The position numbers and the translations under genes are program-made. A stretch of 64,000 nt of DNA, from positions 18,910,001 to 18,974,000 of the forward strand of contig OX597837.1 in the NCBI GenBank assembly GCA_951406725.2, given 5' to 3'. The first letter of the stretch is position 1, and the number at the start of each line of letters is the position of its first letter. The DNA is from Octopus vulgaris. Taxonomy: Eukaryota. The notes under the pieces were generated by a model, which was given only the letters and a program-made list of their open reading frames with translations, was not told where the DNA came from and searched no databases. This document shows positions 1-64,000 of the stretch, piece by piece.

Positions 1-220
1 GTGGTTCTTCTCTCTAAGTGCCATCAGATCATTGTTTCTAGATGCTGTGCGGTCTCTTTCCCTCACCACCCTAAAGTCACTCTCTCAAAGTAACTGTGAT
101 GTCACTCTCTCTCTAAGTGCCTGCAGCATTCTCCTTCTTTGTACCATAAGTCTAGGTACTGTGAAATCACTCTCTCTAAGTGCCTATAGTTACCATTATG
201 TTAGATTATCTAAATACCTA

Positions 221-440
221 TTTCTTTATTATCCAAAAGGGGCTAAACATAGAGGGGACAAACAAGGACAGACATAGGTATTAAGTTGATTACATCGACC
301 CCAATACATAACTGATACTTAGTTTATTGACCCTGAAAGGATGAAAGGCAAAGTCGACCTCGGCGGAATTTGAACTCACAACATAGATGAAATACGGCTA
401 CGCATTTCGCCCGGTGTGCTAATGTTTCTGCCAGCTCGCC
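221..440 (-). mobile_element. tRNA-derived SINE, family A. Other copies at about 18339-18552(+), 20557-20770(+), 22800-23010(-), 24270-24490(-), 26811-27043(+), 28015-28227(-), 33218-33445(+)
   Basis: The minus strand starts GGCGAGCTGGCAGAA (A-box-like) and has GAGTTCAAATTCC (B-box-like), then the conserved GGTCGACTTTGCCTTTCATCCTTTC.GGGTC.ATAAA block. Many diverged copies occur in the window. The copy at 18339 has a 16-bp TSD, GAATATTTAGGTTCAA (18321-18336 / 18553-18568). Confidence 0.85.
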
Positions 441-760
441 AATATTGCCTTGAGCTACTGTTAAGTCATTGTCACTCCACTTAATGTGACATCATACAAA
501 GTCCCTTTAATCACCATAAAATCACTTTGCTGAGTTGATTAGATCAGTGTGTCATGATATTTTAATGAATCACAACATTATATAAGTATATCTCCAAATT
601 GAACATGTTCAGGATATTATATTCATATTTGTAGAAAAAATTTAAACATTGAACTTTTATTTTGACTGCACAGACTTATTCTTACACACAATCTCAAATA
701 TGCTGCATTCAGTGGCAATGCTGTGTTTAGTTGAAATACATGCATGCATACACACACACA

Positions 761-803
<43 letters not shown>

Positions 804-1801
804 CCTATCATCATCATTTGATGTCTATGTTCTATGCTGGTATAGGGTGGACAGTTTGACATGATCTGATGGGTCCAAGGATCATGTCTCAGGATCTGCT
901 TTGGTATGGTTTCTACAGCTGGATGCCCTTCCTAATGCCAACCACTTTATAGTATTTTCTAGGTGTTTTTTTCTTTTTCGTCCCACTGACATTTGTGAGG
1001 ATGTTGTGCAGCTTGCCTATCTACAAAATCCAAGGAGATGGGAATTTGCATCCTTATGCGCCCATTTAATCAGGAAGAAAAGGTAGTGAATATGGTCCTC
1101 TATGGGGCTCTCAGGACTAGTGTGAGTGGAGAAAGGAGGTATTCTCAAACCAGAAACTTAGATACTTGCAACTGTAGACTCTGCTAAAGGCACCCAAGGA
1201 TCAGCTAGTTGTGTTGAACCGAGCAATAAATTAAGTCTACTAGCCATATGTGATAACAGGATTCCATTGTTGGTCTTATTCGAGAAGATCAGCAAATGCT
1301 GGGGGAAGAAGAATTTTCTGAGTCTAAAGAGATTTTCGGTTACTTTTTTGCCATTTTGTCAGTTACAAGTTCTTCAGAAGAGATGAGAGTCCCATTGACT
1401 GAAATATTTAAAAGTGAGAAAATAATGGATGAAACCAGTTCTTTCAAAATTCCTATTTTGTTTTCTTCACACTAACTTGTGTAGGTTGAACTGTGTAAAA
1501 TGTTAGAGAAAGAAACTTGGCTGTTTCTTGAAATACATCGAAAGCAAAATTTTTTCAGGGTCCCTTAATATTCTGTTGCGGATCTCCAATTTACTTTTTT
1601 GTTGCATGGATCCACAAACATCTTATATGGACCCTGGTTGAGAATCACTGAGCTAGATGGCCTCTTGCATACAAATCTTTTAGCTAGAGCATTTCATTAT
1701 TTCATATGTCATAGTATCTTATATATTTCTTTTTAATCTGGTAGATTTTTTTTTTGTAATGTTTTGTCTTCATTATATTTTTTCTTTTGTTGTCATAACA
1801 G

Positions 1802-1924
1802 ATAGATGATGAACAAGATGTAGAATCTATGCCAGACTCGCCAATAGAAATCAAGTTTACTTCATATGATCAACCCCCTATGCCAGAACGGGCATTTGAA
1901 GAAGTTTACTATTTCGCTAAATAA
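1802..1924 (+). CDS. Probable terminal coding exon of an unidentified gene (IDDEQDVESMPDSPIEIKFTSYDQPPMPERAFEEVYYFAK*)
   Basis: A long polypyrimidine tract ends in CAG at 1799-1801. It is followed by 40 codons of non-repetitive, protein-like sequence in phase 0, TAA at 1922-1924, and AATAAA at 1998-2003. Confidence 0.6.
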   Translation: MDDEQDVESMPDSPIEIKFTSYDQPPMPERAFEEVYYFAK

Positions 1925-2201
1925 TATCATTATAATTATTATGTTTAATGAAGACAACTTCACCTTACACTCATACACACAAAAAAAAGAGAATAATAAT
2001 AAAGTATTTTAATTTTGCATTGGTTCATTATTATAATTTTTTTCTTTCTTTTTTTTGATTAAGAAACTGAACTACCATACTATAAGGTGCTGGAAAATTT
2101 TCTCCATTTAGTTCTAAAATCTCTTCATGAGATATAAGTAGTAACAATACTTTCCACTATAACATGGCTTTTCTATATAAAACTATGTTACTACATCTTA
2201 A

Positions 2202-2250
2202 CCCCATGAAAATGTCTTTTCCAGCTGGTTAACGACACATTTTCCTAGGG
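2202..2250. mobile_element. Minimal piggyBac-type MITE remnant (49 bp)
   Basis: TTAA|CCCCATGAAAATGT...ACATTTTCCTAGGG|TTAA: a TTAA TSD on both sides, CCC/GGG ends and imperfect 14-bp TIRs. Confidence 0.55.
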
Positions 2251-2676
2251 TTAAAATTCAGTACCATTTGTTAGGTAACAATCCAATTATATAACTTTAC
2301 ATTCATCAAAGTTAGCCAATATGTAAGGGCATATGGCGACTGCTCTCTAATTTAACGTCTGCTTTCCATGCTGGCATGGGTTGGACGGTTTGACTGAGAA
2401 CTTGCAAGCTTGGAGGCTGCCCCAGGCTGATTTGGCAAGGTTTCTACAGCTGGATGCCCTTCCTAATGTCAACCACTCCAAGAGTGAAGTGCGTGCTTTT
2501 ACGTGTCACTGGCACAGGAGCCAGTCAGGCGGTACTGGCATCAGCCATACTCAAATAGTACTTTTTATGTGCCACCAGTACAGGTGCTAGTCAGGTAGCA
2601 CTGGCATTGGTCACACTCGAATGGTGCTTTGTACATTACCACCGGCATGGGTGCCAGCCAGGCATCACTGGCATCA

Positions 2677-2715
<39 letters not shown>

Positions 2716-3239
2716 ACAACAGGGCTTCTTTCATTTTCTATCTACCAAATCCACTCACAAGGCTTTGGTTGGCCTGTAGCTATATAAGAAGACACTTGCT
2801 CAAGGTGTCACACAGTAGGACTTGAACCCAGAACCATGTGGTTGGGAAGCAAACTTAGCACATCCAACATAACTTGGATGTGTTGCTTATAATTCCACAG
2901 ATTTCAGTGAATGTCCCCAAAAAATCATTTTGTGTAGACAACAATTCTGTTGGTTGATGAAATTTTGTCAGCACCAGCTGACTTGCACTTGGTGCTTGCA
3001 CTACTTGCACTTGGTGCTTGGCTGATGATCTGCAATGTGGTGAAATCAAGTGATACAGTGGTGTCATCTGGTGGTGCTGACAAAATTTTATCAACCAACA
3101 GAAATGATGTTTCATAGCATTTGTCATTTATGTGAAATGAATTTTTGAAACATTTACCAGTCTACAGCATTATAAACAACAAATCCAAATTAGGTTGGAT
3201 GTTCTAATTAATAGTCATCAAAAAAGGCAGCTTTTGTTG

Positions 3240-3274
<35 letters not shown>

Positions 3275-3911
3275 GAATATAGTCCAGGTGTGCTGTGTGC
3301 ATTATAAATTATTAACCTTACTCATTAATTCAACCACAAATCATAATGGAAAACTTTTGTTACACTCTTGCTTGAAATTTGGTAGCAGGTGTTGTCCTGA
3401 AAAAACACTGCACACCTCACAGCGCATTGTAATATGGTACTGGGCGTATCATAGAATAATGGAAGAATGGCAAAAGATGTTTGACAGCTTTAACAGCACG
3501 GTTTCATGCTTGTTTTCATGGCAAGAAGTTCATTTGTGTTAATTTAGAATTTCTAAACTAAAACTAATTTTTTTCTTTCAATATCATCATATAACTTTGA
3601 TCTGAATTTGTTTTTAGGAGTCAGAAACAAAACTTAAGTCAGGTCAAATTCTGGCACTGGTAGCACACCAAACACCTGAAGTTTGGGTAGTATCAGCTGT
3701 TTTGTCATTAGTCACTGAAAATGGTTTGATGTAACAGGTTGTGTGTTGATATTTTACTCAGTGAATTTTGTGATTTTCTTAGTTGTGTGTTTAGGCATTT
3801 TATCTAAAATTTAATTAGTGATCTTAAATGCTTTTAAGTCACAGAAATATGCACAACCAATGACAACCAGCACTATACACCACTGATATATATAATCATA
3901 TACATACATAC

Positions 3912-4480
3912 AGTCAACAGGTGAGATCTAGAGATGCTCAATAAAGAGAACATGTAGTGGTGCTCAAATGATTTGAACTTAAAGTCTGAAGTCTTTATCA
4001 AAGTCTAGATCCATGGAGTTAGTGATGCAAATAAACATGATTTGACATGCACACACACAGATAGATACAAAATATCTAGATATATTCAGAAGATAAACTA
4101 GTATGTACAAGCATAAAGATATATATATTGACAAACATTTACTTTTATTTAAGATATATAAAGTATAGAAAACTAGGGTTGAATGCATAGTTTTTTTTAA
4201 CCCAATACCTGTTTTTTGGAGCTTAGAATTATCAAATAGTTGTAATGTTGATAATTAGCAGATGAAATGTACAAAGTTCATGGATATGCAACCAGTAGAT
4301 GGATGCATAGAGACATTACCATATTACTGGCTTCCTTCATCAGGAGGGAAAAATGACAGATGGCAGTTCATATTGTATTGCAAGGGATTTAAAGGTTGAA
4401 TGGGAGAAGAGGAAGAGAGGAGTAAAAGATAAGGAGAGGGTGGATTAGGGTGGGTGAAGTAGAGGAAGAGATAAGAAATA
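3912..4480 (-). mobile_element. Degenerate Penelope-like/HHR-bearing terminal-repeat fragment, homologous to 50610-51400
   Basis: Shares AGTCAACAG.TGAGATC.AGAGATGCTCAATA...GTGCTCAAATGATTTGAACTTA with the element at 50610. The minus strand has CTGATGAAGG near 4333-4342 and a decayed GAAA/stem III near 4205-4216. Confidence 0.45.
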
Positions 4481-4674
4481 CAAAATGAATGGAAGAAATA
4501 TTTTGAAAGTTATGATGAAATAAACAAATAATCTTCCAAGCTACAACGGCTGGAAGTTAAGGATCACTTAGAAAAAATGAACTACCAACTGAGATATTTG
4601 TTGTTTAGAAGATTGTTAATCGGCTAATAGTTACTTCTTATGATCTTATATTATTGGAACATTCAGCTGTCAAC

Positions 4675-6370
4675 ATGGCAGCTTGTGAAAGACAATCGGT
4701 GTCCAGCGATAAAAACAAAGGATCGTGTGCCTTCACCAAGAGGGCAAGTCAAATTCTGTGATAGCAACTACTGTAGGAAGATCTAGAAGTGTTGTGCAAC
4801 GAATTGTAACTCATTTTAAGTCATCATGATCAACAATTGCTTAGCCCAAAACTGGCAGACCTTGTAAAACTTCACCAAGACAGGATCCTATTATGGTTAG
4901 AATGTCACTAAAGGATAGATTTAAGAGATATCCCGCAAGTTTAGCTCCACTTCCAATGTCAATGTATCACGCAAAACAGTTTCTTGGAGGTTATGAGGTA
5001 CCAGGCTGCTTGCTCAGGCACCGGCAAAGAAACCTGATCTCCAAGGAGAATCAAAGAGCCCGTCTTTGTTTCTCTCACGAACATGTTTGAACAGAAGATC
5101 AGTGGTCGCAGGTTTATTTTAGTGATGAATCGAAGTTTAATGTGATTGGTTCCAATGGCGGGATGTACGTCTGACGAAGTGGTGAAAGGTTATCTTGTGC
5201 ATGTATTATGGTGATTGTGAAATATGGAGGAGGCAGTGTGATGATATGGGGGTGGGGTATCTCTGCTGCTGGACCTGATCCACTTATTCGCCTACAAAGA
5301 ACTGTCAATGCTGAAATCTACAAGTGGATTCTTAGACAGCATGCCCTACCACATCTCCAATCCTCGCCAGTTCAACCTCTTATCTTCATACAGGACAATG
5401 CTCCCTGTCACATTGCAAGGAGAGTCAAAGATTTTTTGAGTGATGAAGAGGTTGATTTCATGGACTGGCCACCTCAAAGTCCTGATCTCACCTCTATATA
5501 AAATGTTTGGAAGATTATTGGAGATGGGGTGTGAAGGAGAAATCTGTAACAAGTAGAGGCATTACCACTATAATACAGTTTGCCACTGTTACATTAGTTG
5601 GCATTACGAAGGAGCCTTTCATAAACTTCACAAATAATTTGATGCTATTCAGAACTGGTGGGTGATATTCTTTGTTATAAAATGATTGCCATACATGAAA
5701 TAAAATAACATAACAGGTTACAACAAAGATGTGTGAGAGAACTTCATGGTTAGGCTGGACTGTTGATTTTGCAGATATAGTTGACATGCTGTTTGGTGGT
5801 GTGTAGAGGTAACTGTTGGTTTGTTGGTCATGTGATGTTCATACAGCAATGATGTAGACAGGTGTCTGGTGGAGAAGATGAAAGCATTGACTGGTTGGTG
5901 TCAGATACATTGTTGCTGGAGACGAGTTGCGTGTGGTCAGTGGTGAGTACCAAAGATCTAGAGTGGTTGGAAACTATCTTTCCTATAGAGGTCAGTAGGC
6001 TCCCAGAGCTGGTGATTAATTTCCTGCGCATAAGGAAAAATAAACTTGCACCAACGTGATTGGGCAGGTGGAAGCTGACCAGTACAAAGAACAGGTTCGT
6101 TTAATCACGAGGTGATGTGACCTGCTGGAATGAAAAGGGCTCTGGAGCTGATATTTGGGTATTTAAGCTCAGATGAGTCAACGCGAAAACATCTCACAAT
6201 AACTGTAAATCACTTCTGCTACAAATCCATAGAACCAAGATGAACACTGGGAATTATTGAAAAATGAATGGAACAATATTACTCCATCATTTTGTAAGAA
6301 ATTAATTCAGTCCTGTGGTAACAGATATCAGGAGATCATTGGCAATAAAGGGATGTTCACAAAATATTAA
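4675..6370 (+). pseudogene. Tc1 transposase pseudogene (5545-6223 is an insertion)
   Basis: Contains an HTH region (IATTVGRSRSVVQRIV, TGRPCKTS), FSDESKF, KYGGGSVMIWG, QDNAPCH and WPPQSPDLTSI. Exactly 34 residues follow the second D, and the catalytic E codon is now TAA (5499-5501). The C-terminus EWNNITPSFCKKLIQSCGNRYQEIIGNKGMFTKY* resumes in frame after the insertion. Confidence 0.92.
5545..6223. mobile_element. Solo LTR (679 bp), probably Gypsy-type
   Basis: Termini are TGTA...TACA, with a 4-bp TSD AATC at 5541-5544 and 6224-6227. Removing the element restores the Tc1 reading frame. Confidence 0.8.
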
Positions 6371-6782
6371 TAATAAGGGTTTCTTTTTCGTTCTTGTTCC
6401 ATTTTTCATTGTTTTTCTAAGTGACCCTTAACTTTTGGTGGTTGCATTTTGGAAGATTATTTGTTTATTTTCTCATAGCTTATGAAATATTTCTTCCATT
6501 CACTTGAAACTTTCACGAAAGATAGATATTAGGTATATCTAATTATGTGTAAAATATCTAGTCTCAAAATTTTGTTAATGGTCTATAATAAATATTTCAA
6601 TACACTTGTTTTTACTGACCCTTATATTATGGCCACTACTGTATAGCTGGTTGTTGGGATAACATAGAAAATATGTAAATGAAGATGAAGTTTATTTGAT
6701 AGCTGAAAGATTACTGAATCTTTTGATACCCCATATTCAGTTTTCGAATGCATAAGGAACACACACACACACATACAAACTC

Positions 6783-6825
<43 letters not shown>

Positions 6826-6827
<2 letters not shown>

Positions 6828-7860
6828 AAATGAGAAAATGGAGCAATATATCTAAATCAATCATCAACTATCAGATAATACTGAATCATATACTTTATTA
6901 AAACACTCCACAATAGCAATGAGATTAGACATTAATACAGTACAATAATTACAATCAATATGGTGAGATATAACTAAATAAATATAACAAGATATAAAAA
7001 TACATTTACATTATAACTGACAGCTGTTTTGGCCATGAAGATAGGTATGTCTCATTTAACCTATTAGCCATATAATGCAGGTATAAATGAGACATTAACA
7101 AGAATATCTTACGGCCTCTTCGGAGATTCTAATGCAAACCCTAAAATAATTTACATATAAATATAAATATGAGTGCATACATACTCATATTCTTACATAT
7201 ATATACATATATATACATATATACAATAATACAATATAAATCAATATACATCAACAAACACAATAATGTTCCATATTGAACGCCACAACTCCTCAACCAA
7301 CATCAAGAAACCACAACAGACACACTCACACTCAATGCAGGCATATATATTAAACAGTTCAATATATTAAAATGTGTCACTTCACAAAAAGCCAATAAAG
7401 TTAATACCACCACCATAGTACCATCCAAGGCAAGTGGATATCTGCATATATATGCAATCAGTTAAATTCCTCTGTTTGCATGGTATTAATTTTCACAGAT
7501 GCATTCGATTGTCCTATACTTTTAAATTTGAATTACAATAGATATATTACGGTTAGTTAGCTAGGAAACATACACACGTGCACGCACATCCACAAAACGT
7601 GTGCACATACAGACATAGTCATATGTTTACACACACACACACACCCACACACACACACACACATACACACAGACATACCCACATACTCAACCAAATCATA
7701 AATAAATAAATAAATAACATAAGAGGTACTATCTCATCTATACACTAAGTGTTTACAAACAGATCCACTCACATATGTCCATAAATCCGTTTCTCTAGCA
7801 GTATATTGGATATATGTTATCCCATGGAGGGTTGAATTTACAACCCCTATCTCATTTTAT
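6826..7860. mobile_element. (TA)n-flanked Penelope-like terminal-repeat fragments with a degenerate HHR at 7015-7128(-)
   Basis: 6826-6910 matches 63892-63972 directly, and 7795-7860 is the reverse complement of 63718-63781. The minus strand reads CCGAAGA-GGCC...GGCC-AAAA-CAGCTG-TC. Confidence 0.55.
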
Positions 7861-7880
7861 ATATATATATATATATATAA

Positions 7881-9049
7881 CTAGCTTAAGGTGACCACTC
7901 TACGTGCGGGTAAGAGTGTGGTTGTTACTGTCTGTTGCTTCCTTTCGGCACGTAAAAAGCACCATCCGAACGTGGCTGATGGCAGCGCCGCCTTGACTGG
8001 CTTCTGTGCCAGTGGCACGTAAAAAGCATCAACTGATCATGGCCGCTGCCAGCCCCACCTGGCACCTGTGCCGGTGGCACGAAAAAGGCACCCACTAAAC
8101 TCACAGAGTGGTTGGCATTAGGAGGGGCATCCACCTGTAGAAACACTGCCAGATCAGACTGGAGCCTGGTGCAGCCTCCTGGCTTCCCAGACCCCGGTCA
8201 AACCGTCCAACCCGTGCTAGCACGGAAAACAGACGTTAAACGACGATGATGATGATGATGATGAATCGCCCTCTTTGTTTCTCTCTCCTTTCTCACTTTC
8301 CCTCGGACTCTCCCTCGCCTTCTCTTACTCTCTATCCTTATCTATTTCTCTCCCATTTATAAACAACAAAAGATCTTGAGTAAGTTGAGAAAGAAATATT
8401 TTGAAAGATCACTCATAAATATCAGGCAGTGACAACGGAAAGGTCTGCTTCAAGGCAGACAGCAAAACACTAACATTTAAAAGGGATAGACGAACTTGCG
8501 AGCTGAATAAAAATAAAAAAAAATATTGGGAACCAAAGTTTGAAGGGATGGAATCTGAGGATAGTAGAGTCACCATGGCTGGCATTTCTTAACGACGGAC
8601 AGTAACGTAGTGGCAGTTTAATGGCTGGCGTAAAATTTTGAACTTGATGTAAAAGAAAATTCCTAAACACCAAGTTTTGAAGTGATTCTTTCTCACGACA
8701 GTAGACTCACCATGGCAAGCATTCAAAACTTCTTCATCAAGGACGGCAACACATTGATGATTTAAAGGCTGGTGCAAATTTTTAAGCTTGATGTAACAGA
8801 GAATTCCTAAACACCCGCTCCTGTAAATTTTAATCCCCTTCAAGCCCCATTTAGACCTCTTTTCACATTTTGATTAATATAACCCAATTTCATTCAGGTC
8901 TACTGGGGCCACATTTTATAAGATGAGGAATTTTGTCCTAGAGGTCACGCCTTTCATTTGAGGAAAAAAATAGTTGCCATGCAAACTCGCCAGCACTTTT
9001 AACATGGGTGTGCATATTTTCAGCACAACCGACCACATAATGCACACAT

Positions 9050-9088
<39 letters not shown>

Positions 9089-9930
9089 ACGCATTATATA
9101 TACAAATGTATACAAATTATATATATGTATATATATAAATTAAATTAGAGATAAAACTACTATTAGGCAAATCAAACCGTGAAAAATATAAACCAAAACA
9201 TAAAAATAAAAATATAATATATAAAATTAAAAAATTTAAATTATTTAAATTTAAATTTAAAATTATTAATTTATATTTATAATTTAAAAAAATATATATA
9301 TATATAACTATCAAAAAGTATTAAAAAGTTTAATATACATAAATACAGATATATACACTTTGTATATATACATTATATATACATATTTATATATAGAACA
9401 CACACACACACACACACACATATATAAATTAACCCAATAAATATCTGATTCATAATATTTGTTCTCATGATTGTGTGGTGATGGTGGTGATGATAATTCT
9501 ATCTATGAATGCAGACAGACGTAGAGAGAGAGAGTGTGTGAAAGCGCTGTCGAAGGCGGGGAAATATAAGACTCTGTGAAACGACGTTATAAAGAGAAAG
9601 TGAAGGAAGGGAGGTAGACGCTGTGAAACGACGTTATAGATAGAAAGTGATGGGAAGGGACGAAAGAGAGTGAATGATGGAGGAAGACAGATACATAAAA
9701 GAATGAGAGTAGTCTTGTCAAAGTGCGTTTTTTTCCCTAGCAATGACACCTTTTAAGATAGGGATTTCTAACCTAGCCACTCGCATTCCTCACCTCATTT
9801 TACATGTCCCTGTAAATTTTGGAGTCAATCCGATGGGATCTAGTGGCCTTTAACCCGTTCTCAATGCCAAAACCAGACAAACAAACAAACAAACAAACAA
9901 ACTTTTCGCATTTCAGAATTATAATATAGA
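7881..9930 (-). mobile_element. Non-autonomous Helitron-like element with nested insertions
   Basis: The minus strand begins TCTATATTATAA followed by a (GTTT)n tract. It ends with an imperfect GC-rich hairpin (ACCCGCACGTAGAGTGGT) and CTAG|T at 7884-7880. There is an internal ~120-bp tandem duplication (about 8560-8671 / 8697-8816). Confidence 0.6.
7945..8263 (+). mobile_element. RTE-related non-autonomous retroposon ending in (GAT)n. Other copies at about 808-970(-), 2345-2680(-), 12198-12388(-), 15682-15769(+), 27806-27940(-), 37626-37771(+), 41303-41480(-), 43826-43990(+), 62177-62330(-)
   Basis: The consensus GGTTGGC.TTAGGAAGGGCATCCAGCTGTAGAAA...CCAACCCATGCTAGCATGGAAA.CGGACGTTAAA(TGA)n recurs across the window. 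Internal GGCACGTAAAAAGCA repeats are present. The RTE link is inferred from similarity to RTE UTR motifs. Confidence 0.75.
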
Positions 9931-10248
9931 GAAGAGAGAGAGAGAGAGAGAGGGGAAGGTGTATGTGTAGTCCTAATAAGTATTATTTGGGACAAAATCT
10001 GTGCAGCCATAATAGTCAATGCTTTTAGTTTGAACCAAAGGATGCAGGGGATCAAACTTGAATGTCTGATTTTGTGTATTGTATTCCACAATTGTGAAAC
10101 ATTTCATATAAGGCACTTTGCTGCTGTCATAATTGTTTAGTTCCATATTAGCCCTCACTGAACAAATCACAGATCAAATAAATACCAACTATGACCCTCC
10201 CATTTATTTTTCTTTCTAGCAATACTTTACCCTAAATTACATTACTGA

Positions 10249-10316
<68 letters not shown>

Positions 10317-11005
10317 CAGTATGGATTTTCTAAAACCTTAAATTATGGTTTTAAGAGTTCATGATCCTCCAATTCACAATGGTGCATCATGGGAGAGCCA
10401 CTGATGTAGAAAAAATATTTTATCAGTCTAGCATAACCCATGATGGATCTAATGTATTTTTTGTACACTGTTATTGTATGAGTTTTGTCATTGGTCAAAC
10501 GTAGCACCTGTGAAGGCTCAAGGTATGTTTGTGTTGTTTTACATTTTATGTTGCTTCTATAAAAGAGTCAAGTGACAAAAAAGGCCTAAAGGTTAATGCC
10601 AAAAAAACAAAAAAAAGACAGACAATGGTTATTAGTAAAACAGAACAAAAGGAAAGATAAAAATTTTCTGCTCACTTTATATCTTTAATGCTGTATGGAA
10701 TATAAGATACCTTACTTGGGAAAAGAGGTAAAGATTAGTGGTAGAAAGGGCATCTGGCTGTAAGACAATGTTTAAATGATATATCTAACCCATGCAAGCA
10801 TGGAGAAATGGGGAAACAAATGAGTGTACATATGAATAATTGCAGTTTGATGAGCTGTTGCCAGTTAGACTTCAAAGTTACTGTTAGCTTGCATTTTGCG
10901 TCAATAAAATATTTAGAATCTACACTTCTATTGAGTTTTTAAAGTTTTTTTGTTGGCGATTTTTTTTCCTCCATCTTCCCTTCTCTGGATCTTTCCTTTT
11001 CCTAT

Positions 11006-11040
11006 GTTTCTGACGAAGAGCTCTGCTCGAAACGTTAAAC
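11006..11040 (+). ncRNA. Minimal type-I hammerhead ribozyme motif (PLE-type)
   Basis: GTTT-CTGACGA-A-GAGC(TCT)GCTC-GAA-ACGT-T-AAAC. Stem I is GTTT/AAAC, the core is intact, stem II is 4 bp and stem III is the palindrome ACGT. Confidence 0.65.
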
Positions 11041-11143
11041 CCTCCTTCTTCCCTTCCTTCCTGAGCATCCAATAATACTATATTTATTCCACGTCCTCGC
11101 GTTGTTGTGTTTTCTCTTTGTGTTTTCATGTTTGGATTAACTT

Positions 11144-11183
<40 letters not shown>

Positions 11184-11454
11184 TATATATACATGTGTAT
11201 GTATATATATACATGTGTGTATGTGTATATATATATATATATATAACCATTAACGGTAGGAACTTCTATAAAAGTTCAATATATATTTTGTATATAAATA
11301 AAAAAAGCAGGCAACAGGTTGCTTAGCCACATACCGAAAAAATTAGACTGTTTATTTCTATTTTCTACAAATAAGACTCCACAAACGACATATCCCTGTA
11401 ATTCACATATGCAAAACAGAAGGAAGAAATAATGAAAACAAAGTCTAATGGTTA

Positions 11455-11521
11455 TTTATGAACACGTTTCTAGATTAGGAATATAATAAAATATCAATTC
11501 CATGTCCTTCGTCAGTGTAAA
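11455..11521 (-). ncRNA. Hammerhead ribozyme motif, CpG-decayed, within a (TA)n-flanked element at 11243-11870
   Basis: Minus strand: TTTACA-CTGACGA-AGGA...GGAAT...ATTCC...TCTA-GAA-ACGTGT-T-CATAAA. Confidence 0.5.
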
Positions 11522-11982
11522 CCTCTACTAAAATAGATTTATCAAATGCTACGTACCTCCACTTCTCAATCAGGTGACGTCGAAATAGTGGAAGAAAGCA
11601 AGCATAGGCCAAACCTATATAGATGATTGAATCCGCAAATTTTCTCTCCAAAATTTTACCATGCGTATTACAAAAATAGTTCCTTAGAGATAGAAACTAT
11701 GGGTTGTCGTAAGGGAGTGAAAATTCCAATTAGTAATATAATAAGAGTAAATAATAGTTTTAATGGTTTTTAAAAAACCAACAATTAAAAAACCAACAAT
11801 AAAAGTTCAATATATATTTTATATACTGTTAATGGTTATATTTACATGCCGAAGTCTACCAGTAAATAATATATATTTATATATATATATATACAATACA
11901 TATGTATATATATATATATATACACACACATATATATAAATAAATAAATGGAGTTTAACGCAGGTATAATTCAAATACTTTT

Positions 11983-12070
11983 ACTTCCGACACATGTTTC
12001 AAAGATTTCACTGATATTATTCCAAAGGAATAAATGGTGTAAAACAATGTAATCTTCTGTTCAGGGAAGT
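11983..12070 (-). ncRNA. Hammerhead ribozyme motif with long stem II and an altered CUGAnGA box
   Basis: Minus strand: ACTTCC-CTGAACAG-AAGATT...AATCTT-T-GAA-ACATGT-GTC-GGAAGT, with a perfect 6-bp stem I and a GUC triplet. Confidence 0.5.
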
Positions 12071-12407
12071 GAAGAAATGAAACTCATCAATAAAACATTT
12101 TAACAGAAAATGATGGATAAGTATAGTGATTTACTGAATGTTATTAACAATGGAAAAATACACTCATCTATTTATACACACACACACACATATATATCAT
12201 CATCATCATCATCATCATTTAGCGTCCGTTCTCCATGCTAGCATGGGTTGGACGGTTCAACTGGGGTCTGTGAAGCTGGAAGGCTTCATCAGGCCCAGTC
12301 AGATCTGGCAGTGTTTCTACGGCTGGATGCCCTTCCTAACGCCAACCACTCCGTGAGTGTAGTGGGTGCTTTTTACGTGCCACCTGCACATATATATATA
12401 TATATAT

Positions 12408-12814
12408 ACTCTTTACTCTCATTTACTTGTTTCAGTCATTTGACTGCGGCCATGCTGGAGCACTGCTTTTAGTCGAGAGCAAGTTGAGCCCCAGCACTTA
12501 TTCTTTGTAAGCCCAGTACTTATTCTATCAGTCTCTTTTGCCGAACCGCTAAGTGACGGTGACATAAACACACCAGCATCGGTTGTCAAGCAATGCTAGG
12601 GGGACAAACACAGACACACAAACATGCACACACACATATATATATACATATATACGACGGGCTTCTTTCAGTTTCCGTCTACCAAATCTACTCACAAGGC
12701 TTTGGTCGGCCCGAGGCAATAGTAGAAGACACTTGCCCAAGATGCCATGCAGTGGGACTGAACCCAGAACCATGTGGTTGGTAAGCAAGCTACTTACCAC
12801 ACAGCCACTCCTGC
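12408..12814 (-). mobile_element. tRNA/CORE-type SINE, family B. Other copies at about 12843-13232, 16315-16765, 17335-17758, 19955-20222, 20783-21180, 34083-35066, 35243-35625, 43550-44168, 54292-54680 (all -) and 24985-25340, 26665-27350, 38348-38715, 42604-42978, 53445-53648 (+)
   Basis: Head GGAGTGGCTGTGTGGTAAG...GGTTCAGTCCC (A/B-box-like), then a CORE-like CTTGGGCAAGTGTCTT block, an internal (TA)/(TG) microsatellite, and the tail CAGTCAAATGACTGAAACAAGTAAA. More than 15 copies are in the window. Confidence 0.9.
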
Positions 12815-14469
12815 GATATATATATATATATATATATATATATCTTTTATCTTTTGTTTCAGTCATCAGACTGTGACCATGCTGGGGCACCAACTTGAAG
12901 AATTTTTAATCAAATCAATCTACCCCAGAACTTTTTTAAGACTTGTACTTATTCTATTAAACTCTTTTGCCGAACCATTAAGCTATGGGGATGTAAACAC
13001 ACCAACACTAGTTGTCAGGTGGTGGTGGTGGGGTCAAACACAGGCACAAAGACACACACACACACACACAAACACATGATGGGCTTCTTTTAGTTTCCTT
13101 CTAATATATTCACTCATGAGGCTTAGCTGGCTAAAGGCTATAGTAGAATACACTTGCCCAAGGTGCCACACAGTGGGACTGAACCCAGACTCATGTGGTT
13201 GTGAAGCAAGCTTCTTACCACACATCCACACCTGCTTGCATGGGTTGGACGTATGACTGAGGGCTGGTGAACCAGATGGCTGCACCGTATATACACACAC
13301 ACACACACACCTGTTGTGTGTTACTGCTACAATAGCTTCATATTTCCACATCATTAACTGTGGCTATTATTTTTATTGGATTATTATCTAATAGACTGTA
13401 ACTGTTCTCCTATTCTAATGCGCACACACACACACACACACACACGGGTACACACTTGGATGCACATGTACACTTGAGTGTATAAATGACATTAAATGAT
13501 GAGAAAGAGCATTCAACACATAACAGCAGAATTTATTTGTTTATTCAAAGCTAAAGCTTCATTATTGCTCTGGAAAGCATGAAACCTTTGCTATCTAATC
13601 ATCATCAACATCTTCATCATTTTCCTGTCCTTTTCCATGTTTGTGTGGGTCGGATGTATTCAAAAAGAGTCTCACATCCTGCCACTCTCCATTGTCACCT
13701 GGCACACACGAGGACAGTAATAATAGAAGTGTTGTTTTTGTTTTTGTTTCCATGGTTTTTACAGCTGTATGTTCTTCAAATCACCATCTATTGATTGGGG
13801 TATATGTAATTACATAGGGGCGACACAAAACAGATTGTCTACAACTTGTATACGGTGTCCCCTTATATCCTGTATTAATTTCTGTTTCGGATTACTGCTC
13901 TCCCAGACTGGTCACCTCTAATGTGACTTACAGATTCAACATCTCTTACATTTTACTCCTCAAATACATGGTTCCAAGTTCAGTCCCACCACATGGTACC
14001 TTGGGCAAGTATCTTCTACTATGGCTCCAGGCTGTTCAAAACCTTGTAAGTGGATTTGGTAAGCAGAAACTGTAAGAAGAAGCTTGTCATATATATATAT
14101 AAACATATATATGGTTTACCTGTCTGAAACTTTGAAGTCACTATCAACAAAATTCTTGTATAAGAATAATAAATTTGTACTCTGAAAAAGTATAGAGTAA
14201 CCCAGCAGATTGATGGTTTAAAATTGTTTTTATTATAACTGAACATCAACAGGAACATGTGCAGTTGTTGAGTGGTACCCACGCAAGCGGAAACGACCAC
14301 TTGGAAGGCCTCCATGATGGTGGATTTATGATTTCAGGAGGGCGATTGGGATCACGTGGATGAGAAAGGTGCAATCCAGAGAGAAGTGGACAGCGTGCTG
14401 GGATCAGCGGTGTCAAATGGACGCCCGACTGACTGCTCAGTCAAGGTGATATAACTATATATATATATT

Positions 14470-15282
14470 GGAATTTCCAGTTGTCCTCTATGTCTGAATT
14501 TGTAGCTCCTCCTCTCTCTCATCGAATTTCTCAGTCAGGAGGTCCCTAAATATCTGACTTTGTGAGGGGTTCTTTAGCTTCCAAATCCTTCTCTTCTGGA
14601 TTAGTTTACTTCTTGGCATCCTTCTGACCTCGAGTCTAAAGTCACTAATAACTAGTCTATGCTGGGGGGGGGGGTACATTCTTCACCAGAGCGGGCCTTT
14701 GTATTTAAGAGTAACCATGCATCCTGCTGTCTGGTGAGGATAAAATCAATCTGGCTAGCAGAGTCACCTGATTTATAGGTTATCAGGAGGCTGTTTGGCT
14801 TCCTGAAGTTAGTGCTGCAGATTAATAGGTTGCATGCATCACAGAATTCCAGTAGCCTAGTTCCTTCTTTGTTTCGAGAACCAATTTCATGGCCCTCATG
14901 AACACCATGGAAGATACTAGATTGCCATCCAAAATGCCTATTAAAATCTCCAGCCACAAAGATGAGGTCATTGTCACTTGTCTTTGAGGTAGCCTGCAGA
15001 AGGGTATCATAAAAGTGGTCCTTCTGATCGTTTGGTAGGTCTGCTTGTTGGGTGTGGGTAGAGATAATTGTAGCTATATTATTCTGCAGGACTAGCCTAA
15101 GCTTAAGTACTCTATCACATACCCTAACTACCTCTATAACCTTATCTACCAATTTCTCCGCAAGGAGTATACCTACACTCCCTACACCATCACTGTTACC
15201 TTCCCAGAAGATTTTATACCTCTGTGCCTTACCTGTGAGGACCCTGGATGACACTCCTCTCCACCTTACCTCTTGTATGCAG

Positions 15283-15285
<3 letters not shown>
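14470..15285 (-). mobile_element. RTE-clade LINE fragment, apurinic-like endonuclease domain
   Basis: Motifs CCIQEVRWRG, GVGSVGILL, FVAGDFN, NFRK..LITYKSG and SQIDFIL, followed after a frameshift by QHRLVISDF. Confidence 0.88.
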
Positions 15286-15318
<33 letters not shown>

Positions 15319-15601
15319 ATGTTGATAACAAAGAAGAGAATGGAGATTTTATACACATCCCAAAATTTCTTTATTTAAAAATTTTCCACACCATATATAT
15401 CTAACCTACATATATTCCGACTGCAGTGACTGCACATCACTTTGTATGCAATTATGCATTTTAGTTGTTGCAATTTCATCAAATGTTTTCAAAGTGAACT
15501 GATTGTGGATAGATGGCAGTTAAACCAATATGAGAGATAATACCACCAGGATAATTTATTCCTCATATGTATGTATATATATTTATGTATGTATGTATGT
15601 A

Positions 15602-15683
<82 letters not shown>

Positions 15684-16082
15684 GTGCAGCCATCTGGTTC
15701 GCCAGCCCTCAGTCATACGTCCAACCCATGCAAGCATGGAAAGCAGATGTTAAATGATGATGATGATGACATTCTGTGATAATAATAAGAATATGTTAAA
15801 AACAGTTTACAAGAAAGTATTTAAGAAAGTATTTTGAATTTCTTCCTATAATAATATTGTATACGTCTTGAGAGGTTTGCCTTGCCTTAACGTTTACTGT
15901 CCTCTTTAACAATTATATATCCACTGCATCAGAAATCTGCAATAGCTCCATAGCTACTGTCTCGGCCATAACCTTGGAGTCCTAGTAATCCATTACAGCA
16001 CTTACCTAGCATACCTAATCGTTTACATCACCTGGGAACTAAACCCTCATACTTTGTTTCTTTATATATCTATATCTATCAA

Positions 16083-16147
<65 letters not shown>

Positions 16148-16224
16148 ATATATATATATAAAATTAACAGAATGAGATAAAAATCCAAGGCTGTGAAAGT
16201 TTTCAGAACATTTATGAAGAGAAG

Positions 16225-16272
16225 GTCTTACAATTGTTTCCGGGATATTTTATTTATCCCTTCATCAGAGAC
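16225..16272 (-). ncRNA. Type-I hammerhead ribozyme motif
   Basis: Minus strand: GTCT-CTGATGA-A-GGGATA(AATAAAA)TATCCC-G-GAA-ACAATTGT-A-AGAC, with a GUA cleavage triplet. It lies about 65 bp from a (TA)n tract. Confidence 0.7.
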
Positions 16273-16514
16273 GGTGCAAGAAAATGTTTAAGCAATAGTT
16301 ATTATAGAGAAGATATTCTTTTATTCTTTTATTTGTGTCAGTCATTTGACTGTTGCCATGCTGGAGCACCATCTTTAGTCGAATTAATCGACTCCAGGAC
16401 TTATTCTTTGTAAGCTTCATACTTATTCTATTGGACTCTTTTGCCAAAACCACTAAGTTACAGGGATGTAAACACACCAGTATCAAGCGATGGTGGGAGC
16501 ACAAACACAGACAT

Positions 16515-16581
<67 letters not shown>

Positions 16582-16764
16582 CACACATACACACACATAT
16601 ACGACGGGTTTCTTTCAGTTTCCGTCTACCAAATCCACTCATAAGGCTTTGGTCAGCCCAAGGTTATAGTAGAAGACACTTGCCCAAGGTTCTACACAAT
16701 GCGACCGAACCCAGAACCATGTGATTGGTAAGCACGCTACTTACCACACCGCCATTCCTGCACC

Positions 16765-16806
<42 letters not shown>

Positions 16807-19133
16807 ATATGCTTTGTATACATTTAAACATTTATGCAAGTATGTACTTGCCTGTTGTAAGTGCATTAAATGGTTAAAAATTCTCATCGGTGTGTACATT
16901 CATACATGTGCTTATTTTTGTAATATATGTATCTGTATGTATAAATGCAAACACACACACACACACAAATGTAAATGTGTGTGTGTGTGTGTGTTTGAAC
17001 ATGCGTGTAAATTCACTAAGTTTGTATAGTCTATTTAAATCCTGTCAGTTCATTAGTTGTTAACATTAAGGACAAATGTTAATTATTGATCGACTGAAGA
17101 TTGTATGAAAGATTTCATAGAAAAGATAAAGTACCATGAGCTTACACTGTTCATTTGTACCAAATGAACCAACCAGCATCAGCATATTACTAAACAAACA
17201 CCAACACCAACCAATGCCACTTAATATCACCAACACTAACCAATGTCCACACACTTACGGAACTAAACAGGATGCAAACCATGTGGACCGCTGTGAGTAA
17301 TATTTTTTGGCACTGGTACTTTTGGTTTACTTTTCTTTTCTTTTTCTTTTGCTTGTTTCAGTCATTAGATCGTGGCCATACTGGGGCACCATCTTGAAGA
17401 ATTTTTAGTCAAATGTATTGACCCTAGTACTTATTTATTTTTGAAAGCCTGGTATTTATTCTATCTGTCTCTTTTGCTGAACCACTTATTTACAGGGACG
17501 TAAACACACCAACACTGGTCGTCAAGTGGTGACAGTGGGGGAAGATAAACACACACACACACGCACACACACAGACACATGCACGCACACATATACCCCG
17601 TGGGCTTCTTTCACTTTCCGTCTACCAAATCCACTCACAAGGCTTTGGTTGGCCCAAGCCTATAGTAGAAGACACTTGCCCAAGGTGCCACAGAGTGGGA
17701 CTAAACCCAGAACCATGTGGTTGGGAAGCAAGCTTCTTACCACACAGCCACATCTGCATCTATCAATATTTTTCTTTTGTATCAGGGCAGTAAAAGACAT
17801 CGAAGTCAATATTTTTCCTACAAAAATATAGCTTAGTGTCTATGAATATTCAGCATTGGTATGGACCTGGTTCCTTGAAAGTGACCTTGTTAACCATTAT
17901 GCATATTTTGGCACTTGGCTGGGCTTAATTAATGCCAGCATTGGTATGGATCATTGGTTCTCAAACAGATGAATACTAGCAACTCTCTTTCCTCACCCCA
18001 CCCCCCAATATCATTGAAATATTTTGCTCCCTGCTTTCTTTCCTCTCTCTTAACAAGACAAAATGAAGTTTCCATCATAGTAAGCCTTCTTCCGTCTTTG
18101 CCATGGGGTCGAGTAGGTTTAAAAGTTTAAAGCCATTTTGAATTTATTAACCCTCTAGCATTCGGATTATTCTGTCAAATGTAATGCTTATTTAATTACA
18201 TTGTTTTGAATTAATCATGCTTTATCTTGTAGCTTCAAGATTTTAATGATATAATTGTTTATTTTTAGAATAACATTGTAGGATAGGTGTGAGAGGCAAA
18301 ATCTGAACATAAAACAAGTAGAATATTTAGGTTCAAAAGGTGGAAAGCTGGCAGAAACATTAGCACGCTGAGCAAAATGCTTAGCAGTATTTTGTCTGTC
18401 TTTACATCGAGGCCGATGTAAATTCCATCGAGGCCGACTTTGCCTTTCCTCCATTCAGGGTTGATAAATTAAGTACCAGTTGTGTACTAAGGTCGTTCTA
18501 ATCAGCTGTCCCCCTCTCCCAAAATTTCCGGCCTTGTGCCTAGAGTAGAAATGAATATTTAGGTTCAAGATGTCCAGTTCAAATGTAATTTGTCTGCTCC
18601 ATTTTCCATCCTCTCAGCCTTAGTATCTCCTTCTTAAGAAACACTGCAATAATGCATCAATTTCATTAAAAAGATTTTATTCACAGGAGAGCAAGTAAAG
18701 TAATTTGTAGAATGCAATGCTTTCTGCTTCAGAATAAAACATGGTGTTTATTTTTGTATGTTTTTCTCTTTACATTGTTTTATTTTTTTATTTAGATTTG
18801 TTTAATGTGTATTATGTTTTTCTGTTGGGTTTTTGTGGGAAGTTCATGGATCACCCAGTGGTGGCACAGACTCTAACTACACCAACTTATTAGCTTAACA
18901 CTAACCAGAATTGCCCAACACAAGTGAGCACCAAGAATTTCAACCAGCACTGACCAATGTTCAGTCTCTATGAAATCGCTTAATCTGCAAGAAACAGTAT
19001 CTGAAGCTCCCTCGAATGAAACCCCTACCACCTAGAAAAAAATCAACGAACACACTGGATAAGGTAGTCATAAGTATCACTAAAATGTTGGGATGGTCAC
19101 TGCTAGAATGCTTTTGATCTTAGGTCTGTTTAA

Positions 19134-19521
19134 CCCTTTAGCATTCTACTATAGACTCGAGCTAACCAAAGCCTTGTAATTGGATTTGGTAAAAAGAAAC
19201 GGAAAGAAGCCCGTCACATATATGTATATATATATGTATGTGTGTGTATATGTTTGTGTGTTTGTCCCCCCAACATTTGACTAAAGGCGGTGCTCCAGCA
19301 TGGCCGCAGTCAAATGACTGAAACAAGTAAAAGAGTAAAAGAATATATTTGGACCAAATCTACCAGTTTTATGTTGAAACTGGCCAAATCCTGTCTCTTA
19401 CGCCTGCCCTACAATGCCATCCTAAAAGTAAATAATCCCATACAAAATAATGCATGATTAATTCAAAAGAATGTGAGTAAATAAGCATTACATTTAACAG
19501 AATAATTTGAATGCTAAAGGG
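19134..19521. mobile_element. piggyBac-type MITE with a nested SINE fragment; a partial opposite-orientation copy starts at 18151
   Basis: TTAA|CCCTTTAGCATTC ... GAATGCTAAAGGG|TTAA: perfect 13-bp TIRs and a TTAA TSD. Confidence 0.8.
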
Positions 19522-22279
19522 TTAAAATAGGACTGACCTCAACAACTGACCACAACAATAATTCATTATGGAGCCATTACTACTAGAAATGGCATCTGAA
19601 TCTCTCTAGCATTAGACCTTTTCCTTTTAAATATTAATTGATGAGTTATGTTAACAAACTGGATAAATGCTGGTACTCAGTTAGTTATATATCTACTGAT
19701 TTCTGATGTAAATACAGAGCCATACATTTTGCAAGAATGGATAGAACAATCCTTTACATCATTCCCCAATACTTAATAATTTACATGTTCCCTTGTTCCC
19801 AGGAGGATGAAAGGCAAAATCGACCTTGGCTGGTTTCAAACTCAGAACATAAAACTTATCGATCAATATTGAAATGTTAAAGTGTAAGACAGAATAATTA
19901 AACTGAATTATTGTAAGAAATGTTAAAGATCAACTTTTATCTTTTTTTTATTTTTATATCTTTTACTTGTTTCAGTCATTGGACTGTGGCCATGCTGGGG
20001 CACTGTCCTGAAGGGTTTAGTCAAACAAATCAACTGCAGTTGTCAAATGGTGATGGAGAAGAGGACACACACACACACACACACGATGGGTTCTTTTTAG
20101 TTTCTGCCTACTAAAGCCAGTCATAAGGATTTGGTCAGCATAAGCTATAGTAGAAGACATTTATCACTTGCCTAAGGTGACATGCAGTGGGATTGAACTT
20201 AAAACCATAGGGTTGGGAAGCTTATGTTAAGAAAGTTATTAAATATTGACATTCAAGCAGTTATGAATCAGTATTGATTTCTTAATCACAGATTTGTAAG
20301 AGGAAGGAGTAAAAGATTATACTGACCCCAGTATATGACTGGTAATTTATCATGTCAACCCTGGAAAGCTAGAAAGCAAACTCAATGTCAGGTAGATTTG
20401 AAACCAGAGTATAAATATATGTAACAAGATGTCTCAAGGAATGTTGTTCAGTGTTTTGCCAATTCTGCTGATCATCGTCTCCCAATACCAACCATCCAGC
20501 CCTAACTGGTGCCAACCAGTTCTAACACCAGCTATCATTTATGTCAATATAGAAATGGCAGTGAGCTGGCAGAATTGATAGCATGCTGGGCAAAATGCTT
20601 AGCGGTATTTCGTCTGCTGTTACATTCTGAGTTCAAATTCTGCTGAGGTCAACTTTACCTTTTATACTTTCAGAGTAAATTAAATAAGTAGCAGTTACGC
20701 ACTGGGTTCAATGTAATCGACTTAATTCCTTTGTCTGTCTTTGTTTGTCTTCTGTGGGCAATAAAGAAATAAATATAGAAATACTCTTTTACTTGTTTCA
20801 GTCATTTGATAGTGGCCATGCTGGAGCACCACCTTTAGTTGAGCAAATCAACCCCAGGACTTATTCTTTGTAAGCCTAGTACTTATTCTATCGGTCTCTT
20901 TTGCCAAACTGCTAAGTTATGGGGACGTAAACACATTAGCATCAGTTGTCAAGTGATGTTGGGGGAACAAACACATACACACAAACATATACACACACAT
21001 ACATATATATATACATATATACAACGGGTTTCTTTCTGTTTTCGTCTACAAAATCCACTCACAAGGCTTTGGTCAGCCTGATGCTATAGTAGAAGACATT
21101 TGCCCAAGGTGCCACGCAGTGGGACTGAACCCTGAACCATGTGGCTAGTAAGCGAGCTACTTACCACACAGCCACTCCTACATGTTAAAGTATTTAAAAT
21201 AAAATTACTTTGAGAAAAAAATAAAGGTTAATTGACTAGTTTAGTCCAGTCTATGGACTAAAGAGAACAGGAGGCGACACATGGGATGGAGAGTTGCTGA
21301 AGAGGTCACAGGATGTGTGATGAAAGATTTTAGACAAAGGATACTAAAATAAGAACAATAATAAATCTGAAGTGAAGAACAAGTATAGAGTGCATGTGTT
21401 TATTTGGCAAAAAAAGAAAAAAAAGTGACCATCCCCAAATAAAACAACTTCTGTTTCAACATACAGTTTCACATCAGAAATCTTGCATAATAAATACATA
21501 AATAGTTAAACATTGATATTCATATATGTTATATATATGTTGTTGGCTGCGTGGTTAACGAGTCCTATTTCATCTTGGGCAAGTGTCTTCTACTATAGCC
21601 CAACGTTGACAAAATACTTGTGAGTGGATCTAGTAGAAAGAAACTTAAAGAAATCCTCTTGTCTTGATATCAGGGTGATTTTTGTACATGAATGTTGTTC
21701 ATTTCCAATATTCTGCAAAAACATGTCTGGCCATGGGATAATATTACCTTGCTTGGAAAGAGGCAAGGGTTGGTGGCAGGAAGAGCATTCAACTGTAGAA
21801 AATCTGCCCCGATACACTCTGTCCAACTCATGCAAGCATGGAAGAGTGGATATTAAAACAATGATGGTGATATTTCAAGCAGTTATTCAATGTATAAGTG
21901 TTTTTAATTTGCCTTGAAAAAGGGACAAACTAGACAATGGAGTTCAAGATACTCTTACAAAGGTAAAAGGGTCATAGTTGGAATATATTTGATCAGAGCT
22001 CTATTTGATCTGGAGCCAAACATCAACAGAAAGAACCAAAAGACATCAACCAGTACCAATCAGCAGGGAACTGATACAGGGTTACTATACTTACAAGAAA
22101 GAGCAACCACATCACATCATAATGGGGAAGAAACATTGGATAATGTTGTCTTAGATATACCTAGACAAAAAAAAAAAGAAAGAAAAGAAAAGATGGATCT
22201 GCCATGGCAGGAACATCTTTGATCAAAGATTTGCTCAATTAGAACTAATTAGGGATTACACATCAACACCAACAATATT

Positions 22280-22310
<31 letters not shown>

Positions 22311-22379
22311 CCACCATCAATAACAAATATACATCAACCAGCTTCAACCAACACCAGCAACAAAAATTAAACTTCTAGG

Positions 22380-22550
22380 TGGTTGCTCAGTCAGCTAGAA
22401 ATAGCAGTGAAATTTCTCTCAAACTTACCTAATAATATAGAGAGGACAAATTGGATAATAATGCAGTCTTAGCTATTCAGTTTGAGTAAAGCAAGGGATG
22501 GTCATAACTGGAATGCACAACCATTGCTGACCTGGGGTTAAATAACAAGG
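22380..22550 (+). repeat. Old dispersed repeat family ending in CTGACCTGGGG.TAAA(CAA)n. Copies at about 18950-19130, 22080-22270, 24655-24840(-), 26530-26660, 32420-32600, 38740-38920, 40260-40460(-), 40490-40780(-)
   Basis: Recurrent diverged motifs CTAGAAATAGCAG..AAAT.TCCCTCAAA, TTGGATAATG.AGTC.TAG and GATGGTCA...CTGGAATGC. Confidence 0.55.
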
Positions 22551-23060
22551 ACAGCAAACTCCAGCCATCAGTGCTAGCTTAAGGTATGGGCATGTTGGGC
22601 AGTTGCTTGCGCCCCCTCTCCTACCACCATTGGTCTAGGGGGCCAAATACTAATCTGTGTAAGATGTGGTTGTGTATGCATGAGCCCAGGGCCCTACAAT
22701 ACTGTTATGAAGACTCTACCAGCCATTACATTTGCAGTAAGACATCTATAGAAACAAACATATTTGCAACAGTAATGACAACAACAACGATAATAATGAT
22801 TTCAAATTTTTGGCACAAATCCAGCAAGTTTGGGGGAGGGGGTAAGTTGATTGCATTGGCCCCAGTGCACAACTGGTACTCATTTTATCGATTCTGAACA
22901 GACGAAAGGCAAAATCAACCTCAATGGAACTTGAACTCAGAATCTAAAGATGGACGAAGTGCCATTAAGCACTTTACTCGGTGTGCTAATGATTCCACAT
23001 GATCACCACTTAAATAAGCAACAATAATGATTTCTTCAAACAACAACAATAACAAATAAA

Positions 23061-23216
<156 letters not shown>

Positions 23217-25863
23217 CACTTCATTTATTGGAGAGTAGAGTCAAAATAATAATAATAATGGTCACAATGTAACTGATTGAATATCAATATTTAATCAGTT
23301 CGTTAACATAACTAGTCAATTAATCTTTTTACTTACTCAAAGTAATTTCATAAGCACTTTAAGATTTCTATATTGACATGTGTTGGCTGGTACTAGAACT
23401 GGTTGATACTGGTTGGAACTGGTTGGTACTGGTTGGTGTTGGTAAATCAGCATAATCAGAAAAAATACTGGACAACATTCCTTGTGGCATTTAGTTGTGT
23501 TCCTTTATAGTCTGGTTTCAAATCTGTCTGTGGTCAATAGAATACACTATAATCATTGCCTCGTGATTGTATATCAATACTGATATACAACTGATTGAAT
23601 AATCATCATCATCACCATTATTTGACATCCACATTTCCATGTTTGAATGGGTCAGACAGAATTTATTGAGTCAGATTTTCTGTGATTGGATGCCCTTCCT
23701 GTTACCAATCATCACCTGTTTCCAAGCAAGGTAATATTTCCTCATGACCAGACATGTTCTTTAAGAATATTGGACATGAACGACACTGCTTGTAGGACAG
23801 GGACACTCCTCTACATCTGTTATACAATGTCAAGACAAGGACACACATACATGGCAGGCTTCTTTTCATTTCCATCTCCCAAATCCATTCATAGCCTGGG
23901 ACTATAGTAGAAGACACTCACCCAAGGTGCCACACAGTGGCACTGAACCGGGAACCATGTCTTTGGGAAGCAAACCACACAGCCACACCTATATTTAATT
24001 AGTCATTTAATATTTAATTAATTTGGTAGCATAAATTTTAACACTTCTTATCATAATTCTATTTAATATTTTAGGATTTCAATATTGATGAGTTTTACGC
24101 TCTGAGTTGAAAATTTACTCAACAATAAGGTGTGTATGTGTGATGTATGGGGGTATGCATATTTTTGTGTGTTTGATGTACAGGTATGCGTCAATGGAAG
24201 TAATAGTAGTGGTGGTGGTGGTGGCGGTGGTGGTAGCAATAGTAGACATAGTAGCAGTAGTAGTAGTAATAATTCTTTCTACTGGAAGTACAAGGCCTTG
24301 AATTTTGGGGAAGGGATTAAGTCAGTTATATCGACCCCAGTGTGTAACTGGTACTTATTTAATTGACCCCAAGAGGATGAAAAGCAAAGTTGGCCTCAGC
24401 AGAATTTGAACTCAGAATGTTGGGACAGACAAAATACTGCTAAGCATTTCATTCACCCAGTGTGCTAACAATTCTGCCAGCTTGCCACCTTAAGCAATAG
24501 TGGTAATAATAGTAACACCAGCAGCAATAATAATAATAGCAGCAGCAGTAGTAGTAATATTAGTAGCAGCAGTAGTAGTAATAATATCAGCACCAGCAGT
24601 AATAATATTAGTAGCAGCAGCAACAGTAGTAGTGGCAGTAGTAGTAGTAGCAGCAGCTTAGCCCTGCTCAGCCCTTATCAAGCAGCAGACCCATGCTCAA
24701 GACATCTACCTGTACAAGACATCTACCTGCTTATAGACATCTACCTGTACAAAGTTCTGTGTGACCAAGATGATAGGCTGTGATTTGAAGGATATTTGGC
24801 TGTTATTTCTCACAAATCAAATGACTGTGTAGAGGCATTCACATTAGCATGGCTCTCTTTCTATCTCTCACTCTCTCTCCCTCTCTCTCCAAACATACAA
24901 CACTTGTGTGTGTATTTGTGTGTGTGGCTTGTGTGTTCAGTATAGTGAGCATATGTAGCAAAATGTGTCTGTGTGTCTACAGGTACAGGTGTGGCTGTGT
25001 GGTAAGCAGTTTGCTTACCAACCACATGGTTCCAGGTTCAGTCCCCCTGCATGGCACCTTGGGCAAGTGTCTTCTACTATAACTCTGGGCTGACCAAAGC
25101 CTTGTAAGTGGATTTGATAGAGGAAACTGAAACAAGCTCATCATGTGTGTGCGTGTCTTTGTGTTTATTCCCACAGCTTGACAACTGGTGTTGGTTTGTT
25201 TACACCCACATCACTTAGCGGTTCAGTAAGAAAGGGTTAAAACAAAAAAATAAGTACTAGAGTTGATTTGTTTGACTAAACTCTGCAAGGCGATGCTCCA
25301 CCATGGCCACAGTCCAATAGCTGAAACAAGTAAAAGATATGAGAGTGTGTGTGTGTGTGTGTGTGTGTGTGCATGCGTGAGGTGGGTACAGGCATGGCTG
25401 AATGCTTATGAAGTTCATTTGCGAATCATGAAGTCCTGAGTTCAATACTGCATGACAGCATGTTGAGCAAGTGCTTGAGATCACAGCATCAGATCAACCC
25501 AAACCTTCCGAGTGAAATTGGAGACAGTTGAAGCCTATTGGATGGGTGGTTGTATGTGTCACTGATAGGCCCAGGCTTCTTATCACACAATATCACATGT
25601 ATGTTTTATTACATCGAGGGCACAGTTGCCTGTGGAATACTCAGCCATTTACTAGTTCAGTGAGGTAACTGTCCTATTCACCAAACAGAACAACCATCAT
25701 TACAACTGATGGAAGATCTATTTAAAGAAAAACATGGCTGTATAAGTGTATATATGTATGTGGGTATATATATATGTGTGCGTGTGTTTTATACATGGGT
25801 TAGTGTATGTGTATGACAGTGCACACGAGCATGTGTATATGTACACATGTGGGAGTGTATATA

Positions 25864-26073
25864 TAAGGGAGTGCTAAAAAGTTTCTGGTTTGGGGTAAAA
25901 GAAAATACAGTCAATTATGATTTTATTTAACATATTCTCCTCTCAGATCACACATTTATTGCAGCACCAGACCTTCAGTTTTACTAAGATCTGTAAAAGA
26001 ACTCAGTAGGTTGGGCCTCCAATCAGGCCTTTCACAAAACCCTTAAAGCCAGGAACTTTTCAGTATCCCTTCA
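25864..26073. mobile_element. Mariner-type MITE (about 210 bp)
   Basis: Imperfect TIRs AAGGGAGTGCTAAAAAGTTTCTGGTTT and AAAGCCAGGAACTTTTCAGTATCCCTT, flanked by TA. Confidence 0.65.
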
Positions 26074-27073
26074 TATATGTGTGTATGTACATGGGTGCAT
26101 ATATGTGTATGCCTGTGTACATGGATGTGTATATATGTATGTGAGTGTATAGTAGTCTATAATGTATTATGACTTACAACAACAAAGACATGAAAGGCTT
26201 GACAGGATAATTACCAGTAATATAATGGGGTTGATCTTATTGACGATAATTCCACCTCCAGCCTGTGTTGTTACAAAAATAAACCTTGCGTCAAGTTTAA
26301 TGACATCAGTATACAGTAACATCTTGATTGGCACACGAGATATGTTCCTAAAAACCCAGTGTTAAATGATACAGCACTATATGAGGTCATTATTTTAAGA
26401 TAGTGTAAATAGAAGTTCAAGTTGTGATGGTCATGGTAGAGATGTATTTACTCGTAAGTATGGTTGACCAGGGCAGACCTGAAATTAAACATTAACAGTT
26501 TATTGGAAATGAAACCAAGCCAATGAGGGGAGCTCTATGTGGTTTATCAATTTACTAGAAATATCAGCAAAATCTCCCTTAACCTACATCCTGCAGATTA
26601 ATAAAAGGCTGGAGACAAAATAGGACAAAGCTAATATTAAATAATGTAGTCCTAGACATACATAGACATGTGGTAAGAAGTTTGCTTTCCAACCACATTG
26701 TTCTGGGTTCAATCCCATTGCATAGCACTTTGGGTAAGTGTTTTCTACTATAGTTTCATGCCAACCAAAGCTTAATTAGTGGATTTGGTAGGCCGAAACT
26801 GAAAACTGAAGGCAGCGAGCTGGCAGAAACATTAGCATGCTGGGTGAAATGCTTAGCGGTATTTTGTCTGTCTTTATGTTCTGAGTTCAAATTCCACCGA
26901 GGTCGACTTTACCTTTCATCCTTTCGGGGTTGATTAAATAAGTATCAGTTACACACTGAGGTCGATATAATCGACTTAATCCGTTTGTCTGTCCTTGTTT
27001 GTCCCCCCTGTGTTTAGCCCCTTGTGGTTAGTAAAGAAATAAGAAACTGGAAACTGAACTGAAAGAAGACCAT

Positions 27074-27126
<53 letters not shown>

Positions 27127-27761
27127 ACTTGTGTGTATTTGTCTCTGTGTTTGTCCCACCACCAGCACTTAACAGATGTTGGTTTGTTTACATTCACATC
27201 ACTTAGTGGTTCACCATTAGAGATCAACAGAATCAGTATCAGACTTAGAATGAATATAACAACTGGGATCAGTTTGTTCAACTAAAATTCTGCAAAGAGG
27301 TGCCCCAGTGTGGCCATGACCCAATGACTGAAATAATAAAGATATAAAAGATATTCCTAGAAGACTGGACAGTCATGATTTGAAAGCCTTTAGGTCACAC
27401 ATAGACTGGCTTGATAAGAGTTGACCCAGGGTTAAATAGAAACAAATGCTTGGAAGCTGGGAAACACTCCACCCACTCAAACATTTATGGCTGTTAATTA
27501 GATTACACAGTCTGTTGTAAGATTGTTATCAGTGAGTAATGATGGAGTGTTTAGATAATCTAAAACTGGTTCTGGATAGATTTCATTGGCGAAATAAATA
27601 CACAATCCAATTGATTTTTATTGAGTTGTTCTACGTAGTGATTCACAAGTACCTTTAGCATTTAAATGACATAAAAAACCATTTTTTTTGTTCTGTCAGT
27701 TTTGTTTTTATATATAATACTATCTTAGCTAGTTTTGTTGTGAATATCTTTTGACATAAAA

Positions 27762-27805
<44 letters not shown>

Positions 27806-27936
27806 ATCGTTTAGCGTCCGCTTTCCATGCTAGCATGGGTTGGACAGTTCAACTGGGGTCTGGGAAGTCAGAAGGCTGCACCAAGCCCAGTCTGATCTGG
27901 CAATGTTTCTACGGCTGGATGCCCTTCCTAATGCCA

Positions 27937-28015
<79 letters not shown>

Positions 28016-28289
28016 GTTTCATATTTTGCTAAAAGGGTAGCAATTTGGGGGGAGAGGATGAGTTAATTATATTTACCCCAGTATTCAACTGGTATTTATT
28101 TTATCAACCCCAAAAGGATGAAAATTAAAGTTGACCTTGGTAAAATTTGAACCCAGAACGTAGCAATGGGCAAAATACTACTGAGCATTTCTTCCAATGC
28201 ACTAATGATTCTGCCAGCTCGTCGCCTTAAATAATAATAATAATGGTGGTGGCGGCGGTGGTGTGGTATGGTGGTGGTGGTGGTGGTGT

Positions 28290-30238
28290 CAGAATTAATC
28301 TATGTACAGTGTGACAGAAGTTTTAAAAAATAGCAAATTAGAAAGGACCGGGCCCGGATGGAGTTCAAGGCTATTAGCTGAAGAATTTTACACAGTTGCA
28401 TGAAAAGATTATTGTGCAACTGGATGACTTTATGCAGCAAGGTCACATTCCTGCCTGGATGACAAGTGGATGAATGCTGCCATGTTTCAAGGATCCCTTC
28501 AAAGGGAACTTGGCATCAAATTTTCGACCTATTACCTGTTTGCCACTTGTGTGGAAGCTTATGACCAGTGGAAGGGTTAGACACCCATCTGCAAAGTAAC
28601 AATCTACTACCAGAAGAACAGAGAGGATACAGGAAAGAGGGTAGGGCAACAAAAAATCACTTATTACTTGATAAAATGACAATTAGAAACTGTAGACACA
28701 GATTGACAAGACTGAATGTAGCATGGCTAGATTACAAAAAAGTATATGACATGGTACCTCACAGTTGGATAGGTAAACCAATGAGCATGTTTGAAATAGC
28801 AAAAAACATAGAGAAAATGCTTAATGAAAGTATGAAACATTGGAATACTGAATTGATTGGAGGAAAACAAAAACTCGGAAAAGGAACATCAGAGATGGAA
28901 TATTCCAAGGTGATAGCTTATCTCCATTACTATTCGTATTGGTCATGTCATCACTCATTAAGATACTATGAAAAGTTAAAATTGCTTATGGTTTTGGATA
29001 ATTAAATGGTCAGATAAATCATCTCCTTTTCATGGATGATATAAAGGTTTATGTGGAAAGGGAGAAACAGCTTGGAAGTCTTGTACATACTATCTGCATT
29101 TTCTCAAAGGACATAAGTTTGAGATAGAAAAGTTTACTATATTGAAAATGAAATGAAGAAGATTTGGAAGAAGCCAGAGAATTGAAATGCCAAATGGACG
29201 AACAATGAGAGCAATTGAGAAAGGATAGTGGTATAAGTACTTAGGAATACTGGAAGCAGGCGAAATAAAAGAATGAAGAAATGAAATCAATGACCAGTAG
29301 GGAGTACACAAGGAGAGTAAGAAAATTATTGCAGTCAGAGCTGAATTCAATAAATATTATTGAAGTAATAAATTCAAGAGCAGTACCCTTAATTGGATAT
29401 GGAGTTGGAATTATAGGGCCAAAAATGATATAAAGTAACTTGCCAGAAAAATTAGAAAGTTGTTGACAATGTATGGAGCCTACCATTTGAAAGCTGAGAC
29501 CAAGATGGAAGAGGTTTAATAGCAATAGAAGAATGTGTGCAGATGGAAAGAAAAGGTGTAGTAGAGTATTTACAGAGCAGTACAAAAAAACTACTAAAGA
29601 CAATAAATAAAGAACAATTGATCAAGTGCATAATAGGAGAAAAGGACAAGAATGAAACACAAAGAGAGCCCGTCAGACATGAAGAGAAACCTCTGCATGG
29701 CCAATTTTGGAGAGCCACTGAAGGCGGAACAAAATTCTGGGCTTGGTTAAAAAAAGGGGCAATTAAGGTAGAGTCTAATTGTAGCAGCCCAAGATCAAAT
29801 GATAAAAACAAACAACTTGAGAAAAAAATAATAATGGAGAGAATGTGTCGGAAAGATGTAGAGCCTATGGAACTTGGAATGAGACAGTGGCACACATTGT
29901 GACAGAATGCTTCAAGTTGGCACAAAAAAGAGTATGAAAAAAAAAATGGTTTTGGAAGGGTGATGCCTACCCTGCATAGAGATGGAGTTACTCTGGCTGT
30001 CACTGCTTTTCCATGTCACAAAGGCAGGGATTATAGATCTTTTATCTTTTATGAATCTCAGTTATTGGACTGTGGCCATGCTGGGGCACTGCTTTGAAAG
30101 GTTCAATTGAATAAATCAACTCCAGTACTTATCTTTTTAAGCTTAGTACTTATTCTATCAGTCTCTTTTGCCAATCCACTAAGTTATGGGGGACACAAAC
30201 AAACTAATACCAGTCGTCGAATGTTGATGAGTGACAAA

Positions 30239-30275
<37 letters not shown>

Positions 30276-30310
30276 CATCAGTGTACACATACACTCACGT
30301 GCACGCACAC

Positions 30311-30362
<52 letters not shown>

Positions 30363-30603
30363 AGTTGCACTGATGCATTGGGAACAGTAAGCAAAAGATA
30401 TAGACAAATGGCTGAAGGAGATTGGAATAGAATGTTCAGTAGAGCTCATAGAGAATGTTTGTCTCTTAAAGACAGCAAGGATTATCAGGAGGGTTCTAAG
30501 CACATGAAAGGCTGCTGAAAACTTGTAGATACCTAAGGTTACAGGTAGTAACCTGCTACCCACATAAATTCTACCAGGAATAAGACTAAACCTGAGTCAG
30601 ATC
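28290..30603 (+). mobile_element. 5'-truncated R4/Dong-type (RLE) non-LTR retrotransposon, decayed
   Basis: RT motifs [71 protein letters not shown] and EKPLHGQF, plus C-terminal ALGTVSK. It ends in (TAA)n at 30604. Confidence 0.85.
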
Positions 30604-30623
30604 AATAATAATAATAATAATAA

Positions 30624-30810
30624 TCTCAAAAAGATTGGTGCAAGTGTGAAGGTAGAACTCCTACAAAATCAGCATTGCTTGGAACTGCAAGAATTCTTCA
30701 CAGGGTTCTTGAAGCATGACCAGTAAACAAGTGTCACCTTAGTCTGCTGGCTGTGAACAGCTGACACTTTCCACCATACCCAGCAAAATAAGCTGAGAGT
30801 TTTCATCAAA
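30624..30810 (+). mobile_element. Second R4/Dong-type 3' end fragment, inserted in (TAA)n
   Basis: Encodes LKKIGASVKVELLQ/SALLGTARILHRVLEA* and a short 3' UTR, with (TAA)n on both sides. Confidence 0.7.
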
Positions 30811-30829
30811 TAATAATAATAAAAATATT

Positions 30830-30876
<47 letters not shown>

Positions 30877-30878
<2 letters not shown>

Positions 30879-31507
30879 GCCCTGATGCAGTACCATGCCC
30901 TGATGCAGTACCATGCCCTGATGCAGTACCTATGCCCTGATGCAGTATAAATGCCCTGATGCAGTACCAGGCAGTGGCTCTCATGGCTTCTGATCTTAAC
31001 TGATTGGAAGTGTTATCATGTACATTGTTTTGTCTTGGTATAAAAGATGGGCTACAGCAAATATTCTGCTCAATACCACAGATTTGCTTGTCAGTTGTTT
31101 GACCTTAACCAGTTGAGCATGTCCCTTAGTGGCTGACGATATGTGCATCTCTGATCACGAGCAGAAGTAGTGGGGGAGCATCATAGCCATGTGTTGAGAG
31201 GGATTCTTTGGGGTTTGAATAGTTCACCTCTGGAAACATGGGTGGTTCTTTCAACATCCTTAAACAACCCTTATTCAGGGACCGTTTGAGCGGGATGGGC
31301 TACTCAACCTGAAGAAAATTCTAACTGGGCCCCACCTGCAAGGTCATGTGCTGTTTATCTTGATATGAGATCACCATGTCGCGCACATATGGTTGTGATG
31401 CATGTGCCTGGTGTACCTTTATCAGACGGGTAGTCATGATGGGTATATTGGGCTTCATATATTTTACCCCAGTGTCACTTTGATGGCATGAACTGCTCTC
31501 TCACTCA
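30877..31507. mobile_element. About 630-bp non-coding insertion in (TAA)n with a 5x amplified 18-bp terminus
   Basis: Flanked by (TAA)n on both sides. ATGCCCTGATGCAGTACC occurs five times at 30877-30968. No ORF. Confidence 0.55.
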
Positions 31508-31721
31508 ATAATAATAATAATAATATTAAAATGGGGAAAATACACACTACTAAATGATAAAATAGCAAGATTGTAGGCAGTGAGGAGAGTAACTGTTATT
31601 CTAGAGTTGTAGGGGTCACTTGGAGCACTAACAACAAAATACTGCTAAGCATTTTACCTGGCATGCTAACAATTCTGTCAGCTCAACACCTTAAAAATAA
31701 TTATGATGATGATGATGACTT

Positions 31722-32400
31722 CTTTTATTTGCCACAGTGGCACTTGATGAGAGGGTCATTACAAAGAGTTTAGCATTTGTGTTGGGGGTTTACATAAAGG
31801 ATGAAGGAAAGAAAGGGAGAGGAGTGAGAAATTAGATAAAAGTACACATAGTGAGCACATTTATGATGCAGGGCTCCTGATACTGGAGAAACTTCCAAAT
31901 AGGGCCAATCAAGGAAACCCTCAAATCCAGGATCACCTTGACCATCAAGGGCACAATACCCTGCCTTACTGTCATACTCCAAACTATAGGTGCATACTTA
32001 GAGTAGGTCCTTTTACCATAACAGTCTTTGCCAAAGTCACCCATATTTTGACAAATTCATTAGGAGAGAGAGTACTTTCGCTCCAACCCCACTTTTCTTT
32101 CTTAGAGGACGTTGGAAAAATTCAATGAGGACTTGTCTGAAGAGGAATGTGTCTAGCCTCAATCCTTTCAATCTTGTCTACTACGCAAGTTCCTTCACCA
32201 TAGCCACTAGGCAGATGGACATTGCCTGCCTCACCTTGTTAAAGATGGGTGGTGGGGCAATGCTAATCATGGACTTGGCTGATGGCTGGATTTGTCCTAC
32301 ACATTACAACAGCTGTTTGATGTAATTCTACAGTTCAACAACACTTTGACACTGCACAAGAGCATGTAGTGTGATTTTGTCACTCTGCATGTGTTTCAGC
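31722..32400 (-). mobile_element. L1/Tx1-like LINE 3' fragment, decayed
   Basis: The minus translation contains ITLHALVQC (tail of a CCHC/zf-RVT-like motif), ICLVAMVKE and FVKIW. It is followed by a 3' UTR ending in AAATAAAAG. Confidence 0.5.
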
Positions 32401-32603
32401 TCCCCACCACTGCACCATGTAGTTACTCAACTGGTAAGAAATAGCAACCAAAATTCCCTTGAATCACAGTGCCGAAAGCAACAACACACTGGACTTTGTA
32501 GTTCTAGATACAAAAAAGGAAAGAAAAACTCAAGATAGTCACTGGTGGAATGCCTTTGATCATGGGTCTGTCAAATCAGGTTTGATTTGGGAATTAAACA
32601 AAA

Positions 32604-32696
32604 ACTACTACTACTACTACTGCCACCACCACTGCCACCATTGCCACCACCACCACCACCACTGTTACCACTACTCTGTTGTTGCTGCTGCTGTTG

Positions 32697-32739
<43 letters not shown>

Positions 32740-32850
32740 CACCACCACTGCCACCATTGCCACCACCACTGTTACCACAATTCTGTTGCTGCTGCTACTA
32801 CTGCTGCTGCTGCTGCTGCTGCTACTACTACTACTACTACTACTACTACT
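32604..32850. repeat. Composite trinucleotide microsatellite (CTA/CCA/CTG) duplicated as a ~115-bp unit
   Basis: Direct reading: the CCACCACTGCCACCATTGCCACC...TGTTACCAC...TCTGTTG block occurs twice. Confidence 0.85.
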
Positions 32851-34848
32851 TATTTATTTATTGGCATATTGTCTGAAGAATATTCTTTACAGCTGTATGT
32901 CTTTCCTATAGCAGTGAAAACCTATCAAATTCTTTGGCAATTAATTTTATCATGTTTTATTTCACCAAAATTTTTATGAGATGTAACTCTGAAACATGTG
33001 TACAATGTGTCCCTTTTCCTCTCTATGGCTCCTTTACTGTTCACTTTTCTGTCTTCTTGTATTTTATCTTAATTACTATGCATGTACATTTGGATATCAA
33101 AGCTGTCTTTCCTCGACATAATTGCCACTTTCTATCCCTGCTTTTACCCTTTTCAAAATGTTGTAGTGGGCTTGAGCATTGTATACAACAAGCTCGTTAT
33201 TATTATTATAAAACAGAAAGAGGTGAGTTGGCTGAGTCCTCAGCATGCCAGACAAAATGCTTCACATCATTTCTTTCAGTTTCATGTTCTGAGTTCAAAT
33301 TCCACCGAGGTCGACCTCACCCTTTGCCTTTCATTGTTTTGGAGTCAATAAATATCAGTTGAGCACTGGGGGTCAATGTAAATGACCAGCCACCCAACTT
33401 CCTTTTCACCCAAATTTCTGGCCTTGTGCCTTTTGTAGAAAGGATTATTATTATAAAATTGAAATATTTACTGAGTGTAGGCTCCAGTGGTGTTTATGTT
33501 ATATAATACCTAAATTTTTATGGAAAGTAAAAAGTAAATATTTATAGAACATGTGACAGAATCCAAGAATTTAAGACTTACTAATACCAGTCAGATGGGG
33601 TGGGGTTAAGGATTATCAATGATTAAAATAGATCCTTTATTAGCAGCATAATTTTGTGAAAAATACAAAATTGAAATAACTGTTAGATAATTACATTTGC
33701 ATTGAACTGCAGAAGATTTATCTGAACCTGTTTGCTCTACAGACAGATTTGTAGGGCATATCTGTTTACCCTCTGACTACAGGTGGAGAAGGTTGTACTA
33801 TTTGAGCCCCAAATATTTATAGAATGTGAGACCTAAATATTTGTACAATATCTAAACAGCCAACACATTCCTGGCAACAGCTGAGATGCCAATGGACAAA
33901 CAAATATGTATAATAAATATTTAATGGGTGTTGCTAGGCCACCATCAAATGGTTTCTCATTATCTAAACCAGGAGTTCCTACACTTTTGAATGTGTTGAC
34001 CCCATCACTGACTTATATGGCCTTCATTCAGCTCGGTCACATACTCAGTAAAATATTGGTATGAGAACTTTCAAAGTTTACCTTTTACCTCTTAAATGTT
34101 TCACTCAGTCGACCATGGCCATGCTGGGGCACTGTTTTGAGGGGTTCAAATGAATAAATTGACCCCGGTACTTATTTTTTAAGCCTGGTACTTATTCTAG
34201 TGGTTTGTCTTTGTTGTAAAGTGATAAGAACATAAACAAACCATCATCAGTTGTCGAGTGGTGGTATTGGGGGGACAAATACAAACACAAAAATGCACAC
34301 ACATAGATACATACATATACATATTTCCCATTGATAATAGCATTTCCTATTGATAGTGGTATTTCCCATTGATAACAAATAAAGAGCCAGAAACATGTGT
34401 GGGAATCCGATGGGTGGGGGGCAGCACTGGACAGCTATAGTGTTATTACACCTTTTTACCATAGTGACGGCAGAGAATTTGTCTTTAGAAGTTGAAATAT
34501 GTCACAAACATATTCTAATCTAAAGTTTGCTTTTGCCTAAACACTGTTTGCCACTGATACTGCTGTAACTTTTTCTGACTTGGCAGTCTAATGGTACAAC
34601 TCAGTCAATGCTGTAGACTGTGTTTTAAAGCAACAGCTTTATTTAAGTCTGATCATAGTTGCTTCTCTTTGGTATTTCCCATTGATAATGGCTAAAGAGC
34701 TAGAAGCATGTGTGGGAATCCAGCAGAGGGTAGCACTGGACAGATATGGCATATTTTTACACCTTTTTATCATGGTAACTGCAGTGAATTTGCTTTAGAA
34801 GTTAGAATTTGTCACAAACACATACATACACACAGACACACAGACACA

Positions 34849-34916
<68 letters not shown>

Positions 34917-37771
34917 GATTTCTTTTAGTTTCTGTCAACCAAATCTACTCTCAAGGCTTTGATCAGCCTGGAGCTTTAGTACAAGACATTTAGCTAAGGT
35001 GTCATGCAGTGGGGCTGAACCCAAAACTATGTCGTTGGAAGCTTCTTACAACACAGCCATACCTGCACATATGGGAAAGAAATTAAGAAATTTTTTCCTC
35101 TGCCACATTTGTAACTTCATGACATAGCAACATTGCCAAATCATGAAAAGTGTTCTCTGCCATGTTTGTGTCATGCCTTGATGACACAGAGCAAGTTACT
35201 CTGGCTGTCACTGCTTTTCCATGTCACAAAGGCAGGGATTATAGATCTTTTATCTTTTATGTGTCTCAGTTATTGGACTGTGGCCATGCTGGGGCACTGC
35301 TTTGAAAGGTTTAATTGAATAAATCAACTCCAGTACTTATCTTTTTAAGCTTAGTACTTATTCTATCAGTCTCTTTTGCCAATCCACTAAGTTATGAGGG
35401 ACACAAACAAACTAATACCAGTCGTCGAATGTTGATGAGTGACAAAATACACACACACACACACATATATATTCAACAGGTTTCTTTTGAGTTTTTGCTC
35501 ATCAAATTTGCTCAAAAAGCTTTGGTCAGTCCAGGGCTATAGTAGTAAATGCTTACCTGAGATGCCATGCAGTGGGACTGAACCTGTGAATATGAGGCTG
35601 AAAAGCTAACTTCTTACAACCAAGCCTATGTGACAAGAAGTTTGCTTGAGCATTCAAATTTTCAAATTTGAAATTTAAAATTTGTCATCCTCCTGGACTT
35701 TATTGACCACCTAGAATTTGCATCACTGCTCTACCCACCTGACGTTTTGTATCAGCCACTTTAGGAACCTTTGTTTGAATCTCTAGTGGAATATTCAGTC
35801 AAACATGGATAATTTTTCTTCAGATTAATGGTAACAGCTGGAAATTGCAACTGTAAAGGAAGTCAGGTGTATTTACTAGGGACTGAACTATTGTCACACC
35901 TGACCAAAATAAGGAAGAAAAACTCACCTATAGACATTATCACCTTGAAACCAATAAGGGAAGCCTCTGTGTGATCACTTGATGTGTTATAAAATGACAG
36001 GATAGTCATGCTTAGAACACCCTTGATTATGAATTTGGTGCTAAACATCACTGTCATCAACACCATCACCACCGACCATCCACCACCACCACCACCACCA
36101 CCACAACAACAACAACAACAACAACTATAATAAATCTTCTGTTCTGAACATTATTTTGACAGGGTTTAGTTTCTTATTTTATTTATTTGAAGATTTGCAC
36201 AAACTTCCCTGCAGTTTGCTGCTATTAGATTTGCTTAGTTGCTATGACAACCCTCCCCACTCCATCCTCTTTTTCCTCCTCCTCCAAAGCAGTGTGTCAC
36301 TCCCCTATCCACCTCCACCCACCTTCAATTACCCTTCTTGTCTACAATTCCTAATCTGTACACCATATAATAACAAACATTCCCTAACTACACTCTATTA
36401 TATATTCTCACTGTTGTTGTCAGATATTGTTACAACATGCTGACAGACAAAACGGTTGGTTGTGTCTTCGTTAGCATAGACACTTACTTAATGACTTCAT
36501 TTCCATGAAGAGAGAAAACAAGAACCACACAGAAGATAAACAGCATGAGGAGACAAGGAGGCTGAAGAGTCAGGGAGGTGTTTGTTTCACTAATTAATTA
36601 ACTCAAGGAGATGTTTATTTGTTATTTGTTTCAGCTAATTAATTAACTGAAGAAGATGGTGATCACTTCTTGATGATGTCTACCTGAATTTCACTAGAGA
36701 AACACATTTCTGTTACAATTAATTATTACATTTATAATGTGTGAGTTTGTGTACGCATAATTATTGAGACCTTGACTCCCAGTAGTATTGTCAAAGTGCT
36801 GTCATAATATACAGAATATATTTGGCATTTTATGCAATACGCTAAATAAGGTGAGGCAGTTAATGGTTTTAAACTGCATCCTTGTTTTGAAGTTCCAGGG
36901 TTTTGAAGAGTGTGGGACCACCTCTTGGCCCACTATTGTTCCCAGATCTATTCTCACTCTGAGTAGTATCTGTCAGAGTTCTAGCAATGAGTTTAATAGC
37001 ATGTAACACCTGAGCCATATGTTGAAATCATGGGATGGAGTATGGTGAATGTTAACTGATTTGGCAAATGTATCTTATTTGCCAATGGTGAATATTGCTA
37101 GATGCTGAGTGGCTGAACAAACTGCAAATGACCAGAATCAACCAGTGCAGTTAGCAAACCATTGCTATCATCTGTAACTGCAGCATGTGTAGATGAGATG
37201 TTTCAGATATCAAAAGGTATCAATGTGATTAAAGCCTAGGCTAGACATTTATGCAGCATCACTTAATAGGGACATCTGATGTGGAAGAGGTGCATTATTC
37301 CAGGTGGATTGCCTGACTGGAGGAGGAGGAGGAGGAGGAGGACAACGACAATGATTGTAGATTAGGCAGTTAATGGCTCTCATTGTTATTACACAAAGTT
37401 TTTCAAAGGCATGAATGCACTCGTCTCAATCAGATATCTGCAGAAAACTGATGAATTAAACTCATGCTTTCATGACTTCATCAATCACTGATAAGATCCT
37501 CCCCATATGTGTGAAACCAGTCCAGCTGATCCCACTTTTCCTATCCACCAAATAAGATGTTTATGTGCAGTCAGGGGTAGAGTCTATATCTTATAGCATA
37601 CAGTATAACAAATGTGTGTGTGTGTAGTGGTTGGCATTAGGAAGGGCATCCAACCACAGAAACTATGCCAAATCAGACTGGTGTCTGGTGCAGCTCCCCA
37701 ACTTGTCAGTTCTGGTCAAGTTGTCCAGCCAAGGCCAGCATGGACAACAGACATTAAATGATGATGATGAT

Positions 37772-37802
<31 letters not shown>

Positions 37803-39456
37803 AGAGAAGGTTGATAATGACAGCAAATTTTATCAGTCATTAGGTTCTTCTCACTGGAAATCTTTTTTTTAAGACTTTATGTATTTTTAGTGGGGAATTT
37901 GTAGTTTAATAGTGTATTTATGAGGCATATGATAATCAGCTTTATGGATTATTTGATTGGATGAGCATAAAAAAAAAAGATATGCCAAAAAAGAAGAAGG
38001 AGAGGGAAAAGAAGAAAAATCCAAACAAAGCAAATGTCCCCTTCTTCATGACATATGGGTTACAGGAGTGGCTCTTTGACTTAAAGGTTCAGTCCATCTG
38101 ATAGGTTTCCATTGTTTCTTTGTGTCCAGTTTCACTCAAAAGAGTTGGAGTAAGTATGGAGGCTTACGGTGAAACATACTTTCTAAACCCTGGAAACAAA
38201 TCCAGCACCTCACAATTGCACAGAAAAGTGTTTTCGATATTAATCTAACCCTAACCTAAACTCTCTCATCTTTAAATTAGATGCTTTTACAACAGGTGAG
38301 TTTGAAAGTCTTTTTTTATAAAGAACTATTTTTATAGCACAGACTCAAGCATGCTGTGTGGTTAAGAAGCTAACTTTGCAACCACATGGTTTTCAGTTCA
38401 ATCCAATTGTGTAGCATCATGAACAAGTCACTTCCACTATAGCCCTAGGCTGACTAATGACTTGTGAACAAATATGGTAGATTGAAACTGTCTTGAACTC
38501 TGTTGAGTATGTGTATGTGTGTGTGTGTGTCACCCACCACCACCACTAAACAACCAGTGCTGGTTTGTTAACATCCCCGCAACCTAGTGTGATGTTTATA
38601 GAAAAAAAACTTAAAGTACTAAAGATCAATTCATTCAACTAACACTATTCGAGGTGGTGCTCCAGCATGGCCATAGTCCAATGACTGATACAAGAAAAAG
38701 GTAAAAGATAAAAGATAGCCTTGTATGATCTGGGTTTTATTTTTATTCACTTTGGACAGCAAGACATGGAAACATTTCCAAACTGGCCCATCTCATTCCT
38801 GCAAGAAATGGCAGTCAAACAGCCCCTACAAATCTCAAATCTCTATTGTCTTAGGTAAAAAGGAAGGCAAGCATAATAACCTCTGGCTAGGGGCTACCTA
38901 ACAACAACAACAACAATAACAAGAAGTACAACAACCAAAACAGGTTCAAGATCTCCAATTACTACAGCAAATTCAAGGAAACAACAGCAACTAAGCAATT
39001 ACGGCAACAGCACGAACATCACCACCACCACCACCACCATGTCTACTACTCCTATCAACAACATCAAGAACGTCAACAACAAGCCTTTATCAATTATATG
39101 TTCATGTTAGCTGGCCATCTCATGTGTGTAGATGTTTTTACTCCAACTGGTGAAACAGGTGGTAATGGATGTGAAGTTTGTTGTTGGTCAGTAATTGGTC
39201 AAGACTGGTTTTACAACAAAAATGACCCGGAAAGAAAAAGAAAAAGGGTAAAATAAAAAAAAAGAAAAAAGAAAAGGAAAGACGAAAAGAAAGAAAGAAG
39301 GAAGCAAGGAAGGAGAGGCAGCAAATGAGATTCCTGAAATGAAATGTTCCCTTCACATGTGTTCTTCCTCATTGTTTCCGAGATTCTGAAAGAAAGATTT
39401 ACTGATTTCTAGAGATTTATGGTTTTGCAGTGACTGGCAGCAGCGCCATAATTACT

Positions 39457-39660
39457 GCCACCACCACCACCACCACCACCACCACCACCACCACCACTGC
39501 CACCCCCAACCCACCACTGCCACCACCACCACCACCACCACCACCACCACCACTGCCACCCCCAACCCACCACTGCCACCACCACCATCACCACCACCAC
39601 CAACAACAACAACAACAACTTCTGCCACCAGTACCACCATCATGACCACCACCATCAGCA
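39457..39660. repeat. (CCA)n/(CAA)n composite microsatellite
   Basis: Direct reading. Confidence 0.9.
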
Positions 39661-39813
39661 CTGCCATCCCCCATCACCTTTTCCCCTCCCTCCCTCCCTC
39701 ACCAACCAAACAACCAATCAAAGCAGAGCGAAATAATTTATGATTCTCAATTTGAAAACAGTAAAAAGAAAAAGAAAAACCATAAAAATAAGGAAAGAAA
39801 TATAGAAGAGGGG

Positions 39814-39858
<45 letters not shown>

Positions 39859-40136
39859 CAAACATTATTGCTGCAGCTGCTTCTGGTAATGTTTCCTACA
39901 CTAATTGTGTGTGTGTGACGTGTGTGTGCATATGTGACACAGTATATATGAGTGTTTGGGGGGGGGGACTGACAGACTGTGTATGTTTATGCATTTGTAT
40001 ATTTGTGTGTGTGTGTGTGTGTGATAGTGAATCTGCTAAAAATAGTTGAACACATTATCCGATCAGAGGAGGATCCCATTGCATGTATGCAAGACATATC
40101 TCACTGGTGTCCTGCCTGAAGGCTGTTTGACACTGC

Positions 40137-40170
<34 letters not shown>

Positions 40171-41752
40171 GCACTGGTGAGTTGATAACATTAACTTGAA
40201 TATTTTGCACAAAATAATATACTATACTAAAATAGTATTTAACATTTTATATCATTTGTTATAGTTTAGCCCCAGGTCAGCCCTGATGGAACTGGTCTAG
40301 AACCAAAGCTATTCAAGCTGTGACCACCCCGTGTTTTTGTTTTTATCTAGTGACAATATTGGCTGATGTATCCTGTATTTGAGACAGCAGAATGTGGTTT
40401 TGAGGGAAATTTAGATGCTATTTCTAGCAGATCATTCCTCATCTCACATAGAGATTCCATTGTTAACTTGTTTTCAGTGTTGTTGTTGTTGCTGCTGCTT
40501 AACTCTAGGTCAATCCTGATCAAGGGAATTTCTTATAAAAAATAACTCAAGCCATAACTATCCTTACTTTCTCTCAGGCCTTGTGTATATATAATATATA
40601 ATGAAATTATTGTATGCAGTGCCCAGGTGCACCACAACTAGGACTCATTATCCAATGTATCCCATCCTTTTCAAGATGTGTAATTTAGCAGCAGTTAAAT
40701 CTTGCTTAAATTAAGGTGTAATTTAAAGAAGATTTGACTGCTGTTTCAAGCAATTAGAATGATCATGTGAAGATATCCTCTGGTTTTCATTGGTGTACAA
40801 AGTATTGTCTTTTAATGTGCTAAGAAAGTTGTATTAAATCTATGTTGTTGTGGGTGTTTATTTTATCAGTTCTTGTGTTATTCTATTTTGCTTGTTTATG
40901 ATATTTTGAGGTGAGTTTATTGAGCGTGTTATAGTACTGAGAGAGCACTGTCTATGTGTTTAGGCTTAAGTGAGCGTCTTTTACAATAGCCCTGGGCCGA
41001 CCAATACTTTGTGGGTCAATTTGGTAAATGGAAACTGCTTAGAAGCTTATTTTGATCCTTATTGTCTCAATCACACAAAGCATACAGACCACTTGTGATC
41101 CCGAGATACCTGCTGAAGATATAAAAGGTTTCTGACAAAGAGATAAATTTAGTCACAATAAGAAGAGCTTGCAACATCCATTATGCAGCTACTGCACCTT
41201 GAGCATGAAGTAAAGCATCTTTGATGTTTATTTCCCCACCTGTACATATAATAGATAATGATGATGATAATTGTGATGATATATTTATATATAATCAAAA
41301 TTATCATCATCTTTTTAATGTCCACATTTCTTGTTTACATTGGGTTGGACAGTTTGAAAAGGATCCAGTGAGTTCAGGGACTTTATCATACTCTAGTATC
41401 AGCTTTGGCATGGTTTCTATGGCCGGATGCCCTTCCTAACACCAACCCCTTCACAGTGTGTACTGAGTGCTTTTTTGTGCTACTTACACTATTGAGGTCA
41501 CCCTGTAGCTTGTAAGCCAACAACCCCAGGGGGCGAGGAAGTTGCATTTGTATGCTAAATGGTGGTTAAGAGCAGATTCTTGTTGATTCTTATTTACAAA
41601 ATAAATATAAGAGAGTGGTCACTATATGGCTCACTCTAGCACCAGTTAATCCAAAAGGTTTCAACCACAAAAATACATGCTTCCCATGAAAGTCAGTACG
41701 ATTGTTAGCTCACACGGACAGGGCAAATAAAAAATAACAAAAATACAGATTA

Positions 41753-41834
41753 TTTTGGGACAATTGTTTCGCTATTAATGAATTAAATGTAATTTTACTT
41801 ACAAAAAAATCCACTTGTAGCTCGTCAGCCAAAA
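41753..41834 (-). ncRNA. Canonical type-I hammerhead ribozyme (inverted copy)
   Basis: Reverse complement of 42192-42273. Confidence 0.85.
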
Positions 41835-42191
41835 CTATCTGGATGAAATCCACTCAATCACACGCCAGATTTTACCATAACGATAAATACGCGTGTGGTT
41901 CAATTGATTACATCCGACGTTATAATTCAAATGCCCCAACTAACAGCGCGCCAAACTTTCACGGAAAACAAATACAGCATTTAGAAATAAATGCAGCATA
42001 ATTATAATTAATTAATAAGGGTGAGAGAATTAGATACTAATTTAATAGTATATCTATTCAACACCAAGTGGCCTAGTGCTCCGAGAAACCTGGATTTGAA
42101 TTATAACGTCGGATGTAATCAATTGAACCACACGCGTATTTATCGTTATGGTAAAATCTGGCGTGTGATTGAGTGGATTTCATCCAGATAG

Positions 42192-42273
42192 TTTTGGCTG
42201 ACGAGCTACAAGTGGATTTTTTTGTAAGTAAAATTACATTTAATTCATTAATAGCGAAACAATTGTCCCAAAA
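42192..42273 (+). ncRNA. Canonical type-I hammerhead ribozyme
   Basis: TTTTGG-CTGACGA-GCTA...TAGC-GAA-ACAATTGT-C-CCAAAA. Stem I is 6 bp and extendable, the core is fully conserved, G10.1-C11.1 is present, stem III is palindromic and the GUC cleavage site follows 42267. Confidence 0.85.
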
Positions 42274-42554
42274 TAATCTGTATTTTTGTTATTTTTTATT
42301 TGCCCTGTCCGTGTGAGCTAACAATCGTACTGACTTTCATGGGAAGCATGTATTTTTGTGGTTGAAACCTTTTGGATTAACTGGTGCTAGAGTGAGCCAT
42401 ATAGTGACCACTCTCTTATATTTATTTTGTAAAAATATTATAATATATTACAAAATATTATAATAATCCAGGTTTCTCGGAGCACTAGGCCACTTGGTGT
42501 TGAATAGATATACTATTAAATTAGTATCTAATTCTCTCACCCTTATTAATTAAT

Positions 42555-42605
<51 letters not shown>

Positions 42606-43768
42606 CATGGCTGTGTGGTAAAAAGCTTGCTTCCCAACCATATGGTTCCTGGTTCAGTCCCACTGTGTGGCACCTTGGGATAGTGTCTTCTGCTATAGCC
42701 CTGGGCTGACCAAGGTTTTGTGAGTGGATTTGGCAGAGACTGAAAGAAGCCGTCATACACACACACATAAAAACATCTTTGTGTGTCTTTGTTTGCTCCC
42801 CCCCCCCCCACTATCGCTTGACAACCAATGCTGGTGTTTCTACATCCCTGTAACTTAGCAGTTTGGTAAAAGAGACTGATAGAATAAGTACTAAGCTTTC
42901 AAAGATTAAGTCCTGGGGTTGGTGCTCCTGCATGGCCGCAGTCAAATGATTGAAACAAGTAAAAGAATAAAAGAAAAAGAATACATAGATATTCATTTAT
43001 TTCTGTCTCTCCTTCTCTCTCCCTCTCTCTCTCTCTATGTTCGTGTGTCTGTGTCTGTATCTATGTATACACTCATACATATACATACTTATTTATATAC
43101 ACCTATCCATTTGCATACATATACATGTGTGCTTGTTTGTGTGTGAAAAGTGTGTGCATGCTAACACGTTTCTTTACATTTCTTAGACCAATGAAATCTG
43201 TAAAATATGTTACTCTTTACTTGGAAAAGGCCAAAATATTTTGAAAATGAAAGAGTCTGACATTCAGTTTATTATCTATATTTATATATATCTATATGTG
43301 TCTGTCTGAAACTGATAAACTAAATACAATTCATGATAAAATTTTGCCATTTTATTTTGATTAAAATATCTTCTACTGCAGTTCTCCTGCACTTAGCGTC
43401 CCTGGCTCTCACTCATTCTACACTTCATTTGTTGTTTCACCCTTCTTCATCCATTGCATTTTATTATATGGAAGATATGCTCTACACCTCTTTATCTCTC
43501 TCTCTCTCTCACTTTCTATACATGCGTGTATATGTATCTCTTTTTTTTTCTCTTTTATTTGTTTCAGTAATTTGACTGTGGCCATGCTGGAGCACCGCCT
43601 TTAGTCAAGCAAATCAACCCCAGGACTTATTCTTTCTAAGCCTAATACTTATTCTATCAGTCTCTTTTGGCAAACCGCTAAGTTACGTGGACGTTAACAC
43701 ACCGGCATTGGTTGTCAAGCGATGTTGGGGGGACAAACACAGACTCACAAACATTTACACACACATAC

Positions 43769-43826
<58 letters not shown>

Positions 43827-44407
43827 TACACTCTCGGAGTGGTTGGCGTTAGGAAGGGCATCCAGCTGTAGAAACTCTGCCAAATCAAGATTGGAGCCTG
43901 GTGCAGCCATCTGGTTTGCCAGTCCTCAGTCAAATCGTCCAACCCATGCTAGCATGGAAAGCGGACGTTAAATGACGATGATGATGATGATATATATATA
44001 TATATATACATACATATATACGATGGGCTTCTTTCAGTTTCTGTCTACCAAATTCACTCACGAGAGACTTTGGTCAGCCAGAGGCTGTAGTAAAAGATAC
44101 TTGCCCAAGGTGCCACGCAGTGGAAATGAACCTGGAACCATGTGGTTGGTAAGAAAGCTGCTTACCACTATATATATATTTTTTATTCTTTTATTCTTTT
44201 ACTTGTTTCAGTCATTTGAGTGCAGTCATGCTGGAGCACCACCTTTAGTCAAACAAATTGACCCCAGGTCTTATTCTTTGTAAGCCTAGTATTTATACTA
44301 TCAGTCTTTCTGCCAAACCGCTAAGTTATGGGGACATAAAAACACCAACATCGGTCGTCAAGCGATGGTGGGGCAACAAACACAGACACACAAATACATA
44401 TACATAC

Positions 44408-44456
<49 letters not shown>

Positions 44457-44523
44457 CATACATACATACATATATATATATATATACATACATACATACA
44501 TACATATATACATATATATATAC

Positions 44524-44615
<92 letters not shown>

Positions 44616-44621
<6 letters not shown>

Positions 44622-45315
44622 TAGTAATGCAATACTAGAGTATTGCTTTCCAGTAAAGAATAGCCCGTGAGGGAAAAATATACAAAGAAGTAAATATATG
44701 GCACAACGAAGTACCGATATTTACTGGAAATAGCGAACGTAATAATACGACGCTAATGTATAGCTTCACCGCGTATGTACTAGCAAAAATGCGTGAGTGC
44801 AACAAGCTTGAAAAAAATTGTCTTACCTCCAGGGAGAACATCTGAAAGATGAAATACCTAGAAAAGGATAATGTGGGACCGGCGCCGGTTTCAGATTTTT
44901 CAAGATATGTCTGCACCCATAAACTTGATCTATCTTCATCAGCCAAACATATACCACGACAACATTTCAGATGTTACCACATTAATGCCAATACACTCGA
45001 CTGAAACGCCGAAATGCTAACAGAACGAGAACGGTGAAGAAGTTTCAATAAATTAGTAATGCAATACTAGAGTATTGCTTTCCAGTAAAGAATAGCCCGT
45101 GAGGGAAAAATATACAAAGAAGTAAATATATGGCACAACATTATCCTTTTCAGATGTTCTCCCTGGAGGTAAGACAATTTTTTCAAGTTTGTTGCACTCA
45201 CGCATTTTTGCTAGTACATACGCGGTGAAGCTATACATTAGCGTCGTATTATTACATTCGCTATTTCCAGTAAATATCGGTACTTCGTTGTGCCATATAT
45301 TTACTTCTTTGTATA
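44616..45315. mobile_element. Young Penelope-like/retrozyme-like insertion in (TA)n with a 92-bp direct repeat and an inverted partial copy
   Basis: 44616-44707 equals 45048-45139 (period 432 nt). 45138-45315 is the reverse complement of about 44677-44874 with a small deletion. (TA)n lies on both sides. Confidence 0.8.
44871..44950 (-). ncRNA. Canonical type-I hammerhead ribozyme
   Basis: Minus strand: ATGTTTGG-CTGATGA-AGAT..TCAAG...CTTGA..ATCT-GAA-ACCGGCGCCGGT-C-CCACAT, with a GUC site and a 12-nt palindromic stem III. Confidence 0.85.
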
Positions 45316-45359
45316 TATATATATATATATATATATACATACATATATGTGTATATATA

Positions 45360-45468
<109 letters not shown>

Positions 45469-45469
45469 C

Positions 45470-45531
<62 letters not shown>

Positions 45532-46194
45532 CATACACATATGCACAATAGGCTTCTTTCAGTTTCCGTCTACCAAATCCACTCACAAGGGTTTGGTTGG
45601 CCTGAGGCTATAGTAGAAGACACTTGCCCAAAGTGCCATGCAGTTGGACTGAATTCAGAACCATTTGGTTGGGAAGCAAGATTCTTACCACACAGCTGTG
45701 TGTGTGTGTGCATGTCTCCTTGTTCTGATATAATGTGCAATTTATAAACAAGTGCCATCATTATTGTACAAGAGGCATTTTTTGCTGGAAATCTTCCATG
45801 GAAACATGTCTGGTCATTGTTCAGTTTGTGTTTGGAAGACTAGAGGAGATATTGCCTTACCTGGAAGCAGGTGAGAGTTGGCAACTGGACGAGCATCTGG
45901 TTGTAGAAAATCTCCCTCAATAAATTTTGCCTCATCTATGCCAGATCTGAGTTTGAGACATGATTTGTGTTGATGAATTTGAAAGTGTCTTGTGTAGAAT
46001 GTGTTGTACTTTTCTGGAACTTCCTAATAGCTTTGTGGATTACATTAATAAAAGCTTTCTGAGATTATTATAGAGATGCTTTCTTTTTGTGTTTGAATTA
46101 TAATAATCTTCTTTTAGACTACTTATCATCTAGAATTCTAGTATTTACTATTCTATTCTTTGTTTTTTGTTTTTTTCTTCATTATTTTGTTCTT

Positions 46195-47290
46195 TAGCCT
46201 CGTTTATCCCTGAACTTTCTCCAACCAGTTCAAATTCTAGTGATTACGCTTACAGAACATCCTCCTCCACTGCTAATTAGATCACCTAGGTAACACCAAT
46301 TATTCAGTACCTCTAAAGATCCTCCTGGACATTTGAGGAAATCTATTTCCTGTGTGTTCTTGGTGATTATTGTTCCTGCACATCTCTCAGACAAAGACTT
46401 CTTTCCCTTTTAACCTTGTTTTCATTCTACCACACCACTTATGTGTCAATAGATTGCACTGGGGACACTGAATGGAATTTCTCCCTACTCTTTTCTACAT
46501 AGTAAGCAGCACTATTTTCCCAAAGGAATTCCTAAATTGTCTGCTTTCCTGCTTACTAGAACTTCAGTTTTTGCTAAGTTAATTCTAAGACCATTTGCTT
46601 CCAGGCCTTGATTCATTGCTATACCCAATACTGACTTCCACTTTACTGACAGCAAACCTGTACATGTCTTGGATGGCTCCCATCAGCCGTTCATCTATCC
46701 TAAGCTTCTGCAATGATGACCATCTGATGAGAGAGTGAGGGACCCTGTCAATGGCTTTCATCATGCCAAGTACAGCAGTTTATTTTTGGCTCAATGCTTC
46801 TCCTAAAGTTGCCTTACTGAGAAAACTAGCACCAAAACCAAACAGCATCTGATCTAGGTTAACTCTCTTCCTAATTAGTTGATCTATGACTCTTTCTATA
46901 ACTTTCATGATCTGGTTCAGCAATTTGGTACATCGGTAATTACTTCTCTCTAAATAATCTCTCTTACCTTTCTAGCAGTTTACATCTGTCATTGGATATG
47001 ATACATTTCTAGACAACTTGACTAGCTGTATGGATGACTAGGTTGCATCCTAATCCACCAGATATTTTAAGCATCTTGACAGTAAATCCTGATGAATTAG
47101 GAGCTTTCCTTATCTTCATATCCTTAATTGCTTTATCTGTCATACTGCTGTGAAATTGAATAAGTCTTCCTAATGTGGATCCAATGTTCTGTTGAATCCA
47201 CAATAGGAAGACTTTCCTTCTCTCATATATTCTTCATATTTAACAGCCTTTCAAAATTGTACTTTCATACATCTTTTCAGAATCACTAAG
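46195..47290 (-). mobile_element. RTE-clade LINE RT fragment, decayed
   Basis: Minus-strand motifs DKAIKDMKIRKAP, GLRINLAKTEVLVS, a Cys-rich insert and YLGDLISSGGGC. Homologous to 56515-58040. Confidence 0.75.
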
Positions 47291-47538
47291 TTTCTCAGGT
47301 ATGCCTACACCCCTACCTTATCATTATTGCTTTTTTTTTCTTCTGGTCATTTCAATATGTTGAACCGTTAATCCCTACACATTTTTTCCCTCTTCATTTT
47401 TTTCTCTCGACTCTTTCTGTCAAAGGGCTTAGGCTCAAAACATCAAAGACTTTTCCATTCTTCCCAAGTATCAAACAAATACATCTGCTGTCTTCGTCTT
47501 TTGATTTCTATAAATTTGAACTATTCACCCATACATGC

Positions 47539-47592
<54 letters not shown>

Positions 47593-47619
47593 GTATGTAT
47601 ATATATATATATATGTATG

Positions 47620-47653
<34 letters not shown>

Positions 47654-47724
47654 CATATATACATCTTTATACATTCTTAACAAAACACAATATATATATA
47701 TATATATTATATATAGTATATATA

Positions 47725-47812
<88 letters not shown>

Positions 47813-48181
47813 TATATATAGTATATATAAATATATATGTGTGTGTATGTGTGTGTATAGTCGAGGTGTGTTGTTAACAACGTATAAGAGTGCAAATAGA
47901 GCTCGTTCGCCCTTAGAATTCTTAAATAGCTGCTATGCTACCAATTCTAGTCTTAGGTATTCCTCGTGTGTGAAAATAAAAGTAAAAAGTATTGGGAAAT
48001 TTTATGGGTGAATGAGTTCTATTTCTACTCTTATACATTCTTAACAGAACACACCTCAACTGACAATGACAAAAACCAAATAACTGGTCAAAGTCACTTT
48101 TTATATCAGAGTGCTATTTAGGGTCAAAAGGATGGAGAAGCTAACCATACTTACTCTTCCTTTTGACTCTTTTACTTTTTG

Positions 48182-48224
<43 letters not shown>

Positions 48225-48279
48225 ATATGTATGTATGTATGTATGCATGTATTTATACTTATTTTTAATATTCTTAATA

Positions 48280-48304
48280 TTTTCTTTTCTATTCTTTTCT
48301 ACAG
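48280..48304 (+). promoter_or_regulatory. Splice acceptor upstream of the 347-aa ORF
   Basis: TTTTCTTTTCTATTCTTTTCTACAG ending at 48304. In-frame stops between it and the ATG imply a 5' UTR portion of the exon. Confidence 0.55.
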
Positions 48305-48376
48305 AGAGAGAAAATGTGAACATTACTGGAAAATAATTTCCTCTAAGACGTTATTTCACTAAAATTCTCAGAAGTT

Positions 48377-49420
48377 ATGTTACAACCTGTAACAAAAGTT
48401 GTGTTTATTCCAAAGTCCAAAGTTTCTATTGGTAAAAATCAAACAAAAGAATATCGTAGAGAACTCAAAGAAAATGTTAGCTCAGAAACCCCAAACATTA
48501 GCACTATATCATTGTCTTCAGTAGCAACATCTGAAAATGGTCAAGGCAGTTGCAAAGTTGAAGAACAGAGAGAAATAACTAATGATTGGATTGTTTTCCC
48601 ACAAGAATCTAAGAATTGTGCAACCATGTTTAAAACATCAATGCAAAGATCTCTTTGGAGAGAATGTAAAAACATTAAGACTTTAGCACAACCAAATACC
48701 TTTTCTCAAAGAACATTGAAAGATACGAATCTCAAAGCATCAGGTTATGAGCCAAATTCTTTAACAAAAGAACTCAGGCACTGGAGAGAACGAAAAGTAG
48801 CATTTGAAGGTACAAATGTTTTGGAAAAAGAGCTAAACCATGACTCAGTTCAACAGAATTTGAAGACTATTGAAAGTTCTTCAAAAAGTAATCTGACATT
48901 CTTTCTTCCCAGGATTTCTTCCAAAATCTCCATGTCACAGCATTCCAATAGCAAATCTATTCATAAACAATTGCAATTAACAAATATAAATAAAGTCTCT
49001 CACAGAAATTGTAACAAAGATTGTAATATATATTATAACAAACCAAAAGTAGTTTTCCCAAATTTATCTAGCTATGCTAATGAATCTCCATTGGACTTGA
49101 AAGAGCAGAAATATTTCACATGTAATTCATACTTACCTTTTGAAACTTGTGTCAATCAAAGAATGTGGAACTTGTTCAACAACACCCTTCCCTCTTCACC
49201 TCGTCGTAAAAATTTATTACTTAATTGGTACGCAAGCATTTCTGACCAATATTATCCAAAAGCTAGAACTGTCACCTCAACAAAACAGTCCATTCCTTCA
49301 TGGTTGTCCAAAGATGCTGAAGACAATATCGAAATCATTGGCACTCAGGCCTTATATCACAAAAAACATAAATATTTTGATAAAGAGTCAGCTTGGAAAC
49401 CCCCTGTTTTACATCCCTGA
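48377..49420 (+). CDS. Uncharacterised 347-aa S/K/N-rich protein with a single coding exon
   Basis: A 1044-bp non-repetitive ORF in AT-rich DNA, where such a length is unlikely by chance. It has an upstream acceptor and AATAAA at 49425-49430 right after the stop. No TE or known-domain motif was recognised. Confidence 0.7.
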   Translation: MLQPVTKVVFIPKSKVSIGKNQTKEYRRELKENVSSETPNISTISLSSVATSENGQGSCKVEEQREITNDWIVFPQESKNCATMFKTSMQRSLWRECKNIKTLAQPNTFSQRTLKDTNLKASGYEPNSLTKELRHWRERKVAFEGTNVLEKELNHDSVQQNLKTIESSSKSNLTFFLPRISSKISMSQHSNSKSIHKQLQLTNINKVSHRNCNKDCNIYYNKPKVVFPNLSSYANESPLDLKEQKYFTCNSYLPFETCVNQRMWNLFNNTLPSSPRRKNLLLNWYASISDQYYPKARTVTSTKQSIPSWLSKDAEDNIEIIGTQALYHKKHKYFDKESAWKPPVLHP

Positions 49421-50609
49421 CCTTAATAAAAACCTCACTTTCTTCTCTACACACCTTTTCACAGCTAGAGCTACTGTATTGTTCCTGTGTATATTTGGTT
49501 CACTCTGTTGATCAGATAAACTACCGAGACGAAGCAGTTCAAACATGGTATTGCAGTGGGTCAGAATTTACAACTTTTGTCCCCAGAATTCAGGCTACAG
49601 TTCCAGTTTGAATATAACTTCTCTCAACATGTCTGTGAGCTTCCAAAAACATGTCTGAGAGAGACATAAGAAGGGAAACATATTAATTTACTCTTGAACA
49701 ATTATGTGCTAAGTTGCATCTTAAAAATCTTTTCTTACAACATTTAGCAACTACTCACAACATCATATGCAATTTATCAATTCATAATTCCATAAGAGTG
49801 AGCTATTCAAGAGAGATAACTCTTTTTATTACTAGTTTGACTTTCTGTGATTGAAAACTAGTGAGTTTTTCAATTTACTCAAGAAGATTTTCATAATAAG
49901 TCACATGATTAAGTGAATTCTAAAATCTCATACACTTACAATTTTTAGCACAAGGAAAAAAATGAAAAAACAAAATGGTACTCCAATTAAATCATTTAAG
50001 GGTTAATGGATTATCAATGGATTTGTTATTAGTAGATTAACAGTGATTGGAAATAGAATTGGATTAACTTGAAACGGGATGCTGGTGAACTAACAATGAA
50101 CAAGACAACAGTGAACAAGACACTAATTTTCGTGACTATGAAACTCATTATCAGTTTATGTTAATCGTTTACCCAATATTTTCCTCTTCCTCCTATTCAT
50201 GGTGATGATGATGATGATGTCTGTCATCATATCCCAAATTTACTGTTTCAAGCTGGCTTTGGAATCTTCATGACTTAACATATACATCAGCACAAGTACA
50301 AGTGATTAAATTTTGGTGGGATATTTAGTTCAATATTCCAGTGATGGCAGCAATAATGACTGATGTATTTATCTACAGCTTATTTGATTTTCTGACCTTC
50401 CACTTTTCTTTTAAAATCAATAACAGAATTCATCCCATAATGCTAAATAACTTCTTTTTTCTCACCAAACATGTTCAATCATTCCTGATTATTTTTATTC
50501 TCTCTCTTTCTCTCTCTCTCTCCATATATATAAATATACCAAATAACACATCACATGTCTGTCTTATTAATGAGATAATGTTGTTCTGTGCATATATATT
50601 ACATATATA

Positions 50610-51400
50610 GTCAACAGATGAGATCCAGAGATGCTCAATATACAAAACACTTAATTGTGCTCAAATGATTTGAACTTACACACTGAAATCCTTACAAAGG
50701 ACTAAGTCCACAGAGTAAAGAGAGGCTTTGAAAGGAATCCAGGAGAGCAGATATGGAGATAATGATGCAAATAAACAAATAAAACTGCTTGTAAATAGAT
50801 AGAAAACAAAGACTGAAAGTATTCAGATGATGAATATTGATGTATAAATTAATAGATATTTATGTATTAACAGAGAAAGCTTAGAGTACAAGGACACAGA
50901 AAATTAAGGGGAGAAGGTATGGTATTTCAAGTGCAACAGCTGTTTCTGGGGTCTTGGAATTATGCCATAATGTTGGCAGATGTAGTTTGCAAAAAGTCAA
51001 GGATATCCAATCAGTAGTGGAAACATATAAACATTAGGTAGATTTGGCCTCTGTCTTCGAGGTGGAGAGATATTTATTAAACATTTCAAATAATGATGCA
51101 GGGAAATTTGAAAGTAAACTGGTTGATGAAGAAGGCAAACAGAAGTCAGTGGAGGGAAGGAGTAGGCAGCTCAATGGGGATCTGGAGAGTGTTGAAGCAA
51201 GAAAGCGCAAAGAGGGATAGGAGAGTCAGATCAAGAAGAGGAAGGGGGTGAGTGGTCAGGGTATTGAGAGGAGTAGAAGTGAAGAGTTGTGAGATGATTG
51301 GGAGGGGTGTGATGTTTTGAGCATGGCTCTTCATCAGAAAGAAGAAATGTCTGGCGAGAAGGAAAACGATAGTCTAAGAAAAGCACATGTGTGATATATA
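50610..51400 (-). mobile_element. Decayed Penelope-like terminal-repeat fragment with two HHR-like motifs (about 50930-51065 and 51311-51340)
   Basis: The minus strand has GAAACAGCTGTT near 50935-50946 and CTGATGAAGAGC(CAT)GCTCAAAACATC at 51311-51337. It is homologous to 3912-4480 and is TA-flanked. Confidence 0.5.
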
Positions 51401-51539
51401 ATATATATATATATATTATATATACATGCACACTATTATCATTTAAAATAATACATGTTTACTATGGACTTCCTGTAATGCATGAGCAATGATACACAGT
51501 AACCGACTGTTGTTAGCTGAAGCATACATACACATATGC

Positions 51540-52069
51540 ACCCCAACGAATTTCATTTGTCACAACTTTCAGAAACATAGATATATTTTAATGAAATTGT
51601 CCAAAAATACACTTCAGATGGTGTAGATATGATGTAGATTTGTACTATTTTGGAATTTGTTATGATTATAAATTTTGGGGAAAAAAAAAATATGTTGAGG
51701 GCCAGTATGTATGTGTGCTATCCCACCAATTTTTATTTACAGATTAAATTCTACAATCATAATCTACATAGTCTGAAAGGTATTTGTCAAAATCTTCATT
51801 TAAAAATACCCATTTTTCTGAAAGTTATGTGGAAAGAAAGCTGACCTGTGCGAATTTTCTGAATATCCTCTCCCCACTTTCCCTGAATACATTTTCTTCA
51901 CAAACTCAGATATAATTGCAGTCTACACTATCTGAAGGATATTTGTAGAAAATTTCATTGAAAAGTATCCATTTTTTGTGGAAGTTATGAGGAAATGAAG
52001 TCAGTAAGGCACATTTGTGTAAGTATACTCTAGGCTCATACATACATATATATATATATTATTTATATA

Positions 52070-52122
<53 letters not shown>

Positions 52123-52650
52123 GTATGTATGTATGAGCCAAGGAGAAAGACATTGGAGCTAGACCTTATAGAGATAGCATTGCAATTTTCCCTCAAATCT
52201 GAGTAACTGACTGGGGTTTACTGCAGTATACTTCATATACATACCTCAACAAATTTCTTTTCTTATAACTTTCAGAAATATGAATTTTTTTACTGAATTT
52301 GTTGTGAAATAAATTTTTCACAAAAAAACCTTAAAAAATTGTTGTTAGCATATGTGTGTGCTATCACACCAATTTGTATTTCCACATTAAATTCTGATAT
52401 AATCATAATCTACACATCCTGAAAAGTACTTGTTGAAATTTTCATTTAAAAATACCCATTTTTCTGAAAGTTGTGAAGAAAGAAAGCCGACCCACGTGAA
52501 TTTTCTGAATCTTCTCTCTCCACTTCCGTGCAAATCTTCTTTTTTTTTCACAACAAATTCAGATTATATCTACAACATCATCAGAAGCAGATTTTTAGAA
52601 AGTTTCATTAAAAAATATCCATTCTTGTGGATGTTATGAAGAAGCTAAGT
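51540..52650. repeat. Two diverged direct copies (about 51540-52005 and 52245-52650) of a foldback-like DNA-transposon-derived repeat
   Basis: Both copies share TTCATTTAAAAATACCCATTTTTCTGAAAGTT and GTGTGCTATC.CACCAATT, with internal inverted AACTTTCAGAAA/TTTCTGAAAGTT. Confidence 0.55.
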
Positions 52651-52654
52651 TATG

Positions 52655-52696
<42 letters not shown>

Positions 52697-53392
52697 CATT
52701 GTCTTAACATAAGTAATATTAACATTACATTGCTATTATATATCTCCATAGCAGCTTACTTTGCTTCACTTTCATTTTGTATCTGACAATATTTATATAA
52801 CTGCATGTCATGCATAAACAAAGAGTATATTTCTTTCATTCTGTCTGCATCAAAAGGATGACAATAATGTGAATGAAATGGACTCAATTTTGATGACACA
52901 GGAATATAAATAGAATAATTGTATTTATGATGATATTGTGTTTAGTAATGAATACTAACTGTATTAAAAAGGCATTATAGCATATATGTTTATATTAAAA
53001 TCTATTGGCAGTATTTAAGTAGTAATTTTTCATTGCTTGATAAATGCATGTTGATTTAGCATAATTATATTTTATTTTATAGTTCTACACTACATTTTCC
53101 ATTATTGGTATTAGTTTCATTCCTGTTCTATGTCTTGCCAGTATTCTTCCCACATGCATACTATATGTATACTTACACATATACACTATAAGAATATATG
53201 ATAGAATGATTTCAAACCAATTTAAAGCATGCTATCTTAAAGATAGTGTGTTCACACTTGTATATATATATATATATATATATATTAAAAGTTGTTCCTC
53301 ATCGTAGACACACGAGGGCTCGATATGAGGGAGTAGTTAGGAATCTAAATTGGAATAGATAGACACACACCCAACTTCAGTTTTATATATAA

Positions 53393-53435
<43 letters not shown>

Positions 53436-53959
53436 TATATATATATATGTTTGTCCCCCCCACCATCGCTTGACAACTGGTGTCGGTGTGTTTACATCCC
53501 TATGACTTAGTGGTTCAGCAAGAGAGATCAATAGAATAAGTACTCGGCTTAAATAGAAGTCCTGGGGTCAATTCATTCGATTAAACCTCTTGAAGGCAGT
53601 GCTCCAAGCATGGATGCTGACAAATGACTGAAACAAATAAAAGAAAGAATATATATAAAATTTCCAGAATGAATTCTGGAAATCAGATACTTAAAGAGGA
53701 AAGACGAAGGTCAGGTCAGTGATAGCTCTATCGTGTACAAACAGTATTTAAGGAAAAATTCATACTTACTAAAGTAAGTACGGATTTGTACTCCGGTTGT
53801 GCATACATTTACAAATGGCAGACAGAATATGCAACAAATCATCAAGGTCACACATGGGTACACTCACTGCACCTGTTGCACCACACTCTATAGAGATCTA
53901 AATGAATTGCAGGTTCTGAGTTAGGTGAAAGGTAAACAAATAACAATTGATGGATTACG

Positions 53960-54050
53960 ATTCACTACAGCTGTTTTGGATGTGTTTTTTATGGATGAAT
54001 GGAAGTGTTACACCATGCGAAAAAATAAAAAACGTTTTCATCAGGTGAAT
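53960..54050 (-). ncRNA. Degenerate hammerhead ribozyme motif
   Basis: Minus strand: ATTCAC-CTGATGA...CC-AAA-ACAGCTGT-A-GTGAAT. Stem I and stem III are perfect, but G12 has changed to A. Confidence 0.5.
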
Positions 54051-55245
54051 ACAGGTAAGAATTAAACATTTTGAACATCTCCATTCCTCATATACTCTGC
54101 TCCTTGATCGAGGCCCCTTAATGAGTTCCACTTTATAAACTTACAGTTTCAAAATAAGAGGATTAAAATCAAGATAAGCAACAGGATATCCAGAGGTAAT
54201 GCAGTTCGATCGTTTCAAGCGACTCCATTTAATTGAACAATGCAACCATTACATCAATTTAAATGCAGAGCAATCCTCAGCTGCATAAATACTCTCTCTT
54301 TACTCTTTTACTTGTTTCAGTCATTTGACTGTGGCCATGCAGGAGCACTGCCTTTAGTCAAGCAAATTGACCGCAGGACTTATTCTTTGTAAGCCTAGTA
54401 CTTATTCTATCGGTCTCTTTTGCCAAACCACTAAGTTACAGCATTGCTTGTCAAGCTATGTTGGGGAACAAACATATACACACACGTACATATATATGAT
54501 AATGATGATGATGATGATGATGATATATACGACGGGCTTCTTTCAGATTCTGTCTACCAAATCCACTTACAAGGCTTTGGTCAGCCTGAGGCTATAGTAG
54601 AAGGTACTATGCAGTGGGACTGAACCTGGAACTATGTGGTTGGTAAGCAAGCTACTTACCACACAGCCACTCCTATGCCTATACTTAGAATTGAATTAAA
54701 TTAAAACAGAAGGGCACATTAGTATAATTTTACCTAAAACCTCCAAGAAGGTAAGGAGATAGACAAAGAACATGCTGTCTTCACTTCATCTTAGAAGCCA
54801 CTAAGGTATCAAGAAGAAAGACTTGTTAGAGATCTAGCTTGTCACTGTTTTTTGGGGTCAGTTTTAATTTATAGTCTAAGGCCAAGGAACAAGGAGCAGT
54901 GTCTCTTGGGAAAGGGGCTGAGGGAGTCGAAAGAAGTCATAGTGGGTATAGTAATAAAACTATCAAAATTAATTTGAAGCCATATAATGGGATTTGGTAA
55001 AGGAAATCTTAAATACTTATGTTAGCTGACAATTAAAGGGGCAAGACTCTAATAAACTAATGATGATAATACGGGGAAATTTTATCATGTTATAGTTGAA
55101 TATTTTAAACAATATTGCTATATTGTATATAATTAAGATTTAGGGTTATCAAGAAGATTATTAAGAAGAATATTATAACAAAAGGGTAAAAATTTTTTGA
55201 ATACTTTTGAGTTTATACCAAATTTGAGCACAATATATTTGTATA

Positions 55246-55979
55246 TCTATTATATAAAATCCATTCTGTCTGTCTGTGTGTGTTTTCTAGGATCTCGGGC
55301 ATCCTCCATCCGATTGCGCTCAAATTTGATATGTAGATACCAATGGTATCAGGCCGTGTATAAGTCTTGAAAAAATTACAAAAATCGATTCCAGGTGAGA
55401 AGCCGTGGGAACGTGCATTTGTACGTGCAAGTACATCAGCTGTTGCAATTGATATTACGCATATGCAAGAAAATGCACATGCAGTTTGCACAAAAAAAGC
55501 CAGAGACCAAATAAGTAAGGTGCAAAAGAGATATTTTCTTCAAACTTGGCATGAAGGAAGGAAAGACTATTTGGTTTCTCAAGAAGTTTTTTTTTTTTTT
55601 GCCTTAACTTCGTTTAACAAAACCATAAATTTTATTGAAATAAAGGCATGCTTAATTATTTTTTAATGAAAAGAAAACACGCTTCTTTCCCACCAAGCTT
55701 ATTGTTTAAACCATGTTTGTGTTCTCCAAGTCAGCAGCCTTATCATTACTGGTACTTTAAACTCTTTGGTTGCATATCTGTGTGAATAAAATCGTTTTTC
55801 TTTGGAATAGAAAAAAAGTCTATCGTTATTTCTTTTTTTGCTGGTGTCTCAAATTTAGGTTAAATCAATGTTTCTCAAAAGGGAGGCCTATGGGACGGTT
55901 GGACAAGTTGTTTTGAGAAACTTTGGTTTAAATGTTTGACAACTCAGCACTGTCCATTGGATGGGGGACGTTTTGCTCG
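55246..55979 (+). mobile_element. Non-autonomous Helitron-like element
   Basis: Starts A|TCTATTATATAAAA followed by a (TCTG)n/(TG)n tract. Ends with a weak hairpin and CTCG|T (a CTAG variant). Confidence 0.45.
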
Positions 55980-55981
55980 TA

Positions 55982-56027
<46 letters not shown>

Positions 56028-56514
56028 AGCTAAGGAGGGCCCCACAGCAACCATAAAACAATCATCTTCCCTCAAAAACACTTCCTACAACCCCCAGCCC
56101 AACATACACTTACATTCACATACACAAGCATCACTATACTTATCACACCACACTTACTTCTTTCTATTAGTTGTTATTATCAATTATTGTAGGCCTAGTT
56201 GTATAGACACATGATAACACCAAGAGCATCTACCTACCCAGGGTAAATGCATAAATCAACATAATGGTGTGACTAGCATACACCAGAATTTTCATGTCAC
56301 CATGTACCTCTATGTATATTATTTTGTTTCTCAATGACTTTATGTATTGTAATTGTTAGAGAGTTCAAAATCTTGAGACAGAAAGCTGAGGATACATGCT
56401 TCAATGTTTGTTGAATTACTTAAATAATATTTATGTGTATTAGCCATACAGCTGGGATAAGCTTTGTTTTGAACTTGAATATCTGGATATTTTGCTGTAT
56501 TTATAATATAAATC

Positions 56515-58040
56515 CACCTCTGCTACTAACTTGGTCACCTAGATAGCGGAAACTATCTACTACCTCTAGCTTACCCACCTGTCAGTTGATGAAGTCTATT
56601 TTCTGGACATTTTTGGTGTTTATTGTACCTGTGCATCTTCCACACACAAAAGCTATTTTCCCTATTAAACTTCCTCTGATATTGCAACACATCTTACACT
56701 GGGTACATCTTATGGAGTTTCTACTTATGCCTTTTCTAGAGATTGAGCAGGGCCATCTAATTGAAGGGATTTGTGATTTGTCTGCCTTCCTACTTACTAA
56801 AATTTTGGTTTTTGCTAGGTTAACTCTAAGGCCCTTCGATTCTAAACCTTGCTTCCATACCTGAGATTTCTCTAGTTCTGGTAGTGATTCAGCTATAAGA
56901 ATAAGGTCATCAGCATAGAGGAGCTCCCAGGGACAGCTTGTCTTAAATTCCTCTGTTATTGTCTGGAGGATTATGATGAACAAGAAGGGGATGAGGACTG
57001 ATCCTTGGTGAACACTACTGCTCTCAATTCTTCACTGTACTCATTGCCAATCCTCAACTTATTGATAATGCCCCTGTACATGGCTTGTACAGCTCTCACC
57101 AATCACTCATCTATCTCTAGTTTTTACATTGGGGAAACTAGGGATAGATGACATTGTCAAAGGCTTTCTCCATGTTAACAGTCAAGTGCAGAAGTTTATA
57201 TTTGGCTATGTATTTCTCCTGCAGCTTCCTTGCCAGAAATATAGCATCAGTGGTGCTTCTCCCTGGTATAAAACCAAACTGTATCTCATCTAAACTAACC
57301 TTTTAATTAGTTGGGCTATGACCCTCTCCATAACTTTCAACACCTAATCCAACAATTTAATACCTCTGTAATTACTTCTATCTAGGGTATCACATTTACC
57401 TTTGTAGTAGTTGACTATGGTGCTGCTACACCAATCATCGAGTATGACTTGTTTGTGAACCACCTGATTTACAATATGGGTGACTAGATATTTTAAGCAT
57501 CTTAACAGGGATTCCTGATGGATTGGAAGTTTTCCCTATTTTCATATCCTTAAATGCTTTATCAACCAAGGTACTGTTGATTCAGATAGCGGGTCCCTCA
57601 CTTGGGTCAACATTTGGCAGACTCTCCTCCTCCTCCCATTCATTCTCCATGTCCAGCAGTTTTTCATAATGGCATTTCCAAGCCTCTTTCTTTACAGAAT
57701 CATTAAACACAAGGGCATCATCATCTATGTTGACACATTTCTCTCCTATGACATCACAATTTTCTCTCACACACTGTCTTGAAATCTGAAACACGTCAAA
57801 TCTTTGGTTCTCATGTCGCTAAACATAAGTAAACTTCTTTTCTCTCTTCTCCCTTGACTAGATATACCTGTCTCCTAGCTTCCCTTCTGGCTATCTGATA
57901 CAGTTCCCTGCTATCCCCACTCTTCCAGGCCTGTTTCTGTGCTCTAATGGCTTGTTTACAGCATTGTTCCACCACCACGTCACCCTAGGTCTGCATTGGA
58001 CTTTGCACCAGCTGCAGATTTGGTCTGTGGCACTCAGCAA
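56515..58040 (-). mobile_element. RTE-clade LINE RT region, decayed
   Basis: Motifs KEAWKCHYEKLL, NYRGIKLLD, QFGFIPGRSTTDAIF, VHQGSVLIP, WELLYADDL and FRYLGD. Confidence 0.9.
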
Positions 58041-58044
58041 GCTG

Positions 58045-59692
58045 GGTATCTGACATTGTAAGAGGTATCTAACATTGAACCTCTCCTTGAAGACTTGATG
58101 AAATTACAACGTGAATGGAAAGGAATCTAGAATGAAGTCAAAGAGGTTGCATCAAATCTTGAGATGGAAATCAAACTCACCCATGGGCATGGAGGCATGG
58201 GTGAGAAGAGAACAAGGATGCTTGATGACACTTGATGTCAACCTGGCAGAAATGATTGACACAGATGATTCACCAGAAGAGCCCTGTTTCAGTAAAAACT
58301 GTTTTATGTTTTGATTGATAATGTTGTTGCAGGATTAACAGAACATTTTAATGTTGTTAAGAGGTTGGCTGAAAATTTTGATTTTTTTATGGAAATATCC
58401 CACAATATCTGGAAGTGAGCAAGAAAGAAAGCAAAAGCTATGGCACATTCATATTCTGCAGATTTTATAGAAGAAATTCAACATTTGCCAGCAGTACACA
58501 AAGCTAATTTTGGAAAGCCAGAAACAAAACCTCAAGAATTGTTAAATTTGTTAACAGACTACAAATTGTGTGAAATATTTCCAAATGTTTGTATTAATTT
58601 GAGGATATTGTTGACAATTCCAGCTACAGCAGTATCAGCTGAAAGATCTTCTAATAAACTCAAACTTATCAAAAACTATTTGAGGTCTACTAAGTCTCAA
58701 ATCAGACTTGTTGATCTAGCATGACTGAGTATTGAAGCTGGCATTGCCAAATTGATTTTGATAGAGTTATTAGAACTTTTTCAAATGAGAAGCCAGAAAA
58801 GCACATTTTAATTAGTACTGTAGTTAAATGTTTGCAACAGGATCTGGAATCGGTATCACTGAAGGGGTGTCCGATCCGATCCCGTCACATTCAATTTAGT
58901 TAGATATAACAGACGAAGTCAGGTTATCTGGGAAAGACAGCAAATGTTGTTTATTACTCGTGATGGTGTACGTATTTCTGAGGGGAAACGACAGCCAAAT
59001 CTTTGTACTGCTTCTTGTTGGTTGATTGAAGTGATTCGATGTGGTCCGTTGCTAAGCCGGTGTAGAGTTCTCAGAGACTACCAAATGCACGTCTGTTCAC
59101 GAGGGCTGAAAGTGCCAGAGAGAGTGAGTGAGTGGACTGTGCCTTAGGGGTCAGTTTCCCGCACATGCGCATGGGGAAGACTTCCGGTGGCCACCCGGAA
59201 GTAGTCCCATTCTGCGCATGCGCGCTGAACCTTACACAGTAGCATCACTACATGGCTCCCCCTCGAGTGCGGAAGTACGAAAACAAGAAAATTTGTGCTT
59301 TAGGGGTCAGTTTCCCGCACATGCACATGGGGAAGACTTCCGGTGGCCACCCGGAACCTTACACAGTAGCATCACTACATGTTAAATTTGTATTTTGTTT
59401 TTCTTTTAAGAGAAATTCTTTTTTTTTTAAAGAAATTATGAATGCTTAAAAAGCATTTCACTATGAAAAAACCTAAAAGGCGATTGGTGAATGTAACCAT
59501 AAATACTGACTTATGTTGCTGTATTAACTGAATATATACATTAATTATGTTATATTTGATTGTAAAGCATTTATGAGAGTTTACATGTAGATTTACTGGG
59601 CATCAAATCCTTGATTTTAAGAAAGATATTACCTGCTTCAGGGCCCCAAGGGGGTCTTGTACCACCTTGCAAAATATCTCTTGGAGGCCCTG
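58045..59692 (+). mobile_element. hAT transposon 3' portion (C-terminal dimerisation domain), with an LTR insertion
   Basis: FPNVCINLRILLTIPATAVSAERSSNKLKLIKNYLRSTKSQIRLVDLA at 58579-58721 is the hATC signature. There is a possible terminal GGAGGCCCTG near 59683-59692. Confidence 0.8.
58819..59379 (-). mobile_element. Internally deleted LTR retroelement: partial 5' LTR, PPT and a full 434-bp 3' LTR (58819-59252)
   Basis: The LTR has TGTAGT...ACTACA ends. A minus-strand PPT, GAGGGGGAG-CCA, lies immediately before TGTAGTGATG at 59252, and a minus AATAAA is at 58950-58955. 59294-59379 duplicates the LTR start. No TSD was found. Confidence 0.7.
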
Positions 59693-61039
59693 AATGGAAC
59701 CCATAAACCTCTGTGTCATTTTGGATTCCTTCCAAAAATTTTCATCTCTGAGTCAAAGCAGTATGAAAAGTAAGCTAGCTTGCAGGGAACCCACACCTCT
59801 CCAGGCTTCACAAGCAGAAAGAACTGAGTTGAGCAATGGAAATTAAGTGAAACACTCATCAAATTCACACTACTGCCTCTGTTTACTGCTTAAAGCAGTG
59901 AATTGCTTCTACTCAGAACATAAAGAGCTGAACTTCAAAAGTGCAACGACCGAATTAGGTGAAAGAGTTGAAGAAGAATAAAAAAGAAATAAAATGTTTT
60001 ACCCTTTTTTGACTTTTACAAAATATTAGAATAACAAGGTGAGAATTTGGAAACAAACTGGAACTGGATGAAGATGAGGATGTATTTAAATGTTCCAAGT
60101 TCAGGGTCAAAGGGATTCTTTTGGCTAAGTTGAATCTATAACATATAACAGAAGTATGGAATTACTGGTTGGTGTGATGAGACAAGTGTCAATGGTAGAG
60201 TATGTCAAGGTCAAAAAAAAAATTACTGTTGAAATGCTAGAATCAAAAGAAATCAATCTATGAAGTGTCATCGTCTGTGACCTATATTTGGAGTTACTAC
60301 CAAAGTAAGTAGGTCAAAGTTCACATTTCACTCACAAAAATTTTATTTTTTTCACATGATGGTTATGGTTAGATGCTCCTCACTCACAAGCCTTGTTTTT
60401 TTGACATGATGGCTATGGTCGGATGCTCTCCCTATCACCAACCACTTTATATAGTGTATTGTATATAGTTTACCATAGCACTAGCACTAGAAATATTACC
60501 ATGCCCACCAGCAAGACTAGAGTTCTCTTTATTATATGTGGCTATTCATGCCTCGATCAACACTAGTACATGTGTGTGTGTGTGTGCATCCATGGGAAAC
60601 GCTACACATCTAGTACCACTACACACATTCCGTTTCTACAAGAATACCAACCCTAAAACACACTCTTCTGCAGAAAACTCGTCGTTTTGCAAAACCCTAC
60701 AGGATGTTTGGTATCAAGGGACATAACTCTTGTTCGTTTCACCGTCTTTTTCACAAGCACGAACCGGTTGTGTCAAGTACAGGCGATGCTTTGTGTTGTC
60801 GAGCAAAGTACTTCATTTCATGTCGCTCTGCAATCATTTTGTCATCTGGCATCCATCCATACACCTGTACAGTTAATGTCGATCTGATGGAGAGAGTCGG
60901 CTTATGTGAATACAAACATTTGATCACTATAAACAAATCATCAGTGTGGTTGTTCAGCGAGAAATTGTGGAACCCTCATACACTGTCTCATGACAGGAGT
61001 GTTCACGATACATACATACATTTTATATATATATACACA

Positions 61040-61834
61040 CGAGGATATACTCCAAAAAAACTGGAATTATGCAATATTATTTTATTCACTTGGTTTCACA
61101 TGTTTACACTTTCATCACATTCAAAGCCTTCTTCTTTTGAAGCAATGCATCAGTCCAGGTGCGTTTTTTACTTCATCTCTTCCATATCTGCAAATTCCAT
61201 AATACCAGTGATGACCTTCAAAAAAATGTCCAGATCAACTTCCAATTGTTCTTTCAGTTCATGACACACATTCAGTCATGACTGGTTTTGATCTGTGAGC
61301 AAGTGAAGCTCAAATTTTGCTGCAACTCTCTTCATTTGCAATTCTTTGCTCAGAATTTGTTGGCAGGAGTTCCAAGACACACCAGTCATATCAACAAGTT
61401 TGTCAATTGTTCGGTGATGGTCCTCTAAGATCAGTTCGTGAATTTTCATTCGTTCGTGAGGTCGACAGTCACCCTGAACGAGGTTGGTCTTCAAGCAACA
61501 CATGACCTTTCCAAAAAACGTGAAAACCACTCATAAACTTGCGTTTTGCTCATGACAGCATTCTTCTAAGCTGTTTGAAGCATGACAACTGCTTTCTCCT
61601 GCAGAAAAGAGAATTTCACGGAAGCATGTCATTCCTTCATTTCAACCATTGCAAAAATCAACGAACAGGGTAGAAGCACTGCAAAACAAAAACACACCAC
61701 ATGGCAGTGTGACCACACTTGATGACACTAGTCAGTAGACTGATACCCGAGGGTCGCATCAAGTGGTTTCTAGCAGGGGAAGCCTGAACTACAACAGGCT
61801 TGTCTCACAGAGAACGTTTCTGGTTACCTCCTCG
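61040..61834 (-). mobile_element. Internally deleted mariner transposon
   Basis: TIR-like ends CGAGGATATACTCCAAAAAA and TTTCTGGTTACCTCCTCG|TA. The N-terminal HTH contains MSKTQVYEWFSRF, EDQPRSG, QQILSKELQMKRVAAKF and FLKVITG. The catalytic middle is missing. Confidence 0.8.
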
Positions 61835-62688
61835 TATATGTACGGTGGCTCTGTTGTTTAATTAACTGTAGTGGCTGTTCCTACATGAATGCATGAGGGG
61901 TAGAACATTATACAGGCAGAATCAGTATGGCAGTGACAAGGCTGTATCCTTTGAATTACAAGTGCAGTCCACTTTACAGGACTCTGTATTGCTTTTATCA
62001 ACTCAATTTCACTCAGAAAGCAAGAGTCAACCTGAGGCTAGAGAAAATGATGTTTGTCCAAGATGCCATGCAATGGGATCAAACACAGGAATCTGTGTTT
62101 GTGAAGCAAACTTTTCAAGCATTTGGCCATGCTGTATCTGCACACACACACACACACACAAAATATACATGTATCATGATGATCATCATTTCCAAACTAT
62201 TATGGGTTGGATGGTTTGACAGGATTAGATGGGTCCAAGGACTACATCACACTCCAATTGTCTCTTTTGGCATGGTTTCTGTGGCAGAATGCCCTTCCTT
62301 ACACCAACCATTTCACAGCATTTACAGGGTACATTTTAATTTTACATACTAAATGTAAAGACATGAACTGACAGATATCAAATGTATATGCATATATTGG
62401 TAGACACTAAAAAATTAATAACATATTTACAAGAACAAAGAAACAATAACAAAAGCATTTCTATAAATAAATTTTCACATTCAGAGATCTTTGCTCTTTA
62501 TTTGTATTAACTTTCATACTTAAATAAAGGAAAGGTTAGTTTGTTTTTTATTTTTCTTTAAATACAGAGGATTGTGCTTTTATACATACATACACACACA
62601 CATTTTATATATATATATAAATCACACATGCATATATACATACAAGGATATATATATATATATATATATATAGACGTGTATGTGTGTA

Positions 62689-62736
<48 letters not shown>

Positions 62737-62992
62737 GATATATGTATGTATATGTGTGGGTACAGCTATGTGTTACAGCGTGTATAACAATAAATATTTG
62801 AATTCTTTTGTTTATTTTTAGGCATTAGGAAAATACTATTATTTGTCACATGTTAATGTATGTGTGTATGTATGTATGCATGTATTAGTTTTAGCAGGAG
62901 AAAAAGGAAAACAAAGAAAAATAGATGGCTCATATGAGAGTAAGAGTGGAAGTAGAGGCAGCACATGGAAAATGACAATTGCTTCTTGAAGG

Positions 62993-63220
62993 TCAATTGA
63001 ATTTCATTTTTGTTGCAGTAAATCGTTCCATATAATTTTCATATCCTGGAATGTTGTAGAAATCTTTCATGTCAAAAACATTTCCATCAACAGAGAGAAG
63101 AGAAATTTTGGAGTTTTTCATGATTTTTGGTGTGAAAGCAGATATATCAAGACAGTTTTCCAGGAGGCGCAAAACTTTTAGTCGTGGGCAGTCAGCAATA
63201 TCTTCAGGTAATGTAGATAA
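62993..63220 (-). CDS. LRRC57: Leucine-rich repeat-containing protein 57, last coding exon
   Basis: Acceptor TTTTTTCATTTACAG (AG at 63222-63221). Phase-0 translation LSTLPEDIADCPRLKVLRLLENCLDISAFTPKIMKNSKISLLSVDGNVFDMKDFYNIPGYENYMERFTATKMKFN* matches the LRRC57 C-terminus as I recall it (CPRLK.LRL.ENCL...GY..YMERFTATK.KF). Minus-strand AATAAA candidates are at 62811-62816 and 62497-62502. Confidence 0.92.
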   Translation of the reverse strand, partial: LSTLPEDIADCPRLKVLRLLENCLDISAFTPKIMKNSKISLLSVDGNVFDMKDFYNIPGYENYMERFTATKMKFN

Positions 63221-63717
63221 CTGTAAATGAAAAAATTAAAGAAACCACATTATTTATTGAAGAAAACAAATGCCTTAAATATATTTGGCTTAAGTAGCAA
63301 CATTTTGTTACACACATTCCCAAGCCCTGGAGATGAAAGTTAAGGTGGACTGTGATGGGATTTTATATAGATTTTGAAAATAAAGGAATATCATTCATAA
63401 ATTTCAATTATATTTGCATCAAGAAGTTTGTTTTGTAATTACAAGGTTCTGTGTTCAATCCCATGGTGTCGAATCCTGAGCAGGTGTCTTTTGTCATTTT
63501 GGCCAGTGAATCTAGGTTGGCAGAGGCTTATAAACTGTACCTGAGATTCAAATGGTCACCTTTGTCACACAGTTCATCTGAATTATGTTAAAGGCAGATG
63601 TGTCAGTAGAATACCCAGCCAAATGCACAACAATTTAATGACCACTAAAAAAGACAGATGATTGAATCAAAAGGGCTTCAACAATTTTTTAGGTAAATTT
63701 TATATATATATATATAC

Positions 63718-64000
63718 AAATAGAGATAGGGGTTGTAAGTGCAACCCTCCATGAGATAACATATATCCAATATACTGCTAGTGAAGCACCCAACAAAGTT
63801 AATACATAAATGTTAAGAACTGCGATGCAATTAATTCATTTACTGTATTATATGAGCAAAGGTAAAATGTTTTACCACAAATTAATAATACAAAATAAGA
63901 AAATGGAGAAACACATCTTAATCAATGATCAACTACCAGATAATACCCAATCACATAATTTATTAAACCACTATATATGAACATTATAGAACAAAACAAT
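63718..64000. mobile_element. (TA)n-adjacent repeat, same family as 6826-7860, intronic in LRRC57
   Basis: GAGATAGGGGTTGTAA.T.CAACCCTCCATG.GATAACATATATCCAATATACTGCTAG is shared in reverse complement with 7795-7860. AGAAAATGGAG...ATCAAT.ATCAACTA.CAGATAATAC is shared with 6831-6882. Confidence 0.65.

What the first reader, a model, noticed from the sequence alone, without database searches (positions are those of the whole stretch)
41593..42558. Young HHR element in head-to-head inverted and circularly permuted arrangement
Seen in the sequence: in ribozyme-sense orientation the left copy reads C-B-A (42096 down to 41593) and the right copy reads A-spacer-C (42094-42558). The arms match with no mismatch I could find (340 bp and 94 bp), are CpG-rich, and each A block holds a textbook GUC hammerhead. 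The A-to-C junction on one side and the C-B-A order on the other imply a tandem or circular template of about 535 nt with no ORF. Inference: either a Penelope pseudo-LTR with the typical inverted 5' copy, or reverse transcription of a circular retrozyme-like RNA. Read-through transcription would make a 340-bp dsRNA, a potential ADAR or siRNA substrate.
Basis: partly seen in the sequence, partly recalled or inferred. Interest (0 to 1): 0.8.

Follow-up and report, generated by a model that had tools for sequence, protein, structure and literature searches.

The report
Octopus hammerhead retroelement, head-to-head insertion
This is one young copy of an abundant octopus repeat whose 535-letter protein-free unit carries a hammerhead motif predicted to cut its own RNA, and its two back-to-back arms were likely pasted in by a Penelope-type retrotransposon enzyme; the kind of element is known, and whether an RNA circle is the template is untested.

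Summary
The arms are exact (340 and 94 nt) and each carries a type I hammerhead (site 42267/42268); core canonical, stem III minimal, no Rfam hit. The window is octopus DNA. Public contigs show that blocks A-spacer-C-B close into an ORF-less 535-nt unit: both joints that occur once in the window recur in other runs. The family is high-copy, and 13 other head-to-head joints at single-copy depth show that the inversion is a recurrent insertion pattern, not an artefact. One probable RNA run has 11 A>G changes, all on the ribozyme strand, consistent with A-to-I editing of sense transcripts. Not shown: cleavage, circles, the partner enzyme, transcription of this locus. The locus cannot make a circle itself (one ribozyme per strand). 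This scan already noted other such families (356-544 nt) elsewhere in this genome; none matched by sequence. New member of a known kind; interest 0.35.

The parts
41593..41932 (-). Block A of the left arm (340 nt); its 3' end at 41593 is the left end of the insertion
41752..41835 (-). Type I hammerhead of the left arm, predicted cleavage after 41759
41933..42002 (-). Block B (70 nt), present once; B-to-A joint recurs in 4 of 4 runs laid
42003..42096 (-). Block C of the left arm (94 nt); 5'-truncated end of the left arm
42094..42096 (.). 3-nt overlap (ATT) where the 5' ends of the two arms meet head to head
42094..42433 (+). Block A of the right arm; holds the 11 A>G sites seen in run X10 (42154-42401) and the family-rare G at 42346 (mirror 41680)
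42191..42274 (+). Type I hammerhead: stem I 42191-42197/42268-42274, core CUGACGA 42198-42204, stem II domain 42205-42255, GAAA 42256-42259, palindromic stem III, GUC with predicted cleavage after 42267
42434..42464 (+). 31-nt AT-rich spacer; part of the family unit (variants follow A and precede C in other runs), not a junction scar
42465..42558 (+). Block C of the right arm; its 3' end is the right end of the insertion, 125 nt downstream of the other arm's end on the unit (last TA letters may belong to the target)
42559..42604 (.). (TA)n(TG)n microsatellite, the likely target; an old SINE-like repeat follows

Best explanation
The locus is one young insertion of an abundant, ORF-less 535-nt octopus repeat with a type I hammerhead motif, laid down as two 5'-truncated arms joined head to head, likely by the reverse transcriptase and endonuclease of a Penelope-like element (PLE) acting in trans. 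Shown: the arms, the motif, the closed unit, high copy number, recurrence of head-to-head joints, TA-repeat neighbours. Inferred steps: (1) source copies are transcribed in ribozyme sense, and some RNA is A-to-I edited; (2) a PLE enzyme cuts both strands at the edge of a TA tract; (3) each DNA end primes cDNA at an internal start point on the unit RNA, one at the end of C and one at the end of A, 125 nt apart; (4) the cDNAs run 465 and 504 nt, both across the ribozyme site, so the template was uncut there: an RNA circle or an uncleaved tandem transcript, about even odds; (5) the two 5' ends join through ATT. The product has one ribozyme per strand, so it would be a dead-end copy that cannot excise a monomer in cis. 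Confidence about 0.85 for the class of element, 0.55 for two-ended priming, 0.45 for a circular template.
For: Closed unit: B-to-A joint in 4 of 4 runs; spacer-to-C joint in 3 of 4 and as loose ends in X1, X2, X3; A-to-spacer loose ends in 4 of 4, one of them 125 nt long = spacer + C. Abundance: 2246, 4340 and 1163 contigs laid from three DNA-like runs; single contigs at depth 2643 (X1) and 4993 (X3) against unique-flank depth 51 and 44-48; 20 of 24 listed runs, 11 studies, 9 coded organism labels hold 0.77-0.98 of the words. Recurrent inversion: 11 of 15 rows of the joint table plus 2 more in table 5c join antisense C or B to sense A at different points, depth 11-48, with 0-5 shared or a few inserted letters. 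0 of these 13 sense arms start at 42268 and 4 of 13 cross it. TA repeats abut copies at 41998, 42003, 42285, 42316. Youth: identical arms; X2 and X3 each have a 209-nt contig that matches the left flank to 41585 and goes on for 67 letters unlike the element, likely an empty site. Editing: 11 A>G sites at 6-40% of depth in X10 and at most 0.2% in three DNA-like runs, 11 of 11 with a 5' A or U. Literature: inverted 5'-truncated copy, partial tandems, (TA)n bias (PMC8557442); head-to-head is the usual order (PMC3846280); a PLE protein cuts and extends both strands and starts at two internal RNA sites, on uncleaved RNA (PMC11167929).
Against: No PLE enzyme was tied to this family: none among 113 window ORFs scanned, and 0 hits for four short motifs in the PLE supplement of PMC8557442. 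The 125-nt stagger is far longer than the 30-40 nt PLE tail. That the two ends are fixed start points rests on this locus, on contig breaks at exactly 41593 and 42003 in X10 and on three loose ends near the end of C; it was not tabulated over copies. The 13 joints are single contigs with 20-29 nt on the short side at 90% likeness; the 2 from X1 are weaker because that run carries a recurring linker-like palindrome. No listed contig bridges this locus's own three junctions (32 of about 7900 and 32 of about 14500 pieces shown). The 67 letters of the putative empty site were not printed. X10 is only guessed to be RNA, has no matched DNA, and its edits come from a few contigs (P 8e-5 if 11 independent sites, 0.03 if four events). 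The unit folds better than shuffles on both strands (z -6.3 sense, -5.7 antisense), so folding does not prove selection on the RNA; edited As are no more paired than other As (7.0 against 7.4 of 11 neighbours). In the Xenopus study 8 of 9 tested retrozyme dimers did not cleave.
Confidence: 0.7

Rival explanations
1. Same family and enzyme class, but the second arm comes from a separate event: fold-back self-priming or an antisense template (as proposed for rotifer PLEs), or a template jump on linear tandem RNA, with no circle involved.
For: PMC3846280 proposes self-priming on an antisense template for head-to-head PLE copies. PMC11167929 found tandem transcripts and uncleaved RNA to be the substrate. 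All joints seen here fit a tandem transcript as well as a circle.
Against: No palindrome sits at the central junction, only ATT; the arms start at different points of the unit and are not a mirror image. X10's edits are sense-only, which gives no sign of antisense RNA.
Confidence: 0.15
2. The locus is the stump of an autonomous PLE: a pseudo-LTR with its inverted 5' copy, the ORF lost by truncation.
For: The layout is the standard PLE one; paired opposite-strand hammerheads 100-700 bp apart were read as truncated PLEs in PMC4209133. Related sequences leave the unit at 42174 and 42307 in X2, X3 and X10 and could lead to an ORF.
Against: Upstream of A lie B and C, and upstream of C lie the spacer and A again: the map closes at 535 nt, with each joint in several runs; the share of laid contigs running on unlike rounds to 0 in the three DNA-like runs.
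Confidence: 0.07
3. A DNA-level satellite or repair product: a repeat that inherited a hammerhead and was inverted by replication slippage or break repair.
For: Microhomology and short inserts at joints also mark end-joining repair; Li et al. allow local amplification as satellite DNA.
Against: 13 further independent head-to-head joints, TA-tract neighbours, a likely empty site, and a second unrelated hammerhead family with the same layout 2 kb away point to an insertion mechanism.
Confidence: 0.05
4. The inversion is an assembly or chimeric-read artefact.
For: Arms are 100% identical, and no listed contig bridges the central junction.
Against: The structure is a permuted inversion, not a mirror; each arm has a block the other lacks, both confirmed in other runs; equivalent joints recur at single-copy depth.
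Confidence: 0.03

Closest known systems
Animal non-LTR retrozymes (PMC7229834: passages and Discussion read; bioRxiv 10.64898/2026.07.22.740005: parts 1-3 of 5 read)
   Same: ORF-less, low-GC unit with one type I hammerhead; 535 nt lies in the reported 51-972 bp range; high copy; monomer offspring common; PLE partner proposed.
   Different: This locus is not a same-strand tandem but two permuted near-monomers head to head; longer than the mussel units (350-390 bp); circles and cleavage not shown; neither paper's text as seen covers octopus.
Insertions of endonuclease-bearing Penelope-like elements (PMC8557442 and PMC3846280, passages read; PMC11167929, parts 1-2 of 4 read)
   Same: Inverted 5'-truncated copy head to head, staggered 3' ends, microhomology join, TA-tract target, hammerhead near the end.
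   Different: No RT/GIY-YIG ORF; stagger 125 nt instead of a 30-40 nt tail; no homology to a named PLE shown; the Hydra-1_Obim hammerhead listed in the supplement has a different sequence.
Minimal, dimer-dependent type I hammerheads of metazoan PLEs (PMC4209133, passages read)
   Same: Short stem III with palindromic loop, G10.1-C11.1 pair, enlarged helix II; opposite-strand pairs 100-700 bp apart already noted.
   Different: Stem II domain is 51 nt, stem I is 7 bp with a further 5-bp extension, and there is no extra base between positions 9 and 10.1.
LINE-1 twin priming (recalled; only a search listing seen, 10.1101/2024.08.27.596794)
   Same: Both ends of a DNA break prime cDNA, giving a 5' inversion joined by microhomology.
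   Different: In LINE-1 the two cDNAs copy non-overlapping parts of one linear RNA (recalled); here they overlap by 434 nt, which needs two RNAs, a tandem RNA or a circle.

Membership tests
Type I hammerhead ribozyme | Core CUGANGA, GAAA, NUH with stems I, II, III in type I order | tested here: met
   0 hits in 30 shuffles
Type I hammerhead ribozyme | Match to an Rfam hammerhead model | tested here: not met
   likely owing to the 51-nt stem II and 2-bp stem III (inference)
Type I hammerhead ribozyme | Active fold accessible as monomer | tested here: inconclusive
   6.9 kcal/mol above the minimum-energy fold; the stem III palindrome forms an 8-bp duplex with a second copy, -6.4 kcal/mol
Type I hammerhead ribozyme | Self-cleavage | not testable with these tools
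   Only hint: one X3 contig resumes exactly at 42268 after a 66-nt deletion
Animal non-LTR retrozyme | Non-coding, low-GC repeat unit of some hundred nt with one type I hammerhead | tested here: met
   535 nt, 34% GC, longest ATG frame 19/52 aa, joints in other runs
Animal non-LTR retrozyme | Two consecutive same-strand units with hammerheads ('active' locus in Li et al.) | tested here: not met
   One hammerhead per strand here; arms are 94% and 87% of a unit, i.e. monomer offspring by that paper's rule. Arrays elsewhere not testable (no genome held)
Animal non-LTR retrozyme | Transcribed | tested here: inconclusive
   X10 (guessed RNA) covers 30 of 30 bins and shows strand-specific A>G changes; family level only
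Animal non-LTR retrozyme | Accumulates as circular RNA | not testable with these tools
   Contigs cannot tell a circle from a tandem transcript
Autonomous EN+ Penelope-like element | ORF with RT and GIY-YIG endonuclease | tested here: not met
PLE-type insertion | Inverted 5'-truncated copy adjacent at the 5' end | tested here: met
   This locus and 13 other joints
PLE-type insertion | 30-40 nt tail at one end | tested here: not met
   Stagger is 125 nt
PLE-type insertion | Insertion at (TA)n or AT-rich DNA | tested here: met
   Right flank (TA)n; TA loose ends in X2 and X10
PLE-type insertion | Target-site duplication | tested here: inconclusive
   Both ends meet TA; empty-site letters not printed
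PLE-type insertion | Homology to the pseudo-LTR of a known PLE | tested here: inconclusive
   0 hits for short motifs in one supplement (Naiad, Chlamys, Hydra); Repbase Neptune, Nematis and Poseidon families not available

The most novel reading that the evidence does not exclude
A dimeric Penelope enzyme copies one retrozyme RNA circle from both ends of a DNA break, starting at two fixed sites 125 nt apart, each polymerase displacing the other's strand, so that one 535-nt molecule yields 969 nt of head-to-head DNA; and because octopus edits these RNAs heavily, A-to-I edits get written into the genome (the G at 42346, in both arms, is 29% of depth in the probable RNA run but 0.1-6.6% in DNA runs). 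That would explain the long-unexplained inverted pseudo-LTRs and tails of Penelope elements and give a heritable route from RNA editing to DNA change.
Probability: 0.25. Interest if true: 0.7.

Novelty: new member of a known kind. Interest (0 to 1): 0.35.

Why it matters
As a class it is known: animal hammerhead repeats that depend on Penelope-like elements. Seven literature searches listed no paper describing such units in octopus, though subscription papers and several supplements were out of reach. The value lies in the anatomy: a young, high-copy family whose insertions record both cDNA start points and both truncation points lets one test, with an octopus assembly alone, how Penelope enzymes make inverted copies and whether retrozymes move through circles, a step proposed but not demonstrated in the papers read. 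Editing of these RNAs adds a testable link to cephalopod ADAR activity.

Tried and rejected
No whole genome is held, so no genome-wide table of copies. Rfam: no hammerhead hit. My first motif regex found nothing through a coding flaw and was replaced; the strict version missed two further cores found by a looser scan. Pattern scans for relatives: 0 loci in metagenome contigs, 1 locus on a second scan that is a chance 20-nt match in 56% GC DNA without the rest of the motif (L001), 0 in viral contigs. Pfam on 113 low-complexity-filtered ORFs of 65 aa or more: no GIY-YIG; two RVT_1, one DDE_3, one hAT fragment, none near the locus. No RNA holder is on record in the run search. X10 has no cover of the unique left flank and X1 none at 41492-41579: no evidence either way on read-through or on the allele. 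Strand-specific folding as proof of RNA selection: rejected, both strands beat their own shuffles. Monomer fold as the ADAR substrate: not supported. Shared rare alleles as proof of one template molecule: rejected as proof; the arms agree at 7 of 7 polymorphic sites (window allele share 0.1-6.6% at the rarest), which shows one source lineage only. No similarity between this element and the neighbour at 44616-45316 (best E 1.0). Supplement of PMC7229834 unreadable and bioRxiv supplements closed; they may list cephalopod units.

Full report
Observation. The sequence at 41593-42558 is as described. The longest exact inverted matches are 340 nt (41593-41932 with 42094-42433, block A) and 94 nt (42003-42096 with 42465-42558, block C). 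In ribozyme sense the left arm is C-B-A (504 nt, minus strand) and the right arm A-spacer-C (465 nt, plus strand); the blocks sum to 535 nt and the 5' ends of the arms overlap by ATT. No other copy lies in the window. CpG is undepleted (o/e 1.00 against a median of 0.24). The closed unit has no ATG frame above 52 aa.

Ribozyme. Each A block holds a type I hammerhead with an intact core and a GUC site (cleavage predicted after 42267 and 41759); 30 of 30 shuffled windows gave no hit. It is of the minimal kind: 2-bp stem III with a palindromic loop that could pair with a second copy, and a 51-nt stem II domain. Rfam does not recognise it. The lowest-energy fold pairs the core with the GUC and is 6.9 kcal/mol below the active fold. 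PMC4209133 (passages) describes such motifs in PLE pseudo-LTRs as dimer-dependent and weakly active, and already notes opposite-strand pairs 100-700 bp apart. The two ribozymes here are on opposite strands, so no transcript of this locus holds two.

Host. The 357-aa ORF at 48347-49420 is 99% identical to an Octopus sinensis protein: the window is octopus DNA. No assembly was available.

Family. 20 of 24 listed runs, from 11 studies and 9 coded organism labels, hold 0.77-0.98 of the left arm's words. Laying 41933-42464 on four runs gave 2246, 4340, 1163 and 57 contigs. Single contigs reach 50-100 times the depth of unique flank, so at least that many near-identical copies exist, probably hundreds (inference; the tool's summed depth is no copy number). 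The B-to-A joint is in 4 of 4 runs, the spacer-to-C joint in 3 of 4, and spacer variants follow A in 4 of 4. The spacer therefore belongs to the unit and the map closes at 535 nt without an ORF.

Inversion. Because the laid stretch is antisense on the left and sense on the right, a 'skip' from C or B into A is another head-to-head insertion. There are 13 such joints (11 of 15 rows in table 5, 2 more only in table 5c; 2 in X1, 9 in X2, 2 in X3), all at different points and at depth 11-48, near single-copy depth. The tables are cut, each joint is one contig with 20-29 nt on its short side, and X1 carries a linker-like palindrome, so its two are weaker. None of the 13 sense arms starts at the cleavage site; 4 cross it, as do both arms here. 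This locus's own junctions were not bridged by any listed piece. In X2 and X3 a 209-nt contig matches the left flank up to 41585 and continues for 67 letters that are not the element: likely an empty site, letters not printed. Copies abut TA repeats at several points.

RNA. In X10, guessed to be RNA, 12 of 15 listed differences are A>G on the ribozyme strand; 11 of them are at most 0.2% in the three DNA-like runs and 6-40% in X10, and all 11 have a 5' A or U, as expected for ADAR (recalled). No T>C change is confined to X10. This suggests edited sense transcripts of the family. It argues mildly against read-through palindromes as the substrate, but the monomer fold does not explain the sites either, there is no matched DNA, and the sites come from few contigs. 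Both arms of this locus carry G at 42346 where the family has A; G is 29% of depth in X10, 6.6%, 0.9% and 0.1% in X1, X2, X3. It may be a fixed edit, but its share in X1 suggests an already amplified sub-lineage, so it does not prove one template molecule.

Mechanism. PLE insertions are described as partial tandems with an inverted 5'-truncated copy and a tail at one end, often in (TA)n (PMC8557442, passages), usually head to head and sometimes joined by microhomology (PMC3846280, passages). A purified PLE protein cuts and extends both strands of AT-rich DNA, starts at two internal RNA sites whose distance equals the tail, and uses uncleaved RNA (PMC11167929, parts 1-2 of 4). Applied here (inference): both DNA ends primed cDNA on unit RNA, one from the end of C and one from the end of A, and the truncated products joined at ATT. 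The arms overlap by 434 nt and both cross the ribozyme site, which needs a circle, a tandem transcript or two RNAs of one lineage; I cannot separate these. The 125-nt stagger exceeds the known tail, and the partner enzyme was not found.

Comparison. The unit fits animal non-LTR retrozymes (PMC7229834, passages and Discussion), for which circles are shown in coral, mussel and axolotl and PLEs were proposed as partners; bioRxiv 10.64898/2026.07.22.740005 (parts 1-3 of 5) links them to PLE pseudo-LTRs, gives units of 51-972 bp, and found cleavage in 1 of 9 tested. By its rules this locus is a pair of monomer offspring, not an active array. I file it as a copy of a new retrozyme-type family, not as an autonomous PLE. 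Seven searches listed no paper on octopus units. Earlier unchecked notes of this scan describe families of 356, 359/360, 362, 483/485, 491 and 544 nt with the same layout in this genome; none matched by sequence. From them I took the wording of two fixed start points and the lead on fixed edits; they are not independent support.

Verdict. Interest 0.35. The boldest open reading, two-ended copying of one edited RNA circle, has probability about 0.25 and would merit 0.7.

Noticed in passing
window 44616-45316: A second, unrelated hammerhead element between two TA tracts with the same layout: 432-nt unit (92-nt exact direct repeat at 44616 and 45048), main arm 524 nt on the minus strand, inverted arm 177 nt, 3' ends staggered by 62 nt, predicted cleavage after 44877, 10-nt palindromic stem III loop. 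The inverted arm begins 4 nt after the cleavage site, lacks 17 nt and is 98% identical to the main arm.
   Followed up: partly
window 16225-16272, minus strand: A third hammerhead-like core (CUGAUGA...GAAA, same 6-nt palindrome, GUA site, 4-bp stem I) about 70 nt from a TA tract; likely an old truncated PLE-type end.
   Followed up: no
window 42174 and 42307 (loose ends in X2, X3, X10): Related sequences share part of block A and then diverge at the same two points in several runs; candidate sister families or the autonomous partner.
   Followed up: no
window 42201-42268 and 42425-42188 (run X3): One copy has a 66-nt deletion ending exactly at the predicted cleavage site; another joint returns from 42425 to 42188, suggesting a shorter unit of about 245 nt.
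   Followed up: no
window 42272-42275: Three of the A>G sites in X10 lie in or beside the 3' strand of hammerhead stem I, so editing could weaken the ribozyme fold.
   Followed up: no
window 41030-41310: X1 matches this stretch with one long contig, while X2 and X3 show an opposite-strand joint at 41258-41308, suggesting another polymorphic insertion or rearrangement next to an AT-rich palindrome.
   Followed up: no
window 48347-49420 (+): 357-aa ORF without Pfam match, 99% identical to uncharacterised Octopus sinensis LOC118767748.
   Followed up: partly
window 5175-5498, 28565-29002, 56585-57031, 58419-58721: Fragments of DDE_3 transposase, two reverse transcriptases (RVT_1) and a hAT dimerisation domain.
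   Followed up: no

What the first reader, a model, noticed from the sequence alone, without database searches (positions are those of the whole stretch)
44616..45315. HHR element whose inverted copy starts about 2 nt from the ribozyme cleavage site
Seen in the sequence: a 432-nt non-coding unit with a 92-bp terminal redundancy carries a canonical minus-strand hammerhead (GUC, cleavage between plus positions 44877 and 44876). The adjoining inverted copy begins at 45138 with ACATTATCC, matching 44874, only 2 nt into the predicted 3' cleavage product CCACAUUAUCC. Inference: the reverse transcriptase ran to the 5' end of a ribozyme-cleaved RNA and then switched template. That would be a genomic footprint of in vivo self-cleavage. 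The GC-rich 12-nt palindromic stem III could fold as a monomer or as a dimer.
Basis: partly seen in the sequence, partly recalled or inferred. Interest (0 to 1): 0.8.

Follow-up and report, generated by a model that had tools for sequence, protein, structure and literature searches.

The report
Penelope-type ribozyme repeat, back-to-back insertion
This is one copy of a common non-coding jumping repeat of a known kind that carries a predicted self-cutting RNA motif; one of its two back-to-back arms ends 2-4 letters from the predicted cut, which would mean that the cut RNA was copied into the genome, but none of the six other inverted junctions that could be seen ends there.

Summary
The element is a 432-nt non-coding unit with a type I hammerhead, inserted in (TA)n as two head-to-head arms, one with a 62-nt tail. 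This is the known layout of Penelope-like elements and non-LTR retrozymes. Family contigs show tandem units, two shared 3' ends (44616-18, 44678) and stem III variants that stay palindromic. Priming from both target strands fits better than one template switch. The cleavage footprint is unproven. For: summed contig depth falls 3-11-fold just 3' of the cut in 6 of 6 runs. Against: contig fragmentation can mimic that fall; 0 of 6 other inversion joints end at +1..+5; the long arm, and both arms of a second hammerhead element 2 kb away, read through the cut. The scan noted such elements before on other DNA of this and another genome. New member of a known kind; about even odds that this junction records cleavage.

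The parts
44616..45139 (-). Long arm, 524 nt = 1.21 units; RNA sense on the minus strand; 3' end joined to (TA)n; reads through an intact hammerhead and the head-to-tail joint
44616..45047 (-). 432-nt repeat unit, 38.4% GC, longest ATG-started ORF in the long arm 68 codons
   Evidence: head-to-tail joint 45047 to 44616 in family contigs, tables 5 and 5c
45048..45139 (-). 92-nt terminal redundancy (partial tandem, pseudo-LTR-like); its inner end lies 29 nt past the position where the short arm was primed
44871..44950 (-). Type I hammerhead motif: stem I 44950-44943 with 44876-44871, core 44942-44936, long stem II 44935-44893, GAAA 44892-44889, stem III 44889-44878, predicted cut 44877/44876
   Evidence: cleavage not tested
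44878..44889 (-). 12-nt palindromic stem III; family variants change a G-C pair to U-A or shorten the palindrome to 10 or 6 nt
   Evidence: tables 3, 4, 7
44616..44677 (-). 62-nt tail present on the long arm only, lying between the two family-wide 3' ends
   Evidence: (table 7, X2 44678; table 5c)
45138..45316 (+). Short inverted arm = RNA positions +3 to +199 from the cut, with a 17-nt skip, a 1-nt indel and 2 substitutions against the long arm; 3' end merges into (TA)n through 5 shared letters
45138..45139 (.). Head-to-head junction with a 2-nt microhomology (AC)
44400..44615 (.). Left (TA)n/(TACA)n microsatellite target (outer limit approximate)
45317..45530 (.). Right (TA)n microsatellite target (outer limit approximate); a target-site duplication cannot be read
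41593..42558 (.). Second, sequence-unrelated hammerhead element in the same head-to-head layout; both arms carry the whole ribozyme (cut 42267/42268 on +); in-window control, not part of the finding

Best explanation
This is a non-coding, hammerhead-bearing 432-nt repeat inserted as two head-to-head arms in a (TA)n run, likely pasted by a Penelope-type enzyme that primed on both target strands of one longer-than-unit RNA, with the short arm probably running off at the RNA's ribozyme-cut 5' end. Shown: the arms, the tandem unit, the motif, the two family-wide 3' ends 62 nt apart, the 2-nt microhomology. Inferred: (1) a tandem locus is transcribed into a multimer whose first hammerhead has cut and whose next one has not; (2) one nicked strand primes at the tail end (44616) of the second unit and is extended 524 nt through the uncut ribozyme until just past the other primer; (3) the other nicked strand primes at 44678 of the first unit and is extended, with one 17-nt microhomology jump, to within 2-4 nt of the cut end; (4) the two cDNA ends anneal by 2 nt and are filled in. 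My odds: class of element 0.9; two-sided priming 0.75; run-off at the cut end about 0.45-0.5.
For: Layout (partial tandem, inverted 5'-truncated copy, tail on one end, (TA)n target) is that published for Penelope-like elements (PMC8557442; PMC3846280). A purified Penelope protein cuts and extends both target strands and starts at two internal RNA sites that bound the tail (PMC11167929). The short arm's outer end 44678 is joined to (TA)n in 19 contigs of run X2 (table 7). Both arms carry A44796, where 89-97% of summed depth in 4 of 4 runs shows T, so they share one source lineage (table 3). The long arm's inner end is 29 nt from the short arm's priming site; 4 of 6 other inversion joints also have an end within 35 nt of 44678 (P = 0.07). 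Best single step in log depth lies at 44856-44871 in 4 of 4 runs, left/right ratio 3.1-8.9; at 4-nt resolution depth falls 3.1-11.2-fold and levels off at 44864-44875 in 4 of 4 runs, two of them new. Only 1 of 12 ends of other inversion joints lies upstream of the cut. Stem III shows a compensatory pair change and palindrome-keeping deletions.
Against: 0 of 6 other inversion joints (0 of 12 ends) lie at +1..+5; the nearest plain breakpoint is +6. Summed contig depth is not copy number: if the left side were broken into single 31-mers, peak/31 would about equal the depth across the ribozyme in 2 of 4 runs (X4 6318 vs 6471; X11 776 vs 946), and a step fits clearly better than a steady decline in only 1 of 4 runs. 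The link to the cut rests on 14 nt behind a 17-nt skip that no run lists. The long arm, one family joint (45030) and both arms of the second element read through a ribozyme. The active fold is 5.0 kcal/mol above the minimum. In the anole Penelope element, dead-ribozyme mutants insert normally in vitro and no RNA-seq reads began or ended at the cut. No autonomous partner was identified.
Confidence: 0.5

Rival explanations
1. Same element and same two-sided priming, but on uncut or re-ligated circular RNA; the short arm stopped near the cut by chance, as 5' truncation can occur anywhere.
For: 0 of 12 other joint ends at +1..+5, and ends are spread over 44662-44858 and 45030. Read-through in the long arm and in both arms of the second element. 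Uncut RNA is the main substrate in vitro for the anole element. A 2% coincidence is expected somewhere among the many hammerhead elements that the scan read in this genome (262 of 453 notes fit the look-up).
Against: Depth levels off within 12 nt of the cut in 4 of 4 zoomed runs and stays low to 45047 although that side has as many listed variant sites (18 of 38 rows on 171 of 432 nt). All 6 visible breakpoints in 44826-44915 lie 3' of the cut (3 of 3 if run X1 is dropped; 12 of 36 loose ends not shown).
Confidence: 0.33
2. The short arm, or only its last 14 nt, was copied from DNA: the long cDNA folded back on itself by 2 nt and was extended, or the 14-nt piece is a templated patch added during end joining. 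The ribozyme then plays no part in the junction.
For: Fold-back yields the same sequence as the short arm (sequence). Self-priming has been proposed for inverted Penelope repeats (PMC3846280). The 17-nt skip is private to this arm.
Against: The arm ends at 44678, a family-wide 3' end joined to (TA)n, which is more simply a priming site. The junction is not palindromic, unlike the cases in PMC3846280. The short arm has the family base at 44806 where the long arm has a private one, which is neutral if that change came after insertion.
Confidence: 0.12
3. One reading: one reverse transcriptase ran to the cleaved 5' end and switched template to continue.
For: The short arm does end 2-4 nt from the cut and joins the long arm by microhomology.
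Against: The strand that leaves the short arm continues as RNA-sense sequence, so the second template would have to be antisense RNA or the other cDNA; the far end (44616) is itself a family-wide 3' end next to (TA)n. Annealing to the other cDNA is the two-primer model.
Confidence: 0.05

Closest known systems
Metazoan non-LTR retrozymes (Cervera and de la Pena 2020, PMC7229834, passages read; Li, Clavereau and Pollet 2026, bioRxiv 10.64898/2026.07.22.740005, part 1 of 5 and passages read)
   Same: Non-coding tandem unit of 150-450 bp, GC under 50%, one type I hammerhead per unit, proposed origin from Penelope terminal repeats.
   Different: Only one ribozyme at this locus (1.21 units), an inverted arm and a tail; stem II is long; circular RNA and cleavage are untested here. 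The word 'inverted' has 0 occurrences in PMC7229834 and occurs in the preprint only in a reference title.
Endonuclease-positive Penelope-like elements (Craig 2021, PMC8557442; Arkhipova 2013, PMC3846280; Cervera 2014, PMC4209133; Frangieh 2024, PMC11167929)
   Same: Partial tandem, inverted 5'-truncated copy, tail at one end, (TA)n target, hammerhead with palindromic helix III, two internal start sites.
   Different: No RT or GIY-YIG ORF; tail of 62 nt against 30-40 bp; helix III forms a 4-bp hairpin as a monomer; an inversion point at the ribozyme cut is not described in the passages read.
L1 twin priming (Ostertag and Kazazian 2001; seen only as described in the review PMC9148063)
   Same: Two target ends prime on one RNA and give a 5' inversion joined to the direct part.
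   Different: Both starts here are internal, structured sites rather than a poly(A) tail, and the direct arm is longer than one unit.
R2 retrotransposons with HDV-like ribozymes (Eickbush 2013, PMC3774820, abstract read)
   Same: Ribozyme cleavage site can set the 5' junction of genomic copies, with chance microhomologies at the joint.
   Different: Different ribozyme and enzyme; in R2 the link is demonstrated, here it is one junction plus a confounded depth profile.

Membership tests
Type I hammerhead ribozyme | Core CUGANGA, GAAA and NUH in type I order | tested here: met
   0 of 3000 controls
Type I hammerhead ribozyme | Three helices can form around the core | tested here: met
   constrained fold -16.1 kcal/mol, but 5.0 above the minimum-energy fold; stem II closes with A-U, not the usual G-C
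Type I hammerhead ribozyme | Covariation among copies | tested here: met
   G44881T and C44886A at similar depth in 4 of 4 runs; 2- and 6-nt deletions keep the palindrome; none of 38 listed substitutions hits the core, which alone is not significant
Type I hammerhead ribozyme | Match to an Rfam hammerhead model | tested here: not met
   no hammerhead hit at gathering score or E up to 10; the 43-nt stem II is a likely reason (inference)
Type I hammerhead ribozyme | Self-cleavage | not testable with these tools
   needs an assay
Non-LTR retrozyme | Non-coding unit of 150-450 bp, GC under 50% | tested here: met
   432 nt, 38.4% GC, longest ATG ORF 68 codons
Non-LTR retrozyme | Head-to-tail tandem organisation | tested here: met
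   1.21 units here; exact joint 45047 to 44616 in 3 of 4 runs and a near-identical joint in 4 of 4 (tables 5, 5c)
Non-LTR retrozyme | At least two consecutive ribozyme-bearing units ('active' copy of Li 2026) | tested here: not met
   one hammerhead at this locus; family arrays cannot be sized from short contigs; such copies are classed as monomers in that paper
Non-LTR retrozyme | Expression as cleaved linear and circular RNA | not testable with these tools
   contigs cannot show RNA ends, strand or circles
Penelope-like element insertion | Partial tandem plus inverted 5'-truncated copy | tested here: met
   definition
Penelope-like element insertion | Tail on one end only | tested here: met
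   62 nt (44616-44677), longer than the 30-40 bp reported
Penelope-like element insertion | Microsatellite target | tested here: met
   (TA)n on both sides
Penelope-like element (autonomous) | ORF with RT and GIY-YIG endonuclease | tested here: not met
   no ORF in the element; no GIY-YIG hit among 14 of 27 window ORFs scanned; partner not identified
Cleavage-defined 5' junction (as in R2) | 5' ends of copies pile up at the cut | tested here: inconclusive
   0 of 6 other inversion joints at +1..+5; depth fall beside the cut in 6 of 6 runs but confounded

The most novel reading that the evidence does not exclude
The hammerhead cut is the in vivo 5' boundary of the RNA that Penelope enzymes copy: a large share of this family's copies stop at or just short of the cut, and this insertion records one multimer RNA with a cut first ribozyme and an uncut second one, copied from both target strands at once. 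That would be genomic evidence that Penelope-type hammerheads cleave in the germline and shape insertions, against the in vitro finding that cleavage is dispensable.
Probability: 0.35. Interest if true: 0.7.

Novelty: new member of a known kind. Interest (0 to 1): 0.38.

Why it matters
The role of hammerheads in Penelope-like elements is open: Craig 2021 calls it unclear, Cervera 2014 notes the lack of in vivo evidence, and Frangieh 2024 found cleavage unnecessary in vitro. A young, abundant family with fixed start points lets the question be tested by counting 5' ends in an assembly. The element itself is an ordinary member of a known class.

Tried and rejected
No whole genome is held for this window, so copies could not be collected from an assembly. 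BLAST of the element against the window finds no other copy. Rfam: no hammerhead. Metagenome scans: 0 matches for a 25-nt pattern; 7 loci for a gapped core pattern, none similar to the unit by BLAST, dropped. Sequencing-run search: no RNA holder listed. Scan notes by sequence and near this place: none. Pfam on 14 of 27 ORFs: one endonuclease/phosphatase-family fragment and two RT fragments elsewhere in the window, no GIY-YIG. Unconstrained folding of the ribozyme region is no better than shuffles (z 0.02). Loose ends at 44880, 44882, 44885 and 44914 were read as sequence variants, not breakpoints. The X1 loose end at 44849 is doubtful because its letters are the reverse complement of those at 44821 (linker-like), so X1's single-contig breakpoints (44841, 44858) are doubtful too. 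PMC5850863 (Terminons) is not held, so its treatment of cleavage sites is unseen. A novel ribozyme class was considered and rejected: the core is canonical.

Full report
Observation. The window is repeat-rich animal DNA (earlier scan notes call the genome octopus or cephalopod; I did not check this). Between two (TA)n runs lies a 701-nt insertion. A 92-nt direct repeat at 44616 and 45048 defines a 432-nt unit. On the minus strand the unit carries CUGAUGA (44942-44936), GAAA (44892-44889) and GUC, with the predicted cut at 44877/44876. A scan that asks for all three stems hits the real unit and 0 of 3000 Markov-1 controls. Rfam does not recognise it, and the active fold (-16.1 kcal/mol) lies 5.0 above the minimum-energy fold of the fragment. 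The 12-nt stem III is a perfect palindrome: hairpin -3.3, self-duplex -26.5 kcal/mol.

The inverted arm 45138-45316 matches the minus strand from 44874 to 44678. Its first two letters also end the long arm, so it starts 2-4 nt from the cut. After 10-14 nt it skips 17 nt across a 4-nt microhomology, so the link to the cut rests on a 14-nt piece. If ends were uniform on the unit, one of two would fall at +1..+5 with probability 0.023; this copy was, however, picked for that coincidence.

What it is. In RNA terms the two arms are head to head, with both 3' ends in (TA)n and a 62-nt tail on one arm only. Partial tandems, an adjoining inverted 5'-truncated copy, a one-sided tail and a (TA)n bias are the published layout of Penelope-like elements (PMC8557442, passages; PMC3846280, passages). 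Their hammerheads often have a palindromic helix III, and pairs on opposite strands 100-700 bp apart were noted in 2014 (PMC4209133, parts 1-2 of 4). A non-coding tandem unit of 150-450 bp with a type I hammerhead is a non-LTR retrozyme (PMC7229834, passages), a class recently tied to Penelope terminal repeats (bioRxiv 10.64898/2026.07.22.740005, part 1 of 5 and passages; supplements not seen). The unit has 38.4% GC and no long ORF.

Family data. No genome is held. Twenty of 24 listed runs, from 10 studies, hold the stretch or part of it; one may be the window's own source. I laid contigs of 6 runs from 5 studies and 4 organism labels. The head-to-tail joint is present in 3 of 4 runs exactly and in 4 of 4 in a near-identical form. 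(TA)n joins at 44678 in 19 contigs of X2, the same end as the short arm. In stem III, G44881T and C44886A occur at similar depth in 4 of 4 runs and turn a G-C pair into U-A; deletions of 2 and 6 nt leave shorter palindromes. None of the 38 listed substitutions hits the core, though that alone could be chance. The ribozyme fold is thus likely under selection. Both arms share a base at 44796 that is rare in the family, and each has one private change in the shared part, so this is one fairly young event.

Mechanism. A single polymerase switching template would need an opposite-polarity template after the junction. Two primers fit better: the anole Penelope protein cuts and extends both target strands and starts at two internal sites that bound the tail (PMC11167929, parts 1-2 of 4). 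The long arm's inner end (+170) lies 29 nt past the short arm's priming site (+199), as in L1 twin priming (seen only through a review passage). Four of 6 other inversion joints also have an end within 35 nt of 44678 (P = 0.07), which is only suggestive. My recorded reading did not name twin priming; earlier scan notes on other families of this genome do, and I use that wording, having tested it only as far as stated here. On one RNA, this geometry asks for a linear multimer that begins at or before +3 and holds an uncut ribozyme further in. A cut first ribozyme would explain where the short arm stops.

Test of the cleavage footprint. For: the best single step in log depth lies at 44856-44871 in 4 of 4 runs, with left/right ratios of 3.1-8.9. 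At 4-nt resolution depth falls 3.1-11.2-fold and levels off at 44864-44875 in 4 of 4 runs. The low side is not less variable (18 of 38 variant rows on 171 of 432 nt). All 6 visible breakpoints in 44826-44915 lie 3' of the cut (44829, 44841, 44849, 44858 twice, 44871; P = 0.033), or 3 of 3 without run X1, whose single-contig ends may be library chimeras. One of 12 ends of other inversion joints lies upstream of the cut; in the unzoomed set alone it is 1 of 8 (P = 0.11).

Against: the tool warns that summed contig depth is no copy number. Full fragmentation of the left side would reproduce the step in 2 of 4 runs, and a step beats a steady decline clearly in only 1 of 4. None of the 6 other inversion joints (44788/44841, 44725/44712, 44741/45030, 44670/44697, 44829/44662, 44858/44667; five mapped by eye from loose or intervening letters) has an end at +1..+5. 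The nearest plain breakpoint is +6. With 0 of 6 the 95% upper bound is 0.39, and only 24 of 208 and 24 of 36 loose ends were shown. The 17-nt skip is listed in no run. The long arm reads through an intact ribozyme. So do both arms of a second hammerhead element at 41593-42558, whose junction near 42094 is 174 nt upstream of its cut. In the anole element, ribozyme-dead RNA inserts normally in vitro and no RNA-seq read began or ended at the cut (its Fig. S2B not seen).

Novelty. The class and layout are known. That a ribozyme cut can set 5' junctions is shown for R2 (PMC3774820, abstract). I found no paper reporting it for Penelope-type hammerheads in five searches, a library that lacks most subscription journals and the Terminon paper. 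The scan has noted the same idea before: one note from another genome found the coincidence not repeated in other copies, and one from this genome reports many shortened copies starting at the cut in a different family; both are unchecked.

Verdict. A new member of a known kind. The single junction is a real but unproven hint, about even odds, and the family offers a clean genome-wide test. Interest 0.38.

Noticed in passing
window 41593-42558: A second hammerhead element, unrelated in sequence apart from a 31-nt 74% match near the 3' start, in the same head-to-head layout: 340-nt arms 100% identical, 8-nt palindromic stem III, long stem II, 3-nt junction microhomology, both arms reading through the ribozyme.
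   Followed up: partly
window 44637-44730, minus strand: An 11-bp stem encloses three small hairpins; the short arm's outer end (44678) lies at the base of the middle one, and a further hairpin precedes the long arm's end. A candidate binding and start structure for the enzyme.
   Followed up: partly
run X4, contig leaving the unit at window 45028: A 346-nt contig (depth 299) matches 44946-45028 and then continues with 263 other letters: possibly a longer relative or the autonomous partner (table 8).
   Followed up: no
window 44788/44841 (runs X1, X2): One inversion joint has depth 488 and 256, well above single-copy contigs, so an inverted structure may itself have been amplified.
   Followed up: no
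run X1, loose ends at window 44821 and 44849: The same 19 letters appear in both orientations, like a library linker; this run may hold ligation chimeras.
   Followed up: partly
window 44877 (run X4 loose end at 44885): A subfamily with the 6-nt stem III appears to have A in place of C at the cleavage position, still an allowed NUH triplet.
   Followed up: no
window 14655-15374 (-), 28565-29002 (+), 56585-57031 (-): Fragments of other retroelements: one endonuclease/phosphatase-family ORF piece and two RT pieces.
   Followed up: no
window 43529-44469, 43990-44168, 45515-45691: Diverged (80-85%) interspersed repeats, SINE-like by recall, flank the microsatellites on both sides of the insertion.
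   Followed up: no
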